A DNA stretch of 64,000 bases from positions 2,208,001-2,272,000 of the forward strand of contig CAVTCS010000003.1 of NCBI GenBank assembly GCA_963733295.1. The letters are read 5' to 3'. A program made the position numbers and the translations under genes. The notes beneath the pieces are model-generated. The model did no database searches, had not been told where the DNA came from, and saw only the letters and a program-made list of their open reading frames with translations. Origin of the DNA: Vulcanimicrobiota bacterium (lineage in GTDB: Bacteria > Vulcanimicrobiota > Vulcanimicrobiia > Vulcanimicrobiales > Vulcanimicrobiaceae). Positions within the stretch are counted from its first letter, which is position 1, and the number at the start of each line of letters is the position of its first letter. Positions 1-64,000 of the stretch are shown here, in pieces.

Positions 1-439
1 CGCGAACCGCAAACTCGAGGTGACGATTCCGAAGGGCGTGCGCCCGGGCCAACGCATTCGCCTCACCGGCCAAGGTTCGAGCGGAACCGGCGGCGGCCCG
101 AACGGCGACCTCTATTTGATCGCGCAGTTCGACGGTGACGACAAGTACGAACGCAAGGGCGACGATCTCTACGTCGACTTACCGGTCAGCATTTACGAAC
201 TCGTCCTGGGCGGCGAGGTGCGCGTCCCGACTATGTCGGGCGACGTGACGATGACGATACCGCAGGGCACGCAGAGCAATAAGCTCCTGAGGCTCACGGG
301 AAAAGGCATGCCCAAGCCCCGCGGCGCGGGGAACGGCGACCAGTACGTCCGGCTCGTGGGCATGCTGCCTGCGAACCTCAGCGACCACGAACGCGATCTC
401 TTTCGCGAGCTCGCCGCCTTGCGCAACGGCAAGGTCTAA
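1..439 (+). CDS. DnaJ/CbpA-class co-chaperone, C-terminal part (5' truncated by window edge)
   Basis: DnaJ C-terminal motifs IPKGVRPGQRIRLTGQG, GDLYL, ELVLGGEVRVPT, LRLTGKGMP, GDQYV. Confidence 0.9.
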   Translation, partial: ANRKLEVTIPKGVRPGQRIRLTGQGSSGTGGGPNGDLYLIAQFDGDDKYERKGDDLYVDLPVSIYELVLGGEVRVPTMSGDVTMTIPQGTQSNKLLRLTGKGMPKPRGAGNGDQYVRLVGMLPANLSDHERDLFRELAALRNGKV

Positions 440-445
440 GGTCTT

Positions 446-2029
446 GTGAAGCGGCCGCGTTTCGCGGCGTCGTACCCGGCGAACGCGATCCTCGTCATTT
501 TGAGCATCTCGCCGGGACTGGCCAACGGCGCGGCGCTGAACTACGTCTTTCCCTCGATCGCGCGAGATTTCGGCGCGACGCAGCTCTCGCTGTCGTGGCT
601 GCCGACGCTCGGAGATGCGGCAATCGCCTTCGGCGGCATCGTCGCGGCGGAACTCGGCCGCCACGTCGAAGCGCGCCGGCTGTACCTTACGACGCTCGTC
701 GTCTCGCTCGGGTCGGCCGCGCTCGGGATGGCGGCCGGCAATGTCGAGCTGCTGATCTTCACGCAAATGCTGCACGGCCTCGTGACGGGCTTCATGCTCG
801 TCATCGCGCTGGGACCGCTGGTCGGCGGTTTCGGCGAAGCCAAGCTTCCGATCACGACCGGCATCGCGATCGCGGCGCTCTTCGGGGTCGCTTCGCTCGG
901 ACCGCTCGCCGGAGCGCTCGCCGAATCGGCTCCGCACGGATGGCGTTACATGTTCGCGATCGAATTGGCGCTCGGCCTGATCGCGTTTTGGCTGGCGCAC
1001 GAAACGCTCCTCGAGAAGCAGCCGGAGCGCCAGTCGGACTACGTCGACGCACCGGCGCTGACGCTGGCGATCGGCGCGACGATACTCAATTTCGCCGGCG
1101 TCGCATTCTTTGGGCGCTATCCCTGGAACGATCTTCACGTTTGGCTTCCGCTCGTGCTCGGCAACGCCGGGCTCGTCGCGCTGTTTGCGATCGAAGTGCG
1201 CTCGCCGAACCCGCTCTTACCGGTCAAGGAACTGGGCCGCGCGTATCCGTTGATCGGAGCGTTCGCTTGCGTCTTCGCGAGCGCGGCCTATGCGGCGGCG
1301 ACACGCGGCATCGGCTTTTTCCTCACCTTCGTCCAAGGGCTCGATCTGCTGACCGTCGCGCGCATGCTCAGCCTCGCCGTTGCCGGCGCGCTGATCGCAG
1401 CGCCGCTCTACGCCCGGGTCGTCGCGACGCGCTGGGGCAGTCCGATGGCGCTCGTCGGTCTCGCTTTCCTCGCGATCGGCTCGGCGCTCGCCGCATCGTT
1501 CCCGGCGCACGCCGGCACGGGATTGGTCGCGCTCGCCGTGCTGCTCTTCTCGCTCGGCGGCGGCCTTACGATTACGCCCGGGATTTTGACGATGGCGCTG
1601 GGGGTTCGCGCGCGCTACGTCGGCCGGGCGATCGCACTGCTCGCGCTTTTGCGCATGAACGCGGCCTATCTGACGGGTCCCGCCATGAGCATCTTCGCCG
1701 CGTCGCGCAGTGCGGCCGACATCCACGAACCGGGAGTCGCGGCAGCCTCGGTGAGCGCTTCGCTGCGCGAATACATCGCCGGCGGCGCAACGCTGCACCA
1801 GCTCGATCCGGGACTCCAGCGGCAGGTGATCGGCGCCTTGCTTCACGGAATCCACGACGGTTTCGCCGTGCTCGCGGCCGCGACGCTGTGCGCGATCGCC
1901 ATCGTGCTCCTCATCTTCTGGCGTAGCGGCGTCCATCTCGTCGACCCGCGCATCGCCTGCATGTTCTCGGACGGCGTGCCGCTCGAATCGCCCTCCGTCT
2001 TCACGGCGCGACCCGGAGCCGCGAGTTGA
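446..2029 (+). CDS. MFS transporter (DHA2/EmrB-like)
   Basis: 527 aa with many hydrophobic segments; N-terminal FPSIARDFGA and GWRYMF motif typical of DHA2 exporters. Confidence 0.8.
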   Translation: MKRPRFAASYPANAILVILSISPGLANGAALNYVFPSIARDFGATQLSLSWLPTLGDAAIAFGGIVAAELGRHVEARRLYLTTLVVSLGSAALGMAAGNVELLIFTQMLHGLVTGFMLVIALGPLVGGFGEAKLPITTGIAIAALFGVASLGPLAGALAESAPHGWRYMFAIELALGLIAFWLAHETLLEKQPERQSDYVDAPALTLAIGATILNFAGVAFFGRYPWNDLHVWLPLVLGNAGLVALFAIEVRSPNPLLPVKELGRAYPLIGAFACVFASAAYAAATRGIGFFLTFVQGLDLLTVARMLSLAVAGALIAAPLYARVVATRWGSPMALVGLAFLAIGSALAASFPAHAGTGLVALAVLLFSLGGGLTITPGILTMALGVRARYVGRAIALLALLRMNAAYLTGPAMSIFAASRSAADIHEPGVAAASVSASLREYIAGGATLHQLDPGLQRQVIGALLHGIHDGFAVLAAATLCAIAIVLLIFWRSGVHLVDPRIACMFSDGVPLESPSVFTARPGAAS

Positions 2030-2078
2030 GCGCGAGCTCCAGGAAACCGCCCGCTCCCGCCGGAGGTCTCACGGAGAG

Positions 2079-3932
2079 ATGTTAGGCGGATCTCCAGTCC
2101 ATTTGATGTGGTCGAACATGTACGGCCCCGAGAAGCCGCGCCCGAAACGTGCGGTCGATTGGCGGCGCGTCGGCGCTTTCTTTCTTCCATATTGGAAGGA
2201 AGAGGCGGCGGTGTTCGTCTGCATTCTGTTCGGCTCGGCGCTGGGCATCGCGCCCGCCCTGTTCACGCGGGACCTGATCGACCGCTCCCTGGCGCAGCAC
2301 GACATTCACGGGCTCTGGCTCGACGTCGGCGGCATGGTCGTCTCGGCGCTCGTGGCCGGCGCGATCGGGGTCTACCAGGGCTACCTGAACTCGGTCGTCG
2401 GCGAAGGGATCATGCGGGACATCCGCACCAAGCTCGTCGGGCATCTGCATAGCATGCCCATCGCCTTCTTCACCGGCACGAAGACCGGCGAAATCATGAA
2501 CCGCGTTTCGAACGACGTCGACAACATCGACGGCGTCGTTACCGGAACGCTGGTCTCGGTGGTCACGAACTTCGCGACGATCGCGACGACGGTCGTCACC
2601 ATGCTCGTCCTCGACTGGCGGCTCTCGCTGATCGCGCTCGCGGTCGTGCCCCTGATGATCGCGCCGCTGGGCTTCGTCGGACGGCGCATGTATGCCGTGC
2701 GCAAACGGACGCGCGAAAAACGCGATCAGATCGAGAGCCTCACCCAAGAGACGCTTTCGCTCTCCGGCATAACCCTGATCAAATCGTTCGTCCGCGAGAA
2801 GTACGAAGCGAAACGCTTCTTCGACGTCAGCACCGCCTTGATGAAGCTCGAGGTGCAGCTGGCGATGGTCGGGCGCTGGTTCATCGGCGCGATCGCCGCG
2901 ATGGTCACGATCGGACCGGCGATCGTTTGGCTCAGCGGCGGCTATTTTGCGATCTATGCGGGCTTGACGGTCGGCACGATCGTTGCCTTCGTCGCGCTGC
3001 TGGGACGCTTGTACGGTCCGGCCTCGACGCTCGCGGGAACGCAGGTTCAGATCGTCAGCGCGCTAGCCGTGTTCGAGCGCATCTTCGAGTACCTCGACAT
3101 GAAGCCCGAAGGCGAGACGACCTTGCAGCCGCCGCAGGTGCTCAAGGAAGTACGCGGCGACCTGCGCTTCGAGGACGTGCACTTTTCGTACACGCCGGAG
3201 CGAGTCGTCCTCGACGGCGTCACCTTCCACATCGAACCGGGACAAGTTGCGGCGTTCGTGGGCCACTCGGGGGGCGGGAAGACCACGATCACGCAACTCG
3301 TGCCGCGCTTCTACGACCCGCAGTCGGGCAGCGTGCTGATCGACGATCGCGACATTCGCGAATTCGACGTGCAATCGCTGCGCAGTCACATCGGCATCGT
3401 GACGCAGGAGACCTATCTCTTTCACGATACGATCGCGGCTAATCTTCACTACGGCTTGGTAGGCGCGACCCAGACTCAACTCGAAGCCGCGGCGCGCGCG
3501 GCGAACATCCACGACTTCATCGCGAGCCTGCCCGAAGGATACCAAACCGTGGTGGGCGAGCGGGGCCACAAGCTTTCGGGCGGCGAGCGCCAGCGTTTGG
3601 CGATCGCCCGCGTGCTGCTCAAGGATCCCCGAATCTTAATCCTCGATGAAGCCACGAGTTCTCTCGACTCTGAGAACGAAGCTCTCATCCAAGCGGCCTT
3701 CGTCCCGCTCATGGCCGGCCGCACGAGCCTCGTCATCGCCCACCGGCTCTCGACCATTCTCTCCGCCGACGTCATCTTCGTCGTCGAACGCGGCCGCATC
3801 GTCGAGAGCGGCACGCACGCCGGCCTGCTCGCGCGAGGCGAGGCCTACGCGCGGCTCTACCTCACTCAATTCCGGAGCGCGGGCGACGATCACACAATTG
3901 TAGACCAAAGGGAAACCACGACCGCTTCGTAA
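2079..3932 (+). CDS. ABC transporter, fused permease + ATPase (MsbA-like exporter)
   Basis: N-terminal TM domain; Walker A GHSGGGKT, signature LSGGERQ, Walker B ILILDEAT, H-loop IAHRLST. Confidence 0.95.
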   Translation: MLGGSPVHLMWSNMYGPEKPRPKRAVDWRRVGAFFLPYWKEEAAVFVCILFGSALGIAPALFTRDLIDRSLAQHDIHGLWLDVGGMVVSALVAGAIGVYQGYLNSVVGEGIMRDIRTKLVGHLHSMPIAFFTGTKTGEIMNRVSNDVDNIDGVVTGTLVSVVTNFATIATTVVTMLVLDWRLSLIALAVVPLMIAPLGFVGRRMYAVRKRTREKRDQIESLTQETLSLSGITLIKSFVREKYEAKRFFDVSTALMKLEVQLAMVGRWFIGAIAAMVTIGPAIVWLSGGYFAIYAGLTVGTIVAFVALLGRLYGPASTLAGTQVQIVSALAVFERIFEYLDMKPEGETTLQPPQVLKEVRGDLRFEDVHFSYTPERVVLDGVTFHIEPGQVAAFVGHSGGGKTTITQLVPRFYDPQSGSVLIDDRDIREFDVQSLRSHIGIVTQETYLFHDTIAANLHYGLVGATQTQLEAAARAANIHDFIASLPEGYQTVVGERGHKLSGGERQRLAIARVLLKDPRILILDEATSSLDSENEALIQAAFVPLMAGRTSLVIAHRLSTILSADVIFVVERGRIVESGTHAGLLARGEAYARLYLTQFRSAGDDHTIVDQRETTTAS

Positions 3933-3956
3933 GGTCACGTCAGGGAGATCACACGG

Positions 3957-6900
3957 GTGCCCACCTCCGTCCCCGTAACGCTGACGAAAATCCTCACGCC
4001 CCGGCCCTCACCGGCTGTGGCCCGGCCGCGCCTCGAGAATCACGCGCGGGCCCTGTGCGACTATGCGCTGACGACCCTCACCGGAGGCGCCGGTTTCGGG
4101 AAGACCACGCTCCTGCGCGTGTGGGCCGAGCGCTGCGAGGTCGACGCCGCCTGGATCACGCTCGACGAAGCGGACTGTGAGGTACGTTCCTTCGCGGCGT
4201 ATTTGGACGCGGCGTTCCGCCAGGCGATCCCAGAATTCGGTCGCTCGGTACTCGAGCTTCTCGAAGCGGGCCGCACCGAACCCGACGCCTTTGCGCGCGC
4301 CCTGGCCAACGAACTGCTGACCGTCACCGAGGAACGCGAACGCGACGTCGTGCTCTTCCTCGACGACTTTCACACCGTTCTCGCCCACACGGGCGTTCGG
4401 GAAGCGGTCGCCGGGTTGTTACGCGCCTTGCCGCCGCGCGCGCACCTCGCGATCGCGAGCCGCTTTCCGCTCGCATTCTCGCCGATCGTGAAGTTGCGCG
4501 CCGCCGAGCGCGCCGTCGACTTCACGCAAAACGATCTGCGCTTCACGCCGGAGGAAGCCGCGCAGTTGCTCGCCAGCGACGTCAGCGAACGCACGCCGCT
4601 GCAGCGCGACGTCCTCGAGGCGCTGGTGCGACGGGCCGACGGCTGGGCGATGGCTCTGCGCTTGTCGCTTCAAGTCGCCGCGGGATTACTCGGCGATGCG
4701 CCGGCCGTCAGCGATTCGGAACATTCGCTCTTCGCCTACCTCGCGGACGAAGTTTTGCGCGCGCAGCCGGCCGAGATCCGCGACCTCCTGCTCGGCTGTG
4801 CGGTTCCCAAAATGCTCGACGCGCGCACGCTCGAGCGAGTCGTCGGCGTCGAGGACGGAGCCGCCGCCCTCGAACTGCTGCTGGCGCGTAATCTCTACCT
4901 CGAACCGATGGGCGCGCGTGCCTACCGCTTCCACTACCTCTTCCGCGAGTTCCTGATCGCGACGCTGCGCACCGAGCAGCCCGAGCGTTTGCGGGTGCTC
5001 AAACTGCGCTGTGCCCGCATGCTCGAAGAGGACGGCGACCTCACCGGCGCCGTGACGCAGTACATGGAGGCCGGCGATTTCGCTTCAGCGGCGGATCACG
5101 TCGGAGATGCCCTGATCGCGCTGAAATACGGCGACAACGTCGACCGCATCGCGACGATCCTTTCGGATCTTCCCGACGCGCTCAAACGCGAGCGGCCCTT
5201 TCTGCTCCAACTAGAAGCGACGGTGCGCCGGCGCCGGCGCGACTTCTCGGGCGCGGCCGAGGTGTACGAGCGGGCCGCGCGCTACGCGCTCGAGCTGCAA
5301 GACTTCGCGACGGCTTGTGCGTGCACGATCGAGCGGGGCATGCTCGCCGGCGATCTGCGCGCCGGCGGTCACGGACGCTTCGAGAAGAGCATCGGCCTCT
5401 TCGCGGAGGCGCTGCGCTACGCCGAGCGTTGCGGCGGCAAGCGCGATACGTACGTCAAGTCCGCTTCGGTCGCAATGGGCTTGGCGCTCGCCGCGCAATT
5501 CGACTACGAGGCGGCGAAACCGTATCTGGGGACGGCGGAGAATCTCCAGCGCGCCGCCGCCAGCCAACGTTCCGACGTGATGACCACGATCGCAACCATC
5601 GACGGCTGGCAGGGCGAATGGCACCGCGTACTCGAGCATGCCGAACTCGCCGAGGACCTCCTGCGCTCGAGCGGCGGAGCCGACTATTTGATCGGACGCG
5701 CGCTGAAAGCGCAAGCCAAGGCGCATTGTTTCCTCTGCGGCGATCCGGAGCGCGCCCTAACTCTGGCCGAGGCCGCCGTCGAATGGGAACGCTCGTACAA
5801 CGAGCTCGACGATTTGCCCGACGCGTACGTCGTCCTGGCGCGTGCGAGCCTTGGGATGCCGGTTCCGCGCGTCGACCGGGCGCACGAAGCTCTCAACGAG
5901 GCCACTCGCATCCTGCAACGTTGGCCTAACAATACGACTCGCTTCGAGATTCATGCCGCACGCTTCGAGATCTACATTCTCACGAACGGCCTCTCCGACG
6001 CTCGCCGCGAGCTGGCGGCGGCGCGCACCTTCGCGCAGACCAACGGCGACCCTCACGAACAAGCGCTCGTCGTTTTCTACGAGGGCCTCTTTCACTCGGT
6101 TTCCGGCGAGTTGACCGAAGCGGCGGCGCGATTCGACGAAGCGTTCGCGCAATTGGAACCCCTCCACGACAATTTCTTCGCGCAACTGGCCGAGATCGCG
6201 GCCTGCGGCGCACGTGCGCGGATCGGCGCGCTCGAACCCGACGAGCTGCGCGCGATGCTCGAACGTCTCGAGCGCGCGAGCTCGCAAGTCGCGTTGCGCT
6301 CCGCGCCGCGTTCGACCGCGATCGTTCTCGCTTGGGCGCTGCGCCATGGCGTCGAACCCGAAGCTGCGACCGCCCTCCTCGGCGAGGCCGCGCGACGCGC
6401 CGGCGACGAGGATCTGGTAGCGCTCGCGCTCGACGAGGATGCGCCGAACGAAGCGCGCGTCCGCGCCATCTCGGCGATCGCGCGCGAAGGCCGGCTCGAG
6501 CGCCGTCCGACGCTGGTTCGCCTCGCCCGCAACAAACGATCGGCGGTCGCGGCCGCGGCGGCAACCGCACTCGAAGTTTTTCCGCGGGCCGATGCAGCGC
6601 CACTCTCGATTTATCTGGTGGGACCCCTCAGAGTCGTCGTCGGTGAAGAGACGCTCGACGAACGCGACGCGCGCTGGTCCCGCCGCAAGGCCGTCGAGAT
6701 GTTGCGCGCGCTGGCGCTTGCGGACGGGCCGCTCTCAAAGGCTACGCTTCTTTCCAACCTTTGGCCCGAGAGCAGCGGAGCCGCAGCCGAAACGAGTTTG
6801 CGAGTGACCTTGCATGCGCTGCGCCGCGCGCTCGAGCCGGCCGTCGAAGGTTCGGGTCACTACGTGGTCTACGACGGCACGACGCTCGCCTTGCGCAAGG

Positions 6901-7565
6901 AGCTCGTGACCTTCGTCGATGCGCTCGAAGCTCAGGCTGCTTTCCGGCGCGCGGTTTTCGCGCGAGCGCGTGAAGCCACCGGCGAAGCCGAAGTCCTGCT
7001 GGCCCGGACAATCGACCTGCTAGCCGCCGTGCCCGCCGAGGATGGGGTGCCGGCTTGGCTCGCGCCGCACGTGCGCGCGTGGCGAACCACGCTGGCCGCT
7101 TCGCTTCGCGCCAGCGCGCAACTCAAACTGAAGGCGGGAGCCGCTCCCGCCGCACGCGCGCTCGCCGAGCGCGCGCACCTCGTCGATCCGCTCGATGAAG
7201 AGACGGTGACCTTGACGCTCGACATCGCACTCGCCGCGGGCGATCTGGAACGAGCCAAGAGCGCGTTCCTAGCGTACAAGGCGCGGCTCGCGAGCGAACT
7301 GTCGACGACGCCCGGCTCGGAGGTCCTGGCGCGGTACGGCGACGTCCTCAAAGCGCGGGCCGAAAACCGCACGATCGGGCTTACCGGCCGGGAACTCGAG
7401 ATTTTGAGTTTGATCGGGCGCGGCCGCAGCAACAAGCAGATTGCCGCGGAGTTGAAGCTAAGCACCTGGACCGTTAACGGACACGTCGCCCGCATTTTAC
7501 GGAAGATGCGCGTCGAGTCACGCGCAGCCGCCGTCGCTGCGGCAGGCGGACTCCTCGAGACGTGA
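3957..7565 (+). CDS. Large MalT-like STAND transcriptional regulator with TPR region, SARP-type wHTH/BTAD and C-terminal LuxR HTH
   Basis: GGAGFGKTT P-loop, FLDDFH, DLRFTPEEA, YRFHYLFREFL (MalT family); LSIYLVGPLRV...LWPE...SLRVTLHALRRAL and DPLDE (wHTH/BTAD); LTGRELEILSLIGRGRSNKQIA (LuxR). Confidence 0.88.
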   Translation: MPTSVPVTLTKILTPRPSPAVARPRLENHARALCDYALTTLTGGAGFGKTTLLRVWAERCEVDAAWITLDEADCEVRSFAAYLDAAFRQAIPEFGRSVLELLEAGRTEPDAFARALANELLTVTEERERDVVLFLDDFHTVLAHTGVREAVAGLLRALPPRAHLAIASRFPLAFSPIVKLRAAERAVDFTQNDLRFTPEEAAQLLASDVSERTPLQRDVLEALVRRADGWAMALRLSLQVAAGLLGDAPAVSDSEHSLFAYLADEVLRAQPAEIRDLLLGCAVPKMLDARTLERVVGVEDGAAALELLLARNLYLEPMGARAYRFHYLFREFLIATLRTEQPERLRVLKLRCARMLEEDGDLTGAVTQYMEAGDFASAADHVGDALIALKYGDNVDRIATILSDLPDALKRERPFLLQLEATVRRRRRDFSGAAEVYERAARYALELQDFATACACTIERGMLAGDLRAGGHGRFEKSIGLFAEALRYAERCGGKRDTYVKSASVAMGLALAAQFDYEAAKPYLGTAENLQRAAASQRSDVMTTIATIDGWQGEWHRVLEHAELAEDLLRSSGGADYLIGRALKAQAKAHCFLCGDPERALTLAEAAVEWERSYNELDDLPDAYVVLARASLGMPVPRVDRAHEALNEATRILQRWPNNTTRFEIHAARFEIYILTNGLSDARRELAAARTFAQTNGDPHEQALVVFYEGLFHSVSGELTEAAARFDEAFAQLEPLHDNFFAQLAEIAACGARARIGALEPDELRAMLERLERASSQVALRSAPRSTAIVLAWALRHGVEPEAATALLGEAARRAGDEDLVALALDEDAPNEARVRAISAIAREGRLERRPTLVRLARNKRSAVAAAAATALEVFPRADAAPLSIYLVGPLRVVVGEETLDERDARWSRRKAVEMLRALALADGPLSKATLLSNLWPESSGAAAETSLRVTLHALRRALEPAVEGSGHYVVYDGTTLALRKELVTFVDALEAQAAFRRAVFARAREATGEAEVLLARTIDLLAAVPAEDGVPAWLAPHVRAWRTTLAASLRASAQLKLKAGAAPAARALAERAHLVDPLDEETVTLTLDIALAAGDLERAKSAFLAYKARLASELSTTPGSEVLARYGDVLKARAENRTIGLTGRELEILSLIGRGRSNKQIAAELKLSTWTVNGHVARILRKMRVESRAAAVAAAGGLLET

Positions 7566-7582
7566 GAAGCCAAGCAACCCCT

Positions 7583-8077
7583 ATGAAGCGCGCTTACGGA
7601 CTCGTCGCTTTGGTCTTTTTCGCGTCGGCGCTCGGCGGCTGCGGCGGTTCGGCGGCGCCCGCCTCTCCCGTCGTACCCGGCGCTCAACCCGCCGCGCAAA
7701 GTGTGCCCGGCGCTCAGCCCGCCGCTCAAGCCGCGTCCCAGGGCTTCGGCAATGTCGCCGACCCGGAGAATGCATACCCGCACATCTTGATTTCGGCCGT
7801 ACCGCCCGGTCGACTGGAGGGCGTCAAGGACGGCCAGTCGATCACGCTCGTCACCACCGCGAAGCTGCGCGGTCGCGCGCTTTCGCTCGAAGGGGCACAG
7901 ATCCACTGGTCGGGTCCGGAACACGGGACGCTCGTGCCGTCCGAAGACGGCCAAACCGCCGTCTATACCGCGCCCTTGACGGGTTCGGGTCACGACGTCG
8001 TGATGGTCAGGGTGCACCTTGACAATCAGTGGGAAGAGTACTCGGCGCATGCCACAATCCAATACAAGCGCAATTAA
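7583..8077 (+). CDS. Hypothetical lipoprotein
   Basis: Signal peptide MKRAYGLVALVFFASALGG-C (lipobox-like LGGC), Pro/Ala/Gln linker, beta-rich C-terminal part. Confidence 0.7.
   Translation: MKRAYGLVALVFFASALGGCGGSAAPASPVVPGAQPAAQSVPGAQPAAQAASQGFGNVADPENAYPHILISAVPPGRLEGVKDGQSITLVTTAKLRGRALSLEGAQIHWSGPEHGTLVPSEDGQTAVYTAPLTGSGHDVVMVRVHLDNQWEEYSAHATIQYKRN
7673..7732 (+). repeat. Imperfect 30-bp tandem duplication (VPGAQPAAQS/VPGAQPAAQA)
   Basis: gtacccggcgctcaacccgccgcgcaaagt followed by gtgcccggcgctcagcccgccgctcaagcc. Confidence 0.85.
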
Positions 8078-8086
8078 GGCTCCGGC

Positions 8087-8800
8087 CTGACTGCAGGGCT
8101 TCGCGTCGAGGGGCTCGTGCGGCGTTTCGGCAAGACCGTCGCCGTTCGCGGGCTGAGTTTCGGACTCGGGCCCGGCGAGATTCTCGGTCTTCTCGGCCCG
8201 AACGGAGCGGGTAAGACCACGACCTTCATGTGTTTGTGCGGGCTGCTCCGGCCCGACGCGGGCACGATCGAATTCGACGGGGAGCGCCTCAGCTCGAACC
8301 GCGGCCGCACGATCTCGCTCATCCCCGAAACGCCCGACGTCTATTTGATGCTGACGGTTTGGGAGCATTTGGCATTCGTGGCGCGCAGCGTGAATCTCAC
8401 GCACGGATGGGAGCGGCGCGCCGACGAATTGCTCGAGCGCCTCGACCTCGCGGAGCAGCGCGACAAGTTGGGACAAGCGCTTTCGAAGGGCATGCGCCAG
8501 AAAACCTTGATCGCCGCTACGATTCTGGCGGGCGCGCCGGTGCTGCTGCTCGACGAGCCGATGATCGGACTCGACCCCAAAGGTCAACGCGAATTACGCG
8601 ACTTGATCTTTTCGCTGCGGGACGACGGCACGTCCATCGTGATGAGCACGCATATGATCGAATCGGCCGAGACGATCTGCGACCGGCTCGTCATCATGAA
8701 AGCCGGTGCCGCGATCGCGAGCGGCGCCGTTCGCGAGTTGCGCGAGCGCGCACCGACCGGACGTTCGCTCGAAGACGTTTTTCTCGAGATCACGGCCTAG
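8087..8800 (+). CDS. ABC transporter ATP-binding protein (probable CTG start at 8087; ORF track starts 8117)
   Basis: GPNGAGKTT, LSKGMRQK, LLLDEP, STH; in-frame LTAGLRVEGL upstream of 8117 supplies the usual first beta strand. Confidence 0.9.
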   Translation: MTAGLRVEGLVRRFGKTVAVRGLSFGLGPGEILGLLGPNGAGKTTTFMCLCGLLRPDAGTIEFDGERLSSNRGRTISLIPETPDVYLMLTVWEHLAFVARSVNLTHGWERRADELLERLDLAEQRDKLGQALSKGMRQKTLIAATILAGAPVLLLDEPMIGLDPKGQRELRDLIFSLRDDGTSIVMSTHMIESAETICDRLVIMKAGAAIASGAVRELRERAPTGRSLEDVFLEITA

Positions 8801-8810
8801 TGGGCCGCTA

Positions 8811-10358
8811 GTGCGCGCGCTTCTCTATCTCGACGCGCACTACGTCTTCAATCAGCTGCAGCGGATCGTACGCTCGCCGGGACGTCTCGCGCTTTGGCTC
8901 CCCTACGTCCTCGTGCTTGCGACGCTGACGTTCAGCCGCATCGCGACGTCGCGCGCGCATACGCCGGGTTTTTCCTCCGCCGGTTCGCATCCGCTGGGCA
9001 CGACGGCTGCCGGCGCCTTCCTCTGCGTGCTCGGCGTGACGATCGGCGTCGCCGCGGCGGGTCGCGCCGGCGCCTTTCGCTCGACCGCCGAAGCGCTGCT
9101 CTGCGTCAACGCGGGCGTTCCGCCGCTAAGTCTCGCCGTCTGGCTTCAGATCCGCAAACTCTTCGCCACCGGCGCGCGCTGGCTGGGCTCGATTCTTTTC
9201 AGCTTCCTTTTTATCGTGCCGCGCGACGCGAGCGCGCAGGAACTGGCGCGCGGTTTCGCCGCCGCGCTCGCGATCGCCGCTGCGATCATGACCGCCGAGC
9301 TTCCCGCCTTCCTGCTTTCGCGCAAACGCTGGGGCGGCTTCGTCGCGCCGCTCGGCTGGGCGCTGGCGCTGGCCGGCGGCGCGTTCGCCGCGATAGGCTT
9401 CGCCGGAAGCGTGGGTGAGGACCGCTTCGCGCCCGCGGCTCTCGAGTTCTTGCGCGTCAATCCCGGAAGTCTGATTGGAACGATCGTATCGAGCTGGACG
9501 TGGCCGCTGCTGCTCTGGTGCGTTCCCCTCGTTTTGATCGCTTCGATCGTGCTGTTGGCGCGCGACGCGGTGCCCGAACTCTACGCGGCGACGGTGCAGT
9601 CGTACGAGTGGCGCAACCGGCGGCGCGAGCGAATCCGCAACGAAGCTGCATCGGAGCGGGCCGAGCGCATTCCGCCCGGCGCGTTGACGATCGTCTGGAA
9701 AGAGTGGATCGGCTTCCGGCGAAGCCGCGGCGCCACGTGGCGCTGGCTGCTCGTCCTTCTGTTCTGGCTCGGACTCGGCTCCGCCGCCGCCTGGGCCGAC
9801 GCGAGCGGAAATCGCGGGCTCGTGTTGCCGTTCGTCGGCTTCGCGATGACGATGGTCGTGCTGGTGCCGTTGGCCGCGTCGGTGAGTCTCTTAGAAGACT
9901 TGGCCAAGCCGATCTGGTGGGTTTCGCGGGCTTCGCTTCGCTCGCGCATCGTCGCGTGGACTTTCTCGAAGGCCTGGCGCAACGGGGTCGCCTTTGGCGG
10001 CTTCCTGCTAGTAATCGCCGTCGCACGCGGCGACACTGCCGGCGCGTTGCTCGCGATTCCCCTCGGGATCGGGCTTTGGTCGAGCTTGAACGCGCTCGGC
10101 GTCGCGCTCTATGCGGCGTATCCGAGCCGCGTCGACGCGCGCGGCCCGATCTTTTTCGTACGCGCCCTCGCAACCGGAGTTTTTCTCTTGCCGCCCGCCA
10201 TGCTCTTCGCATTCGTCAGCATGCTGACGACGAACCCGCTGCTCGCGGCGACGCTGGCCGGCATCGTCGTCGTCATCGAAGGGCTGCTCGCAATCGAGTT
10301 TGCCGCCTCGCGTTTCAACGAGAACGGCGCCGGCATTTCGATGCTCGAGCGCGCCTAA
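8811..10358 (+). CDS. Putative ABC exporter permease
   Basis: Multi-TM protein directly downstream of ABC ATPase, with internal TIVWKEW motif typical of ABC-2-like permeases. Confidence 0.75.
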   Translation: MRALLYLDAHYVFNQLQRIVRSPGRLALWLPYVLVLATLTFSRIATSRAHTPGFSSAGSHPLGTTAAGAFLCVLGVTIGVAAAGRAGAFRSTAEALLCVNAGVPPLSLAVWLQIRKLFATGARWLGSILFSFLFIVPRDASAQELARGFAAALAIAAAIMTAELPAFLLSRKRWGGFVAPLGWALALAGGAFAAIGFAGSVGEDRFAPAALEFLRVNPGSLIGTIVSSWTWPLLLWCVPLVLIASIVLLARDAVPELYAATVQSYEWRNRRRERIRNEAASERAERIPPGALTIVWKEWIGFRRSRGATWRWLLVLLFWLGLGSAAAWADASGNRGLVLPFVGFAMTMVVLVPLAASVSLLEDLAKPIWWVSRASLRSRIVAWTFSKAWRNGVAFGGFLLVIAVARGDTAGALLAIPLGIGLWSSLNALGVALYAAYPSRVDARGPIFFVRALATGVFLLPPAMLFAFVSMLTTNPLLAATLAGIVVVIEGLLAIEFAASRFNENGAGISMLERA

Positions 10359-10372
10359 TGACACTACTGACG

Positions 10373-11023
10373 CTAGATGCTCGCGACCTTTTGCGCGTCG
10401 TGAACGCGAGCGCCGGTCGCACCGCGCACCTCTTCGGGCGTGACTCCGGGAGCGCATTCGCGCAGTACCAAGCCGTCCGGCGTAACGTCGAGAACGGCCA
10501 AGTCGGTGATTATCCGCTGAACCACGCCCTTGCCGGTTAGCGGCAAGGTGCACTCGTCGAGAATCTTCGGGCTTCCGTCCTTCGCGACGTGCTCCATCAT
10601 GACGATCACCCGCTTCGCGCCGTGCACGAGGTCCATCGCACCACCCATGCCCTTGACCATCTTCCCGGGGATCATCCAGTTCGCGAGGTCGCCGCGACTC
10701 GAAACTTGCATCGCGCCCAAAATCGCGACGTCGATGTGGCCGCCGCGAATCATCCCGAACGAAGCGGCGGAATCGAAGAACGCCGCACCCGGCAGAACGG
10801 TCACGGTCTCTTTGCCGGCGTTGATGAGGTCCGGATCTTCCTCACCTTCGTAAGGATAGGGTCCCATGCCGAGGATGCCGTTTTCGCTCTGCAAGACCAC
10901 GGTGATCGCCGGGTCCACGTAGTTCGGCACCAGCGTGGGCAGTCCGATTCCGAGGTTCACGTATTGACCGTCGCGCAGCTCGCGCGCGACGCGTCGCGCG
11001 AGTTCGTCTCGGGTTAGCGCCAT
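10373..11023 (-). CDS. scoB: 3-oxoacid CoA-transferase subunit B
   Basis: [10 protein letters not shown], catalytic [13 protein letters not shown]. Confidence 0.93.
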
Positions 11024-11029
11024 GTCGCT

Positions 11030-11785
11030 CTAGCTCCCTCGTTTGCGCGTCGTAGTGCGCTCGATGCGTTTGCCGCCGCTGCCCACGACGACGACTCGTT
11101 GCACGAAGATTCCCGGCGTGTGGACGCTCTCCGGATCGATCTCACCCGGCTCGACGAGCTCCTCGACCTCGGCGATCGTAATCTTTCCCGCCATCGCGCA
11201 GAGCGGGTTGAAATTGAGCGTTGCTTTGTGATAGTGGAGGTTGCCCATCCGGTCGCCGCGACTGGCGCGCACGAAGGCGAAGTCGCACACGATGCCTTCC
11301 TCGAGCACGTAGCTCCGGCCGTTGAAAACGCGCGTTTCCTTGGGCGGCGACGCGAGCGCGATCGAGCCGTCGGGGCGGTAGCGCCAGGGCAACCCGCCGT
11401 CGGCCACTTCCGTGCCGACTCCCGAAGGCGTGAAGAAAGCGGCGATGCCCGACCCGCCGGCCCGCAAGCGTTCGGCCAGCGTTCCTTGCGGCACGAGCTC
11501 GACTTCGAGCTCGCCGCTCAAAAATTGGCGCTCGAACTCCTTGTTTTCGCCGACGTAGGAGCCCGTCGTTCGGCGAATGCGCTTCTTGTCCAAGAGCAAT
11601 CCCAAACCGAAACCGTCGACGCCGCAGTTGTTCGAGACGGTTGTAAGTTGCGCCGCGCCCTGCGCGAGGAGCGCTTCGATCAGGCGCTCGGGGACGCCGT
11701 TCAATCCGAAGCCGCCGACCGCGAGCGAAGCGCCGTTCGGGAGGTCACGCACCGCCTCCGCGGCACTCGCGAAGACTTTATCCAT
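11030..11785 (-). CDS. scoA: 3-oxoacid CoA-transferase subunit A
   Basis: LAVGGFGLNGVP, SNN, PQGTLAERLRAGG, VHTPGIFVQR; start at MDKVFAS. Confidence 0.93.
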   Translation of the reverse strand: MDKVFASAAEAVRDLPNGASLAVGGFGLNGVPERLIEALLAQGAAQLTTVSNNCGVDGFGLGLLLDKKRIRRTTGSYVGENKEFERQFLSGELEVELVPQGTLAERLRAGGSGIAAFFTPSGVGTEVADGGLPWRYRPDGSIALASPPKETRVFNGRSYVLEEGIVCDFAFVRASRGDRMGNLHYHKATLNFNPLCAMAGKITIAEVEELVEPGEIDPESVHTPGIFVQRVVVVGSGGKRIERTTTRKRGS

Positions 11786-11910
11786 TTTTGTCCATGGTTC
11801 GTTCAAGCTTGGCAGCGCGGCGTGCAAACCCTCGCGGGTCGCGCAAGAGGGCTACCTCCCGGCACCGAAGCTCGAAGGACGTCGCTGCCCATACGCCGTG
11901 GAGAAACCTT

Positions 11911-13104
11911 ATGGCCGTCGTTGTTCCGTCCAGCGCCGCCTCGGAAGAGGAAGGCATGATCCTCCAGGTCGTTCGCGAGCTCGTCGCGGAAAAGGTGGCG
12001 CCGCGCGCGGCCGCGATTGACGAAAGCGGCGAATTTCCGTGGGATATCCAGAAGCTTTTCGCGAGCAACGATCTGCTCGGCATCCCGTTCCCCGCGGAGT
12101 ACGGCGGTCTCGGCGGTTCGTTTCTGACGTACGTCAAAGTCGTCGAAGAGGTCGCCAAAGCGTGCGCCTCCAGCGCGCTCATCATCGCGGTGCAAGAGCT
12201 CGGCGCGCTGCCGATCATCATCGCCGGATCGCACGAGCAGAAAGCGAAGTACCTCCCCAAACTCGCCTCGGGGGAGTGGACGGCCGCGTACGCTTTGACC
12301 GAGGCGGGCAGCGGTTCGGATGCAGCCGGCTCGATGCGCTGCCGGGCCGAGAAGCGCGGCGACAAGTACGTTTTGAACGGCAGCAAGATTTGGATCACGC
12401 AAGGTGGCGTGGCCGACGCGATCTGTGTTTTCGCGGTCACCGATCCCGGCAAAGGACCGGGCGGCATCTCGGCCTTCGTCGTCGAGAAGACCTTCCCGGG
12501 ATTCCGGGTCGGGAAGCTCGAGAAAAAGATGGGCATCCGCGGGTCGCCGACGGTCGAACTCATTTTTGACGGCTGCGAAGTACCGCTCGCGAACCTGCTC
12601 GGCGAAGAGGGCACCGGCTTTCGGACCGCGATGAAAGTGCTCGACAAGTCTCGGCCCGGCATCGCCGCGCAGGCGGTCGGCATCGCGCAAGGCGCGCTCG
12701 ACTACGCGACGCAGTACGCGCGCGAACGCATCGCGTTCGGCAAGCCGATCGCGCAGCAGCAGGGCATCCAATTCATGCTGGCCGACATGCGCGTCGAGGT
12801 CGAAGCGGCGCGCCTCTTGCTCTACGAAGCCGCGCGCAAGTGCGACGAGGGTGCGCCGGACCTCACCACCTGGGCCGCGCTTTGTAAACTCAAAGCCGGA
12901 GACGTGGCGATGAAAGTTACGGTCGACGCGGTGCAGGTTCTGGGTGGTTTCGGCTACTCGACCGAGTATCCGGTCGAGCGGATGATGCGCGACGCCAAGA
13001 TCACTCAAATCTATGAAGGCACGCAGCAGATCCAACGGCTCGTCGTGGCGCGAAGCATGGTCGGCAAATGGAAGCCACCGGGAAACGGAGCGAGCACGAC
13101 CTAA
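11911..13104 (+). CDS. Acyl-CoA dehydrogenase
   Basis: ALTEAGSGSD, LNGSKIWIT, KKMGIRGSPT, QVLGGFGY, IYEGTQQIQ; GGAGA SD before ATG 11911. Confidence 0.95.
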   Translation: MAVVVPSSAASEEEGMILQVVRELVAEKVAPRAAAIDESGEFPWDIQKLFASNDLLGIPFPAEYGGLGGSFLTYVKVVEEVAKACASSALIIAVQELGALPIIIAGSHEQKAKYLPKLASGEWTAAYALTEAGSGSDAAGSMRCRAEKRGDKYVLNGSKIWITQGGVADAICVFAVTDPGKGPGGISAFVVEKTFPGFRVGKLEKKMGIRGSPTVELIFDGCEVPLANLLGEEGTGFRTAMKVLDKSRPGIAAQAVGIAQGALDYATQYARERIAFGKPIAQQQGIQFMLADMRVEVEAARLLLYEAARKCDEGAPDLTTWAALCKLKAGDVAMKVTVDAVQVLGGFGYSTEYPVERMMRDAKITQIYEGTQQIQRLVVARSMVGKWKPPGNGASTT

Positions 13105-13204
13105 CCTTTTATGAGAATTTGCTGAGCAATGTTCGGGCGACTCGCTTCGTTACGCAAGTTGGAACCGGCTGAGGTTCCAATCCGTGACGAAGGGAGGTGT
13201 GTAC

Positions 13205-13396
13205 ATGAAGAACATCCTCGCAACGATCGCCGCAGCTTCGCTGTTGGCGGGCGGACCCGCGATTGCCGCGACGAGCACGAGCTCGCCGAAACCGGCAAGT
13301 CACGCGATCTCGACCAAACCTGCGACGCACGCGAAGTCTTCGACGGCCGTCAAAACCGTGAAGCCTTCGCCCAAGGCGAGCGCTAAAGCCAAGTAA
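13205..13396 (+). CDS. Small secreted basic low-complexity protein
   Basis: Strong SD AGGGAGG; signal peptide MKNILATIAAASLLAGGPAIA; mature part rich in K/A/S/T/P/H. Confidence 0.75.
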   Translation: MKNILATIAAASLLAGGPAIAATSTSSPKPASHAISTKPATHAKSSTAVKTVKPSPKASAKAK

Positions 13397-13426
13397 CGTC
13401 CCGGCTTCATCCTAGACTCAAGGTGC

Positions 13427-13457
13427 AACGGGCGCGGCCAGTGGGGTCGCGCCCGTT
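13427..13457. terminator. Stem-loop between convergent genes
   Basis: AACGGGCGCGGCC ... GGTCGCGCCCGTT inverted repeat; no long U tract. Confidence 0.45.
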
Positions 13458-13474
13458 CGCATCAGCGGCGGCCG

Positions 13475-14290
13475 CTAACCGCCGACGTTGACCGCGCTGT
13501 GTCCGAAAAGGGGCGGGATGTAACGCCCTGCAGCCCATGCGACGCCGAAGACCAGCGCGCCGAAGGCAACGATCTCGAATCCCTTCGCGAAAGGATTGCG
13601 TCGCGAGAGGCGCGCCGCGAAAACCCCGATGCCGAAGAGCGCGATCGCGGCGAGCAGCAGCGCAAGCCACATCGCGGTGCCGAGCGCAATCGCGAAGGCG
13701 TACGGCAGCACCGGTATCGCAGCGCCCATTGCGAACGAGCCGGCCATGGCGAAACTCGAACGCAGACCGCCGCTTTCGGCTTCGCGCAGATCGATGCCGA
13801 ACTCGTCGCGCACCATCTCGTGAAGCCAGATGTCGGGATTCTTTCTGAGGCGTTCGACGATCATCAGCGCTTCGTCGTCCGTAAATCCCTTGAGCCGGTA
13901 GTAGGCGACCTGCTCGGCGAACTCTTCCTCGGGCATGTCGAGCATCTCGCGTTGCTCGAATTCGATCGAACTCTGAACGACCTCGCGTTCGGATTTGCCG
14001 CCAAGATACTCGCCGACGCCCATCGAGAGCGCGCCGACGAGCAACGCGAGGCCGCCCGTAATCAGGATTGCGGCGCGATCGTTTTCGGCGCTGCCGACGC
14101 CCGTGACGATGCCGAGCGTGGTGAGGATTCCATCCTGCGCGCCGAAGACGATCTCGCGAATTCCGCGCTGCCCCTCGAGACGCTGGCGCTCGGGTGTGTC
14201 GGGGATGCGCGCCGCGGTGTGGCCGCCCGTACCTACGACGACCGCGCGGTTATCGACGCTGATGCCAAGCGAGTTCGGCTGCTCTTTCAT
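13475..14290 (-). CDS. VIT1/CCC1 family transporter
   Basis: IVFGAQDGILTT, GALSMGVGEYLGGKSERE, C-terminal TM helices. Confidence 0.9.
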   Translation of the reverse strand: MKEQPNSLGISVDNRAVVVGTGGHTAARIPDTPERQRLEGQRGIREIVFGAQDGILTTLGIVTGVGSAENDRAAILITGGLALLVGALSMGVGEYLGGKSEREVVQSSIEFEQREMLDMPEEEFAEQVAYYRLKGFTDDEALMIVERLRKNPDIWLHEMVRDEFGIDLREAESGGLRSSFAMAGSFAMGAAIPVLPYAFAIALGTAMWLALLLAAIALFGIGVFAARLSRRNPFAKGFEIVAFGALVFGVAWAAGRYIPPLFGHSAVNVGG

Positions 14291-14353
14291 GACTCTTCCG
14301 GCGTTGCAGAGGGCCTGCCCGGAGGCCTGCCGCCCGGCGTTGAAGCATTCGGA

Positions 14354-14869
14354 ATGAATCCCGGCGAGGAGAACCCGAACCCGATCGTCGCGCTCGCGCA
14401 GCGCTTGCGCGCGCGCAAGGATCTTGCCGCGGCGATCGACTCCGCCGCTTCCGTAGCGGCCGGCGCAGGCGGGACGGATGAGGCCGACGCAGGCGGCGCG
14501 CTCGAAGCCTTCGCGGAGGCGCTAAAACTCGCCGTGCGCCGCCTCAACTCGATCTTGGGAAAACCCGGCGTCACGTTCGTCCGGCTCGAGAAACCGTTGC
14601 GCGTCCGGCTACGGTTTGGCGAAAAGCGCGTCGGTCTCGACCTCGACGCGAACCGCCAGCTCGTCATCGTGCGCGGACTCGAACTCGACGGAGAGTACCA
14701 ATTCGTGCCGGGCGCCGCCACGCCCGCGTTGATCAATCTTTCGAAGCTCTCGACCGAAGCGGGCTACGGCGAAGCGCTCACGCCGTCTCTGCTGCTCAAA
14801 ACGATCGCGCAGGATGCCGAGCTACCGCGTCCGGCGCACCTTGACGGCCTGGGTCCGCTTTCGCTGTAG
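14354..14869 (+). CDS. Hypothetical protein
   Basis: Coherent 3' part (MNPGEENP...) of ORF 13499-14869, in the gap between VIT1 and nth. Confidence 0.6.
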   Translation: MNPGEENPNPIVALAQRLRARKDLAAAIDSAASVAAGAGGTDEADAGGALEAFAEALKLAVRRLNSILGKPGVTFVRLEKPLRVRLRFGEKRVGLDLDANRQLVIVRGLELDGEYQFVPGAATPALINLSKLSTEAGYGEALTPSLLLKTIAQDAELPRPAHLDGLGPLSL

Positions 14870-15574
14870 GAATCGCGCCACCAGCGGCGCGCTCGGACAC
14901 AACTCGCGCACCGGACACCGCTCGCACAGCGGAACCGGCGCCTTGCAGATCGTGCGCCCGTGTAAGATCAGCCAATGATGCGCGAAGCGCAGCTTCGCCG
15001 GCGGGACGAGTTTGACGACGTCGTTCTCGACGTCGCGCGGCGTCTTGCCGAGCGTCAATCCGAGCCGGTGCGAAACGCGGAAGACGTGCGTGTCGACGGC
15101 GAAGGCGGCTTCCTCGAAGGCGACCGACATCACGACGCTCGCAGTCTTACGCCCCACGCCCGGCAGCGCTTCGAGTTCCTCACGCGTCGAGGGCACTTCG
15201 CCGCCATGTTTCTCGACGATCGCCCGCGCCGCGCCGACGATGCTCTTGGCCTTCATGCGAAAAAATCCGGTCGACTTGATCAAGTGCTCGACGTCGGGCA
15301 GCGCCGCGTTCGCGAGTGCCTGCGGCGTCGGATATGCCGCGAACAGGAACGGCGTCGTCAAGTTCACCCGCGCGTCGGTCGTTTGGGCCGAGAGAATGAC
15401 CGCGATCAGGAGCGTGAACGGAGACTCGTATTCGAGTGCGGTTACCGCCTGCGGGTAGGCCTTCTCGAGCAGTGCGAGTTCCGCAAGCGCCACCGCGCGC
15501 GTTACCTTGCGCGCCGGAAACGGAATCTTCGGAGCGGTTGAAACCGCGGGGCGACGGACCGGCGTCTTAGCCAC
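14822..15574 (-). CDS. nth: Endonuclease III
   Basis: LLIAVILSAQTTD, HhH LPGVGRKTA, VDTHVFRV, Fe-S motif C-x6-C-x2-C-x5-C; start uncertain (GTG 15574 or 15493). Confidence 0.93.
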   Translation of the reverse strand: MAKTPVRRPAVSTAPKIPFPARKVTRAVALAELALLEKAYPQAVTALEYESPFTLLIAVILSAQTTDARVNLTTPFLFAAYPTPQALANAALPDVEHLIKSTGFFRMKAKSIVGAARAIVEKHGGEVPSTREELEALPGVGRKTASVVMSVAFEEAAFAVDTHVFRVSHRLGLTLGKTPRDVENDVVKLVPPAKLRFAHHWLILHGRTICKAPVPLCERCPVRELCPSAPLVARFLQRKRTQAVKVRRTR

Positions 15575-15575
15575 G

Positions 15576-16172
15576 ATGCCGTTCTTCAAGACGAAAGACC
15601 CGACCGTTCCTCCCGGCCAGACGGTGACCGATGGCTTTCCAGTGCTCCACGTGGGCGACGTCCCACGTTTCGACGTGGCCACCTGGCGCCTGCGCTTCTT
15701 CGGCCTCGTCGACAACCCGTACGAACTGACCTGGGAGGAACTGCTTGCGGAACCTGCAGTCGAGTGGCGTGGCGACATCCACTGCGTGACGCGCTGGTCG
15801 AAGAAGGCGACCCACTGGCGCGGCGTGCTCTTCCGTCGTCTGGTCGAGCGCGCGAAACCGAAACCCGCGGCGAAGTTCGTCCTCCAGCACGCCGCTAACG
15901 ACTACACCACGAACCTCCCGCTTGCGCCGATGCTGGGCGACGACTGTTTAGTGGCGTACGAATTCGACGGCCGCGCGCTGGAGCCGATTCACGGCGGCCC
16001 CGTGCGCACGATCGTCCCGAAACTCTACTTTTGGAAGTCCGCCAAATGGATTCGGGGGTTCGAGTTCCTCGAGCACGACGAAAAAGGCTTCTGGGAAGTG
16101 CGCGGCTACCACAACGATGCCGATCCCTGGAAGGAAGAACGTTACTCCGACCTGCCCGGTTTCTTGGGCTGA
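15576..16172 (+). CDS. Sulfite oxidase-like molybdopterin oxidoreductase
   Basis: PPGQ, DIHCVTRWS, HGGPVR, LYFWKSAKW, GFWEVRGYH. Confidence 0.9.
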   Translation: MPFFKTKDPTVPPGQTVTDGFPVLHVGDVPRFDVATWRLRFFGLVDNPYELTWEELLAEPAVEWRGDIHCVTRWSKKATHWRGVLFRRLVERAKPKPAAKFVLQHAANDYTTNLPLAPMLGDDCLVAYEFDGRALEPIHGGPVRTIVPKLYFWKSAKWIRGFEFLEHDEKGFWEVRGYHNDADPWKEERYSDLPGFLG

Positions 16173-16199
16173 CGCCCACGACGCTAACGCACTAGCACA

Positions 16200-16811
16200 C
16201 TAACCGCGCAGTCCGAGGCCGACGCGCAACACGCTGACGCCGAAGTCGAAGATGATTCCGAGGAGAATTGCGGCGATCGCGACGATCGCCGCAAAGCCCG
16301 CTGCGTTTTCGCGCGGAACTTTCATGAGCGCGGGCAAACCGAGGTAGAGCAGGTACACGGCATACAGGCTTATCGCGACCGAGACCAGGCGCAACGGGAG
16401 GATTTGGGGCAGCAGCAAGAGCACGCCTGCGAGCCAAATCGGCGTGTACGAATACGTCACGAGTTTGAGCGCTTGTTCGAAGTCGGGGTCGCCGTTAAAG
16501 GAGCGCGCCAACGTGTTGACGGCCTGCGCGAGCACGTAGACGCCGAGGAGGGCGAGCAGGAGCGAGATCACCGCCTCGATCGCCGCCGTCAGCACGGGAA
16601 CCCGGTATGCGCCGCGCGTTAGGGCGATTCCGAACACCGACAAACGTGCCAAACCGCACACCGGGCCGAGCGCGGCGAGCGGCAGCGCGTAGTTCAGGAA
16701 GAGAGGCTCAAGCTTCGTCGCTTCGCGGGCCACGACGGGCCATTCGCGCGTAGGATAAGCGACGATCTTTGAAGCTCGATCGAGAAGAGGCATTGTCTTC
16801 TCTTTCGTCAC
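16200..16811 (-). CDS. Yip1 family membrane protein
   Basis: PTREWPVVARE, QALKLVTYSYTPIWL, YLLYLGLPALMKVP. Confidence 0.85.
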   Translation of the reverse strand: MTKEKTMPLLDRASKIVAYPTREWPVVAREATKLEPLFLNYALPLAALGPVCGLARLSVFGIALTRGAYRVPVLTAAIEAVISLLLALLGVYVLAQAVNTLARSFNGDPDFEQALKLVTYSYTPIWLAGVLLLLPQILPLRLVSVAISLYAVYLLYLGLPALMKVPRENAAGFAAIVAIAAILLGIIFDFGVSVLRVGLGLRG

Positions 16812-17719
16812 TCAGCCAGGCGCAGCCCACATTCCCCGGCCTCGACGACGCCCTCGCGTGTGAGGGCGAGCACGATGGCCTCGAAGGCCGCGGCGTCGTG
16901 GGCAGCTAGCTGCGCCGCGAGCGCGTCCTGCAAATCGAGCAGCGAAATGCGCTCGCCCGGCGCGAGCTCCCGGAGTCGGTCGATGACGCGGCCGCGCACG
17001 TAGCGCGCGGTTTCCTCGAAGCGTAAGCGCGCCTGCGGGCCGCGCGCCGGGGCGTGGAGCGCGGCCAGTTCGGCGAGTTTAGCAGCGTCGACCGGTCCGG
17101 CGGCGCAGCCGCGCTGCAGGGGACAGAGCAGGCATTTCGGCGCGCGCGCGGTGCAGAGCGTCGCGCCGAGATCCATTAGAGCCGAATTAAATTCGAAGGC
17201 TCGGCCCACCGGCACGAGTCCGGCAGCCGCGGCATCGACCGCGCGCGCGCTCGCGTGCACCGGCCACTCGAGACCGAACTGCGTGCGCTCGACGACGCGC
17301 TTCACGTTGACGTCGGGTGCGACGACGTCGTCGCGGAAAACGAAAGCGCGGATCGCCCGGGCAGTATACGGACCGACGCCGGGCAGAGCGCGCAATTCCG
17401 CTTCGTCGCGCGGCAGCTCGCCGCCGAAACGTTCGTGTACTTCGCGCGCGAGCCGATGCAGCCGAACCGCGCGCGCGTTGTAGCCGAGACCCTTCCAAGC
17501 GCGCACCGCGTCCGCTTGCGAGGCCCCGGCGAGCGCCGCGAAGGAGGGGAAGCGCGCGACGAAGGACTCGAAGAGCGGCACGACGCGTTCGACCTGCGTC
17601 TGTTGCAGCATGAACTCGCTGACGACGACGCGGTACGGCGAGGGATGCGTGCGCCAGGGCAGCCTCGCGCGACCGGTTTGGGCATACCACCCGAGCAGCG
17701 GTTCGGCGATCGGGTTCAG
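16808..17719 (-). CDS. mutY: A/G-specific adenine glycosylase (probable CTG start coupled to upstream stop, CTGA)
   Basis: LLGWY...LPWR...VSEFMLQQTQVERV, WKGLGY, LPGVGPYTA, LMDLGATLCTARAPKCLLCPL. Confidence 0.9.
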   Translation of the reverse strand: MNPIAEPLLGWYAQTGRARLPWRTHPSPYRVVVSEFMLQQTQVERVVPLFESFVARFPSFAALAGASQADAVRAWKGLGYNARAVRLHRLAREVHERFGGELPRDEAELRALPGVGPYTARAIRAFVFRDDVVAPDVNVKRVVERTQFGLEWPVHASARAVDAAAAGLVPVGRAFEFNSALMDLGATLCTARAPKCLLCPLQRGCAAGPVDAAKLAELAALHAPARGPQARLRFEETARYVRGRVIDRLRELAPGERISLLDLQDALAAQLAAHDAAAFEAIVLALTREGVVEAGECGLRLAE

Positions 17720-19179
17720 CGCGCCGCGACCTGCTCGATCGCCCGGCCGATGCGTTCGATCCCCGACACCAAGTCGGCCCGCGACGTCGTCGTGATCGCC
17801 AAACGGAAGTTGTGATCGCCCCCCGATTCGGCGAAGAACGCTTCTCCGAAGAGAAACGTCGCGCCCAAGCGTTCGGAGGCTTCGAGCAAGGCGCGCGCGC
17901 GCATCTCGCGCGGCGCCGTGGCCCACAAGTAGAAGCCGCCCGCACCGTTGGCGAGCCGCATCGACTTCGACCACGACGCGGCGATCGTTTCGCGCGCGAG
18001 CGCGCGGCGTTCGGCGATTTCCTTGCGCAGCCGAACGACGTGAGAGTCGTACGCGCGCGTCAAATAGTCGCATACTCCGGCTTGCACGTAGAGGCTGGTC
18101 GCCATGTCGTACGACTGCTTGCGCAGCAGCAGCCGTTCGTAGATCGCGCGGGGCGCCGTCAGCCAGCCGAGACGCAGCGACGGCGCGATCGTCTTGGAGA
18201 ACGTGCTCAGGTACACGACGTAGTCGGGAGAGTGCGTGACGAGGGGCGGCGGACCGCCCGAAACCAACTCGCCGTAGGGATCGTCTTCGACGATCGGTAC
18301 GCGCGCCCGTTGCGCCAACGTGACCAAGCGCTCGCGGCGATCGGCGTTGAGCGTGACGCCCGTCGGATTGTGCAGCGACGGCATCGTGTAGATGAAGCGC
18401 GGACGCCGCGTGCGCAGGATCGCCTCGACGTGATCGACGCGCATCCCCTCGTCGTCGACCGCGACCGGCAGCGCGCGCAGGCCGGCGATCCCAAAGATTT
18501 GCAACGCACCGGGGTAGGTCGGTGCTTCGACGATGATCTCATCACCCGGCTCCGCCAAACTCTGCGCCACGAGCGTAATGCCTTGCGTCGAACCGGTGAG
18601 CACCAGCACTTCGCGAGCGCCGACTCGGCAACCGCGCGAGCGCATGCGTTCGGCGATCGCCTCGCGCAGCGGTGCGTGCCCCTCGGAGTCTCCGTACGAC
18701 AGGACGTAGTCGGGGTCGCCGGCGACCCGCTTGAAGGACTCGGCCAGCTCGCCCAAGGGCGACGGCTCGACCGGCGGGACCCCTTGCACGAACGAGATCC
18801 GATCGCCGTGAAAGGTCGCCGCCAATTCGCCGAGGACGGTCGGATACGCGCCGACCCGCCAGGGGGGAAGGCTTACCCACCAGGGGATGTCGGAGGCGCG
18901 CGGCTGAGCACCGCTCGCCAGCCGCGCGACGCGCGAGCCCGAGCCGACGCGCTGCTCGATCAGGCCGTCGGCCACGAGCTCGCGGTAGGCATGGACGACG
19001 GTGCTCCGGTTGACGTTGAGACGCTCGGCTAGCGAACGTTCGGGCGGCAGCCGGGTCGACTCCGGCAGAGTGCCGGTCAGAATCGCCTCGCGTAGATCCT
19101 CGTAGATCTGCTGGTAGATCGGGACGATGCTGTCGCGATCGACGCTCGGGATCGCGCTGGGCCAGCCAATGTCGCGCAT
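17716..19179 (-). CDS. MocR/GabR-type GntR regulator with PLP aminotransferase domain
   Basis: PIYQQI...LPPERSLAERLNVNRSTVVHAY GntR HTH; HNPTG, EDDPY, TFSKTIAPSLRLGW. Confidence 0.93.
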   Translation of the reverse strand: MRDIGWPSAIPSVDRDSIVPIYQQIYEDLREAILTGTLPESTRLPPERSLAERLNVNRSTVVHAYRELVADGLIEQRVGSGSRVARLASGAQPRASDIPWWVSLPPWRVGAYPTVLGELAATFHGDRISFVQGVPPVEPSPLGELAESFKRVAGDPDYVLSYGDSEGHAPLREAIAERMRSRGCRVGAREVLVLTGSTQGITLVAQSLAEPGDEIIVEAPTYPGALQIFGIAGLRALPVAVDDEGMRVDHVEAILRTRRPRFIYTMPSLHNPTGVTLNADRRERLVTLAQRARVPIVEDDPYGELVSGGPPPLVTHSPDYVVYLSTFSKTIAPSLRLGWLTAPRAIYERLLLRKQSYDMATSLYVQAGVCDYLTRAYDSHVVRLRKEIAERRALARETIAASWSKSMRLANGAGGFYLWATAPREMRARALLEASERLGATFLFGEAFFAESGGDHNFRLAITTTSRADLVSGIERIGRAIEQVAAR

Positions 19180-19282
19180 TGGATGGTTTTTTCGCCGTCC
19201 AATGGACGGGTCCCGGGCGAAAATGCTCCGGCTCTTTGAGGGTTGAACAACGGGTTAGGAACAGCGTTAAAGGAGAAACCTC

Positions 19283-20728
19283 TTGGCTGACAAGCAAGTC
19301 GACGCCATCGTCATTGGTGCGGGCCCCGGCGGCTACCACGCCGCCATCCGCCTGGGACAACTGGGCAAGAGCGTCGTTTGCTTCGATCGCGACGAGGTCG
19401 GCGGAGTCTGCCTGAATTGGGGTTGCATCCCGACCAAAGCGCTGCTTCACGTCGGCGAAGTCGCGCGCCATATTCGCGAGGCCGGCAAACTCGGCCTGAC
19501 CGTCGCCGCACCCGAAATCGATCGTGCCGGAGTCGCCAAGTTTGCCGTCGACGTCGTCGGCTCGAACGTCAAGGGCGTCGAGACGCTCTTCAAAGCGAAC
19601 AACGTCCAATTTGCGTACGGCGAAGCTTCGTTCGTGTCACCGAAAGTCGTCAGCCTCAAAAAGCGCGACGGCGGCAGCGAGACGTGGGAGGCGAAGGACG
19701 CGGTCGTGATCGCGACCGGCAGCGCGCCGATCGACGTCAAGGCCTGGCCGCGCGACGGCGAGACGATCATCAACTCGGACGATGCGGTGCGGCTCAACAA
19801 GATTCCCAAATCGCTGCTCGTGATCGGCGGGGGAGTCATCGGCCTCGAGTTCGCGACCGTGTACACGCGTCTCGGCGCGAAGGTGCTGGTGGTCGAGATG
19901 CTGCCGCAAATTCTCACCGGAACTGACCTCGAGATTTCCAAGACGATGGGCCGCATCCTCAAGAAGCAAGGCGTCGAGATCGCGCTCTCGACCAAAGTTA
20001 CCTCGCTCGAGAAAACTGCAAGCGGCGTGAAAGCCGTCATTTCCGGCGAGTACACGAGCGGCAAAGACGAAACGCGCGAGTTCGAGATGGCGCTCGTCGC
20101 CGTCGGGCGCCGCCCGGTCACCGACGTTCTCAACCTCTCCGCAGCCGGTCTCGCCACCGACGAACGCGGCTTCCTAACGGTCGACGCGCAGCGCCGCACG
20201 AAGGTCCCGGGCGTCTTCGCAATCGGCGACGTCACCGGCGCACCCCTGCTCGCGCACAAAGCGATGAAGGAAGGCGTCGTCGCCGCGGAAGTCATCGCCG
20301 GCGATATCTCCTCGGCCTACGATCCGGTCGCCGTTCCCAACTGCGTTTATACCGACCCCGAGGTCGCCACCGTCGGTCTCTCCGAAGAGGAGGCGAAGGC
20401 CGCCGGTCACGAGGTGCGCATCGGCAAGTTTCCGCTGATCGCCAGCGGTCGCGCGCGCACGATGAACGAGTCCGACGGCGTGATCAAGCTGGTCGGCGAC
20501 GCCAAGAGCGATCTGTTGCTCGGCATGCACATCGTTGCGCCGCAAGCCGAGTCGCTGATCGGCGAAGGCGTCATCGCTCTCGAGATGGGCGCAACGCTCG
20601 AGGACATCGGGCTCTCGATTCACCCGCATCCGACCTTGACCGAATCGATCATGGACGCGGCCGAAGCCGCACACGGCAAAGCGATCCACATCGTCAACCC
20701 CAAGCCCAAGACTCCGGTCGGGGTGTAG
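19283..20728 (+). CDS. lpdA: Dihydrolipoamide dehydrogenase
   Basis: IGAGPGGY, GGVCLNWGCIPTK, HPHPTLTE; AAGGAG SD before TTG start. Confidence 0.97.
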   Translation: MADKQVDAIVIGAGPGGYHAAIRLGQLGKSVVCFDRDEVGGVCLNWGCIPTKALLHVGEVARHIREAGKLGLTVAAPEIDRAGVAKFAVDVVGSNVKGVETLFKANNVQFAYGEASFVSPKVVSLKKRDGGSETWEAKDAVVIATGSAPIDVKAWPRDGETIINSDDAVRLNKIPKSLLVIGGGVIGLEFATVYTRLGAKVLVVEMLPQILTGTDLEISKTMGRILKKQGVEIALSTKVTSLEKTASGVKAVISGEYTSGKDETREFEMALVAVGRRPVTDVLNLSAAGLATDERGFLTVDAQRRTKVPGVFAIGDVTGAPLLAHKAMKEGVVAAEVIAGDISSAYDPVAVPNCVYTDPEVATVGLSEEEAKAAGHEVRIGKFPLIASGRARTMNESDGVIKLVGDAKSDLLLGMHIVAPQAESLIGEGVIALEMGATLEDIGLSIHPHPTLTESIMDAAEAAHGKAIHIVNPKPKTPVGV

Positions 20729-20735
20729 GCGCCTT

Positions 20736-21389
20736 TTGGCACGCGTGCTCGATTTTGGCCGCTGCGCGTATCGCGAAGCGCTCGAGCGTCAGCGCGAAAT
20801 TCACGCGGCGGTGTCGCGCGGCGAGCAGCCCGATACCTGGATCGTCGTCGAACACGAACCCGTGGTGACGCTGGGGCGGAACTCCAAACGCGGAAATCTG
20901 CTCCTCTCGGCGTCGTCGCTGCGAACCCGAGGCGTGGATTGCGTGGAGGTCGAGCGCGGCGGGGACGCTACCTATCACGGACCGGGGCAGCTCGTCGTCT
21001 ATCCCATTTTGAAGTTGCCCCGCTTTCGCGAGATCGTGGGGCTCGTTTCGAAACTCGAACGCGGCACGATCGCGACGCTAGGCGCCTTCGGGATCGAGGC
21101 GCACGGGCGCGCAGAACATCGCGGCGTCTATGTGGGCGAGCGCGCGATCGGAGCGGTTGGGATCGCGGTGCGTCAGATGACCTCGCTGCACGGGCTTTCG
21201 CTCAACGTTTCCGTTCCGCTCGACTACGATGCCTTGATCGTGCCGTGCGGGACGCCGCAGTTTGGGATTACCTCGATGGAGCGCGAGCTGGGGCGCGAGC
21301 TTTCGCTCGATGAGGTGCGCCCGATCTTGCTGCAGGAGCTGGCCGCGGCGTTCGGCGTGCGTTTGCAAAGCGAGGCCGTCGCGTGCTGA
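20736..21389 (+). CDS. lipB: Lipoyl(octanoyl) transferase
   Basis: EHEPVVTLG, RGGDATYHGPGQLVVYP, HG, IVPCG. Confidence 0.93.
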   Translation: MARVLDFGRCAYREALERQREIHAAVSRGEQPDTWIVVEHEPVVTLGRNSKRGNLLLSASSLRTRGVDCVEVERGGDATYHGPGQLVVYPILKLPRFREIVGLVSKLERGTIATLGAFGIEAHGRAEHRGVYVGERAIGAVGIAVRQMTSLHGLSLNVSVPLDYDALIVPCGTPQFGITSMERELGRELSLDEVRPILLQELAAAFGVRLQSEAVAC

Positions 21390-21628
21390 GCGGGACGACG
21401 CCGATGCGGCGGCTGATGCTCGTGAGACGCGGCTTGATCGCGGCGACGCCCTTCGCGATCATCGGAGCGCTCTACATCGCGGGAAAGAATCAGCTCCTGG
21501 GATTGCTCGTCGTGGTGGCATTCTTCGCGATCGCGATGCGCTTCGCGCGCATTCAAGAGAAAGTCGAGGCTCAGGCGACAGCGCCGGCCGATTCGCATAC
21601 GGGAGCGGGCGAACGTGAATCGGCCTGA
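21383..21628 (+). CDS. Small hypothetical membrane protein
   Basis: Two hydrophobic segments; overlaps lipB stop and lipA start in an operon. Confidence 0.6.
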   Translation: MLSGTTPMRRLMLVRRGLIAATPFAIIGALYIAGKNQLLGLLVVVAFFAIAMRFARIQEKVEAQATAPADSHTGAGERESA

Positions 21629-22493
21629 AGTCGCAAAACCGCGCGTTCCGAAGCCCGACTGGCTCCGGGTGCGTTTGGCCCACGGTGAGAATTACGAGCT
21701 GCTCAAGGCGAAGGTCAAGAAGCTCGACCTGCACACCGTCTGTCAGGAAGCGATGTGCCCGAACATCGGCGAGTGCTGGGGCGCGGGAACCGCTACGATC
21801 ATGATCTTAGGCGACACCTGTACGCGCGGGTGCCACTTCTGCAACGTGAAGACGGGGAGTCCGCGCGGAGAGGTCGACTGGCTCGAACCCAAACGCGTAG
21901 CCGAAGCGGTGCGCGACTTGGGTTGGAAGTATCTCGTGCTGACTGCCGTCGACCGCGACGATCTCGCCGACGGCGGCGCCGCCATTTTCGCGGCGACCGT
22001 GCGCACGATCCACAAGCTCGTGCCGGATGCCAAGGTCGAGTGCTTGACCGGTGACTTCGCCGGCGACCTGAGCGCCCTCGACGTCGTGCTCGAAGCGGAA
22101 CCCGAAGTGCTCGCTCACAATCTCGAAACGGTACCGCGCTTGCAGGCGAGCGTGCGCGACAAACGCGCGAACTTCGAGCAGTCCCTCTCGATCCTGCGGC
22201 ACGCCGGCCGGAGCGGTAAGGTGCGCTATTCCAAGACGTCCTTGATGCTCGGCCTCGGCGAGACGGAACCCGAGATCGAAGCGACGATGGACGCGGCGCG
22301 GGCGGCCGGGGTCGACATCTTTACGATGGGCCAATACCTTCAGCCGACCAAACGGCACCTCGATGTCGTCGAGTTCGTGACGCCCGCGAGATTCGCGCGC
22401 CTGCGCGAGTTAGGACTCTCGAAGGGTTTCCGGCAAGTCGTTTCGAGCCCGCTTTCGCGCAGCTCGTACCACGCCGAGCAGGCATTCCATTAG
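21615..22493 (+). CDS. lipA: Lipoyl synthase
   Basis: C-x4-C-x5-C (CQEAMCPNIGEC), radical-SAM CTRGCHFC, RSSYHA. Confidence 0.97.
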   Translation: MNRPEVAKPRVPKPDWLRVRLAHGENYELLKAKVKKLDLHTVCQEAMCPNIGECWGAGTATIMILGDTCTRGCHFCNVKTGSPRGEVDWLEPKRVAEAVRDLGWKYLVLTAVDRDDLADGGAAIFAATVRTIHKLVPDAKVECLTGDFAGDLSALDVVLEAEPEVLAHNLETVPRLQASVRDKRANFEQSLSILRHAGRSGKVRYSKTSLMLGLGETEPEIEATMDAARAAGVDIFTMGQYLQPTKRHLDVVEFVTPARFARLRELGLSKGFRQVVSSPLSRSSYHAEQAFH

Positions 22494-22513
22494 CGCACCA
22501 GCGCGGTGAGCCG

Positions 22514-23017
22514 CTACGCGCGCGCGACGAAGATCAGCGCGACGCCGTTCATGCAGTAGCGCAGCCCCGTCGGTTTCGGGCCGTCGTCGAAGACGTGGCC
22601 GAGATGTCCGCCGCAACGGTGGCAGTGCACTTCGTTGCGCACATCGAAGGTCGACTTGTCGACCGAAGTTGCAACCGCGTCCGGAAGCGGGCGGAAAAAA
22701 CTCGGCCAGCCGGTGCCGCTGTCGTACTTCGTGCTCGAATCGAAAAGCGTCAAGCGGCAGCCCGCGCACGAGTACGTGCCTGGGCGCGTCTCCTTGTCGA
22801 GCGGACTCGAAAACGCCAGCTCGGTCGCGCTCTCACGCAGCACCGCGTACTGCTCGGGCGACAGGATCTTCCGCCATTCCGCGTCGCTATGCGTGACTTC
22901 GTAGCTCGCGGCCCGGGCGAACGTGCCGCCCGAGCAGAACGCCGCGCCGAAGGCAGCGATCGCGCCGAGAGCGGCGCGACGCGACGGCTGGGTTAGGAAA
23001 TCAGATCGTTCGGACAT
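22514..23017 (-). CDS. msrB: Peptide-methionine (R)-S-oxide reductase with Tat-like signal
   Basis: SRRAAL signal; KYDSGTGWPSF, GHLGHVFDDGP, RYCMN. Confidence 0.95.
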   Translation of the reverse strand: MSERSDFLTQPSRRAALGAIAAFGAAFCSGGTFARAASYEVTHSDAEWRKILSPEQYAVLRESATELAFSSPLDKETRPGTYSCAGCRLTLFDSSTKYDSGTGWPSFFRPLPDAVATSVDKSTFDVRNEVHCHRCGGHLGHVFDDGPKPTGLRYCMNGVALIFVARA

Positions 23018-23078
23018 GACACTATCATAACGCGCGGGCGGCGCAATTCGATGTGGTTTTCCTTACGCCGGCAGCCCC

Positions 23079-23837
23079 TCAACTCTTGAGGATGAGCACG
23101 GAAGCCGCGAGTACCATCAGGCCCGCGAAGCAGAGCCGCAGCCTTCGCTCGGGAAGGCGGACCGCTAACTTTACCCCGTAGGGGACCGTCAGAATGCCCC
23201 CGGCGGCGAGCGCGAAGCCGACGGGCCAGTCGACGTCCCCGGCCCGGGCGTAGGCAGCCAAGCCCGCGAGCGTTCCCGGCGCAACCAGCGCGAGCGCGAA
23301 GCCCTGCGAGACGGACTGCGAGAAGCCGAAGAGCAGCGACATCAACGGCACGGCGAAAATCGCGCCGCCGACGCTAAACATTCCCGAGAGAAATCCGCCG
23401 AACGCACCCACGAGCGCAGCGAAAGGCCAGGGCAGCAGCGGCGTGCTGCCGGTTTTGCGCGCATGCGCGAAGGCGCGGAACAGCATCGCGGCGGCGATGC
23501 AAAGCGTGAAGAGCGCGAAGGCGATGCGCAGCGGCGAACTCGGAACGTTCGTCGCGAGGTGCGCGCCGACCAGCGTCAACGGCAAGGCGGCGCCGGCGAG
23601 CGTCAGACTGAAGCGCGGATCCATTCGCGCGTGCCTAGCGTAATTCCAGAGGCCGAGGAAGACGTTCGGCACGACCATGACGAGCGACGTACCTTGCGCG
23701 TGCTGTTCGTCCAGGTTCAAGAGAACCGCCAGCAGAGGGATTGCAAATAGGCCGCCGCCGATGCCGAGAAGGCCTCCCAGAAAGCCGAAAAAAGCGCCCA
23801 ACGCAAACAGTCCGAGGAGGTCGGGGAAGGGCATCAC
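23079..23837 (-). CDS. Sulfite exporter TauE/SafE family
   Basis: Duplicated GLLGIGGG / GMFSVGG motifs, AQGTSL, multiple TM segments. Confidence 0.9.
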   Translation of the reverse strand: MMPFPDLLGLFALGAFFGFLGGLLGIGGGLFAIPLLAVLLNLDEQHAQGTSLVMVVPNVFLGLWNYARHARMDPRFSLTLAGAALPLTLVGAHLATNVPSSPLRIAFALFTLCIAAAMLFRAFAHARKTGSTPLLPWPFAALVGAFGGFLSGMFSVGGAIFAVPLMSLLFGFSQSVSQGFALALVAPGTLAGLAAYARAGDVDWPVGFALAAGGILTVPYGVKLAVRLPERRLRLCFAGLMVLAASVLILKS

Positions 23838-23922
23838 GCGGTTGCCTTGGTTCCCTGTGAGGACCGTTACTTCCGCGAAACGGTCCTAAGAGCAGCCGGG
23901 CAAGCGTCCGAAGCCGTAGTAT

Positions 23923-24282
23923 ATGGTGAGCCCTGCCTATTCATTCCGGCCAGACCGCATGGAGCGTCCATTGAGTCTCATGCCCGCGGTGGAACTTCTT
24001 TTGCGGCGGTCGACGGCTTCGCTCGTCCTCGAGCTGGCCCAAGGCCCGCAACGCTTGACCGAACTTCAGGAGAAGCACCCCCAGCTACCCGAGCACCTCT
24101 TGAGCGAAGTGCTACGCGAGCTTTCAGCCGACGGCGTCGTCGAACGGCGCGTCGATCCAGGACCGCCCTTTCGCGTCGTTTACGAACTCACCGCGGCCGG
24201 CCGCGAACTCGCTCCGACCCTCGCCAAATTGGCAGCCTGGGCCGAACGCTGGCTCGACACCGACCTGCGTTCGATCGGCTAG
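23923..24282 (+). CDS. HxlR-family winged-helix regulator
   Basis: GPQRLTEL...LSEVLRELSADGVVERR...VVYELTAAGREL; exact start uncertain. Confidence 0.85.
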   Translation: MVSPAYSFRPDRMERPLSLMPAVELLLRRSTASLVLELAQGPQRLTELQEKHPQLPEHLLSEVLRELSADGVVERRVDPGPPFRVVYELTAAGRELAPTLAKLAAWAERWLDTDLRSIG

Positions 24283-24287
24283 GCGAC

Positions 24288-25547
24288 TTAGGCGTAGACT
24301 CCGCGCACGCGCATCGACTGAACGACTCGGTTGATCGCGAGCATGTAGGCTGCGGTGCGCAGCGTTACACCGCGCATCTGCGCTAGTTCCGAAACGCGAG
24401 CGAAGTTTTCGTTCAAAACGTCGGCGAGGCGTTCGTTGACTTCGGACTCTTTCCAGAAGTAGCCCGAACGGTCTTGAGCCCACTCGAAGTACGAGACGGT
24501 CACGCCTCCGGCGTTGGCCAGGATATCCGGGATGACGACGATGCCGCGCCGGTTGAAGATCTCGTCGGCCTCGGGCGTCGTCGGCCCGTTGGCGCCTTCG
24601 ACGATGAGCTTGGCCTGAACGTTCGGAGCGTTGCGCACCGTCAGCTGTTTCTCGAGCGCAGCCGGCACGAGAACGTCGCAGGGCAACTCTAGGACCGCAT
24701 CGTTGGTGATGCGATCGCCGCCGCGATACCCGTCGAGCGAGTGGTGCTCTTGAGCGTACGCGATCGCACCGGGCACGTCGAGGCCTGCCGAGTTGTGGTA
24801 TCCGCCGGTCACGTCCGAGATCGCGACGACGGTGCAGCCCGCCTCCGCGAAGAGTTTTGCCGCGATCGAGCCGACGTTGCCGAAACCCTGAATCGCAACC
24901 CGGGCGCCACGCACCGGAATGCCCATTTGCTCCATCTGCGCCAACGCGATGAGCGACACTCCGCGACCGGTCGCTTCGACGCGTCCGCGCGAACCGCCGA
25001 TCTCGAGCGGCTTACCGGTCACGACGCCGGGGATGTGTTCGCGCCGGTGCATCGAGTAGGTATCCATGAACCAAGCCATGATCTGCGGGGTCGTGCCGAC
25101 GTCGGGCGCGGGAACGTCCTTGTCGGGCCCGACGACTTCGACCAGCTCCGCCGCGTAGCGGCGCGTAATCCGTTCCAGCTCCCCTTGCGAAAGCGTCGAG
25201 GGGTCGCAGGTGACGCCACCTTTTCCGCCGCCGAAGGGAAGATCGACGACCGCGCACTTCCAGGTCATCCAAAATGCCAGCGCCGTCACTTCATCGAGCG
25301 TGACGCCGGGATGATAACGGATGCCGCCCTTGGCCGGCCCTCGCGCGAAGTTGTACTGGACGCGATAGCCGGTAAAGACCTCGAGCTCGCCGTTGTCCCG
25401 CTGAAACGGGATCGAAAAAATGATCTGCCGCGAGGGCTTGGTCAGGAGGCGCCGCATCCGGCTGTCGAGATCCAAGTACGAGGCCGCCTCGTTGAAGTAG
25501 GCGATGGCATCGCCAAAAACCGAGACTTCGCGCACGGCGGTCAACAT
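24288..25547 (-). CDS. gdhA: Glu/Leu/Phe/Val dehydrogenase (glutamate dehydrogenase)
   Basis: GPAKGGIRY, MTWKCA, GGGKGG, DVPAPD, QGFGNVG, EGAN, NAGGVTVSYFEW. Confidence 0.93.
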   Translation of the reverse strand: MLTAVREVSVFGDAIAYFNEAASYLDLDSRMRRLLTKPSRQIIFSIPFQRDNGELEVFTGYRVQYNFARGPAKGGIRYHPGVTLDEVTALAFWMTWKCAVVDLPFGGGKGGVTCDPSTLSQGELERITRRYAAELVEVVGPDKDVPAPDVGTTPQIMAWFMDTYSMHRREHIPGVVTGKPLEIGGSRGRVEATGRGVSLIALAQMEQMGIPVRGARVAIQGFGNVGSIAAKLFAEAGCTVVAISDVTGGYHNSAGLDVPGAIAYAQEHHSLDGYRGGDRITNDAVLELPCDVLVPAALEKQLTVRNAPNVQAKLIVEGANGPTTPEADEIFNRRGIVVIPDILANAGGVTVSYFEWAQDRSGYFWKESEVNERLADVLNENFARVSELAQMRGVTLRTAAYMLAINRVVQSMRVRGVYA

Positions 25548-25684
25548 ATCGCTCAAGTTCTCCCGTCCAATTCCCTCGGAACTGACCCGCAATTTTAGGG
25601 CCGAGAAACTTTTTTCCCTACATTTGGCCAATCACACCGGGTCTACGCTCGACAAACGGTAAAACGCGCCGCGGCAGTTCGCCG

Positions 25685-26779
25685 TCACACGTTGAAGCGG
25701 AAATCGACGACATCGCCCTCCCGCATGATGTATTCTTTACCCTCGCTGCGGAGCAAGCCCGCCGCACGGACGGCCTCCTTCGAGCCCAGCCGAGCGTAGT
25801 CGCCGTACGATATGATCTCGGCGCGAATGAACCCCCGCTCGATGTCCGAGTGGATTTTTCCGGCGGCCTGGGGTGCCTTGGTACCCCGATCGATCGTCCA
25901 GGCCCGAACTTCTTTTTCTCCGGCGGTGAGAAACGTCATCAAGCCGAGCAGGTCGTAGGCTCCCAGGATCAGCCGATCCAAACCGCTTTGCTCGATCCCA
26001 AGCTCGCGGCGGAATGCCTCCGCCTCGCTTTCGGTCAGGCCTGCGAGTTCGGCTTCGATCTTGCCGCTCAGGGCAATCGCCCGGCTTCCCTCGCGCTCGG
26101 CCAAGTCGAAGACGCTGCGTGCCAGCGGCCCGGGCTTCCCGATCTGTGCCTCATCGACGTTCGCCACGTAGAGCACGGGCTTGGCGCTTAACAGGAAGCT
26201 CTCGGCGGCGAGCTGCGCCTCGAGCGAGTCCTTCGGGAACGAACGCGCCGGCTTTCCTTCCTCCAAGGCCGCCTCGAGCCGCCGTGCCGCTTCGAAGAGC
26301 GGCACGGTTTTCGGGGTCACGCGCGCTTCGCGTTCGAGCTTTTCTCGCCGCTTGGAAAGCGTTACGAGGTCGGCCAAAGCCATCTCGATATTGACGATCT
26401 CGACGTCGCGCAGGGGATCGGCCTCGCCTTCGACGTGGATCACATCTGGATCGACGAAGCAGCGCAGGACCATCGCGATCGCATCGGTCTCACGAATGTG
26501 ACTCAGAAACGCGTTGCCGAGTCCTGCTCCGGAACTGGCCCCGCGCACGAGTCCTGCGATATCGACGAAGCGAACGCTCGCGTTGACGATCTTTTGCGAG
26601 TGCTCGATCACGGCCAGTACCTGAAGGCGCTCGTCGGGAACGGGCACTTCGCCGACGTTCGGCTCGATCGTCGCGAAAGGGTAGTTGGCAGCGAGGGCTT
26701 GCGCCGAGCGCGTCAGGGCATTAAAAATGGTCGATTTACCGACGTTCGGTAGACCGACGATACCGCAGGAAAGTGCCAT
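25685..26779 (-). CDS. ychF: Redox-regulated ATPase YchF
   Basis: GIVGLPNVGKST, NYPFATIEPN, DIAGLV, C-terminal FRFNV. Confidence 0.97.
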   Translation of the reverse strand: MALSCGIVGLPNVGKSTIFNALTRSAQALAANYPFATIEPNVGEVPVPDERLQVLAVIEHSQKIVNASVRFVDIAGLVRGASSGAGLGNAFLSHIRETDAIAMVLRCFVDPDVIHVEGEADPLRDVEIVNIEMALADLVTLSKRREKLEREARVTPKTVPLFEAARRLEAALEEGKPARSFPKDSLEAQLAAESFLLSAKPVLYVANVDEAQIGKPGPLARSVFDLAEREGSRAIALSGKIEAELAGLTESEAEAFRRELGIEQSGLDRLILGAYDLLGLMTFLTAGEKEVRAWTIDRGTKAPQAAGKIHSDIERGFIRAEIISYGDYARLGSKEAVRAAGLLRSEGKEYIMREGDVVDFRFNV

Positions 26780-26850
26780 TGTGTTGAAAAGCCGACCCGT
26801 CCCGTTCGTGTCGTGCAAGGATTCGTCCTGGACACGTCGGATTTTCGAAC

Positions 26851-27324
26851 ATGCGCCAGATGAAGGTCGACAAGCTCGGCATCGACTTGCTGACCCACGA
26901 CCCCGTAGTGATCCTCAAGGATCTCGAGGGCAAGCGATACCTGCCGATCTTGATCGGTCCTTTCGAGGCAACGGCGATCGCTCTCGCCCTCGAAGGGACG
27001 CAAGTGCCGAGACCGCTCTCCCACGACCTCATGCGCACGATGCTCGAATCGCTGCACGCGTCGCTCGAGCAAATCGTCATCCACGACATCAAGGACTCGA
27101 CCTTTTTCGCCAAGCTGGTCGTGCGCCAAAACGGCGACACGCGCGAAATCGACGCACGGCCGTCCGACTGCATCGCCTTAGCGCTGCGCATGCAAGCCCC
27201 GATCTTCGTCTCGGATAAGATCGTGCTCGAGGAAACGGTCGCCGACAAGAAGGCCGAAGCCGAAGAGTCGCAACGCTTCAAGAAGTTTATCGAAGAGCTG
27301 AAGCCCAGCGACTTTCGGGAATAG
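26851..27324 (+). CDS. Bifunctional nuclease family protein (DUF151)
   Basis: LPILIGPFEATAI, RPLSHDL, IDARPSDCIALAL. Confidence 0.92.
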   Translation: MRQMKVDKLGIDLLTHDPVVILKDLEGKRYLPILIGPFEATAIALALEGTQVPRPLSHDLMRTMLESLHASLEQIVIHDIKDSTFFAKLVVRQNGDTREIDARPSDCIALALRMQAPIFVSDKIVLEETVADKKAEAEESQRFKKFIEELKPSDFRE

Positions 27325-27400
27325 AGCTTATTGCAATGGACCGGCGATCGGCTGAGGGTCGCGCGCATGTAGCTTCCGGGCGCATGTAGCGGCGCGTCTC

Positions 27401-29400
27401 ATGCGCGCGGCTAGCCTCCCCTGGTCGGTTTTGCTCGCGACGGCTGTTGCCGTCGGGGTCGCGCCCCTTGAAGGGAGGCCGCTGACCGGTATCGAGTCCC
27501 GCCTACGCGACGTCTTCGCCGCTCGCGTCACCTTCGCCGCTCGCCGCGTCACCGTCGCCGTTGCCGTCACCGTCGCCGTTGCCACCCGTCGCGACTCCGC
27601 GTACGACACCGCAAGCGACGCCGCTACCGCCCGCGGAAGCCGAGCTCGGAAGCGACGACACGCGTCGTCGAACTGCAAGAGGGCGCGCTTGCCATCGAAT
27701 CGCGCGGTGCGGGAACGACCGTCGTCGATGCCGATGCCATCCGTCTCGCCACCAGGATTACTCGGCGACGAAAGGGCCGTTCGGAAACGCCCGCTTACGA
27801 GCGCGATCCTTCTGACGTTCGGCGTTTCGCCGGCCGCGATCCGAACGGCAGAGCCGGGTCAGCCCAGCCAACTCGTCGTTCTCCTTCGTCACCCGATCGC
27901 GGCCCAGGCCGACTCGCTGCGAAAGGCAGAGGCGTTCATCCAGGGGTCCGACGCTTCGAATATCCCTGGCAAGGTCGTCGACGATTGCAATGCATTGAGT
28001 CGTCGCGCCGATCTAGCCGCCGACGAAGATGCGCGAAGCAACGTCGGCGAGATCCTGAGCCTTTTCGGCGCCCGCACCTCCGGCGTTGCGCCGCACCCCG
28101 TTCCGAGCGGCGAGAACCGGGGAGGCGAAAACGTCGTTTGCGGGCACGGCAAGTTACTCAACATCAGCTGGGCAGCTCCGTTTGACGATGACACGACCGA
28201 TCTCGAGGTGCGCGTCAGCCGAGTGGTCGACGAGGATCTATTCGGCAAAAACGCAAGGCCCGCACACTTAGACCGCGCCCCGAAGAAGCCGGCCCGTACC
28301 GCGAAGATCCGGGACTCAAGAACGCAGCGCGCTGCGCGCCCGGTACGCCGTGACCCCGGGCGATGCGATCGTCTTTGCGACCGGTAGAGCGAGCGTTGCG
28401 GCAGCCTCATTTGCCGGGCTTTTTATGCCCGCCCTGGCTGCCGAGAGCGCAGAGTGGCGCGCCGATGCGGCGGTCGCGGCTCTCGGTTACCGGCTTGGCG
28501 CGCCACAAGGTCTCATCGTCTACCCGCCGCTCGGCGTCGAGAACTGCTGCCCTCCGGAGTCGCCGCCTGATATATTCAGCGTGCCGCCTGTGCGATTTGT
28601 CGGCATGTTCTTCGGGATGTCGCGCGACGCGATGGGAACGCCGCCTTCGGAATCAGGCTATAAGCGTGTCACGCCGGAGCCTGTGCCGCTAGACAATCCG
28701 ATGCGGTGGCAGCGGCCGTTGGATGCCGGCGCCTGGTCCCGCTGCGTGCAACCAATGGTTCCTTGCATTCGAGCACCGGGGTTGAAGTGGACGTCCCAGC
28801 CGAGTACGTGTACTTGGCGTTCTGGTTCTGGCCGTCGGACCGGCCCTTTACGGAAACAGAAAAACAAGTGTTCAGAGACACCGCGCAGCGCTTGATAGGC
28901 AACGCCGGCGACGTCGATCTCCTTGTTTCACCCGAAGATCAATCGGACTTCGTCCATAAGCGCCCGTTCGCGGGTGTTGGTGCCGCTGGGCGCGTTACGT
29001 CGTTAGTCGCGGCCGCCCAGTCCTTTCAGACCAGATCGCACGCCAATGCTCGCGCCTTTTTCGAGCCACTGAGAACCGACTGCGCCGAGCCCGAACGGGC
29101 GGCGGTCGCCGGTGCTGCAATCGAAGCGAGGGTAGATGCTCAGAGGATCGCCAAAGAGGATTTGTCGGGGTCGCCGCGATTGCAGGCTGTCGACGTCGTC
29201 GGTCCCTACTTGCGGAAAGGCGCCTGTGATTCGGCTGCGACACCCTGGGCGCCGAAATTCCCTACCCTCGACCTGCGCAAATTTGACCTTCATCTCGACG
29301 AGGTGGCGAACCGGTGCTCAGATTCGAGGCCGTCGTCGGCCTCCAATATGCGAGCGACTAACTGCCCGTTGACCGGGCCAGGCGCGGGAGTGGCGCACTC
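27401..29400 (+). pseudogene. Multiply frameshifted gene for a secreted Pro-rich-linker protein, possibly with SIMPL-like domains
   Basis: Signal-like N-terminus in the 27401 frame, SPSPL linker in the 27561 frame, protein-like segments alternating between frames (28350, 28706); end coordinate approximate. Confidence 0.45.
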
Positions 29401-29465
29401 CTCCGCGAACCGGAGGGCGGGCGCGGCGAAACTTTTTCCGCGCATAACTCTTACAAGAGGAGTCG

Positions 29466-30272
29466 ATGAATACACGCGAGCGGGCCGATATTGGCGTATT
29501 TGGCGGATCGGGCTTTTATTCGTTAATCGAAAACGCGCGCGAGGTCGTGGTCGAAACGCCTTACGGTGCGCCGAGCGACCGGCTCGCGCTGGGCGAGGTT
29601 GCGGGCAAGCGCGTGGCCTTCTTACCGCGCCACGGAAAGCTGCATCAGTATCCGCCGCAAGCGATCAATTTTCGCGCAAATCTTTGGGCGATGAAAGAAC
29701 TAGGCGTCACGCGGATCGTCGGGCCGACCGCTTGCGGTTCGCTCAAAGCCGACGTGAAGCCGGGTGAGATGGTGGTTGCCGATCAAATCGTCGACCGCAC
29801 GACGGGACGCGCCGACACGTTCTACGACGGTCCGATCACCACGCACATCAGCTTCGCCGATCCCTATTGTCCGCAGTTGCGGCCGATCGCGATCGCGGCG
29901 CTCCGCGCGACCGGCGTCGTAACGCACGAACGGGGTACGATCGTCGTCATCCAAGGGCCGCGCTTTTCGACACGAGCCGAGTCGAAGTGGTTCCAAGACG
30001 CCGGCTGGGAGGTCATCAACATGACCCAGTATCCTGAGTGTTATCTCGCCCGCGAGCTGGAGATGTGTTACGTGAACATCTCGCTGATCACCGATTACGA
30101 CGTCGGACTCGAAGGCATGCCGGACGTCGAGCCGGTGACTCACGAGGCGGTCATGAAGATCTTTGCCAGCAACAACGAACGCGTCAAATCGGCCATCTTC
30201 AAGATCATCGAAACGACGCCGGCCGAGCGGACGTGCTCGTGCGGCTCGGCGCTCACCGGCGCGCGCTTCTGA
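29466..30272 (+). CDS. mtnP: S-methyl-5'-thioadenosine phosphorylase
   Basis: IGVFGGSG, TPYGAPS, FLPRHG, GPRFSTRAES, INMT, TDYD; GAGGAG SD. Confidence 0.93.
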   Translation: MNTRERADIGVFGGSGFYSLIENAREVVVETPYGAPSDRLALGEVAGKRVAFLPRHGKLHQYPPQAINFRANLWAMKELGVTRIVGPTACGSLKADVKPGEMVVADQIVDRTTGRADTFYDGPITTHISFADPYCPQLRPIAIAALRATGVVTHERGTIVVIQGPRFSTRAESKWFQDAGWEVINMTQYPECYLARELEMCYVNISLITDYDVGLEGMPDVEPVTHEAVMKIFASNNERVKSAIFKIIETTPAERTCSCGSALTGARF

Positions 30273-30291
30273 GCGGGGCGGCGATACTCTG

Positions 30292-31011
30292 ATGCGCGTC
30301 GACTTGGTGCCCTACGCGCGTGCCCTCGTCATGCTGGTGCGCTTTCCGGGGGTGATCCTCGCACCGCTCTTGATCGCAGTGGCCCGGGTCTTGATCTTCC
30401 GCCTGCTCTCCATCTCCGACACCGGTGGTGCGGTGGCCGGTCTGACGACGGGCCTCGCAGGATTGTTCGTTCAACTGCTTCAGGCATTCGCGCTGTGCGT
30501 CTCCCTGATCATCGCCGATCAGGCTTGGCGCAACGGCCGAGCCCCCTTCGATGAAGCCTTGGACGAAGCGCGGCGCAAGGCCCCGGATATTCTCATGGCG
30601 GCGCTCGGCTTCACGTTCATCATCTGGGTCGCAGGACAGATCGGTGGCTTCCTAGGAGGGATCGGCACGATCGCGCTTGGAGCGGTTGCGCTCTTCTTCT
30701 TCATCTATGCGCTGCCGGCAGCGGCGATCGGCGGAGTACCCGGCGGCGCCGCGCTTCAGATCTCGCTCGACCGCGCGCGCAGCGCCGTGCCCGCCACGAT
30801 CTTCGTGACCGTCATCTTCGTGCTCGTCTACTACGTCGTTCCGGTCCTCGCGACCGACGCGATTCTGCCCCTCCTCATGCTGACCTCGTTCGAGGTTTCG
30901 AGCGTCATTGCGTCGCTGATCGGCGCGTTCATCGAAGCGGTCGCGGCCGGCTACGTCGCACTCGTGCTCGCCAAAGCCTATAACGACGTCTCCTACGGTC
31001 GCAGGTATTAA
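30292..31011 (+). CDS. Hypothetical integral membrane protein
   Basis: Several hydrophobic helices; ATG 20 nt after mtnP stop. Confidence 0.7.
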   Translation: MRVDLVPYARALVMLVRFPGVILAPLLIAVARVLIFRLLSISDTGGAVAGLTTGLAGLFVQLLQAFALCVSLIIADQAWRNGRAPFDEALDEARRKAPDILMAALGFTFIIWVAGQIGGFLGGIGTIALGAVALFFFIYALPAAAIGGVPGGAALQISLDRARSAVPATIFVTVIFVLVYYVVPVLATDAILPLLMLTSFEVSSVIASLIGAFIEAVAAGYVALVLAKAYNDVSYGRRY

Positions 31012-31051
31012 CTCGCCGGGCAAGTCGTGATAACATCGCGAGACTAAGCTC

Positions 31052-31459
31052 ATGAGCATGAACGAGGGCGAGCGCCAGCCGACCACCGGCGAAATCCTCG
31101 ACGCACTTCTCGACTTCAAAGGTGCCGTCGAGGGACGCTTCGACTTCATCGACGAGCGCTTCGGTCAGATGGAGCGGCGTTTCGAGCTGATGCAAGACCA
31201 AATGGACCGTCGCTTTGATCGGGTCGACAGGCGCTTCGACGAGGTCGACCGCCGCTTCGACGAGGTCGACCGCCGCTTCGAGAAAGTGGACCTTCGATTC
31301 GACGAGGTCGACGGTCGATTCGAGGAAGTCAAGCGTCAGTTCGCGGAGGTCGACCTGCGATTCGGACGGGTCGACTGTCAGCTCGCCGAGCTCAAGAGTT
31401 GTGTACGAGCGGTCGACGTGCGTCTTGCCGCGATGGAACAGAGCGGGCCGGCGGGTTAG
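31052..31459 (+). CDS. Coiled-coil protein with RFDEVDR heptad repeats
   Basis: About 11 RFxxxxx heptads. Confidence 0.75.
   Translation: MSMNEGERQPTTGEILDALLDFKGAVEGRFDFIDERFGQMERRFELMQDQMDRRFDRVDRRFDEVDRRFDEVDRRFEKVDLRFDEVDGRFEEVKRQFAEVDLRFGRVDCQLAELKSCVRAVDVRLAAMEQSGPAG
31211..31378 (+). repeat. 21-bp coding tandem repeat
   Basis: cgcttcgacgaggtcgaccgc exact at 31232-31252 and 31253-31273, degenerate copies on both sides. Confidence 0.85.
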
Positions 31460-31473
31460 TCTGCGGGCCCGTC

Positions 31474-32505
31474 TTACGCGGGCGCGAGTTGCATTCGCAG
31501 GTAGTCGACGACTAGTCCAGCGGAAACGTTCGTGTTCGAGAGCCGCTCGGCTTCGGCGAGCGCTGCCAGGAGCGCGATCGTCGCTTCGGGAGAACGGCGG
31601 GGCAAGCCACTGAGGCGACGGCGTTGATCGGCGGCCAGCAGCGGAACGTCCTTGCCGGCGAGCGTTAGGGCGGCCCAGTCACGAGCCGCGACCCGTACGA
31701 TTTCGATCAACTCGGCGACGATCGCACGCTTCTCGCCGGCACTCAAACTGCGGTCGTCCAAACGCAGAAAACTTTGATCCGCGACGTCGCCGGCGAGCGT
31801 GTCGGCGAACCAGGCGAAGGCCGCAGCACGCAATCCTTCGTCGTCTTCGCCCAGCACGGCGCGGGCGCGCGCGATGCTGCCCAGCGAAACCTTCGCCGCC
31901 GCCGCGGCTCGGGCGGGCGTGACGCCGCCCCCGATCAGCACGCCTTCGACCGTCGCAGCGTCGAGCGGTTGCAGGGCGATCTCGACGAAACGGGAGCGGA
32001 TCGTCGGCAGGAGCGTACCGGGCGCACTCGTCGTAAGCAGCACGACGACGCCAGGCGGCGGTTCCTCGAAAAATTTGAGCAGCGCGTTCGCCGCTTCGTG
32101 CGTCGCAAACTCGACGTCGCCGAGGACCACGATGCGCCGGGCGTTCCGGTAACCGTGAAGCGACAGCTCGCGCACGAGATCGCGCGCCGTCAGGTCTTCG
32201 TCGTGCAGCGCGCTTCCCACGTCCTTGCCGATCTTGATCGAGCCCTCGTGGAAGAGAAAATCCGGATGCGTTCCCGCGCCGAAGAGCGCGCAGCCCACGC
32301 AGTGGCCGCAGTAGCCGAGAACCGTCGACTTCGGCGTCTCGCAGAGCAACGATTGAGCCAGCCGCCTCGCGAAGGTTTTCTTCCCGATGCCCGCCGGTCC
32401 GGTGAAGAGATAGCCGTGCGAAAGGCGCCCCGGTTCGAGCGTCGCGAAATAGGTCAGTGCCCCGCGCGCGCCGACGACGTCGAAATTCCCCTCCACTCCG
32501 ATCAT
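31474..32505 (-). CDS. holB: DNA polymerase III delta' subunit
   Basis: HGYLFTGPAGIGK, CGHCVGC, HPD, AANALLKFFEEPP, LLPTIRSR; ATGA overlap with tmk. Confidence 0.9.
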   Translation of the reverse strand: MIGVEGNFDVVGARGALTYFATLEPGRLSHGYLFTGPAGIGKKTFARRLAQSLLCETPKSTVLGYCGHCVGCALFGAGTHPDFLFHEGSIKIGKDVGSALHDEDLTARDLVRELSLHGYRNARRIVVLGDVEFATHEAANALLKFFEEPPPGVVVLLTTSAPGTLLPTIRSRFVEIALQPLDAATVEGVLIGGGVTPARAAAAAKVSLGSIARARAVLGEDDEGLRAAAFAWFADTLAGDVADQSFLRLDDRSLSAGEKRAIVAELIEIVRVAARDWAALTLAGKDVPLLAADQRRRLSGLPRRSPEATIALLAALAEAERLSNTNVSAGLVVDYLRMQLAPA

Positions 32506-33119
32506 CGCGCAGTCTCGATGCTCTTCCAAGCGGCGCGCTCGAGCTCGGCCGGCGACAGCCTGCCGTCGAGAATCTCGATGCGCGGGTCCTCGCTTGCCAG
32601 CGCTAGATAACCTTCGCGCACGCGCTCGTGAAAGGCGTCGTCTTCGCGTTCGAGCCGGTCCGTCGAAAGTCCCGAGGCCGCGGCCCGCGCCGCCACGCGA
32701 CTACGGGAAAGCGCGACCGGAATGTCGATAAGCAGCACGCGATCCGGCTCGACCCCGCGCGTCGCGATCGCGCCGAGGGCGCGCAGCAACGCGAGATCCA
32801 AGTCGCGACCGAAGCCCTGATACGCGAGCGTCGCCGTGGCGTAGCGATCGCAGAGCACCCAGGAGCCGGCTCGCAGCGCCGGCACGATGACTTCGGCGAC
32901 GAGTTGCGCGCGCGAAGCGTTCAACGCGAATGCTTCGGCCAGCGGATCGACTCGCGCCCCGGGCGTCACGAACGCGTCGCGCATCCGGTCGCCGAACGCG
33001 GTTCCGCCGGGCTCGCGCGTGACGACGAGCGAGTGACCTGCCGACCGGACCCGGTCCGCCAACAGGGCAAGCAGCGTCGTTTTGCCGCTCCCCTCGATCC
33101 CTTCAACGCTGACGAACAG
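32502..33119 (-). CDS. tmk: Thymidylate kinase (CTG start)
   Basis: CTG TTC GTC AGC GTT GAA GGG ATC GAG GGG AGC GGC AAA = (M)FVSVEGIEGSGK, preceded directly by in-frame TAA; TREPGG, CDRY, AYQG, DRLE. Confidence 0.93.
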   Translation of the reverse strand: MFVSVEGIEGSGKTTLLALLADRVRSAGHSLVVTREPGGTAFGDRMRDAFVTPGARVDPLAEAFALNASRAQLVAEVIVPALRAGSWVLCDRYATATLAYQGFGRDLDLALLRALGAIATRGVEPDRVLLIDIPVALSRSRVAARAAASGLSTDRLEREDDAFHERVREGYLALASEDPRIEILDGRLSPAELERAAWKSIETAR

Positions 33120-33142
33120 TTAGAATTCCACGACGCGAGACA

Positions 33143-34738
33143 CTAAGCCGAGGCTCCCGTTCCGTACGGCAAGTCGGGTGCGCGATAGAGCAAGACGCGG
33201 CGATTCGGCTCCAGTCCGGTGCTGCGCGATTGAACCCGGTGCTGCTCCGCCATCTGATGCTGCAAGCGGCGAACGTACGAGGTTTGGGGTGAGAGTTCGA
33301 TCGGTTTGTTCTCGAGCAACACCTTGTAGATCGCCTCGCCGGCCTCGCGCAGCGCGATCTCCTCGGTATCGAGCGTCGGCAGGTTAAAGATGTCCTTGAG
33401 CGCAGCCATGATCTGCGCCGTCGTGTTCGTCTTGATCGAAAAGATCGGAACGTTCTCGGCCGCGATCGAGCGCAGCTTCTCCGACTCCTTGCGTTCGAGC
33501 GACTTGAGCGTCAAGACGACGTCCGCGTCGTCCCATTTGCGCGCGATCGAGGCGCCGACCCGCAGGTTCTGGATCGCACGCTCGATCTTGTTGCGCGAGA
33601 CGCCGTAGGGAAAGATCAGTTTGAGCGGGTCGCGCTCGATCTCGTCGAGTTCACCGTCGCGTCCGAGAACGGCGTCGAACTCGGACTCGAGCGCGCCGGC
33701 GCGTTTGCCGAGAATCGGGGGCGCCGCCTCTTGCACGACGGCGACGCTTCCGCCAGGCAGCCGCTGCCGCACCTCGGCCTGCGGCGCGTAACCGCGCAAC
33801 AGCGAGTCGACGGTATCCGAGACGTTTTGGTAGATCGAGAGTCTATTGCGGTCGTTGATCTCGATGAGGACGTCGAAGGTCGGCGGCGCCCTGCGCTCGA
33901 GCACGGTCTTGCGCGTTCCGCGGCGGCGCGCTTCCTCGTCCGAGAGCGTGACCGAGGTGATCCCGCCGACCAAGTCGGAGAGCGTTGGGTTCATCAAAAT
34001 GTTCTCGAGCGTTTTACCGTGCGCGGTTCCGATCAGCTGTACCCCACGCTCGGCGATCGTACGCGCCGCGAGCGCCTCGGCTTCGGTCCCGATCTCGTCG
34101 ATGACGACGACTTCGGGCATGTGGTTTTCGACCGCCTCGACCATCACGTGATGTTGCAGTGAGGGATCGGGGACTTGCATGCGCCGCGCGTGCCCGATGC
34201 CGAGGTGCGGGATGTCGCCGTCGCCTGCGATTTCGTTCGAAGTGTCGACGATCACGACGCGCTTGCGATCTTCGGCGATGACGCGCGCGCACTCGCGCAG
34301 CATCGTCGTCTTTCCGACGCCCGGCGGACCCAGCAAGCAGATCGATTTACCGCTGCGCACGACGTCGAGGATGATGTCGATCGTACCGTACACCGCGCGC
34401 CCGACGCGACAGGTCAACCCGACGATCTTGCCGGTTCGATTGCGAATCGCCGAAATGCGATGCAAGGTCTGCTCGATTCCGGCGCGATTGTCCGCACCGA
34501 AATCGGAGAGCCGCAAACTCACGTGAGCGAGATCCTCGTTCGTCACGACGTGATCCGAGAGATACGCGAAGTCGTCGGGAAAACGGGCCTCGGGTGGACG
34601 GCCGAGATCCAATACGACTTCGATCAGCGCTTCGAGGTTCGGGAGGCGTACGAGCGCTTGCCGGATCGGGAGCGGGAAGATGTCGAGGAGTTGGGTGAGT
34701 TCCCAGTGCGGAGAGACGGACTCGGCGTTAAGAGCCAA
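33143..34738 (-). CDS. SpoIIIAA/Ycf45-like AAA ATPase with C-terminal R3H domain
   Basis: LHRISAIRNR, GPPGVGKTT, VDTSNEIAGDG, IDEIG, RRLQHQMAE. Confidence 0.9.
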   Translation of the reverse strand: MALNAESVSPHWELTQLLDIFPLPIRQALVRLPNLEALIEVVLDLGRPPEARFPDDFAYLSDHVVTNEDLAHVSLRLSDFGADNRAGIEQTLHRISAIRNRTGKIVGLTCRVGRAVYGTIDIILDVVRSGKSICLLGPPGVGKTTMLRECARVIAEDRKRVVIVDTSNEIAGDGDIPHLGIGHARRMQVPDPSLQHHVMVEAVENHMPEVVVIDEIGTEAEALAARTIAERGVQLIGTAHGKTLENILMNPTLSDLVGGITSVTLSDEEARRRGTRKTVLERRAPPTFDVLIEINDRNRLSIYQNVSDTVDSLLRGYAPQAEVRQRLPGGSVAVVQEAAPPILGKRAGALESEFDAVLGRDGELDEIERDPLKLIFPYGVSRNKIERAIQNLRVGASIARKWDDADVVLTLKSLERKESEKLRSIAAENVPIFSIKTNTTAQIMAALKDIFNLPTLDTEEIALREAGEAIYKVLLENKPIELSPQTSYVRRLQHQMAEQHRVQSRSTGLEPNRRVLLYRAPDLPYGTGASA

Positions 34739-34861
34739 TGCGCACCCTCGTTACGGAATCGGGCAGCGCCGGAAAACTTCCGGCCGTAACCGTTCGTCCG
34801 ATTTTCAGTGATCCGGGGCCGAGGACCTCTGCCGCTCCACCTGCTTTTTGCACGCACATCG

Positions 34862-36349
34862 TCACATTCCAGATACTACCCGAATCGAACGAAGTTCCGA
34901 ATCGTAGGGCCCCTGCATTCGAACGCCGGCTCTCTTTTCGAGGTCCAGGTAGTCGATGATCTCCTGAGTGATTTCCTCGCCCGGCGAGACGACCGGAATC
35001 CCGGGCGGGTAGGGCGTGATGACTTCAGCGCAGATCCTGCCCGCGCTTTGCTTGAACGGTGCCAATTCGGTCTGCGCGAGGAACGCGTCGCGCGGGTTCA
35101 TGCGAATCGGCGGAATCTTCGGCAGGTTGTAGGTTCCGGTTTTGATGCGACGCTCGAGAACGCCCGACGGCGAGAAGACGTCGATGGGGCGATCTTCGCG
35201 CGACAATTCCTTTACGCCGTAGACGAGCCGGTCGGCGGCCTCCTGGGTCGTGCCGATCGTGAAAAGCGCCAGGCAATTGAAAAGGTCGGCCAGTTCAACC
35301 TGGACGTTATAGCGGCGCCGGAGGATTTCTTCGGCCTCGTAACCGGTGTAACCGAGTTCCTTGACGGTGATCGTGATCTTCGTCGGATCGAGATCGAAGA
35401 CGCCGGGACGCCCTTCTTGCTCGCCCCCGAAACAGTAGATCCCGTCGATCGAATTCAAGCGCCGGCGCGTATCGTCGGCGAGTTCGATCGTTCGCGAAAG
35501 CAACGCGCGGCCTTCGGTCGCCATCTGTTTGCGCGCGACGTCGAGCGACGCGATCAGCACGAGGTTCGGCGAGGTCGAAAGGAACAGCTTGACGACCGAC
35601 TTGAGGCGGTCCAATCGAATCCGGCCGCCTTGCTGGTGGAGCATCGCGGTTTGCGAGAGGCTGCCCAGCATCTTGTGCGTCGAGTTGATGCACATGTCGG
35701 CGCCGGCCTCGATCGCGTCGATCGGGAGCGCGGGATGAAAATGGAAGTGCGGCCCCCAAGCCTCGTCGACGAGCAGGGGCACGCCGCGCGCGTGAACGAC
35801 CGCGGCAATACCTTCCAAATCGGCCGCGACGCCGTAGTACGTGGGACTGACGACGTAGACCGCCTTGACGTCGGGGTGCTCGTCGAGCGTCCGGCGGACG
35901 GTCTCCGGCGTGACGGTATGATCCATGTGCAGCGCGTCGTCGACCTCGGGACGCATCCATACAGGATTTGCGCCGCTCATGATCAGACCGCCCATCGCGC
36001 TCTTGTGCGAGTTGCGCGGCAGTGCGATTTTGTCGAGCGGATTCACCGCGGCCATCATCATGATCTGATTGCCGCTGGTCGAACCGTTGATGAGGAAAAA
36101 CGAATGTTCGGCACCGTAGGCGGCTGCCGCAAGCCCCTGCGCCTCTTCGATCGCTTCGCTGGGTTGCAGCAAATCGTCGAGCCCGCGGATCTGCGTGAGA
36201 TCGATCGCGAGGACGTTGTCGCCCAAGAAATCGCGCAGCGCTCGATCCATGCCGCGACCTTGCATGTGTCCGGGCGTGTGAAACGGGATGACGCCGGAGT
36301 CCACGTAGTCTAGGAGCGCGTCGAAATACGGCGTCCGGCTCTGATCCAC
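34862..36349 (-). CDS. PLP-dependent Arg/Lys/Orn decarboxylase
   Basis: FHTPGH, INGSTSG, SPTYYG, DEAWG, PLP lysine STHK, PYPPGIP; start GTG at VDQSRTP. Confidence 0.93.
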   Translation of the reverse strand: MDQSRTPYFDALLDYVDSGVIPFHTPGHMQGRGMDRALRDFLGDNVLAIDLTQIRGLDDLLQPSEAIEEAQGLAAAAYGAEHSFFLINGSTSGNQIMMMAAVNPLDKIALPRNSHKSAMGGLIMSGANPVWMRPEVDDALHMDHTVTPETVRRTLDEHPDVKAVYVVSPTYYGVAADLEGIAAVVHARGVPLLVDEAWGPHFHFHPALPIDAIEAGADMCINSTHKMLGSLSQTAMLHQQGGRIRLDRLKSVVKLFLSTSPNLVLIASLDVARKQMATEGRALLSRTIELADDTRRRLNSIDGIYCFGGEQEGRPGVFDLDPTKITITVKELGYTGYEAEEILRRRYNVQVELADLFNCLALFTIGTTQEAADRLVYGVKELSREDRPIDVFSPSGVLERRIKTGTYNLPKIPPIRMNPRDAFLAQTELAPFKQSAGRICAEVITPYPPGIPVVSPGEEITQEIIDYLDLEKRAGVRMQGPYDSELRSIRVVSGM

Positions 36350-36466
36350 TGCGCCGCCATTCGGCAGCTTTGCGGCCGCTCCCACTATCGAACGTGCGCT
36401 TGCGGGATGCGGCGGCGCCTTGCGGGTATTAGACAGAAGACTTCCAGCTCTCGTAAGGACGGTATC

Positions 36467-37069
36467 ATGGGCACCGGTAACGCTGTGGAGCGGTTCGCTG
36501 CGGCGCCTCGCTCGCCGGCGCGAAACGCGGTCTTCGTTCTCGCGGGCTCCGCGCTTTTGGCGCTCGGAGCTCAAATCTCACTTCCCGTGCCGTTTTCGCC
36601 GGTTCCCATCACCGGGCAAACGCTGGCGCTCCCACTCGTCGTCGCATTGTTGGGCACGCGTAGCGCGACGCTCGCAGCGATCGTCTATCTCGCCGAAGGC
36701 GCTGCGGGACTCCCGGTCTTCGCGCCGACCGGACAGTTTTATCCAGGGTTCGCGGCGTTCTTCGGACCGACCGGCGGCTATCTCGTCGCCTTCCCGCTCG
36801 CCGCGTTCGTTACCGGATGGCTCTTCGACCGAGGTCTCTGGAACGGGTTCGCGTCGCGCGCGCTGGCCATTTTGACGGGCTCGATCCTCGTCTTGGCCGG
36901 AGGCGCCGCGTGGCTGGCGCATTTCACCGGCGCGAACGCGGCCTTCACCCTGGGCGTCGCGCCGTTCGTTCTTGGTGATTTCGTGAAAACGCTCGTGGCC
37001 GCTGCGCTCGCGCCCTGGCTACGAAAGAGCGGCGGTTATTCGAGCCGCTCTTCGATCGACACGTTGTAA
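36467..37069 (+). CDS. bioY: Biotin transporter BioY
   Basis: PVPITGQT, GLPVFA, GPTGGYL, PFVLGDFVK. Confidence 0.92.
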   Translation: MGTGNAVERFAAAPRSPARNAVFVLAGSALLALGAQISLPVPFSPVPITGQTLALPLVVALLGTRSATLAAIVYLAEGAAGLPVFAPTGQFYPGFAAFFGPTGGYLVAFPLAAFVTGWLFDRGLWNGFASRALAILTGSILVLAGGAAWLAHFTGANAAFTLGVAPFVLGDFVKTLVAAALAPWLRKSGGYSSRSSIDTL

Positions 37070-37563
37070 AGAAACAGAAACTTGTGCCACTCGTCAGGCA
37101 GCGTGTTGCGCTTGACGCGGATCCACGGAATGTACTTCGGCGCTTTTGGTTTGCGCCGCATCGTCATGTTGGCGTGCTCCGGCGAGCGGTTGTTCTTCCG
37201 GTTATTGCAGCGCATGCAGGCACAGACGAGATTTTCCCAGGTCGATGGGCCGCCTTTGCTGCGCGGCACGACGTGATCGACCGTCATGAGCCGCTCGCCT
37301 TTGACGCCGCAGTATTGACACGTGTAGTCGTCGCGCAGAAGAATGTTCTTCTTCGTTAGCGCAACTTTCTGGGTAGGCCGCTTGATGTAGTAGAGCATCC
37401 GGATGACGGATGGAAGGCGCATCTCGAAGCTCGGTGAGGCGAGCCGCGTGTCTCGCCCATGCACGACCTCCGCCTTGCCTGAGAAGAGCAGCTTGACGGC
37501 CCGCTGAAAGCTCGTGATGTTCAGCGCTTCGTAGGTGAAGTTGAGCACGAGGACGTCGGTCAC
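37036..37563 (-). CDS. HNH endonuclease
   Basis: VLVLNFTYEAL, RDDYTCQYCG, TVDHVVPRSKGG, WENLVCACMRCNNRK. Confidence 0.93.
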   Translation of the reverse strand: MTDVLVLNFTYEALNITSFQRAVKLLFSGKAEVVHGRDTRLASPSFEMRLPSVIRMLYYIKRPTQKVALTKKNILLRDDYTCQYCGVKGERLMTVDHVVPRSKGGPSTWENLVCACMRCNNRKNNRSPEHANMTMRRKPKAPKYIPWIRVKRNTLPDEWHKFLFLYNVSIEERLE

Positions 37564-37589
37564 GCGGCTCTCCCGCTACGTCCGGGAGG

Positions 37590-37622
37590 AACGAAAAAGG
37601 CGAGGTCGGTCGTCCTCGCCTT
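37590..37622 (-). terminator. Intrinsic terminator just upstream of the HNH gene
   Basis: Minus strand GGCGAGG-acgaccga-CCTCGCC followed by TTTTTCGTT. Confidence 0.7.
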
Positions 37623-37894
37623 CTCGACATCTTCACTCAGGGTCGCAGACTGGTTCCTGGGACCGTGCAGGTCCCACGCTGTTCGAGCGGTTCGCGCCCC
37701 GGTCGAAGCGCCTGTCGTCTTGCGAAGCATTCCGCCTTCAGATACGCCGACGCATGGCGGCTTCCCCGCCGAGCGCCGCCTCGCGCACAAGGTTTTGAGA
37801 GCGGGCACACTGTACCTAGTGCCTGAACGCCGCGGTAGCGTGCGCTCCTGCCTTCGTCATTCAAGACGCTGCATTTCCCTTTTTGGAGTAACAC

Positions 37895-38290
37895 ATGTTC
37901 AAGCGTATCCTGACAGCTATAGGCGCCGGCGCCTTGCTCGCCGCCCTCGCACCGGCCGCGCAAACCCAAGCTCAAGGCGCGAATCCGATCCGCATCTCAC
38001 AATGCTTCATCACGGTTCCCAAGGCGATGAGCAAGAAAGCCAGCGGAACCCAAATCGTGTACGTTAACAAGGGCCCGAAAACGGCCAGCCACGTCACGTT
38101 CGCGGTCAAGTACCGCAACTCCGATACGACGTACGTGCGCAAGGTGATCGACGACGGAACGTTCACGCCGGGGACGACCGTGGACCATCATTTCTCGCTC
38201 TTCAACGACGTGACGTATGGCGGAAAGCAAGCAACCTGCTCGGCGGTTACCGTCATATGGTCCGACGGCACCAGGTGGAACGGGATGTAA
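37895..38290 (+). CDS. Hypothetical secreted protein
   Basis: GGAG SD, signal peptide MFKRILTAIGAGALLAALAPAA, two Cys, C-terminal WSDGTRW. Confidence 0.75.
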   Translation: MFKRILTAIGAGALLAALAPAAQTQAQGANPIRISQCFITVPKAMSKKASGTQIVYVNKGPKTASHVTFAVKYRNSDTTYVRKVIDDGTFTPGTTVDHHFSLFNDVTYGGKQATCSAVTVIWSDGTRWNGM

Positions 38291-38338
38291 ACCTCCCGGC
38301 CTCAGGCGCCGCAGCGCCGCGAATGACGCCTCTCTGGT

Positions 38339-38950
38339 TCAATCCGGCGGGGCGTTTTCTTTCGGCGCGCGGCCGCTCTCTCGCACCATGTCGAGAAAAT
38401 ATTCGTGGACGCGCGAATCGCTCGTCAACTCGGGATGGAACGACGTACCTAAGACGTTCTTCTCGCGAACGAATACGCCGTGACCGCCGTGCTCGGCTAA
38501 GATCTCGACCGCTGGGCCCGCGCGCTCGATCCAGGGCGCGCGGATGAAGATCGCCGGGAACGGTTTGGGGCCGAGGGCGGGAACCGTCAAGGGAACCTCG
38601 CTGGACGCGAGTTGCCGTCCGTAGGCGTTGCGGCGCACGGTGACGTCGATCAGAGCGAGCGTTTCCTGATCGAGGTCGGCGACGTTGCGCGCGGCGACGA
38701 TCAAACCCATGCAGGTGCCCCACAGCGCCATTCCGCTTCGAACGCGCTCGCGAATCGGTACGTCGAGACCGAAACGCTTGAGCAAACGGATCACGGTTGT
38801 CGACTCTCCGCCCGGAATCACGAGGCCCTCGACCTCAGCCAGTTCCACTGCGCTCCGGACGTTGCGCGCATCCGCACCGGCCGCTTGCAAGGCGTGCAGA
38901 TGCTCCTCGACATCGCCCTGCACGCCGAGCACGCCGACGACCGGTTTCAC
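38339..38950 (-). CDS. pdxT: PLP synthase glutaminase subunit
   Basis: GVLGVQG, PGGESTT, GTCMG, FIRAP, FHPE. Confidence 0.95.
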   Translation of the reverse strand: MKPVVGVLGVQGDVEEHLHALQAAGADARNVRSAVELAEVEGLVIPGGESTTVIRLLKRFGLDVPIRERVRSGMALWGTCMGLIVAARNVADLDQETLALIDVTVRRNAYGRQLASSEVPLTVPALGPKPFPAIFIRAPWIERAGPAVEILAEHGGHGVFVREKNVLGTSFHPELTSDSRVHEYFLDMVRESGRAPKENAPPD

Positions 38951-38965
38951 TCCGGAACCGGCCTA

Positions 38966-39877
38966 TCAGGTACCGCGGACGGCGAGGAGTTCTTCGGGGC
39001 GCAGCGTGCGCAAGTCGAGTCCGGGCATCGCCGAGGAATCCTTGGCGATACGCCGGCAAGCTTCGAGAACGATTTCGGGTTTGTCGAAATGCGTCGTAGC
39101 GTCGACGATCGCGCGCGCGAACGTCTTTGGGTCGTTCGATTTGAAGATGCCGCTGCCGACGAAAACTCCCTCGGCGCCGAGTTGCATCATGAGCGAGGCG
39201 TCGGCCGGAGTCGCGATTCCGCCGGCGCAAAATAAGACGACCGGTAACCGTTTGTCGCGCGCGACTTCGCGCACGAGTTCGAGCGGCGCACCGAGATCGC
39301 GAGCTCGCGCGACCAACTCCTCAGGCGGAACGGCCGAAAGTTCGGCGATTCCGTCGCGAATGGCGCGCATGTGGCGCACCGCTTCGACGATGTTGCCGCT
39401 GCCCGCTTCGCCCTTGCTGCGAATCATCGCCGCACCTTCGGCGATGCGCCGCAGCGCTTCACCGAGATCGCGCGCACCGCAAACGAACGGCACCGCGAAG
39501 GGATGCTTGTCGATGTGATACTTGTCGTCGGCCGGCGTCAAGACTTCCGATTCGTCGATGTAGTCGATGCCGAGTGCGGCCAGCGTCTGAGCCTCGGCGA
39601 AGTGGCCGATGCGCGCCTTTGCCATCACCGGAATCGTCACGGCATCCATGATCTCGGCGACCAAGTTCAGATTGCTCATGCGAGCGACGCCGCCGGCCGC
39701 ACGGATGTCGGCCGGGATCCGCTCGAGCGCCATAACTGCGACCGCGCCCGCTTCCTGCGCGATCAGAGCGTGCTCGGGCGTCACGACGTCCATGATCACG
39801 CCGCCCTTGAGCATCTGGGCCAACCCGCGTTTGACCGCAGGCGTGCCGGTCTGCGCTCCGTTCGGACCCTTTTCCAC
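38966..39877 (-). CDS. pdxS: PLP synthase lyase subunit
   Basis: [37 protein letters not shown]. Confidence 0.97.
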
Positions 39878-39946
39878 CCGGTCTCCTTCTCGACGAGCCT
39901 TCGCTAACAGTCTACCAGAGCTATGACCCGGCGCAGCCGCGAAAGG

Positions 39947-40390
39947 TTAAGGAGTGGGTGCGGCCGTTTCGGCGGAGTCGGTCGGCTCCGGGTCGGTCGA
40001 GGTCTCGCCTGGGTAATGGCTGACGATCGGGATCGGCAGCGGCGGCGAAGTGTAGGGCTGTTGCTGGTGCGCGCTCGTCGGACTTGGGGAGGGGCTCGGC
40101 GTAACCCGCCGGGGCGGCGGTGGCGGCGGCGGAGCCGGTGTCACCCGAGGGTCCGGGAACCCGGGGTCGGTCGCGACCGCCATGACCTGCGTGCGCTTCC
40201 AGGCGGTGCCGGCTTGCGCGTCCGTTGCGGTCGCCTCGGGCGCGGGAGTCGAGCTGGCCGCGAATTGGGGAATACGCTCCGCAACCTGCGACACGACCCG
40301 GCTCCCCATGCCGTTCCCGAGCGCCAGCGCGATGAGGAGCGTCGCCGCGCCCATCAGCAAGACCGTCGAAAGGTTTGTCCGGCGGCGCAT
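39947..40390 (-). CDS. Hypothetical membrane-anchored proline-rich protein
   Basis: MRRRTNLSTVLLMGAATLLIALALG then Pro/Thr-rich tail; TGATG overlap with upstream gene. Confidence 0.65.
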   Translation of the reverse strand: MRRRTNLSTVLLMGAATLLIALALGNGMGSRVVSQVAERIPQFAASSTPAPEATATDAQAGTAWKRTQVMAVATDPGFPDPRVTPAPPPPPPPRRVTPSPSPSPTSAHQQQPYTSPPLPIPIVSHYPGETSTDPEPTDSAETAAPTP

Positions 40391-42840
40391 CAAGCCGGCG
40401 TTTCGACCAGCGCCGCGCCGGTCAAGTCGGGTGACGCCGGCAGCGTCTCGCGATCGAGCGGATGTCCCGCGAACGTTACTTCGACCAAATCGCCCGCTGC
40501 GATGCGCTTGCGCAAGACCCGGCCGCGAAATTCGAGCGTCGTGTCGCGCGCCTCGTCGAACAGGTTGCACAAGAAAACGCGAACGGCACCGGCCTCGTCC
40601 TCGAACGCAACCGCGCCGACCTCGATCGGCGAGGTCGAGACTTCGCCGCTCACGTCGGTACCCGCATAAACGCAGCGGTACGGCTCCTCGGCCGAAGCTT
40701 CCCGCATATCGCCGAAGATCAGCTTGCGCTTCACGTCGACGACGTAGGTGCAACGCCGCGCTCCCCAATGCACGCGAACGCCCGCCGACCAGTGCCAGCC
40801 GATCGGGAGTTGCGGCGAGAGATGCGGCCGCCCGCTGGTTCGATATCCGTCGAGTCCGCCGACCGTTTCGGCCACTGCCCACAGGTACTTCGCGCTGGTC
40901 CAGGGCGAGAGATACATTCCTCGATTGGTCAGCGAGCCGCCGTCGAACCACTCCGCAAATTGACCGGGAACGGTGTTGCGCGAAGCGCCCGCTTCCATCG
41001 TCGCGTAAACGCGCTCGAGCCACACCGCCGATTCTTCGATGAAACCGTTGCGGGCCAGCGCAATCGCGAACCACAGCGAAAGGTCCGGCCAGACCCCGCC
41101 CAGCAAGCCGAAGCCGTGCGAGGGAAAGTACCACGAGTCCGCCGTGGAGATCGTACGCAACCCGACCGGCGTTACGAAATCCGGTTCGAGCAGTCGACGC
41201 AAGATCGCACGGCGCTGCTCCGGGCCGGCAACGCCGAAGAGCACCGGAAAGACTTCGTCGGCCGTGAAGTTGTCCTGATAGTTGTGGTCCTTATCGTAGT
41301 TGAGGACGAACGCACCGGTATCGGCGTTGAACAGGTGCGTCATCATCTTCTCGCGCAGTGCCGAAGCCTCGCGCGCGTAGGTCTCCCAGTGCGCGTGGTC
41401 CCCTGCGACGGCGCACAGCATCGCCGCCGCTTCGAGTGCGAAGACTGCTTCGGCGTTGATCTCCGTGACCGCACCGTCGAGCGTGTAGTACGGGATGATG
41501 TTGCGCCACGAACTGATGCCGTACATGTCGACGCCTTTGGCGTTGCAGTAGATCAACCCGTTTTCGTCGCGCTGGGAGAGCAAGTAGTCCGCGACCTTCA
41601 CGATCAGCGGCAACAGTCCGTCGACCCACGCCTCGTCGAGCGTCGCGTTGTAGTGGTGCAGGATCGCGATGAGATGCAGGGGCGTGTCGTCGTTGATGTT
41701 CAAGTCGTACGACGTCTTGAAGCCGGTCACGCCACGGACGTACTCCACGACCTGACCGGACGGCTCGACGGCGCGGTTGAAGACCTCGAGCGCGTCGCGG
41801 CTGAAACCCGGTAAGAAGTAATCGAATCCGTGCACGAACCACGAGGTGTCGCGCGAAACGAGGATGTCGGAGGGCGGCGAGTTCGTCGAACCCCAACCTT
41901 GCGGATACTCCTTGATGACGCGCAGCATGTTGCACTTGGCCCAGACGACGCCGCGGCTGACCACCGGCGAGGGTACCATGAAGCGTGCGTCGGTCAGCGC
42001 GCGCGCGTAATAGCGCTGCGTTTCGTGCAACGCTCGCGGATCGCGCAAGAGGTCGTCGAACATCGGGCGCGAGTACTCGTCACCGCGCCGGTCGAAAACG
42101 ATCGCGAGACGCAACGACTCGCGCGCGCCCGGCGCGACGGTCACGCGGTACTCGGCAGCTCCGAAGATCCGGCCGCTGACGTACTCGGCCAGAGCCGGCG
42201 TCACTTCCTCGAGGTGGCCCTCGTCGCGCAACACGCCGCGCTTCATTCCCGCCAGCAGCACTTGCTCGCGCAGCGACACGACGACCGCGTGAGGCGCACG
42301 CGATCCGCCCCACCAGCGCGACGCACCGGTCTCGCCGTTCCAAATCCGCAGGTTCGGCCCGTCGATCGCAGCGTGAACTTCCTTCTCAGGTTCGCCGTAG
42401 AAGCGTTGACCGACCAGCAAGGCCCATGGAAAGATCGCGGCATCGACCGGTTCGCGACTCGAGTTGAGCATCGTCACCTCGATGACGAACGCGACCGCGC
42501 GGTCGTGTTTGGGGCCGTGCGGAACGTAAAAGCACTCCGTTACGAGCAGACGCTCGTCGAGCGCGAACTCCGAAATCTGCGCGTACGGAAGAAACGTAAA
42601 CTCCCGCTGAATACGATAGGGAAAGATGGTGCGGCCCCGGTCGCGCAGCCGGTACGCGATCTGGTGCGTCCCGAAAATGATTTGGTCGGTATCGGCGTCC
42701 CACAATCCGCGGATCCCGCCCTTGGGCGTGCTCGACGCGAACGTCTTGAAGTTTCCGAGGGTCATCCCGAACGGCGTCTCGGTTTCCCGTAACACGTAGG
42801 CGCAGAATTCGTTGTGCTGAGCGTCGTAGCTGGAAACCAC
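40390..42840 (-). CDS. Six-hairpin glycoside hydrolase (amylo-alpha-1,6-glucosidase/GH63-like)
   Basis: 816 aa; SRDTSW, DDTPL, TEINAE, GLRT...GGVWP, FAEWFD pattern of (alpha/alpha)6 hydrolases. Confidence 0.75.
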   Translation of the reverse strand: MVSSYDAQHNEFCAYVLRETETPFGMTLGNFKTFASSTPKGGIRGLWDADTDQIIFGTHQIAYRLRDRGRTIFPYRIQREFTFLPYAQISEFALDERLLVTECFYVPHGPKHDRAVAFVIEVTMLNSSREPVDAAIFPWALLVGQRFYGEPEKEVHAAIDGPNLRIWNGETGASRWWGGSRAPHAVVVSLREQVLLAGMKRGVLRDEGHLEEVTPALAEYVSGRIFGAAEYRVTVAPGARESLRLAIVFDRRGDEYSRPMFDDLLRDPRALHETQRYYARALTDARFMVPSPVVSRGVVWAKCNMLRVIKEYPQGWGSTNSPPSDILVSRDTSWFVHGFDYFLPGFSRDALEVFNRAVEPSGQVVEYVRGVTGFKTSYDLNINDDTPLHLIAILHHYNATLDEAWVDGLLPLIVKVADYLLSQRDENGLIYCNAKGVDMYGISSWRNIIPYYTLDGAVTEINAEAVFALEAAAMLCAVAGDHAHWETYAREASALREKMMTHLFNADTGAFVLNYDKDHNYQDNFTADEVFPVLFGVAGPEQRRAILRRLLEPDFVTPVGLRTISTADSWYFPSHGFGLLGGVWPDLSLWFAIALARNGFIEESAVWLERVYATMEAGASRNTVPGQFAEWFDGGSLTNRGMYLSPWTSAKYLWAVAETVGGLDGYRTSGRPHLSPQLPIGWHWSAGVRVHWGARRCTYVVDVKRKLIFGDMREASAEEPYRCVYAGTDVSGEVSTSPIEVGAVAFEDEAGAVRVFLCNLFDEARDTTLEFRGRVLRKRIAAGDLVEVTFAGHPLDRETLPASPDLTGAALVETPA

Positions 42841-42924
42841 GTCTTACCCCTTCGCAGCGTGGGGAGCGCGGGCATTCCGGAACCGGCATGGGGCAAGCGC
42901 GACCTTCTTGCGAAGTGCGAACCG

Positions 42925-43791
42925 ATGCCCACGCTCCTCGCGCCGGCGAAGCTCAACCTTACGCTCGAGGTCCTATCTCGCCGGGACGACGGCTACCACA
43001 CCCTGCGCAGCGTGATGGTGCCCGTCGGGCTCTATGACCGGATCGACCTCGAACCCGCGAGCCTCCCCAGTTTTCGCTCCAGCGTCGCAAGCGTCGAGCA
43101 AGGCAACCTGATCGAGCGGGCGCTCGAGCGGTCCGGCATCACGCAGCCGCTGGACGTGCGCCTCGACAAGCAGATCCCGGTCGGCGGCGGACTCGGCGGC
43201 GGATCGAGCGACGCCGCCGCAGTTCTGCGCGCGGCGATGTCGGGCGCGTTCGGAGCGCCGGCCGAACTCGACTGGCTCGCGGTCGCGCGCGAGCTCGGTT
43301 CCGACGTGCCCTTCTTTCTAAGCGGCACGGCGGCGCTGGTCGAAGGCACGGGCGAACGTGTCACTGCGCTCGGCGCGCTGCCGGCGTGGTGGACGGTCGT
43401 CGCGCAACCACGCGTCGCCGTCGCGACAGCCGACGCGTATCGCAGGCTCGATGCGGCGCGAGCTACGCCCGCAGCGAGCCGCCCGCGCGCCGAGAGCCGC
43501 TCCCTCGCGACCGTCGACGCGCTCCAGCGCGGCGATCTCGCGGCGCTGCTCGCGAGTCTGGTCAACGACTTTCACGATGTGATCCTCGCCGCGTTTCCCG
43601 AGATCGAGCAAACCGCCACGGCGCTCGAGCGTGCGGGAGCCGGCGTTGCGCTGCTCTCGGGTTCCGGTTCTTGCATCTTCACGCTGTTTGCAGACGAAGA
43701 AGCCGCGCGAGCCTGCGCGGCGCGCGTCGACCCGGCGGCGTACGCTCGGATCTTCGTCGCTCCCTTCCATCACGATCCGGCCTGGCGATGA
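42925..43791 (+). CDS. ispE: 4-diphosphocytidyl-2-C-methyl-D-erythritol kinase
   Basis: APAKLNLTLEV, DGYH, KQIPVGGGLGGGSSDAA, LGSDVPFF, LSGSGS. Confidence 0.95.
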   Translation: MPTLLAPAKLNLTLEVLSRRDDGYHTLRSVMVPVGLYDRIDLEPASLPSFRSSVASVEQGNLIERALERSGITQPLDVRLDKQIPVGGGLGGGSSDAAAVLRAAMSGAFGAPAELDWLAVARELGSDVPFFLSGTAALVEGTGERVTALGALPAWWTVVAQPRVAVATADAYRRLDAARATPAASRPRAESRSLATVDALQRGDLAALLASLVNDFHDVILAAFPEIEQTATALERAGAGVALLSGSGSCIFTLFADEEAARACAARVDPAAYARIFVAPFHHDPAWR

Positions 43792-44534
43792 ACGCGATCG
43801 TCCTAGCCGGCGGACCGCCCGATGCCGTTGCGGCGCTCGCGCCGGGCGTTCCCAACAAGTGCTTCGTGCCGGTGGGCGGGCAAACGCTGGTCGGACGAAC
43901 GCTCGCAGCGCTGCGGAGCGTTCCGCAAGTCGAACGGATCGTCGCGGTCGTGCCGGCGGCCGCGCGTGGCGACGCCGCGCTGGCAGCGGCAGACGAAGTG
44001 CGCGACGACGGTCCGCACATCGGCGACAGTCTGCGCTCCGGTCTCGCAGGGGCGGCGCCCGGGGAGCTCGTTCTCGTGGCAAGCGCGGACTTGCCCGTTC
44101 TGAGCCGCGCGTCGCTCGAGGAATTCCTCGGCCTCGCGCTGCAGGAGCCGGCCGACCTGGTCTACGCTTGCGTCGAGCGCTCGGTTCACCGCGCGCGCTT
44201 CCCGGAGGTGCCGCACACGTGGGCACACCTGCGCGAAGGAACGTTTTGCGGCGGCGGTTGTTTCGCGCTGCGGCCCCGCACCTTTCCGGCGCTCGAACGT
44301 TTTCTCGACCGGCTCGGCTCGGCGCGCAAGAATCCTCTCGAACTGGCCGCGATCTTCGGCTACGACATCCTGGCGCGCTACGCGCTTCGCTCGCTCTCGA
44401 TCGCCGCGGCCGAACGCCGCGCGAGCGAACTGCTCGGCGCAACGGTCCGGGCCGCGGTCTGTTCGCATCCGGAGATCGCGGTGAACGTCGACCGCCCGGG
44501 CGACGTCGCGCTGGCCGAACGCATCCTGAGCTAG
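43788..44534 (+). CDS. MobA-like nucleotidyltransferase family protein
   Basis: MNAIVLAGG...NK, ADLP, NVDRPGD; ATGA overlap with ispE. Confidence 0.85.
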   Translation: MNAIVLAGGPPDAVAALAPGVPNKCFVPVGGQTLVGRTLAALRSVPQVERIVAVVPAAARGDAALAAADEVRDDGPHIGDSLRSGLAGAAPGELVLVASADLPVLSRASLEEFLGLALQEPADLVYACVERSVHRARFPEVPHTWAHLREGTFCGGGCFALRPRTFPALERFLDRLGSARKNPLELAAIFGYDILARYALRSLSIAAAERRASELLGATVRAAVCSHPEIAVNVDRPGDVALAERILS

Positions 44535-45094
44535 GGCTGACTCCAGCGTTTGAAGAGATCGCTCTCGATCCCGAATTGATCGAGCGCCTTGCCGACGGTA
44601 TGCGCGATGATGTCGTCGACGCTCTTGGGCTTGGCATACATGGCTGGAACCGGCGGTAAGATCACGGCACCGATCTCCGCGAGTTGCGTCAGCGTGCGCA
44701 GGTGTCCGAGGTGCAGGGGGGTTTCGCGCACGACGAGGACCAGCCGCCGCCGCTCCTTCAGACACACGTCCGCCGCGCGAACCAAGAGGTTGGAGTTGAA
44801 CGAGTATGCGATGGCTGAGGCCGTCTTCATCGAGCAGGGGATCACCAGCATACCGTCCGTCAAGAACGAACCCGACGAGATGGCGCCCCCCAAATCGTCG
44901 TCGCGATAGACGACGTGCGCCAGCGCTTCGAAGTCGTTTGCGACCGATTCGGTTTCGAGTTCGATCGTGCGCTTCGCTTGGGAGCTGATCACGAGGTGGA
45001 TTTCGACGTCGCCCTGCGCGCGCAAAGCACGCAAGGCGGCCAGCGCGTACGCGCTCCCGCTCGCCCCGCTCACGCCGACGACGAGTTTCCTCAC
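44531..45094 (-). CDS. ubiX: Flavin prenyltransferase
   Basis: VGVSGASG, ISSGSF, PCSMKT, RAADVCLKERR, RETPL. Confidence 0.95.
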   Translation of the reverse strand: MRKLVVGVSGASGSAYALAALRALRAQGDVEIHLVISSQAKRTIELETESVANDFEALAHVVYRDDDLGGAISSGSFLTDGMLVIPCSMKTASAIAYSFNSNLLVRAADVCLKERRRLVLVVRETPLHLGHLRTLTQLAEIGAVILPPVPAMYAKPKSVDDIIAHTVGKALDQFGIESDLFKRWSQP

Positions 45095-45162
45095 AGCACT
45101 CTTGCCTTCCACTTCTACGCTGAGGGTCCCGCGCATCGCGTCACGAAGCTTGCAGCGATGCA

Positions 45163-46596
45163 ATGACGGATGGTTCCAAGGCGGTGAGTCCGCGCCTAGC
45201 GGCGTTCGTGTGCGACGCGGTACGGTACGCAGCGAGCGGTTCGGACGACGACGCGCGACGGCTGCTGCGCGCGCCCTTTTCGGGCGTCCCCCGCGCGGAT
45301 GCCGGCGCGTTGCTGACGATCGCGCGACCGCGCCGCAACCTGCTCGAAACGATCGAGCAAGAACGCGTCCCGTCGGCCCGCGAAGCGCAGCTCGCGAGCC
45401 GGCGCTTCCTCAGGGCGCTCGAACAGCTGCGCGCCGCATTTCGAGCCCAAGGTGCATTGGCGCGCGAGCTCGTCGTAACCGTCGCCGCCCTCTTCGACTT
45501 GCGCGATCCCGGCGCGCGCGCGACGCTCGACTCGCTCGAGCGTGCGGCCGGCGAACTTGACGCGCTCTGCGGCGAGCGGCCCGGCACGTGGAGCGTTCGC
45601 GCACTGTGCGACACGCTCGAGTCGACCGTCGCGGAGAGCACGGGTGAGCCATTTGCGCCGGCGCCGCTTCGAGCGCTCGGTCCGCACGAGCGCGAACCTC
45701 TATATCCGGTGCGAACGCGGCGCGGTCACTTCAGTGCGTCTTCGCTCGGGACGTACGCTCAGTGCGAACGCCAGTGGTACTACAAGTACGTGTGCAGCGC
45801 GGTCGAAGACAAAAGCTCCGCCGCTTCGGTCTACGGCAGCGCCTTCCACTGGGCGCTCGAGCGTTTTCATCAGGAATATCCGCGGGCCGACTCGGCCTCA
45901 CGCGAGACGCTCGCGCGTTCGTTGCAAACCTGGATAGCAACCGCGTTCGAGCGCTTTCGCAGCGGTTTTCCGACCAACGTCGAATACGAACTGCAACGGC
46001 GCCGCGCGCGCCGCACCGCAAGCCTTTATTTGAATTGGTTCTTCGAGCGTGCGCGCAAGGCGCCGTTCGGGGTCGTGGGTACCGAAGCGAGCGTCGAAAC
46101 CGAGCTGGACGGCTACACGTTCGTCGGATACATCGACCGGCTCGATCGCGACGACGCAACCGGCGCGATCACCGTCGTCGATTACAAAACGGGGAATATC
46201 GTCGAGAACGCGGGTGCGTTCCGCTCGAAAGTCGCAAACTTTCTCGACTTTCAGCTTCCCTTCTACTATTGGGCGCGCACCGCGGAAGGCGATCGCGTGA
46301 CGCGGCTGGCGCTGATACCGCTCAAAGATTCGATCCTTGAGGTCCGTCCCGTCGAACTCGAAATCGTACCGGTTGCCGTACCGCGCAGTGGATACGACCC
46401 GGCGACGACGGGCACGATCGGAATCGACGAGCTCGAGCGGGCGCGCGCGCGCATGGTCGAGATCGCGCGCACGCTCAGCGACGAACCGCTGGAGAGATTC
46501 GCCCCTGCACAGGATCCGGAAGCGTGCCTCTATTGCGCGTACGTCAACGCCTGCCGCGAACGGCCGCTGCAGCGCGAAGACCGTTTCGGGCGATGA
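45163..46596 (+). CDS. RecB/AddB-type PD-(D/E)XK nuclease with helical N-terminal region
   Basis: FSASSLGTYAQCERQW, GSAFH, GYIDRLD, VVDYKTG, QLPFY, CLYCAYVNAC. Confidence 0.85.
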   Translation: MTDGSKAVSPRLAAFVCDAVRYAASGSDDDARRLLRAPFSGVPRADAGALLTIARPRRNLLETIEQERVPSAREAQLASRRFLRALEQLRAAFRAQGALARELVVTVAALFDLRDPGARATLDSLERAAGELDALCGERPGTWSVRALCDTLESTVAESTGEPFAPAPLRALGPHEREPLYPVRTRRGHFSASSLGTYAQCERQWYYKYVCSAVEDKSSAASVYGSAFHWALERFHQEYPRADSASRETLARSLQTWIATAFERFRSGFPTNVEYELQRRRARRTASLYLNWFFERARKAPFGVVGTEASVETELDGYTFVGYIDRLDRDDATGAITVVDYKTGNIVENAGAFRSKVANFLDFQLPFYYWARTAEGDRVTRLALIPLKDSILEVRPVELEIVPVAVPRSGYDPATTGTIGIDELERARARMVEIARTLSDEPLERFAPAQDPEACLYCAYVNACRERPLQREDRFGR

Positions 46597-48827
46597 ACCT
46601 TCAGTTGCTCGCGCCTAGCGACGGGCAGCGTCGCGCGCTCGAGTACCCGCTCGACGGCGATCTGCTCGCAGTCACCGGCGCCGCCGGCAGCGGCAAGAGT
46701 GCGGTCTTGCTCGAGCGTGCCGCGCGTGCGGCGGCTAGCGCGCCGGGAGCGGTGTTGCTCGGCGCGGCCACGCGGCGCGGCGTTGCACGCATCCGCGAGG
46801 CCGCATCGGCGGGCGCCGCCTTCGCGACCTGCCGGATCGAAACGCTCGAAACGATCGCGCTCGAGATTCTCGACGAGCGCGCGGCCGCAAGCGGAGCGAA
46901 CCGCCCCGAAATCATCGACGAAGTGCGCGCCGCAGCGCTCTTCCACGCGGTCGGCGCGGAGCTGTTCTCGCTCGAATGGACCGAGCTGCTGGGAGCGGAG
47001 ATCGATCCCGAGATCACCGGCTTGCGCGCGCCGGAGTTCTTTGCCGACGCGGCTTTCCGTCTGATCCGGCGCCTGCGCGCCGCGCTCGTCTCGCCCGCTG
47101 AATTTCGCACGCTTAGCCTGCGCGGCGCAACCGAATTCTACGGCAACCCGCCGAATCTGGCCGACGCCTCGCTGCTGATGGATACGCCTGAGAAATACCG
47201 CGCCTCGCTGCGCGTTTCTCCGGCCGAACTCGAGCGGCAACGCGGGCGTGAGATCGACCTGATCAAAGTGCTGACGCGCTTGTACGAATCGTACGTCGGT
47301 TCGCTCGTGGCGCGCGGTTGCATGACCGAGGTGGACGCCGTCTACGAAGCCACGCGTTTTCTTGGGAGCGAAGCGGACGCGGCCGCTCGAGTGCGTGGGC
47401 GGTTGCGGCACGCGGCAATCGACGACGCGCAAGATCTCAGTACCGGACAGATCGCTCTCTTGAAGGCGATCTACGGCGAACGCCTGGCCGGCGTAACGCT
47501 CGCGGGCGACGCCGCGCAGGAGACGCGCGCATTCGCGGGCGCGCGCGGAAAACAGCTTCTCCGCACGGCAGCGGAGAAGATCGAACTCTGCGAGCAGTAC
47601 CGCTGTCCGCCGGCGATCGTGCGGGTCGCCGAAATCGCGACTAAGGCGTCGCGCGTCCAGCCGCCGCCGGCCGGAGTCTCCGCCGTCGAACTCTACCGTG
47701 CGGACACGTTAGCGGATGAAGCGCGCTACGTCGCCGAAACGATCGCAACGTTGCTCGCGCGAGGCGTCGCGCCCGGACGAATCGCGGTTATTACGCGTAA
47801 CCTGCGCAGCGCACATCCGTTCGCGGGCGCGTTGCTGGCGCGCAACGTCCCGCTGGACGTGGCGGGCGAAGCGAGCCTCTACGAGTTTCCCGCGACTGCG
47901 GACGCGCTCGGCGCGCTTTGGGCTTTTGTGGATCCATACCGTCACGATTGGTTGCTGCGCAACCTCGAGTCACCCTGGTTGAGCCTCTCCGACGCAAGCA
48001 TCGGGGTGCTTTGCGGCGAGGCTTCGGATCCGCAAGAGCTGCTGTTCGACATGCCGAGCGAAGAAGTCGACGAGACGCGCCGGCGTTGGGACCGGCGCCG
48101 CGATCTCCGCCTCGCGCGCAACGTGCTCCGCGGCGACGTCGATGCCGAGTTGCCCGCCGAGGCGCGCGAGCGCCTCGCCGAGTTCCGCGCCGCGCTGTTG
48201 CGCTGGGAACAGCTGGAGCGCAGCCTCACGCTACCGGCGCTGGCACAAACGATCCTCGCCGAGACGACGCTGGCCGCGCTTGCGGGCGACGCGCGCGGAA
48301 ACTTCGCGCGCGCTTGCGTCGTGCGCTTGTTGCGCGAGATCGACGCGTTTGCCCGGCGTCTGCCGCTCGCGACGCTGGGCGACTTTCTCGAATCGGCGGA
48401 GGAAAGCGCGGCCGCGGACGCCGATCTGCTGACGCTCGACCCCGTCGCCGCGAACTGCGTCATGCTCCTCGACGTGGAGGCCGCCAAAGGCCGCGAATAC
48501 GAGCACGTCTTCATCCTCGACGCGCGGGCCGGAGCTTTTCCGCGCTACTACACGCCCGACACGTTCTTGTTCACGCCCAGGTTCGGAATGCTTCCAAAGG
48601 AGAACGTCGGGGACGAAGCGCGCGCTTCACGCACCGCAAAGTTTACCTACGCCCTCCATAGCCTCGACGTTCGCGAGAAGTACAATGAAGAGGAGCGCCG
48701 CGCGTTTGCGTGCGCTGCGCTGCGCGCCCGCGAGCGGCTGTACGTCAGCGCCTCGGGCCGGCCGACCAAAGCACGTTCGACGCCGGAGATTCTCGAAGAG
48801 CTTTTGGCCGCTCGCGCCGGGTCGTAG
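46593..48827 (+). CDS. UvrD/AdnA-like SF1 helicase without nuclease domain
   Basis: GAAGSGKS, IDDAQD, GDAAQ, YRCP, AKGREY, EEERR...RARERLYVS; ATGA overlap with nuclease gene. Confidence 0.85.
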   Translation: MNLQLLAPSDGQRRALEYPLDGDLLAVTGAAGSGKSAVLLERAARAAASAPGAVLLGAATRRGVARIREAASAGAAFATCRIETLETIALEILDERAAASGANRPEIIDEVRAAALFHAVGAELFSLEWTELLGAEIDPEITGLRAPEFFADAAFRLIRRLRAALVSPAEFRTLSLRGATEFYGNPPNLADASLLMDTPEKYRASLRVSPAELERQRGREIDLIKVLTRLYESYVGSLVARGCMTEVDAVYEATRFLGSEADAAARVRGRLRHAAIDDAQDLSTGQIALLKAIYGERLAGVTLAGDAAQETRAFAGARGKQLLRTAAEKIELCEQYRCPPAIVRVAEIATKASRVQPPPAGVSAVELYRADTLADEARYVAETIATLLARGVAPGRIAVITRNLRSAHPFAGALLARNVPLDVAGEASLYEFPATADALGALWAFVDPYRHDWLLRNLESPWLSLSDASIGVLCGEASDPQELLFDMPSEEVDETRRRWDRRRDLRLARNVLRGDVDAELPAEARERLAEFRAALLRWEQLERSLTLPALAQTILAETTLAALAGDARGNFARACVVRLLREIDAFARRLPLATLGDFLESAEESAAADADLLTLDPVAANCVMLLDVEAAKGREYEHVFILDARAGAFPRYYTPDTFLFTPRFGMLPKENVGDEARASRTAKFTYALHSLDVREKYNEEERRAFACAALRARERLYVSASGRPTKARSTPEILEELLAARAGS

Positions 48828-48830
48828 ACC

Positions 48831-50480
48831 TCAATCACTGGCGCTCGACCCGTAAAGGTGACGCTCACCGGACAAGAGTGCGAGCGCCCGACGTGGCGCC
48901 TCGCGTTCTTCGATGGTGAGGAGGTCCCGCCGCAAGGCGTCGTGCCGCAATGCTAAGCGCTGGAGGTCTTCGGCAAGCCGATCGAACATTGCCGCTTCGC
49001 GCCGCGCGAGCGCTGCAGCGGCCCGCTCATCTCGCATCGCGGCGACGGTTAGTCGGAGATGCGGCAGGCAGAGCGTTGTCAAGTCTACGACTTCACTGAA
49101 GCTCGTCTGGTCCAAGCGCCGAGCCAGCGCTGCGACGTGACGCGATTCCCCGTCCGCTCGCGCCGCGCAAGCCAGGCACGACAGACCGGCGGCTACGAGC
49201 GTGTCGATGGTACCGCGCAGGCTGGACGATGAACCGGTCCATCGGGCGCCAGCTACCAGCGAAGAGGCCAGCCCGCGTAGTAGTTCCGGATAGCCCACGG
49301 CGATCCCGAGCGGCGAGGCGTACGCTTCGTACTGCCAGGTGTGGCTACCACACAGGCCCCGGCGAGCCGCGTGCGCCTTACGGGCGGCGTCGCTCGCACT
49401 AAGCTCGTAAGGAAGGCGCTGGAAAAACGCCGCGAGCTCCTTAGCGACGTTTGCGCAGACGTCGCAGCGCCCAATCGGACGAATCCAGATCGAGTTATCT
49501 TTCTCGGTGCGGTCCCCCAGCTGGGGGGTCAAAGGCGACTCGTTGTCTTTTTGGAGCGCGTCTAGAAGCCGGAAACGCTCCGGACCGAGCGGCGTGCTCG
49601 CGACTAAGTTGGTAACTCGATCGGTCATCTGGCGGAGAAAGGCGTCGATTTTCCGGGCGAGGAGAAACTCGAGCAGGGCGGCCTCAAGCGCCGGAATGCC
49701 GCTCTCCTCAAGGAGCGCAGCTTTAGACCCGAGCTTCGCTTGCAGTCCATCGCGCGCAGAGACTGAAAGAATGGGCGACGTGGCCGCCGTAAGCGTCCCA
49801 AGCCGCTCGGCAACGTATGCTTGCACTTCGTTTCGTTCGCTCTTGGTGACGATGTCGTGTTTGTTGAGCGCAACGAATACTTCGGTCCGAGCAACTCGGG
49901 CCCGTTCTATAAATCGCACCTCGTCCTCGCTTAAGGGGCTGTCGTAGCTCGTTACGAGCAAAAGCGCGTCGGCCTCTGGAAAGAACGCTTCGGTCGTTCG
50001 CGAGTTCTCGACGACGGCGGAACCGAGCCCGGGCGTGTCGATCAACGCGAGTCCACGGCGCAGGAGCTCCGCCGGCAGATAGATATCGGCGCTCACGACG
50101 TTACGCTGGTTGCCTGGATTTCCGCGCTGGGTGATGTAATCGGGGAGCGCCGCGAGCGAAACCTCGCGGGGCGGTCCCCCTTTTTCGTACCGGACGACTA
50201 CGCTCTCGGTTGAGCCGTACAGGACCGTCGTTATCGCGGATGTGACGGGAACGGTACCGACCGGAAGGCGATCGGTGCCGAGAAGCGCGTTCATGAGCGA
50301 CGTCTTCCCGCGGTTGAAGTGCCCGACTAGAACTAGGTTGAACCGATCGGCAGCAAGTCGCGCGATAAGGTCCCGCGCTCGATCGCGTAGCCGCCTATCT
50401 TCATCGGGAAAGAGCAGCGCTGCAGAGCGAATGATTTCCGCGAGTCGAAATTTGCGCTGCTCGTAGGTTTGAAAGTCCAA
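48831..50480 (-). CDS. Bacterial dynamin-like GTPase with C-terminal Cys/His-rich domain
   Basis: G1 GHFNRGKT, G2 VPVTS, G3 DTPG, G4 NKHD; C-terminal CDVC..GLCGSH..CLAC..LCLPH. Confidence 0.88.
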   Translation of the reverse strand: MDFQTYEQRKFRLAEIIRSAALLFPDEDRRLRDRARDLIARLAADRFNLVLVGHFNRGKTSLMNALLGTDRLPVGTVPVTSAITTVLYGSTESVVVRYEKGGPPREVSLAALPDYITQRGNPGNQRNVVSADIYLPAELLRRGLALIDTPGLGSAVVENSRTTEAFFPEADALLLVTSYDSPLSEDEVRFIERARVARTEVFVALNKHDIVTKSERNEVQAYVAERLGTLTAATSPILSVSARDGLQAKLGSKAALLEESGIPALEAALLEFLLARKIDAFLRQMTDRVTNLVASTPLGPERFRLLDALQKDNESPLTPQLGDRTEKDNSIWIRPIGRCDVCANVAKELAAFFQRLPYELSASDAARKAHAARRGLCGSHTWQYEAYASPLGIAVGYPELLRGLASSLVAGARWTGSSSSLRGTIDTLVAAGLSCLACAARADGESRHVAALARRLDQTSFSEVVDLTTLCLPHLRLTVAAMRDERAAAALARREAAMFDRLAEDLQRLALRHDALRRDLLTIEEREAPRRALALLSGERHLYGSSASD

Positions 50481-50497
50481 AGCGATCGGCTTCGCCG

Positions 50498-52003
50498 CTA
50501 CGACGTCGCAGGTTCTACGAAAACTTCTCTGTAGAGATCCGGTCCGTAACTCGTCTCGAGCGGCGCTCCTTGCGCAATCTTGAAGGTACGACGTCCGTCG
50601 TCCAGGCGCTCGGCACGTAAGAAAAGCGCGGATGGTAGGTCTCGCGTCTGTAAGCCATGCGCAAACGCATATTGATGGGTCACGAAAAACACCTTGACAT
50701 CGTTCTCGATCAACGCGTCGACGATCTGACGGGCGATCTCGGAGCCTTCGCGCTCATTTGTTGCAGCGAACGATTCATTGAATAAGATCAGGGAGTTTGC
50801 CCTTAGGCCGTCGACAATGTCGCTCAGTCGGCGAAGCTCCTCATCGAACTTGCCGCTGTTCATTGTGGCGTCTTCTTCGCGCTTGTAGTGAGTGACGACT
50901 CTCTCGCAAACATCTGCACAAAGAGCCTCAGCCGGCGCAAACATCCCGCACTGCATCATCAGTTGTGCGAGACCGACGCTTCGCAGAAACGTCGACTTGC
51001 CACCCTGATTGGCACCGGTAATGATGATGAGAGTCTTGCCGTCAGCAGCGAGATCGTTGCTGACGACGGGACCGTTTGCGCTCAAAGTTAGGCTGACGTC
51101 GTAGAGGCCGGTCGCCGAATAACGCCGTGCCCCGACCGGACAGGGGGAAGGCAAACAGATCGACTCTCCCAGCTCGCTCAGCCTGTCATGCAAATTCAGG
51201 CACCCGACGTAGAACGCGAGCTCGGTTCGCAGCATCTCGAAAAAGCTCGTCAGATGCTCGGCCGACTGCGCAACCGCATTCGCCACGAGGTTGATACCGC
51301 GGTCGTTGAGCTGGGACAATGCACGCGCACCGCTTTCGTCACGGGGGTGAAGTTCGTACGAAAAAGCCGGCGCCTTCGGTGCGAAGAGGCGCGTCAACCA
51401 ATCGCCGTGCGCCGAACTTTGCTTGCGAAGAACATAATCCGTTCCCTTATTGCCTTCGCCTAAGCGCGCACTGAGCAAGATGCCGCGGTCGAATTTCAGT
51501 TCGTTGAGATGGCGCTCGATCGTTGCGAAGTATTCGTCGTCAAGTTCTTCAGCAAGGGAAGCAAAGAGCCGGCAGAAGCCCTCAGATCGGAAGGAGCTCG
51601 CATGCCGATCGACGATCGTCCGCAGCCTCCTCAGCATTGCGACAAGCATCTCCAAGAGGTTGACCGCCCGGTAGAGGATCGAGCGCGGGTGCCGGCCGCC
51701 GTCAAAATAGTGGTTTCGCCGCTTGGATTCCAAGGTCTCGACGGCGAGGTCATAGATCTCCCGGACGACCGCCGGATCGTTCATGCAGTCCTTCAGGATC
51801 TCCTGACGATAGCAGATCGTTTCGATGTCGGTAACGCTCCCGAGAACGGCCCTCTTTACGACTTCAGCCAGCGGCTTGTTGCCACTCGACATTGCGCCGA
51901 AGAGCGCTTCGAGTCCCAAGTCCGCGACGAGCGCATCCGCTTGCTGCGGCAGGTTGGCCCCGAAATCGAAATCCCGGTCCTTGTACATCAAATACGCGTT
52001 CAT
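50498..52003 (-). CDS. Small MutS-related ATPase (domain V, no mismatch-binding domain), copy B
   Basis: ITGANQGGKSTFLRS, HYKREED, GKFDEEL, LFNESFAATNEREG, FVTH. Confidence 0.9.
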   Translation of the reverse strand: MNAYLMYKDRDFDFGANLPQQADALVADLGLEALFGAMSSGNKPLAEVVKRAVLGSVTDIETICYRQEILKDCMNDPAVVREIYDLAVETLESKRRNHYFDGGRHPRSILYRAVNLLEMLVAMLRRLRTIVDRHASSFRSEGFCRLFASLAEELDDEYFATIERHLNELKFDRGILLSARLGEGNKGTDYVLRKQSSAHGDWLTRLFAPKAPAFSYELHPRDESGARALSQLNDRGINLVANAVAQSAEHLTSFFEMLRTELAFYVGCLNLHDRLSELGESICLPSPCPVGARRYSATGLYDVSLTLSANGPVVSNDLAADGKTLIIITGANQGGKSTFLRSVGLAQLMMQCGMFAPAEALCADVCERVVTHYKREEDATMNSGKFDEELRRLSDIVDGLRANSLILFNESFAATNEREGSEIARQIVDALIENDVKVFFVTHQYAFAHGLQTRDLPSALFLRAERLDDGRRTFKIAQGAPLETSYGPDLYREVFVEPATS

Positions 52004-53583
52004 GACTGGGTCCCGGAGGGAAGGCGCGCCTTGAGCTGTTCGTAGGTCAGACCGTACTTCTCCGCGATAGAAAGCGCATAGGCGCGCCCGTCCGCCGGGC
52101 GACGCAGCACCTTGTAGGTTCGCTTCGTCGGATCGGTCGGGTTGACGACGCTCACCATGCTCACCGTCTTCTCATTCAACGACGCGAGCTCGTCGAGGAA
52201 CGTTACGCAGACGCAAATCGCGTCGAGCTCTACGATCTTGTCGAGCACCCGGCGGGCTAGGAACACCGCGTCTTCGAGCGAGGTCGAACTGAAGACTTCG
52301 TTCATGATGATGATGCTGCGCGGAGTCGCGCAATCGAGGATGTCGCGAAACCGGATTAAGTCGTCTTGAAGCTTTCCCCGTAAGGTCTCGACGCGCTCTT
52401 GCTTTTCAAAATGGGTGAAAATGGAGTCGAAAAGAAATAGACGAGCGGAACTTCCGGGAACCGGACAACCGATGCTGGCGAAATGATGCACTTGTCCGAA
52501 GGCACGAGCGAAGGTCGTTTTTCCGCCTTGATTCGGGCCCGATACGACGAGGACACGCTCGGGGCCGTCGAGACGAAAATCGTTGCAGACGATCGGCGCT
52601 GACTCATTAAAGAGCTTCGTCGCCAAAGCGAGATCGAACGCCGCTCGGTCGTACACGTCCTTGTCCCGGGCCGATACTGTCGGGTAACAAAACGCGAGGC
52701 CGGCTTTCTTGAATCGCTCTGCGTAACCAAGGTATGCCATGTAAAACTGAATCTCGCGATCGAAGCGCCCGACGAGCGCGTCCGCGAACTCGCGGTTCGC
52801 GGTACAAAATTCGTCTAATCGTCGGAAAGGCTCCGGATTGAACCGAGCGACGAACCCGAGGATGATTTCTTCGACGTGATTCATGTCGACGGATTCCGTG
52901 AACGCGCACAAGTAGTTCTTTGCGGCGCTGCGCCGAAATTTGGCGAACGTAGCTGCGATTTCGTCGCTGTAGTTAGGCTCGGAGTCGTAATTTCGAACCT
53001 CGAATCGGCTGCCCTTGATGTGGATCGAGTACGCAAGCGCTTGCAAGTCGCGTGAAAGCGCGCCCACCTGCGCAGCGAGCCCGGTAAAGCGCTCCGATGC
53101 TAGGTACTCGCTTAAATAGCCGTGGAACGACCGTAGGCCGCGTGAGGTGAGGTTAAGCCCCCGCAAGCCCTCTTCGAGCGCGCGCACGGCGCTGAGATAC
53201 GTCGCTATGGCGCGCAGACACCAGGCCTCTTTGTTATACGTGTAGTGCAGTTTCTCGGCTTGAGCGAGCTGTTGCCGCATCAGGCGCATGCCGTCCGCGA
53301 ACGATACGATGCACGCGAAGGCGGCCTCTTCCTCGAGATCGCGCATGACCTCTTGCCGGTAGAGAATAGCGTCGAGGTCCCTGAGGGAATCGTAGAAGAA
53401 CGGCCTTAGATCGTACTCATCCTTCCCGTGCGTTATCGCGTCGAGGATTTGATCGAGGTTGAGGTCGTGAAAGTACTCAGGGGTGTGCCCGCGCACTGAT
53501 CGTTCCCTCTCGCCGCCCCGTTCGTAAAGGATGCTCTCGAACGTCTGCGCACGAGCGCCGTCCGGAAGAGTCTCAGTCGCCAT
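52000..53583 (-). CDS. Small MutS-related ATPase (domain V, no mismatch-binding domain), copy A
   Basis: DLNLDQI, VSGPNQGGKTTFAR, THFEKQE, GKLQDDL, IMNEVFSST, VTFLDEL; ATGA overlap with copy B. Confidence 0.9.
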   Translation of the reverse strand: MATETLPDGARAQTFESILYERGGERERSVRGHTPEYFHDLNLDQILDAITHGKDEYDLRPFFYDSLRDLDAILYRQEVMRDLEEEAAFACIVSFADGMRLMRQQLAQAEKLHYTYNKEAWCLRAIATYLSAVRALEEGLRGLNLTSRGLRSFHGYLSEYLASERFTGLAAQVGALSRDLQALAYSIHIKGSRFEVRNYDSEPNYSDEIAATFAKFRRSAAKNYLCAFTESVDMNHVEEIILGFVARFNPEPFRRLDEFCTANREFADALVGRFDREIQFYMAYLGYAERFKKAGLAFCYPTVSARDKDVYDRAAFDLALATKLFNESAPIVCNDFRLDGPERVLVVSGPNQGGKTTFARAFGQVHHFASIGCPVPGSSARLFLFDSIFTHFEKQERVETLRGKLQDDLIRFRDILDCATPRSIIIMNEVFSSTSLEDAVFLARRVLDKIVELDAICVCVTFLDELASLNEKTVSMVSVVNPTDPTKRTYKVLRRPADGRAYALSIAEKYGLTYEQLKARLPSGTQS

Positions 53584-55291
53584 GCGAAGCGCTCAGTACG
53601 TTGGGCGACGAACACGTTCCCGAAGTTTGCATGCTCGCTGCGTGCGCGAACTGCCGCAACCGATCCGCGGCCTGCTCGAGTTCGCTCGAGCGCCGGGCGA
53701 TTGCTTCAGCTTCGTCTGCGCCTTCCACCGCCTGCTGGAGCGCACGCCCCGCGTCGGCTCGCGCGCGCTCCAGAGAGGCCCCGACTTGCTGCGCGAGGGT
53801 CGCGTATCCATCTCGAATCGCTTGATTCGCGCGGTAGCGGATCCGGCCCGCGCGCCGATCGAGCTGCGCCTCGAGCTCGCTCCGCAGGCGGCGCGCCAGA
53901 AGTGTCGCCCGGACCGGCTGCGGAAGCAAGCCGTCGACGGCCCGCGCGACGAGCTCGGCTCCGGTCGTGGCTTGCTCGTCGGCGTATTCGAAGCGAAGTG
54001 CCGGGAGCTCAAAGGCCAATTCGGGCGGCGCGAGCGCGCCGAGCCCTAGGCCGGCAAGACCTTCAGCAATCGTGCTGCGTTCGAGGTCGACGGTGCGCGC
54101 GACGACGCGCTCCATGTTTCGCTGCATTCGCGCCTGGAGTTCGCGACGGACCTCTTCGACCCACGCGGTCGCAGCGGAGCCAACACCGTCGGCAATGCCC
54201 TGGCGATACGCTAACAGGTCGCCGTGCTCTACAGCGGACCGCAGCCGCTGCTCCAGGGATACGAGCGCTTCACGCTTGCGGTCCTCGAGCCGCTGCTCGA
54301 TAAGGCGCAGATCCTCGCGTGCCGCTCGATCGAGCGTGTCGACGATTTCGCCTGCGCGTCGCGGGAGTTCACTCTCGAAGGTTGCAAAGCGCTCTGCGAG
54401 CGCCGCTCGACGCTCGAGCGGCAAACGCAGCGCTTCGCGCTCGATCAGGAGAGAACGGAGCAACCACGCGGCGTCGCGTGTAGCTTTTCGGCGCAGCGAT
54501 CGCTCAAAGACTTCACGACCGTGCGCTTCGACGAAATCTCGAAACGTTGCCACGAAGTCGCCGAGTCCCTGGCCTCTTGTCGCACTCAGCGGGAAAATGC
54601 GAACGTCGCCATCCTCGCGCGCTCCGGCCAGGGTTTTGCGCGTGAACTCTATCAGTGGTTCTCGCTCCTTGTCATTGACGATTTGATCGACTTTGTTCAG
54701 CACGATGAAGAGGCGCTCCGAGGCATCGAGCACCTTACGCGCAAAGGCGAGTTCGGCCTCACCGATGGGTGGCTCGGCGCCGACCACGAGAATAGCGAGA
54801 TCGGCCCGCGTTAGCGTTTCTAGCGCAGCCCCGGTGTTGTGTGCGTACGTCGAGGCGATGCCGGGGGAGTCGATCATTGCGACCCCAGCGAGGATGGGAG
54901 CGGGCACGGTAACGGCGGCGCTCCGAACCAGCAGGCGATTTTCCGGATTGCCCTGTTCGGTGACGTAGCGCTTTAGTTCGGGGGGCGAGATCTCGAGCGG
55001 CGGCCGCGCTTCATCGAGAAACTCGATCGTTACGCGCAATGGACCGAAGCGGACGACGGTCGGGATCGCCGTAACCGGCAACATGCCGGTTGGCAGCAGG
55101 TCCGTCCCCAAAAGCGCGTTGATGAAGGTGCTCTTGCCGCGTTTGAACTGACCAGCCACGACCACGGTCAGCTCGCGCCTGCACTCCTCGTCTCGCAGCC
55201 GCTCGATCGCCGAAATCGCCGACGGGGAGCCGAACCGGCGAGCCAGTCCCAGCAGTTCTTCCGAGTCGGAATTGCCGTTACGGCCGTTCAC
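53573..55291 (-). CDS. Bacterial dynamin-like GTPase with helical stalk
   Basis: G1 GQFKRGKS, G2 LPVTA, G3 DSPG, G4 NKVD; probable GTG start 55291 (ORF open to 55396). Confidence 0.88.
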   Translation of the reverse strand: MNGRNGNSDSEELLGLARRFGSPSAISAIERLRDEECRRELTVVVAGQFKRGKSTFINALLGTDLLPTGMLPVTAIPTVVRFGPLRVTIEFLDEARPPLEISPPELKRYVTEQGNPENRLLVRSAAVTVPAPILAGVAMIDSPGIASTYAHNTGAALETLTRADLAILVVGAEPPIGEAELAFARKVLDASERLFIVLNKVDQIVNDKEREPLIEFTRKTLAGAREDGDVRIFPLSATRGQGLGDFVATFRDFVEAHGREVFERSLRRKATRDAAWLLRSLLIEREALRLPLERRAALAERFATFESELPRRAGEIVDTLDRAAREDLRLIEQRLEDRKREALVSLEQRLRSAVEHGDLLAYRQGIADGVGSAATAWVEEVRRELQARMQRNMERVVARTVDLERSTIAEGLAGLGLGALAPPELAFELPALRFEYADEQATTGAELVARAVDGLLPQPVRATLLARRLRSELEAQLDRRAGRIRYRANQAIRDGYATLAQQVGASLERARADAGRALQQAVEGADEAEAIARRSSELEQAADRLRQFAHAASMQTSGTCSSPNVLSASHGD

Positions 55292-55371
55292 GCCGTGGCT
55301 CGCAAAACTTCCGCGCGGGCGCTCGACGCGCGATGGCGGCTTCGGGAGGGTCGACGATAGTCGTTGTACAC
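55288..55371 (-). CDS. Putative leader peptide (MYNDYRRPSRSRHRASSARAEVLRATA)
   Basis: GGAG SD 9 nt upstream of GTG; TGA overlaps the dynamin GTG (GTGA). Confidence 0.4.
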   Translation of the reverse strand: MYNDYRRPSRSRHRASSARAEVLRATA

Positions 55372-55397
55372 TGCCACGGACTCCAGGTTGCTGCACT

Positions 55398-55443
55398 AGG
55401 AGTCATCAGCCGTTTCCGGCGGTCGTGGCGAACTCCATCGCCC
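55398..55443 (-). ncRNA. Fluoride riboswitch (crcB motif) no. 1, upstream of the dynamin/MutS operon
   Basis: GGGCGATGGAGTTCGCCACGACCGCCGGAAACGGCTGATGACTCCT: P1 GGCGA/TCGCC, pseudoknot GGAGT/ACTCC, P2 GCCG-GAAA-CGGC, conserved GATGG and CTGATG. Confidence 0.92.
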
Positions 55444-55685
55444 ACAGGATGGTTCTGCGGTGACTCCCGAAATCATCTCATATGAGCTGCCCGGTCCGGA
55501 GGGCGCGACGTCGCGAGGGCTGACGAAGCAGAGAAGGGACACGGGACGGCGTTCGCACGCGACACGAAAGGGTTACGCGCGAAATGTCGCGCTATCCGAC
55601 ATCGCGACTTCTGGCGATCTTGTTGCTCCAGCGCTGCAACTTTTCGTCGTAGGAAGCCAACCGCTCCCTGCAGTATAGGTATCTC

Positions 55686-55731
55686 GGGCGATGGAGTTCG
55701 CCACAACCGCCGGAAACGGCTGATGACTCCT
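55686..55731 (+). ncRNA. Fluoride riboswitch no. 2
   Basis: GGGCGATGGAGTTCGCCACAACCGCCGGAAACGGCTGATGACTCCT; followed by CTCCTC/GAGGAG SD-sequestering hairpin; TATAGG -10-like box just upstream. Confidence 0.93.
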
Positions 55732-55752
55732 CGGAGGGTGAGGAGCATTCTT

Positions 55753-55908
55753 GTGGCTGAGAACAGCAAGCCCGAAGCGCCGCGGCGCCTCTTCAACCGT
55801 CTCGCACGTTGTGTGCGCAGACGTTGCGCCGTTTGCGAAAACCCCGCACGCGCTCGCGTCGCCGAAATCGAGCAGACTCCGTCTCGGCGCCCACCGTTCT
55901 CCCGCTGA
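55753..55908 (+). CDS. Small basic ORF with CxxC, first gene after riboswitch 2
   Basis: GAGGAG SD 7 nt before GTG; MAENSKPEAPRRLFNRLARCVRRRCAVCENP... Confidence 0.5.
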   Translation: MAENSKPEAPRRLFNRLARCVRRRCAVCENPARARVAEIEQTPSRRPPFSR

Positions 55909-55927
55909 ACTCTCGCGGCATTAAGGC

Positions 55928-56329
55928 ATGGGTACTCTGAGAAGATGGTGGCGCTTCGTCACCAGCGGCGTGATCGCGGAGATGCCCAGTCATGGGACGC
56001 CGGACGAGCTCGAGGCGCTGCGCACGACCAATCGCGACCTCCAGGAGCGCGTAGCTTGGCTGGATGGGCGCCTTAAGGAGGTCGTCGAGCGGTTGTATTC
56101 CATCGAACAGCAATATTCGGTCGAACACTTCCAACTCACCGAATCGCAACGCGACCTTCGAGATGAGCGAATGCGCCTGGCCGCAGCGCGCGCCGAGCGA
56201 ACGATCATTCTCTCCCGCGCTGGAGACCTGCAAGCACGAATCCGCGACTTGAAGGGGCGTCTTGCATCGCACGAGACCGTGGAAGCCTCGTTCTTCGACG
56301 ATGCACCCATCGTAGACGATTCAAAGTGA
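55928..56329 (+). CDS. Hypothetical coiled-coil protein
   Basis: TAAGG before ATG; amphipathic N-terminus, long Leu/Glu/Arg heptad region. Confidence 0.7.
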   Translation: MGTLRRWWRFVTSGVIAEMPSHGTPDELEALRTTNRDLQERVAWLDGRLKEVVERLYSIEQQYSVEHFQLTESQRDLRDERMRLAAARAERTIILSRAGDLQARIRDLKGRLASHETVEASFFDDAPIVDDSK

Positions 56330-56338
56330 GTCGATGAG

Positions 56339-57025
56339 ATGAGCGACAAGCCTGCCGCAACCGTCGGCGCGCTCTTCGACGACCTGACGCGGTCGGAACA
56401 CAAGAGGTCAGGCGCGGCGGCCGAGGATTTGGCAGCTGCAAAGGAACGGCTCTTCGGCGGCTTCCGCGAAGCGCAGCGTGCGCTGAATAGGGGATGCGAT
56501 TCCGACATTAGGTCGTCGCCGACCCTCCTGACGCGCCCGCTCGTCGTCGCGCGCACTTGCTTAGAAAACGAGTTGCTAGGAACGAGCACGCTCGCCGATA
56601 AGGCGCTCAGAAGCCACCTCTTGTTTGCGGGTTGCCAGGACATCGTCGCGTGTTGTACCCGCAGTGTGCGTGACAATGCCGATGTGCGTTTCCGGGCGCG
56701 TTTCCGGATGTTCGCGGAGGCTGTCCACGAACTCGAGTGCGAGTTCGCCGAGAAAGCACGAGTTGTGGAACCGGAAGGCGCTTCGCGCATAAAGATGCCG
56801 CGACGCATCGCCGTCCCGAGAGTCTGCCTTGATGATCTCCCAATGCCGCGACAGCCCGACGACTCGTCCGCCGCCTCGATAAATGCATGGGCGAGCGATT
56901 TGACTATGCTGCTGACCGACCGCCTTCGCGAGGCCGTCGAGGACGCACGCCGAGAGGCTGTCCGGCGTTCAACGCGCAGCGTCGCTCGTATCGTCGTCCG
57001 CGCGGCCCGGGCTCTGCACCGCTAG
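56339..57025 (+). CDS. Hypothetical helical protein
   Basis: 228-aa ORF 9 nt downstream of previous gene, ending before riboswitch 3. Confidence 0.6.
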   Translation: MSDKPAATVGALFDDLTRSEHKRSGAAAEDLAAAKERLFGGFREAQRALNRGCDSDIRSSPTLLTRPLVVARTCLENELLGTSTLADKALRSHLLFAGCQDIVACCTRSVRDNADVRFRARFRMFAEAVHELECEFAEKARVVEPEGASRIKMPRRIAVPRVCLDDLPMPRQPDDSSAASINAWASDLTMLLTDRLREAVEDARREAVRRSTRSVARIVVRAARALHR

Positions 57026-57086
57026 CTCGCGCGGCCATGAACCGCGACGCGGGAAGAGCCGCTTGGCCAACGAAGATACGAGGGAA

Positions 57087-57130
57087 GGGCGATGGGGCTC
57101 GCCCGAACCGCCGTGAGGCTGATGGCTCCT
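57087..57130 (+). ncRNA. Fluoride riboswitch no. 3, upstream of the metallophosphoesterase
   Basis: GGGCGATGGGGCTCGCCCGAACCGCCGTGAGGCTGATGGCTCCT: P1 GGGCGA/TCGCCC, pseudoknot GGGGC/GCTCC, P2 GCC-GTGA-GGC; GCTCC/GGAGC hairpin hides the SD. Confidence 0.9.
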
Positions 57131-57153
57131 GGTCGATCGAACCGGAGCGCGCT

Positions 57154-57906
57154 ATGAAGAGCCTCATTATCGCCGACGTTCACGCAAATTGGGCGGCCCT
57201 CGAAGCGCTGCCCGCTGCGGATCTTGTCGTCTGCGCAGGCGACATGGTAACTTTTGGGCCGCAGCCCGGCGCAGTCATCGATGCTCTCGCCAAGATCGGC
57301 GCTCGCTGTGTGCGCGGGGACGAAGACGATGCGGTTGCGCGCAATTTGCGGCGTGAAGCAGCGCCGGGGCTCGAGTCCGCCGCCGACGAAACCCGGGTCT
57401 GGACGCGCTCGGTCCTCACGAAAAACCAGATGCGCTGGTTGGGCGAACTCCCGTTTGAAATCGAGGTGGAGGCCGGCAGTGTGCGGCTGGCTGCCACCCA
57501 CGCGTATCCCGGCGTCATCAACCGCTACCTCCGCCCGACGCGCGAGGAACTGGAGCGTGTCGCCCGAGCATTCCCCCGAGCGAACATCGTCGTAGTTGGC
57601 CACACGCATCGCAGTGGCATTTGGCAAGTCGGCGGAACGACGATCTTGATGCCGGGAAGCGTCGGGCAGTCAAGCCATGGCGGGCATGCATCGTTTGCTC
57701 AGATCGAAGGCAGCACCGTTACCCTTCGTGAGCTTCCGTACGACGTCGACAGAACGATCGAACAGATTCGCGCCACTCCTTGGAGCGCAAGCGCAAAGGA
57801 GAGCTGCATACGCGCCCTCCAACTTGGCGCCCCGCGGCCGTACGAATCCGTTCTGCCGAAGGATGTCGAGCGTCGCTTGGCCGTAGGTCCCGCGCGCGGT
57901 AAGTGA
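57154..57906 (+). CDS. Calcineurin-like metallophosphoesterase
   Basis: ADVHAN, AGDMV, RGDED (in place of GNHD), THA, VGHTH, PGSVGQ. Confidence 0.88.
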   Translation: MKSLIIADVHANWAALEALPAADLVVCAGDMVTFGPQPGAVIDALAKIGARCVRGDEDDAVARNLRREAAPGLESAADETRVWTRSVLTKNQMRWLGELPFEIEVEAGSVRLAATHAYPGVINRYLRPTREELERVARAFPRANIVVVGHTHRSGIWQVGGTTILMPGSVGQSSHGGHASFAQIEGSTVTLRELPYDVDRTIEQIRATPWSASAKESCIRALQLGAPRPYESVLPKDVERRLAVGPARGK

Positions 57907-57930
57907 CCGCCAATCGCAGACTCAGGAAGG

Positions 57931-58290
57931 ATGGCAACCTTGGCCCAAGTCCACGAGAGTTCAAAGGCGGATCCAGGACCCGAAGCAACGCGCGCCCGAA
58001 TTCGCTCGCTCGCGGCTTTTGTTGCTTTGGTGGCGGGTGCATTCGTGCCGGCGCCTCGTGGCCAATTCCTACCATCTTCCTGGTCTTGCTGCTGTTTCTT
58101 GAGCCGATTCGAGCGAAGACCGGGTACGTCACACTTTTGATCGGCTGCATCGTAGCCGCAATCTTACCTAGCATCGGCTGGGCGATCGCTACTCACCATC
58201 TTGCGTTTTAATGCCGTGCTTGTTGCTTCCGGGCTGATCCTTGCGAGCTTAGCGCGGCTGGCCGCGCCTCGGCAAGCTGTGTCGAAGTAG
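57931..58290 (+). pseudogene. Small multi-TM membrane protein apparently broken by two compensating frameshifts
   Basis: AGGAAGG before ATG 57931; hydrophobic segments continue in the 57903 frame from ~58050 and return to the original frame at the TTTT run 58206-58209, ending TAG 58290. Confidence 0.45.
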
Positions 58291-58361
58291 CTCAAGCGCC
58301 CATGATCCCTGCCAGGAGGGTCGCCAAAGCCCATGTCTAAGAGCAGCGAAAAATTCAAAGC

Positions 58362-58411
58362 CGCGATGGAGCTCGCGTTAAGCCCACAACAACTGGGATG
58401 ATGGCTCCTAC
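58362..58411 (+). ncRNA. Fluoride riboswitch no. 4, upstream of the Ehr operon
   Basis: CGCGATGGAGCTCGCGTTAAGCCCACAACAACTGGGATGATGGCTCCTAC: P1 CGCGA/TCGCG, pseudoknot GGAGC/GCTCC, P2 CCCA/TGGG, 3' CCTAC. Confidence 0.85.
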
Positions 58412-58448
58412 TCAGACCTTCCGAGTGCGGAGCCGGCTTTGTTTCTTT
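58403..58448 (+). terminator. Intrinsic terminator forming the expression platform of riboswitch 4
   Basis: GGCTCC-TACTC...GAGTG-C-GGAGCC stem uses the aptamer 3' strand; followed by GGC TTTGTTTCTTT. Confidence 0.7.
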
Positions 58449-58487
58449 CAGCACACCTAAATCGAAACCAATTGCGGCGGGCGAGCT

Positions 58488-59438
58488 TTGGCGCAATCGA
58501 TCGCGCTTAACGCTGCGCAGTTGGCGTTCGTTCTACTCCTCTCACCGCTCTTTAGCGGGCTCTTAACCCGATGCAAAGAGATCGTTCAGTCGAAGCGTGG
58601 GCCGAGCGTCTTTCAGCCGTATCGCGACTTGCGCAAACTCTTGGGAAAAGACGAACGAATACCGGATGAGAGCACCTGGATCTTCCGAGCAGCGCCGTAT
58701 TTCGTCTTCGTCGTTCCGTTGATCGTTACGTTGCTGATCCCGGTCCTCACCGATTTTCCGCTGTTCTTCGCATTCGCCGGCGACATGCTGGCCGTTGGTT
58801 TTATTCTCGCTATCTCGGGATTTTTCTTCACGTTGGCGGCGATCGATGGAGGCAACCCCTACGGGGCAATGGGAGCGAGCCGAACCCGTATGGTTGGGTT
58901 CTTGGCCGAGCCGGTCATCATCATCGTGCTCTTCACCGTGTCGTTCGTCGCGAATTCGACAATTCCGTACATCGTGCAGCAACATTGGATTCACCCAATC
59001 GCGAACTTCTTCGCGCCATCGCACATTCTGTTGCTGATAGCATTTTTCATGATCATTCTCGCGGAGACCGGAAAGCTTCCAGTCGACAACCCAAGCGGCC
59101 ACTTTGAGCTCGCCATGATCGACGAGTCGAAGGCCCTGGAATTCTCGGGCCGCGGGGCGGCCTTAATCAAATACGGCGGCTACATGAAGTTCACGGTTTT
59201 GGCGATCGTTTTTCTCAACGTGCTGGTAGCGCCATGGGGCCTCGCTCAACATGCCTCGCCGCTAGCCGTGCTAGTTGCGGGAGGGGCAGTCGCCTTGAAG
59301 ATCTTGGCGCTCGTAGGAGCAATCGTCATCGTCGAGTCGTCGCTTGCCAAACTCCGGCTCTTTCGTATCTCGGAATTCCTTGGCGCCGCTTTCGTCATTT
59401 CGGTCACGGCGATGGTAACGCAGCTGCTGAGCTTTTAG
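58488..59438 (+). CDS. hyfC: Hydrogenase-4/Ehr membrane subunit HyfC (NuoH-like)
   Basis: RGPSVFQPYRDLRKLLGK, GAMGASR, LAETGKLPVDNP, ELAMIDE, AKLRLFR. Confidence 0.9.
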   Translation: MAQSIALNAAQLAFVLLLSPLFSGLLTRCKEIVQSKRGPSVFQPYRDLRKLLGKDERIPDESTWIFRAAPYFVFVVPLIVTLLIPVLTDFPLFFAFAGDMLAVGFILAISGFFFTLAAIDGGNPYGAMGASRTRMVGFLAEPVIIIVLFTVSFVANSTIPYIVQQHWIHPIANFFAPSHILLLIAFFMIILAETGKLPVDNPSGHFELAMIDESKALEFSGRGAALIKYGGYMKFTVLAIVFLNVLVAPWGLAQHASPLAVLVAGGAVALKILALVGAIVIVESSLAKLRLFRISEFLGAAFVISVTAMVTQLLSF

Positions 59439-59458
59439 GGCGGCGGGGATACGGAAGC

Positions 59459-60124
59459 ATGACGCTGCTCTCGGAACTCAACGCGCTCGTTCTGGGTCTC
59501 TTCATCGTCAGTACGATCGCGATGACGGTCACCCGGCAGATCGGCGCGTGCATTCAGGTCTTCGTCGCGCAGTCGCTACTGCTGGCCGCGTCGGCCTTCT
59601 TGCTCGGCGCCGTATCGCTTTCGTGGCACCTGATTGCGCTCGGGTGCATCACGGTGGTCGGTAAGGCGATCGCGATCCCCTGGTTGCTGCGCGCACTGCT
59701 GCCGAACGAGGTCCATCGCACGCGCGAGCTTTCTCAGACGATCGACGTACCGACCGTGCTGCTCATCGCACTCGGACTCACGCTGTTAGGCTACGGATTC
59801 GCCGCCCACATCGCGCACGCCGCGCCGAATCTCTCGCCTGGTAACGTCTCGACGGGGGTTGCGGGCTTGCTCGTTGGCCTGCTGCTCTTGGCCGTCCGAA
59901 GCGAGGCGGTTCCGCAATTGCTCGGCATCTTAGCGATGGAAAACGGCGCGTTCCTCGCCGGCATCGCGATTGCATCGGACTTTCCGCTCATCGCGGAATT
60001 CGCAATCGCCTTCGACGTCCCGTTGCTGACGTTCATCGTCGCACTCTTAGCGCGTGCTGCGTACCGGCAGATCGGCACGACGGAGGTCGGTGGGCTTTCG
60101 ACGTTGCGCGAGCGCGTCCGATGA
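59459..60124 (+). CDS. hyfE: Hydrogenase-4/Ehr membrane subunit HyfE
   Basis: QSLLL, KAIAIPWLL, QLLGILAMENG, PLIAEFAIAFDV. Confidence 0.88.
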   Translation: MTLLSELNALVLGLFIVSTIAMTVTRQIGACIQVFVAQSLLLAASAFLLGAVSLSWHLIALGCITVVGKAIAIPWLLRALLPNEVHRTRELSQTIDVPTVLLIALGLTLLGYGFAAHIAHAAPNLSPGNVSTGVAGLLVGLLLLAVRSEAVPQLLGILAMENGAFLAGIAIASDFPLIAEFAIAFDVPLLTFIVALLARAAYRQIGTTEVGGLSTLRERVR

Positions 60125-61554
60125 TCTTCGCGATTCCCGGCGCTGCGCTGTTGGCAGCTTTATGGTGTGCGCTCCCCCGCAGCGGCCGGGCAGCGCCGCC
60201 GGTGACATTCGCCGGAGCGATAGCTGCGGTCTGCATCTCGCTGCGCGTGCTGTGGACGCTGCGCGCCGGCGGCACGGCCACAATCGTTCCCGGGTGGCTC
60301 GAAATCGATCCGCTGGCGGCCTTGCTCCTCGTACTGATCGCATTCGTTTACGCGACCGCGGCGCTCTTTTCGTGGGGTTACCTGGCCGATGAAACCGGGG
60401 GGCGTGGCCGCCTTTACTACGCCAATTTCAACCTGTTCACTTTCTCGATGCTCAGTATCCCACTCCTGACCGAGATGGGACTCGTTTGGATCTTCGTCGA
60501 GCTCACGACGCTCCTCTCGATCTTGCTGGTCAACTTTGCCGGTACTACCGAGTCGCTCGAAGCGGCTTGGAAGTACATGGTGCTCACGCTGCTCGGCGCG
60601 ACGGTCGCGGTCTTGGGCGTACTCGTGCTCTTTTGGGCGTTGCACGCTGCAGGTAGCACGGAGTTCAACTGGAACGGCTTGCGTGCTGCGGCGCCGCGCA
60701 TGCCGCACGCTTTGCTGGGTTTTGCCTTCGTGCTGATACTGGTCGGGTATGGCGCGAAGATCGGACTCGTCCCCCTGCACACCTGGCTTCCGGATGCGCA
60801 CAGTCAAGCGCCCTCACCGGTTTGCGCGATGTTGTCCGGTATCGAGACGAGCGTCGTTCTCTACGTGATTCTGCGGCTGCGCAACGTCTTTGCCGCGGAC
60901 CCGTCGCTCCACGTCGGAGCGTGGTTTGTGGCGGTCGGGCTCGTGTCGGCCGGCGCTGCCGCCCTGCTCGTCGTGCAGACGCACGATTACAAGCGTCTTT
61001 TTGCCTTTTCGACTGTGGAGCACATGGGGATCATTCTGACCTCCGCCGGAATCTTCACGCCGGCCGGCGACATCGCCGCGGTCTGGCAGTTGCTCGCTCA
61101 TAGCGTTACGAAATCATTTTGCTTCTACGCTGCTGGAGCGACGCTGATCGCGACCGGCACCCGTGACATCGTCGCGATTCGCGGCTTACTAGGGTCGAAC
61201 CGGATCGCTGCCGGGGCGCTCTTGGTCGGCGCTCTCGCAATCGGCGGGGCACCGCCGTTCGCCGTCTTTCTCAGCGAACTTGCCATCCTGCGCGCCGGTC
61301 TGTCGGCGCACGCATACGTGCTAGTCGCGCTCCTAGCGCTCTTCATCGTCGTTGCGTTTTTCGGATTGCTCTGGCACGTGATGCGGATGCTTGCGGGGCC
61401 GCCGAGCGAGAACCCGCAAGGCAAGCGCGTTCCCGCGACCTGCATCTGGGCATTGTGCCTGGCGGGGCTCCCGGTCGTGGTCTTTGGCATTTGGCTCCCC
61501 GAGGCATTGGGACGGGCGATTGAGAACGCGGCGCGCGCGCTAGGGACCTCGTAG
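60121..61554 (+). CDS. hyfF: Hydrogenase-4/Ehr antiporter-like subunit HyfF
   Basis: WIFVELTT, SLEAAWKY, GYGAKIGLVPLHTWLPDAHSQAP, YKRLFAFSTVEHMG. Confidence 0.9.
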   Translation: MIFAIPGAALLAALWCALPRSGRAAPPVTFAGAIAAVCISLRVLWTLRAGGTATIVPGWLEIDPLAALLLVLIAFVYATAALFSWGYLADETGGRGRLYYANFNLFTFSMLSIPLLTEMGLVWIFVELTTLLSILLVNFAGTTESLEAAWKYMVLTLLGATVAVLGVLVLFWALHAAGSTEFNWNGLRAAAPRMPHALLGFAFVLILVGYGAKIGLVPLHTWLPDAHSQAPSPVCAMLSGIETSVVLYVILRLRNVFAADPSLHVGAWFVAVGLVSAGAAALLVVQTHDYKRLFAFSTVEHMGIILTSAGIFTPAGDIAAVWQLLAHSVTKSFCFYAAGATLIATGTRDIVAIRGLLGSNRIAAGALLVGALAIGGAPPFAVFLSELAILRAGLSAHAYVLVALLALFIVVAFFGLLWHVMRMLAGPPSENPQGKRVPATCIWALCLAGLPVVVFGIWLPEALGRAIENAARALGTS

Positions 61555-61556
61555 GC

Positions 61557-63116
61557 GTGCTGACCGAAACACTCGAGACGCTACGCTCGGTCTGGCCTGC
61601 AGCCTCGTGGAAAGCGGAGGGTGACTCGGTCGCCGCGGCGATTCCGGTCGAGCATTTGTGCGAGCTGGCGGGGCGTCTTCGCGCGCGGGAATGGCGACTC
61701 GGTACGATCGTAGCGACCGACCGCGGAGCGGCGCTTGAACTGCGCTACTGCTTCTATGCAACTCGCCATCCCGGGTGGGCCCAGCTCGTCGTCGCCGTCG
61801 ATCCGCTAGAACGAACCCTGCCGAGCATCACGTCCACGGTCATCGCCGCCGATTGGTTCGAACGCGAAATCGAAGACCTGTTCTCGATCCGCTTTACGGA
61901 GCACCCACGCTTGGGTGATTTCGTTCTGCACAACGATCAATGGGCCGAAGACATGGGGCTCATGCGCCCGGGCGTTGAGTCGACCAGCGATGTACGGGAG
62001 GAACGGCGCGAATGGCGGCCGATGCGCGTGCTCGAGGAAGAGGGCGCCTTCGTGATGCCGATCGGACCGGTCTATTCCGGAGAGGCTGAGTCCGCGCTCT
62101 TCCTGTTGGAAACGGTGGGCGAAGATGTCGTACGCGCCATTCCTCGGCTGTTTTTCAAATACCGCGCCATCGAGAAACTGGCCGAAGGGCGGAGCGTGCG
62201 GGACGTTCTGCTGCTCGCCGAGCGCTGCGCCGGAACGAGCGCGATCGGGAACGGCCTTGCGTATTGTCACGCCGTCGAGCGCGCGCTGGGGCTTGAGGTG
62301 CCTCCACGCGCTGTCGCCTTGCGCGCGTTTTTCGCTGAGCTCGAGCGCGTGCGTCACCATATGACCTCCGTGCGAGAGGTGTGTACCTCGACGTCGCTGA
62401 CCGTCGCGGCGAGTCAGGCATTGTGGCTCGAGGAACAGCTGCTGCGACTCTGCGGCGAGTTGTGCGCACACCGCTATCTGTTCGGCGTGCTCGATGTCGG
62501 CGGTCTCATGCACGATTACGAGGCGGCGGCGCTCGAGCGTGCCGTGGCCGCGGTAGAAGCGATCTGTGTCCAGATCGACGCGCTGCGCGATGCCCTGGAG
62601 AATACGAGCAGCTTTCTGGATCGCATCGAGCAAGTCGGCGTCGTGAGCGAACCCGCCGCGCGGGCATTCGAGCTCGTGGGTCCGTTCGCGCGCGCAAGCG
62701 GAGTCTCGGCGGATATGCGAGCGATCCAACCTTACGGACCCTACGCGTCGATACCGTTCGACGTACCAACGGAGGTCGAGGGCGACGGGTATGCGCGCCT
62801 GCGCGTGCTGTTTGCGGAGATCAGGCAGTCGCTGCCGATCGCACGGGCGCTCGCGAGTGACTTGCCCGCGGGTTCGATTCGAACAGAAGCCGTAATGCGC
62901 GCCGGCAATGGTCTGGGCTGGACCGAAGCTCCGCGCGGCGCATCGGTGCAGTGGGCTGATGTGACCGCGGAGGGGAGCGTGCGCCGTTATCGCCTTACCC
63001 CGCCGTCGTTCCGCAACTGGCACGGTTTCCACGTCGCAACCGAAGAATTCGCCTTCCAGGACTTTCCGATCGTGCTCGCCACCCTCGACCTATCCGTTGC
63101 GGAGAACGATCGATGA
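61557..63116 (+). CDS. Ehr large subunit (HyfG/HycE-like NuoC+NuoD fusion) lacking Ni-binding cysteines
   Basis: WFEREIEDLF, HP, IGPV, ELERVRHH, EAPRG, PSFRNW, DFPIV; ERCAGTS and TLDLSVAENDR replace RxCGxC and DPCxxC. Confidence 0.9.
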   Translation: MLTETLETLRSVWPAASWKAEGDSVAAAIPVEHLCELAGRLRAREWRLGTIVATDRGAALELRYCFYATRHPGWAQLVVAVDPLERTLPSITSTVIAADWFEREIEDLFSIRFTEHPRLGDFVLHNDQWAEDMGLMRPGVESTSDVREERREWRPMRVLEEEGAFVMPIGPVYSGEAESALFLLETVGEDVVRAIPRLFFKYRAIEKLAEGRSVRDVLLLAERCAGTSAIGNGLAYCHAVERALGLEVPPRAVALRAFFAELERVRHHMTSVREVCTSTSLTVAASQALWLEEQLLRLCGELCAHRYLFGVLDVGGLMHDYEAAALERAVAAVEAICVQIDALRDALENTSSFLDRIEQVGVVSEPAARAFELVGPFARASGVSADMRAIQPYGPYASIPFDVPTEVEGDGYARLRVLFAEIRQSLPIARALASDLPAGSIRTEAVMRAGNGLGWTEAPRGASVQWADVTAEGSVRRYRLTPPSFRNWHGFHVATEEFAFQDFPIVLATLDLSVAENDR

Positions 63117-63850
63117 ACTGGTTCTTGCGCGGCTTGCGCGCCGGCGTGCGGACCGAGCGGGAGCCCGTGGGCCGCGACGCGGCGCTTTCCCTATCGCCTG
63201 GCCTTCCGCGTGCGACGCTGCATCCATCGACCCAAGCAGCCACCGACATTGCAAAGGTTTGCCCGACCGGCGCAATCGTTGCGGAAGAATCGGTCGCTCG
63301 CGTTCTCCAAGACCGCTGCGTTGAATGTATGCGATGCAAGGCGGCGGGGTCGAGCGCGCAAGGCTGGGACCAAAACGTCCGCGTCGCACACGCTCCCGAA
63401 GAGCGGGGATTCGATCCGCTCGATGGCAGCTTCAAGAGATCGCTCCACGTGCGCATCGTCGACGCCGGCGACTGCGGGTCGTGTTTGAACGAACTGGCGC
63501 AACTCAACGGTCCATCGTACAACCTCCACCGGTTCGGGATCTTTATTACGCCGACTCCGCGTCAGGCAGACGTGTTGCTCGTCGTCGGACCGGTGACGCG
63601 ACAGATGCGCGGCCCTCTCCGGGCCGCCTACGATGCAATGCCGGACCCGAAGCGCGTCGTTGCGGTCGGCGCGTGCGCCGCGAGCGGCGGAATCTTTGGT
63701 CCCTCCGTCATGTGTGCCGCAGGGGTGGCCGACGCGGTCCCGGTCGACCTCGTGGTCCCAGGATGCCCCCCGCCGCCGTTCGCGATCGTCCACGCGCTGC
63801 GCGCCGTGTGTGGGCAGCAACCACTCAATCTCGCGAGCGATCTGGCATGA
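63113..63850 (+). CDS. Ehr small subunit (HyfI/NuoB-like) with N-terminal ferredoxin remnant
   Basis: CPTGAI...CVECMRC; DAGDCGSCLNE, PRQADVLLVVGPVT, VGAC, PGCPP. Confidence 0.9.
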   Translation: MNWFLRGLRAGVRTEREPVGRDAALSLSPGLPRATLHPSTQAATDIAKVCPTGAIVAEESVARVLQDRCVECMRCKAAGSSAQGWDQNVRVAHAPEERGFDPLDGSFKRSLHVRIVDAGDCGSCLNELAQLNGPSYNLHRFGIFITPTPRQADVLLVVGPVTRQMRGPLRAAYDAMPDPKRVVAVGACAASGGIFGPSVMCAAGVADAVPVDLVVPGCPPPPFAIVHALRAVCGQQPLNLASDLA

Positions 63851-64000
63851 ACCAGTGGGAACTCGCCGTGACCCTCGCAGCCGTGGCACTTCCCATCGTC
63901 GGCGCGCTCGTGTGCCTCGTTTTGCCGGAACGAGCCGCCGTGCGCATTCTCACGGCAACCTGTTCCTGTGCTGCCGCTCTATCGCTTACGGCCGGCATCG
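63847..64000 (+). CDS. Membrane protein, probably HyfB-like antiporter subunit (3' truncated by window edge)
   Basis: ATGA overlap; hydrophobic MNQWELAVTLAAVALPIVGALVCLVLP...; HyfB is the subunit not yet seen in the operon. Confidence 0.5.
   Translation, partial: MNQWELAVTLAAVALPIVGALVCLVLPERAAVRILTATCSCAAALSLTAGI

Follow-up and report, generated by a model that had tools for sequence, protein, structure and literature searches.

Why would a fluoride riboswitch control a hydrogenase-like membrane complex whose large subunit lacks the cysteines for a NiFe centre? The question is raised by a locus at the end of the window, the stretch of 64,000 nucleotides analyzed here from a Vulcanimicrobiota bacterium (assembly GCA_963733295.1, contig CAVTCS010000003.1, positions 2,208,001 to 2,272,000). 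Complexes termed energy-converting hydrogenase-related (Ehr) are relatives of the energy-converting hydrogenases that have no NiFe site, and their founding paper is said to be that of Marreiros et al. in 2013. Published descriptions give them as complexes with missing NiFe-coordinating residues, group 4-related subunits and Mrp/antiporter-like membrane subunits, and state their function as unknown (PMC6349859, PMC10284858). Fluoride is not mentioned in either paper (0 occurrences in PMC10284858).

The riboswitch and the operon behind it

The leader of the operon contains an aptamer (Table 1) that matches the RF01734 model over all of its positions 1-64, with the conserved core in alignment; the same segment scored 57.3 bits with our own riboswitch model, R2. 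When aligned to the family consensus, it displays two short stems, the GAUGG...C core and the 3' tail GAUG.CUCCUAC. One non-standard pair was flagged in the second stem, where the loop is also longer than in the consensus. A whole-genome scan recovered four matches to RF01734, all of them, including this one, located in the window.

The 3' tail of the aptamer also provides the 5' arm of a predicted terminator hairpin (58403-58434), which is followed on its 3' side by a U-rich tract (58438-58448). The hairpin was missed by a simple consensus terminator scan, and the same design recurs with differing stem sequences in four of five relatives folded (L003, L010, L039 and L068). In the absence of fluoride, the 3' tail would pair into the terminator hairpin, while in its presence the tail would be kept in the aptamer and transcription would read through, as in an ON switch. 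By these features, the leader (58353-58448) has the make-up of a fluoride riboswitch with a platform predicted to compete against the aptamer.

Table 1. Riboswitch, expression platform and genes of the operon (window coordinates).
Feature	Coordinates	Strand	Support
Fluoride riboswitch aptamer (crcB motif, RF01734)	58353..58417	+	Rfam match 39.7 bits, gathering score 34
Terminator-type expression platform	58403..58448	+	RNA fold, -18 kcal/mol
HyfC/NuoH-like membrane subunit, 316 aa, TTG start	58488..59438	+	Pfam NADHdh 2e-31
HyfE-like (NuoK-type) membrane subunit, 221 aa	59459..60124	+	Pfam Oxidored_q2, weak
HyfF-like antiporter-type subunit, 477 aa	60121..61554	+	Pfam Proton_antipo_M 2.5e-48
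Large subunit, NuoC-like domain fused to hydrogenase-large/NuoD-like domain, 519 aa	61557..63116	+	Pfam Complex1_30kDa, Complex1_49kDa, NiFeSe_Hases
Small subunit, N-terminal ferredoxin-like one-cluster domain + NuoB/HycG-like domain, 245 aa	63113..63850	+	Pfam Oxidored_q6
HyfB/NuoL-like antiporter-type subunit, start only	63847..64000	+	Pfam Proton_antipo_M

Directly behind the riboswitch follow genes for HyfC-like, HyfE-like and HyfF-like proteins, a NuoC/large subunit fusion, a small subunit and a HyfB-like protein (C-E-F-L-S-B), and this arrangement, riboswitch included, is borne out as named in the original prediction by RF01734, Pfam and NCBIfam. The gene order had been called unusual; it is fixed in all 80 of the related loci and is the norm of the family, presumably being unusual only relative to hyf of E. 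coli. The relatives of the HyfC/NuoH-like subunit align from residue 1. The HyfB-like subunit, which was completed from the genome (L002, 5847-7982), has 711 residues, with 1,982 bases of its gene beyond the end of the window. Like hydrogenase 4 (Hyf), the operon has subunits B, E and F as its best NCBIfam names, with all scores below the equivalog cut-offs: 501.6 bits for hydrogenase 4 subunit B (cut-off 667), 56.3 bits for the hydrogenase 4 membrane subunit in the HyfE-like protein (cut-off 136) and 282 bits for hydrogenase 4 subunit F (cut-off 543). The HyfB-like subunit matches HycC (7z0s_C, 1.8e-57) and retains the hallmark motifs of antiporters, including the TM7 lysine that is missing from HycC, and the membrane subunits retain charged residues of the cation/proton type.

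The peripheral arm and the lost NiFe site

The large subunit is most similar to HycE of E. coli (7z0s_E, E 6.6e-77) and also matches MbhL (6.6e-45) and MbsL (2.6e-35), and its score for the NCBIfam NuoD model (189.5) is below the cut-off of 360. In the alignment to 7z0s_E, the HycE motif R-V-C-G-I-C corresponds to R-C-A-G-T-S and the motif D-P-C-Y-(S-C) to D-L-S-V-(A-E). The four NiFe ligand positions are thus occupied by A, S, S and E, none of them being a cysteine, and the only cysteine of ERCAGTS aligns to a valine in HycE rather than to a ligand. The absence of both CxxC nickel motifs had been predicted, and a CxxC motif was found anywhere in just one of 81 large subunits of the family. 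At the former NiFe site, 22 of 22 homologs (50-76% identity) share an identical C-terminal segment, LSVAENDR. HypD (PF01924), the only hyp family searched, had no match in the genome (completeness 97.15%), in line with the predicted lack of maturation genes; a control search for HypD was positive in 4 of 14 genomes. The complex is accordingly one that, as judged from these residues, cannot bind NiFe. The Tyr and His of the 49-kDa/NuoD subunit of complex I, which we take to bind the quinone headgroup, are replaced by Gly and Ala in the alignment to 8ba0_D.

The small subunit matches HycG (7z0s_G, 6e-30) and MbhJ (7.3e-28), and scored 113.3 for NCBIfam NuoB, for which the cut-off is 116. Its residues C121, C124, C188 and C218 align to the four cluster ligands of HycG and MbhJ, and its N-terminal extension contains the pattern CP...CxxCxxC. 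Both the Fe-S cysteines and the fused ferredoxin-like part that had been predicted are present, and the subunit retains cysteines expected to hold the proximal Fe-S cluster and one extra ferredoxin-like [4Fe-4S] cluster. Seven cysteines (C50, C69, C72, C75, C121, C124 and C188) were found in every one of the 76 small subunits of the family, from about ten phyla. For the proximal cluster, the canonical fourth ligand (PGCPP) is a cysteine in 24 of the 76; in 40, another cysteine is found 17 residues upstream instead, and 12 have neither.

We compared the operon to known systems. By subunit homology, ligand loss and membrane arm, it is predicted to encode an Ehr-type complex in the sense of the published descriptions: its large and small subunits show homology to group 4, the NiFe ligands are lost, and an NADHdh protein is accompanied by two Proton_antipo_M proteins. 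It differs in that for published Ehr complexes either formate dehydrogenase partners or no role at all had been proposed (PMC6349859, PMC10284858). The E. coli formate hydrogenlyase Hyc (7Z0S) is the best solved match for the large, small and HyfB-like subunits. Unlike Hyc and Hyf, the operon lacks the NiFe ligands, HycB/HycF/FdhF and hyp genes, has a ferredoxin-like domain fused to its small subunit and is arranged in the order C-E-F-L-S-B. No genes for formate dehydrogenase H, HycB or HycF, for NuoE/F/G or for another electron donor or acceptor were identified in the operon with Pfam, and the four molybdopterin-family matches in the genome are not near it. The MBH (6CFW) and MBS/Mbx (6U8Y) complexes of Pyrococcus furiosus likewise have a NuoB/NuoD-like arm on NuoH-like and antiporter-like subunits, and MBS is also a non-hydrogenase descendant; however, both are weaker matches with many more subunits and no link to fluoride, and MBH retains NiFe. 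Homologs of the NuoB, C, D, H, K, L and N types and the retained antiporter hallmark residues are shared with respiratory complex I (NDH-1), from which the operon differs in its lack of an NADH module, in its replaced quinone-site Tyr and His, and in that a canonical NuoD is encoded separately in the genome.

Distribution of the operon, fluoride exporters and Na+/H+ exchangers

The original prediction had proposed counting Ehr operons with upstream fluoride riboswitches. A riboswitch was identified upstream on the same strand in 71 of the 72 related loci that have an intact 5' end and could be evaluated, from about ten phyla. In 63 of the 72 no more than 400 nt separate it from the first gene, and in eight it is found 401-2500 nt upstream, with an intervening gene of the fluoride regulon. 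RF01734 was detected in 76 of 77 carrier genomes as compared to 4 of 14 control genomes, and in a sample of 121 genomes from the order of the window it was present in 12 of 12 carriers as compared to 62 of 109 non-carriers. The genes under neighboring riboswitches are those of the classical fluoride regulon (MutS-like, NUDIX, DUF190, CrcB, enolase and metallophosphoesterase). Since 71 of the 72 evaluable loci have the riboswitch, the link of the complex to fluoride control is real and ancient, and the counts for loci and carrier genomes support that the link is no local accident. An Ehr-type complex without NiFe under a genuine fluoride riboswitch, as proposed, agrees with the ligand loss and with the RF01734 score above the cut-off. 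One large Ehr branch, for which the scanned species genomes have at least 420 loci, is bound to the riboswitch nearly without exception. The pairing names the condition predicted to induce this branch, and its conservation across many phyla offers a testable role in fluoride stress for orphan Ehr complexes.

Despite its four riboswitches, the genome contains neither CrcB nor CLC. For CrcB, a recheck with tblastn gave a best E of 0.15, and a profile from 10 sequences found nothing in 32,084 six-frame ORFs. In the 121-genome sample, CrcB is present in 7 of 12 carriers as compared to 69 of 109 non-carriers, and CrcB and CLC are both absent from 37 genomes, carriers and non-carriers alike. CrcB was identified in 26 of 45 other carrier genomes, with both exporters missing in 4 of the 45, and 20 of 80 related loci have CrcB no more than 1.5 kb from the operon, on the same strand. 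Carriage of the Ehr complex does not track the absence of CrcB and CLC in this order, which is a new observation.

A riboswitch was recovered from 29 of the 37 order genomes without either exporter, and in 27 of these 29 it precedes a Na_H_Exchanger gene (PF00999). The remaining two, one of which is the present genome, have the Ehr operon, and none of the 29 has neither. Among the riboswitch-bearing genomes of the order, the exchanger was found in 2 of 12 Ehr carriers as compared to 46 of 62 non-carriers, a comparison made with one protein query on related, non-independent genomes and in which those 2 carriers have both modules. Within the genera g21 and g25, the operon and the exchanger do not overlap. 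The distribution of the Ehr complex in this order is thus that of an alternative to a riboswitch-controlled Na+/H+ exchanger, which is also new here.

Like the Ehr operon, the exchanger is found behind the same riboswitch in the same order, mostly in genomes without Ehr; unlike the Ehr complex, it is a single-gene secondary transporter of unrelated sequence without an Fe-S arm. A 2024 review ranks Na+/H+ antiporters second in frequency among riboswitch-associated genes and links them to pH homeostasis (PMC11139923). The riboswitch-controlled exchanger is likely a functional analog of the Ehr complex for ion and pH homeostasis. The distribution, as an alternative to the exchanger and independent of CrcB, speaks more for ion and pH homeostasis than for export of the anion. 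The role in ion translocation and restoration of pH or PMF suggested in the original prediction thereby gained indirect support, whereas the part according to which fluoride is expelled was not supported, with carriage unrelated to CrcB and CrcB often adjoining the operon.

Function of the complex and alternative explanations

On balance, and with modest confidence, we favor the explanation that the locus is a fluoride-induced operon encoding an Ehr-type ion-translocating complex of six subunits with a role in ion and pH homeostasis. The complex is most likely a cation/proton translocator acting in fluoride stress; direct export of fluoride by the complex is not supported. It would be a minimal machine resembling complex I and hydrogenase 4, whose membrane part has NuoH-like, NuoK-like and two antiporter-type subunits and whose peripheral arm is made up of the NuoC-large fusion and the small subunit. 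Influx of HF would acidify the cell, and fluoride would block phosphoryl-transfer enzymes. Powered probably by electrons that enter via the ferredoxin-like domain, the complex may translocate cations or protons and so adjust the pH, the membrane potential or the Na+ gradient, either by extruding protons or by turning the pH gradient into membrane potential, with less weak-acid trapping of fluoride as a result. It would fill the physiological slot of the riboswitch-controlled Na+/H+ exchanger in sister genomes. A redox-driven mechanism has to be weighed against the lack of donor and acceptor genes in the operon, the cysteine-free former NiFe pocket with its replaced quinone-site residues, and the variable fourth ligand of the proximal cluster.

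The latter observations, together with a distribution resembling that of a substitute for a secondary Na+/H+ exchanger and the missing partner dehydrogenase, would also fit a redox-independent, Mrp-like secondary cation/proton antiporter, driven by existing gradients only and with the Fe-S arm as a structural or regulatory relic. We consider this rather unlikely, as seven Fe-S cysteines are invariant across about ten phyla and the conservation of LSVAENDR suggests strong selection, not a relic. It is improbable that the complex is a fluoride-tolerant stand-in for complex I, that is, an oxidoreductase between ferredoxin or another donor and quinone that replaces an inhibited housekeeping enzyme. 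Fluoride regulons often duplicate inhibited enzymes such as enolase and pyrophosphatase (enolase is found behind neighboring riboswitches in 3 loci), one canonical NuoD is encoded elsewhere in the genome, and the NuoH-, NuoB- and NuoD-like trio of the quinone chamber is present; against this, the quinone Tyr and His are replaced, NuoE/F/G are missing, the NuoD and NuoB scores fall below the cut-offs, and we know of no evidence for complex I as a target of fluoride.

That the complex itself is a primary pump for fluoride or HF, replacing Fluc/CrcB and CLC-F, would explain a genome with four riboswitches and neither exporter, and the 4 other carriers of this kind. This is very improbable, given the carriage unrelated to CrcB, the many carriers with CrcB, often next to the operon, the exporter-less genomes with and without the complex, and the cation/proton-type residues of the membrane subunits. 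The labels of homologs ("formate hydrogenlyase subunit 5" and "Ni,Fe-hydrogenase III large subunit") and the FHL subunits being the best solved relatives suggest a functional formate hydrogenlyase or group 4 [NiFe] hydrogenase, which would consume protons as H2. We give it almost no credence: the four cysteine positions are replaced, CxxC is all but lacking in the family, and HypD is missing from the genome and formate dehydrogenase from the operon, so that this identity is contradicted by the sequence.

A further and doubtful reading is that, in bacteria with no known fluoride exporter, the present one included, the Ehr complex would be the main fluoride defense, re-shaping ion gradients and not exporting the anion, with the Na+/H+ exchanger doing likewise in sister genomes. 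An Fe-S-fed cation/proton pump might keep the membrane energized and at the same time shrink the pH gradient by which fluoride is trapped as HF. If true, this would be the first physiological role for Ehr complexes, and fluoride tolerance would have a route independent of exporters.

The link to fluoride is itself not novel, contrary to what the original prediction implied. In the 2010 study by Weinberg, "formate hydrogen lyase" genes are reported behind the crcB motif (PMC2864571), and the gene association has thus been in print since then under another name. The 2024 review lists "formate hydrogen lyase" among the most common riboswitch-associated enzymes, cites Baker 2012 for it, and treats the genes as a formate hydrogenlyase that oxidizes formate (PMC11139923). 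The homologs identified here are annotated as subunit 5 of this enzyme, like the riboswitch-linked genes of the literature, which very probably belong to the same gene class; we found no paper that identifies those genes as Ehr complexes without NiFe. Contrary to the label, neither this complex nor any of the relatives examined has the NiFe ligands, and the complex therefore cannot be a hydrogenlyase. The label in the review is to be corrected accordingly: these are not formate hydrogenlyases and would not relieve acid stress through H2.

Operon structure and predicted leader

Six closely packed or overlapping genes are located 3' of the fourth fluoride riboswitch. The last of these is followed by a 110-base gap, a gene for a GNAT acetyltransferase and then genes on the opposite strand, and the operon is therefore considered to consist of six genes. 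Their products show a minimal complex-I-like architecture, in which the HyfB-like subunit retains the antiporter hallmark motifs. All NCBIfam matches of the operon proteins were below the curated cut-offs, with hydrogenase 4 subunits B, E and F as the top names.

Fluoride riboswitches, leader elements and associated genes (window positions unless otherwise indicated)
Feature	Position	Strand	Remarks
Fluoride riboswitch	55390-55451	-	Ahead of dynamin-like GTPase (53573-55396) and two MutS_V proteins (52000-53583, 50498-52003)
Fluoride riboswitch	55687-55731	+	Ahead of 133-aa coiled-coil ORF and 228-aa ORF without family
Fluoride riboswitch	57079-57138	+	Ahead of metallophosphoesterase (57154-57906)
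Fluoride riboswitch RF01734 (fourth in the window)	58353-58417	+	Rfam 39.7 bits; gathering score 34
Terminator-type hairpin	58403-58434	+	RNA folding, -18 kcal/mol; 5' arm is the aptamer 3' tail
U-rich tract 3' of hairpin	58438-58448	+	
HyfC/NuoH-like	58488-59438		
HyfE-like	59459-60124		
HyfF-like antiporter subunit	60121-61554		
Large subunit fused to NuoC domain	61557-63116		
Small subunit	63113-63850		
HyfB/NuoL-like	Start 63847		711 aa; ends 1,982 bases past the window (5847-7982 of L002, the genome stretch completing the gene)

As originally predicted, a fluoride riboswitch with a score over the gathering score is located directly ahead of the operon. The four RF01734 matches in the window are all of those in the entire 3.44-Mb genome, and they are within 3 kb of each other. 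The predicted leader shows a design for fluoride-dependent anti-termination. A hairpin and U-tract, with differing stem sequences, were also recovered in four of the five relatives that were folded (L003, L010, L039 and L068), and the fifth (L023) has the hairpin without the U-run. A simple consensus scan of the plus strand (57900-58600) reported neither a promoter-like site nor a terminator, and the putative terminator is thus based on the folding and on its recurrence in relatives.

Between the phosphoesterase gene and the riboswitch of the operon there is a 102-aa ORF (57903-58211) whose C-terminal half is hydrophobic. It was considered as a hidden exporter and rejected, as it has no match in Pfam and no conserved counterpart in the relatives, for which reasons it may not be a gene.

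Metal-site residues of the large and small subunits

A profile built from 22 large-subunit homologues, which were recruited by similarity alone, gave HycE of the E. coli formate hydrogenlyase as the top match (7z0s_E; E-value 6.6e-77). HycE contains the NiFe cysteines, whereas the window protein contains none of them. In the HycE alignment, R-V-C-G-I-C corresponds to R-C-A-G-T-S, and D-P-C-Y-(S-C) to D-L-S-V-(A-E). Because both motifs are replaced, all four NiFe ligand positions are occupied by residues other than cysteine, in agreement with the original prediction of a large subunit without Ni-motif cysteines. The lone cysteine of ERCAGTS is placed opposite a HycE valine and is not a ligand. 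When compared to the 49-kDa subunit of complex I (8ba0_D), the tyrosine of R-L-D-Y-V-S is replaced by glycine and the histidine of the A-A-H-G loop by alanine, and this tyrosine and histidine we take to be the residues that bind the quinone headgroup. As judged from the alignments, residues of both the NiFe site and the quinone site are lost.

The C-terminal LSVAENDR is unchanged in all 22 homologues (50-76% identity). Among the large subunits of the related loci, 78 of 81 end in [DG]LSV[AS]ENDR, a count that is partly circular because this motif is one of the two patterns by which the loci were recruited, and CxxC occurs anywhere in the protein in one of the 81. HypD had no match in the genome (97.15% complete), which extends the lack of hyp genes noted for the window to HypD at this level of completeness. 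The only NiFeSe_Hases match in the genome is the large-subunit gene of the operon, and a single canonical NuoD is encoded elsewhere. The complex is no hydrogenlyase.

Small-subunit residues C121, C124, C188 and C218 are located at the four cluster ligands of HycG and MbhJ in the alignment. C121, C124 and C188 are invariant among 76 family members, as are C50, C69, C72 and C75 of the ferredoxin-like N-terminal domain, and the predicted retention of the Fe-S cysteines and a ferredoxin-like part therefore extends to all 76. At the level of sequence, the complex retains its Fe-S cysteines as well as the antiporter residues. At the proximal Fe-S cluster, the fourth ligand varies across the family (residues 201-218, window 63713-63766): C218 (PGCPP) is a cysteine in 24 of the 76 members, which represent the window's own clade, 40 lack it and have a cysteine 17 residues upstream, at position 201, and the remaining 12 have a cysteine at neither position. 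This variation may reflect a ligand swap, or a three-cysteine cluster with an open iron site beside the former NiFe pocket.

The riboswitch association of these genes is very probably already known under the name of formate hydrogen lyase, genes for which were listed among those behind the crcB motif (Weinberg et al., 2010; PMC2864571). The same listing is repeated in a 2021 paper and in a 2024 review (PMC11139923), where the enzyme is described as formate-oxidising. Two papers on Ehr complexes (PMC6349859, PMC10284858) state that their function is unknown and make no mention of fluoride. No paper stating a link between Ehr and fluoride was found in the full-text literature searched, in which the single candidate (PMC11540253) proved to be unrelated. 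The value of the present analysis is in the corrected identity, a riboswitch linkage that is nearly universal within the branch and a distribution that favours ion homeostasis over fluoride export.

Conservation of the operon and its riboswitch

In total, 2,398 relatives of the large subunit were identified at E <= 1e-10 among 8,000 candidates scored. The nearest named relatives among the matches listed were from Eremiobacterota and Acidobacteriota metagenome bins, where they are annotated as "formate hydrogenlyase subunit 5" or "NADH-quinone oxidoreductase subunit C". Across the species genomes scanned, at least 420 loci that encode a relative were recovered, and the best 80 of the 420 (L003-L082) were compared; these cover about ten phyla, with many from peat, bog or soil bins. 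The order HyfC-like, HyfE-like, HyfF-like, large, small, HyfB-like, which had been described as unusual, was found in every locus holding the genes (tblastn, six proteins). One or two extra HyfB-like genes are located 3' of the operon in L025, L028, L033, L040, L050, L054, L055, L059, L060, L069 and L077, and an extra copy is located 5' of it in L029 and L042; the membrane arm may therefore be longer in some lineages. Two loci contain a second, distant Ehr-like cluster directly 5' of the riboswitch-controlled one (L007:357-5129 and L080:177-6375), with a large subunit that is 30-32% identical and also without CxxC; the available sequence stops short of the region upstream of this second cluster.

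Ehr operons behind fluoride riboswitches were counted, as originally proposed, with our own covariance model (R2) in the 72 of 80 loci in which the first gene has an intact 5' end. R2 scores can be low where the Rfam model scores well, and several sites with 21-28 bits under R2 reach 44-52 bits under Rfam. A riboswitch on the plus strand was identified <=400 nt upstream of the first gene in 63 of the 72 loci and 401-2500 nt upstream in another 8, and a single evaluable locus, L029, had no upstream riboswitch with this model. Pfam identified the intervening gene in seven of the eight loci with a distant riboswitch as CrcB (L024, L054), DUF190 (L026, L058, L063), a dynamin-like GTPase (L032) or a cytidylate-kinase-like protein (L070); the eighth is L028. 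With the curated Rfam model, the riboswitch was found in 45/45 and 31/32 carrier genomes, as compared to 4/14 control genomes. The sole carrier missed is the genome of L081, in which the start of the operon is cut off. Exclusion of L051 (genome G046, flagged unpublished) gives 62/71 loci at <=400 nt and 30/31 carrier genomes. The riboswitch link is near-universal in this Ehr branch. Two of the carriers, G048 and G057, have 16 and 12 fluoride riboswitch matches per genome.

The first genes behind 77 other riboswitches in the loci represent the classical fluoride regulon, including MutS-like, NUDIX, DUF190 and CrcB proteins, AAA_16 ATPases, enolase, metallophosphoesterase and dynamin-like GTPases. 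CrcB is present in 32 of the 80 loci, and in 20 of the 80 on the same strand and <=1.5 kb from the operon ends. The 133-aa and 228-aa ORFs of the window are each conserved in about 10 relatives' loci, and in L005, L008 and L011 they are located behind a riboswitch.

Distribution relative to fluoride exporters and a Na+/H+ exchanger

Neither CrcB nor CLC was found in the window's genome; in a recheck for CrcB, ten CrcB proteins of relatives gave a best tblastn E-value of 0.15, and our own CrcB profile matched nothing among 32,084 six-frame ORFs. Since both exporters were missing, replacement of the exporter by the Ehr complex was tested in a sample of 121 genomes from the order to which the window belongs; all but one of them are >=90% complete (G177, flagged unpublished, is included and counted as a riboswitch and exchanger carrier). 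The Ehr complex was identified in 12 of these genomes, CrcB in 76, CLC in 47 and the fluoride riboswitch in 74. CrcB was equally frequent in Ehr carriers (7/12) and non-carriers (69/109), and both exporters were absent from 37 of the 121 genomes. A role as substitute for missing exporters was rejected on these grounds, and the earlier suggestion that the complex expels fluoride is not supported.

In ten genomes that lack both exporters and have one riboswitch each (loci L083-L092), the riboswitch is ahead of a gene for a Na_H_Exchanger protein (PF00999) of ~385 aa in nine cases, at a distance of ~10-50 bases (e.g., L084:213-1373). An orthologue of this exchanger, which was sought with one query, is present in 49 of the 121 genomes and adjoins a riboswitch match in the places listed. 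In such genomes the exchanger gene may be alone in being regulated by fluoride. The riboswitch is present in 29 of the 37 exporter-less genomes, of which 27 have the exchanger, the other two (the window's genome and G154) have the Ehr operon, and none has neither. Among all riboswitch-bearing genomes, the exchanger was found in 2/12 Ehr carriers as compared to 46/62 others, a cross-tabulation for which Fisher values overstate the case because the genomes are kin. No overlap of the two modules is seen within genus g21 (Ehr in 3 genomes, exchanger in 2) or genus g25 (Ehr in 2, exchanger in 3).

This distribution favours a role in ion homeostasis over one in the export of fluoride, and of the function originally proposed, the part concerning ions, pH and proton-motive force fits a complex that alternates with the exchanger. 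The 2024 review (PMC11139923) ties the toxicity of fluoride to the entry of HF as a weak acid, cytoplasmic acidification and loss of proton-motive force, ranks Na+/H+ antiporters second in frequency among riboswitch targets, and reports that yeast adapted to fluoride tolerate a lower internal pH. The Ehr complex would have the same function as the riboswitch-controlled exchanger and would control pH, membrane potential or the Na+ gradient under fluoride stress by moving cations or protons. It could extrude protons independently of fluoride-sensitive phosphoryl transfer, or use the pH gradient to build up membrane potential or a Na+ gradient, so that less fluoride would be trapped. Electrons are likely to enter through the ferredoxin-like domain, given the seven invariant cysteines.
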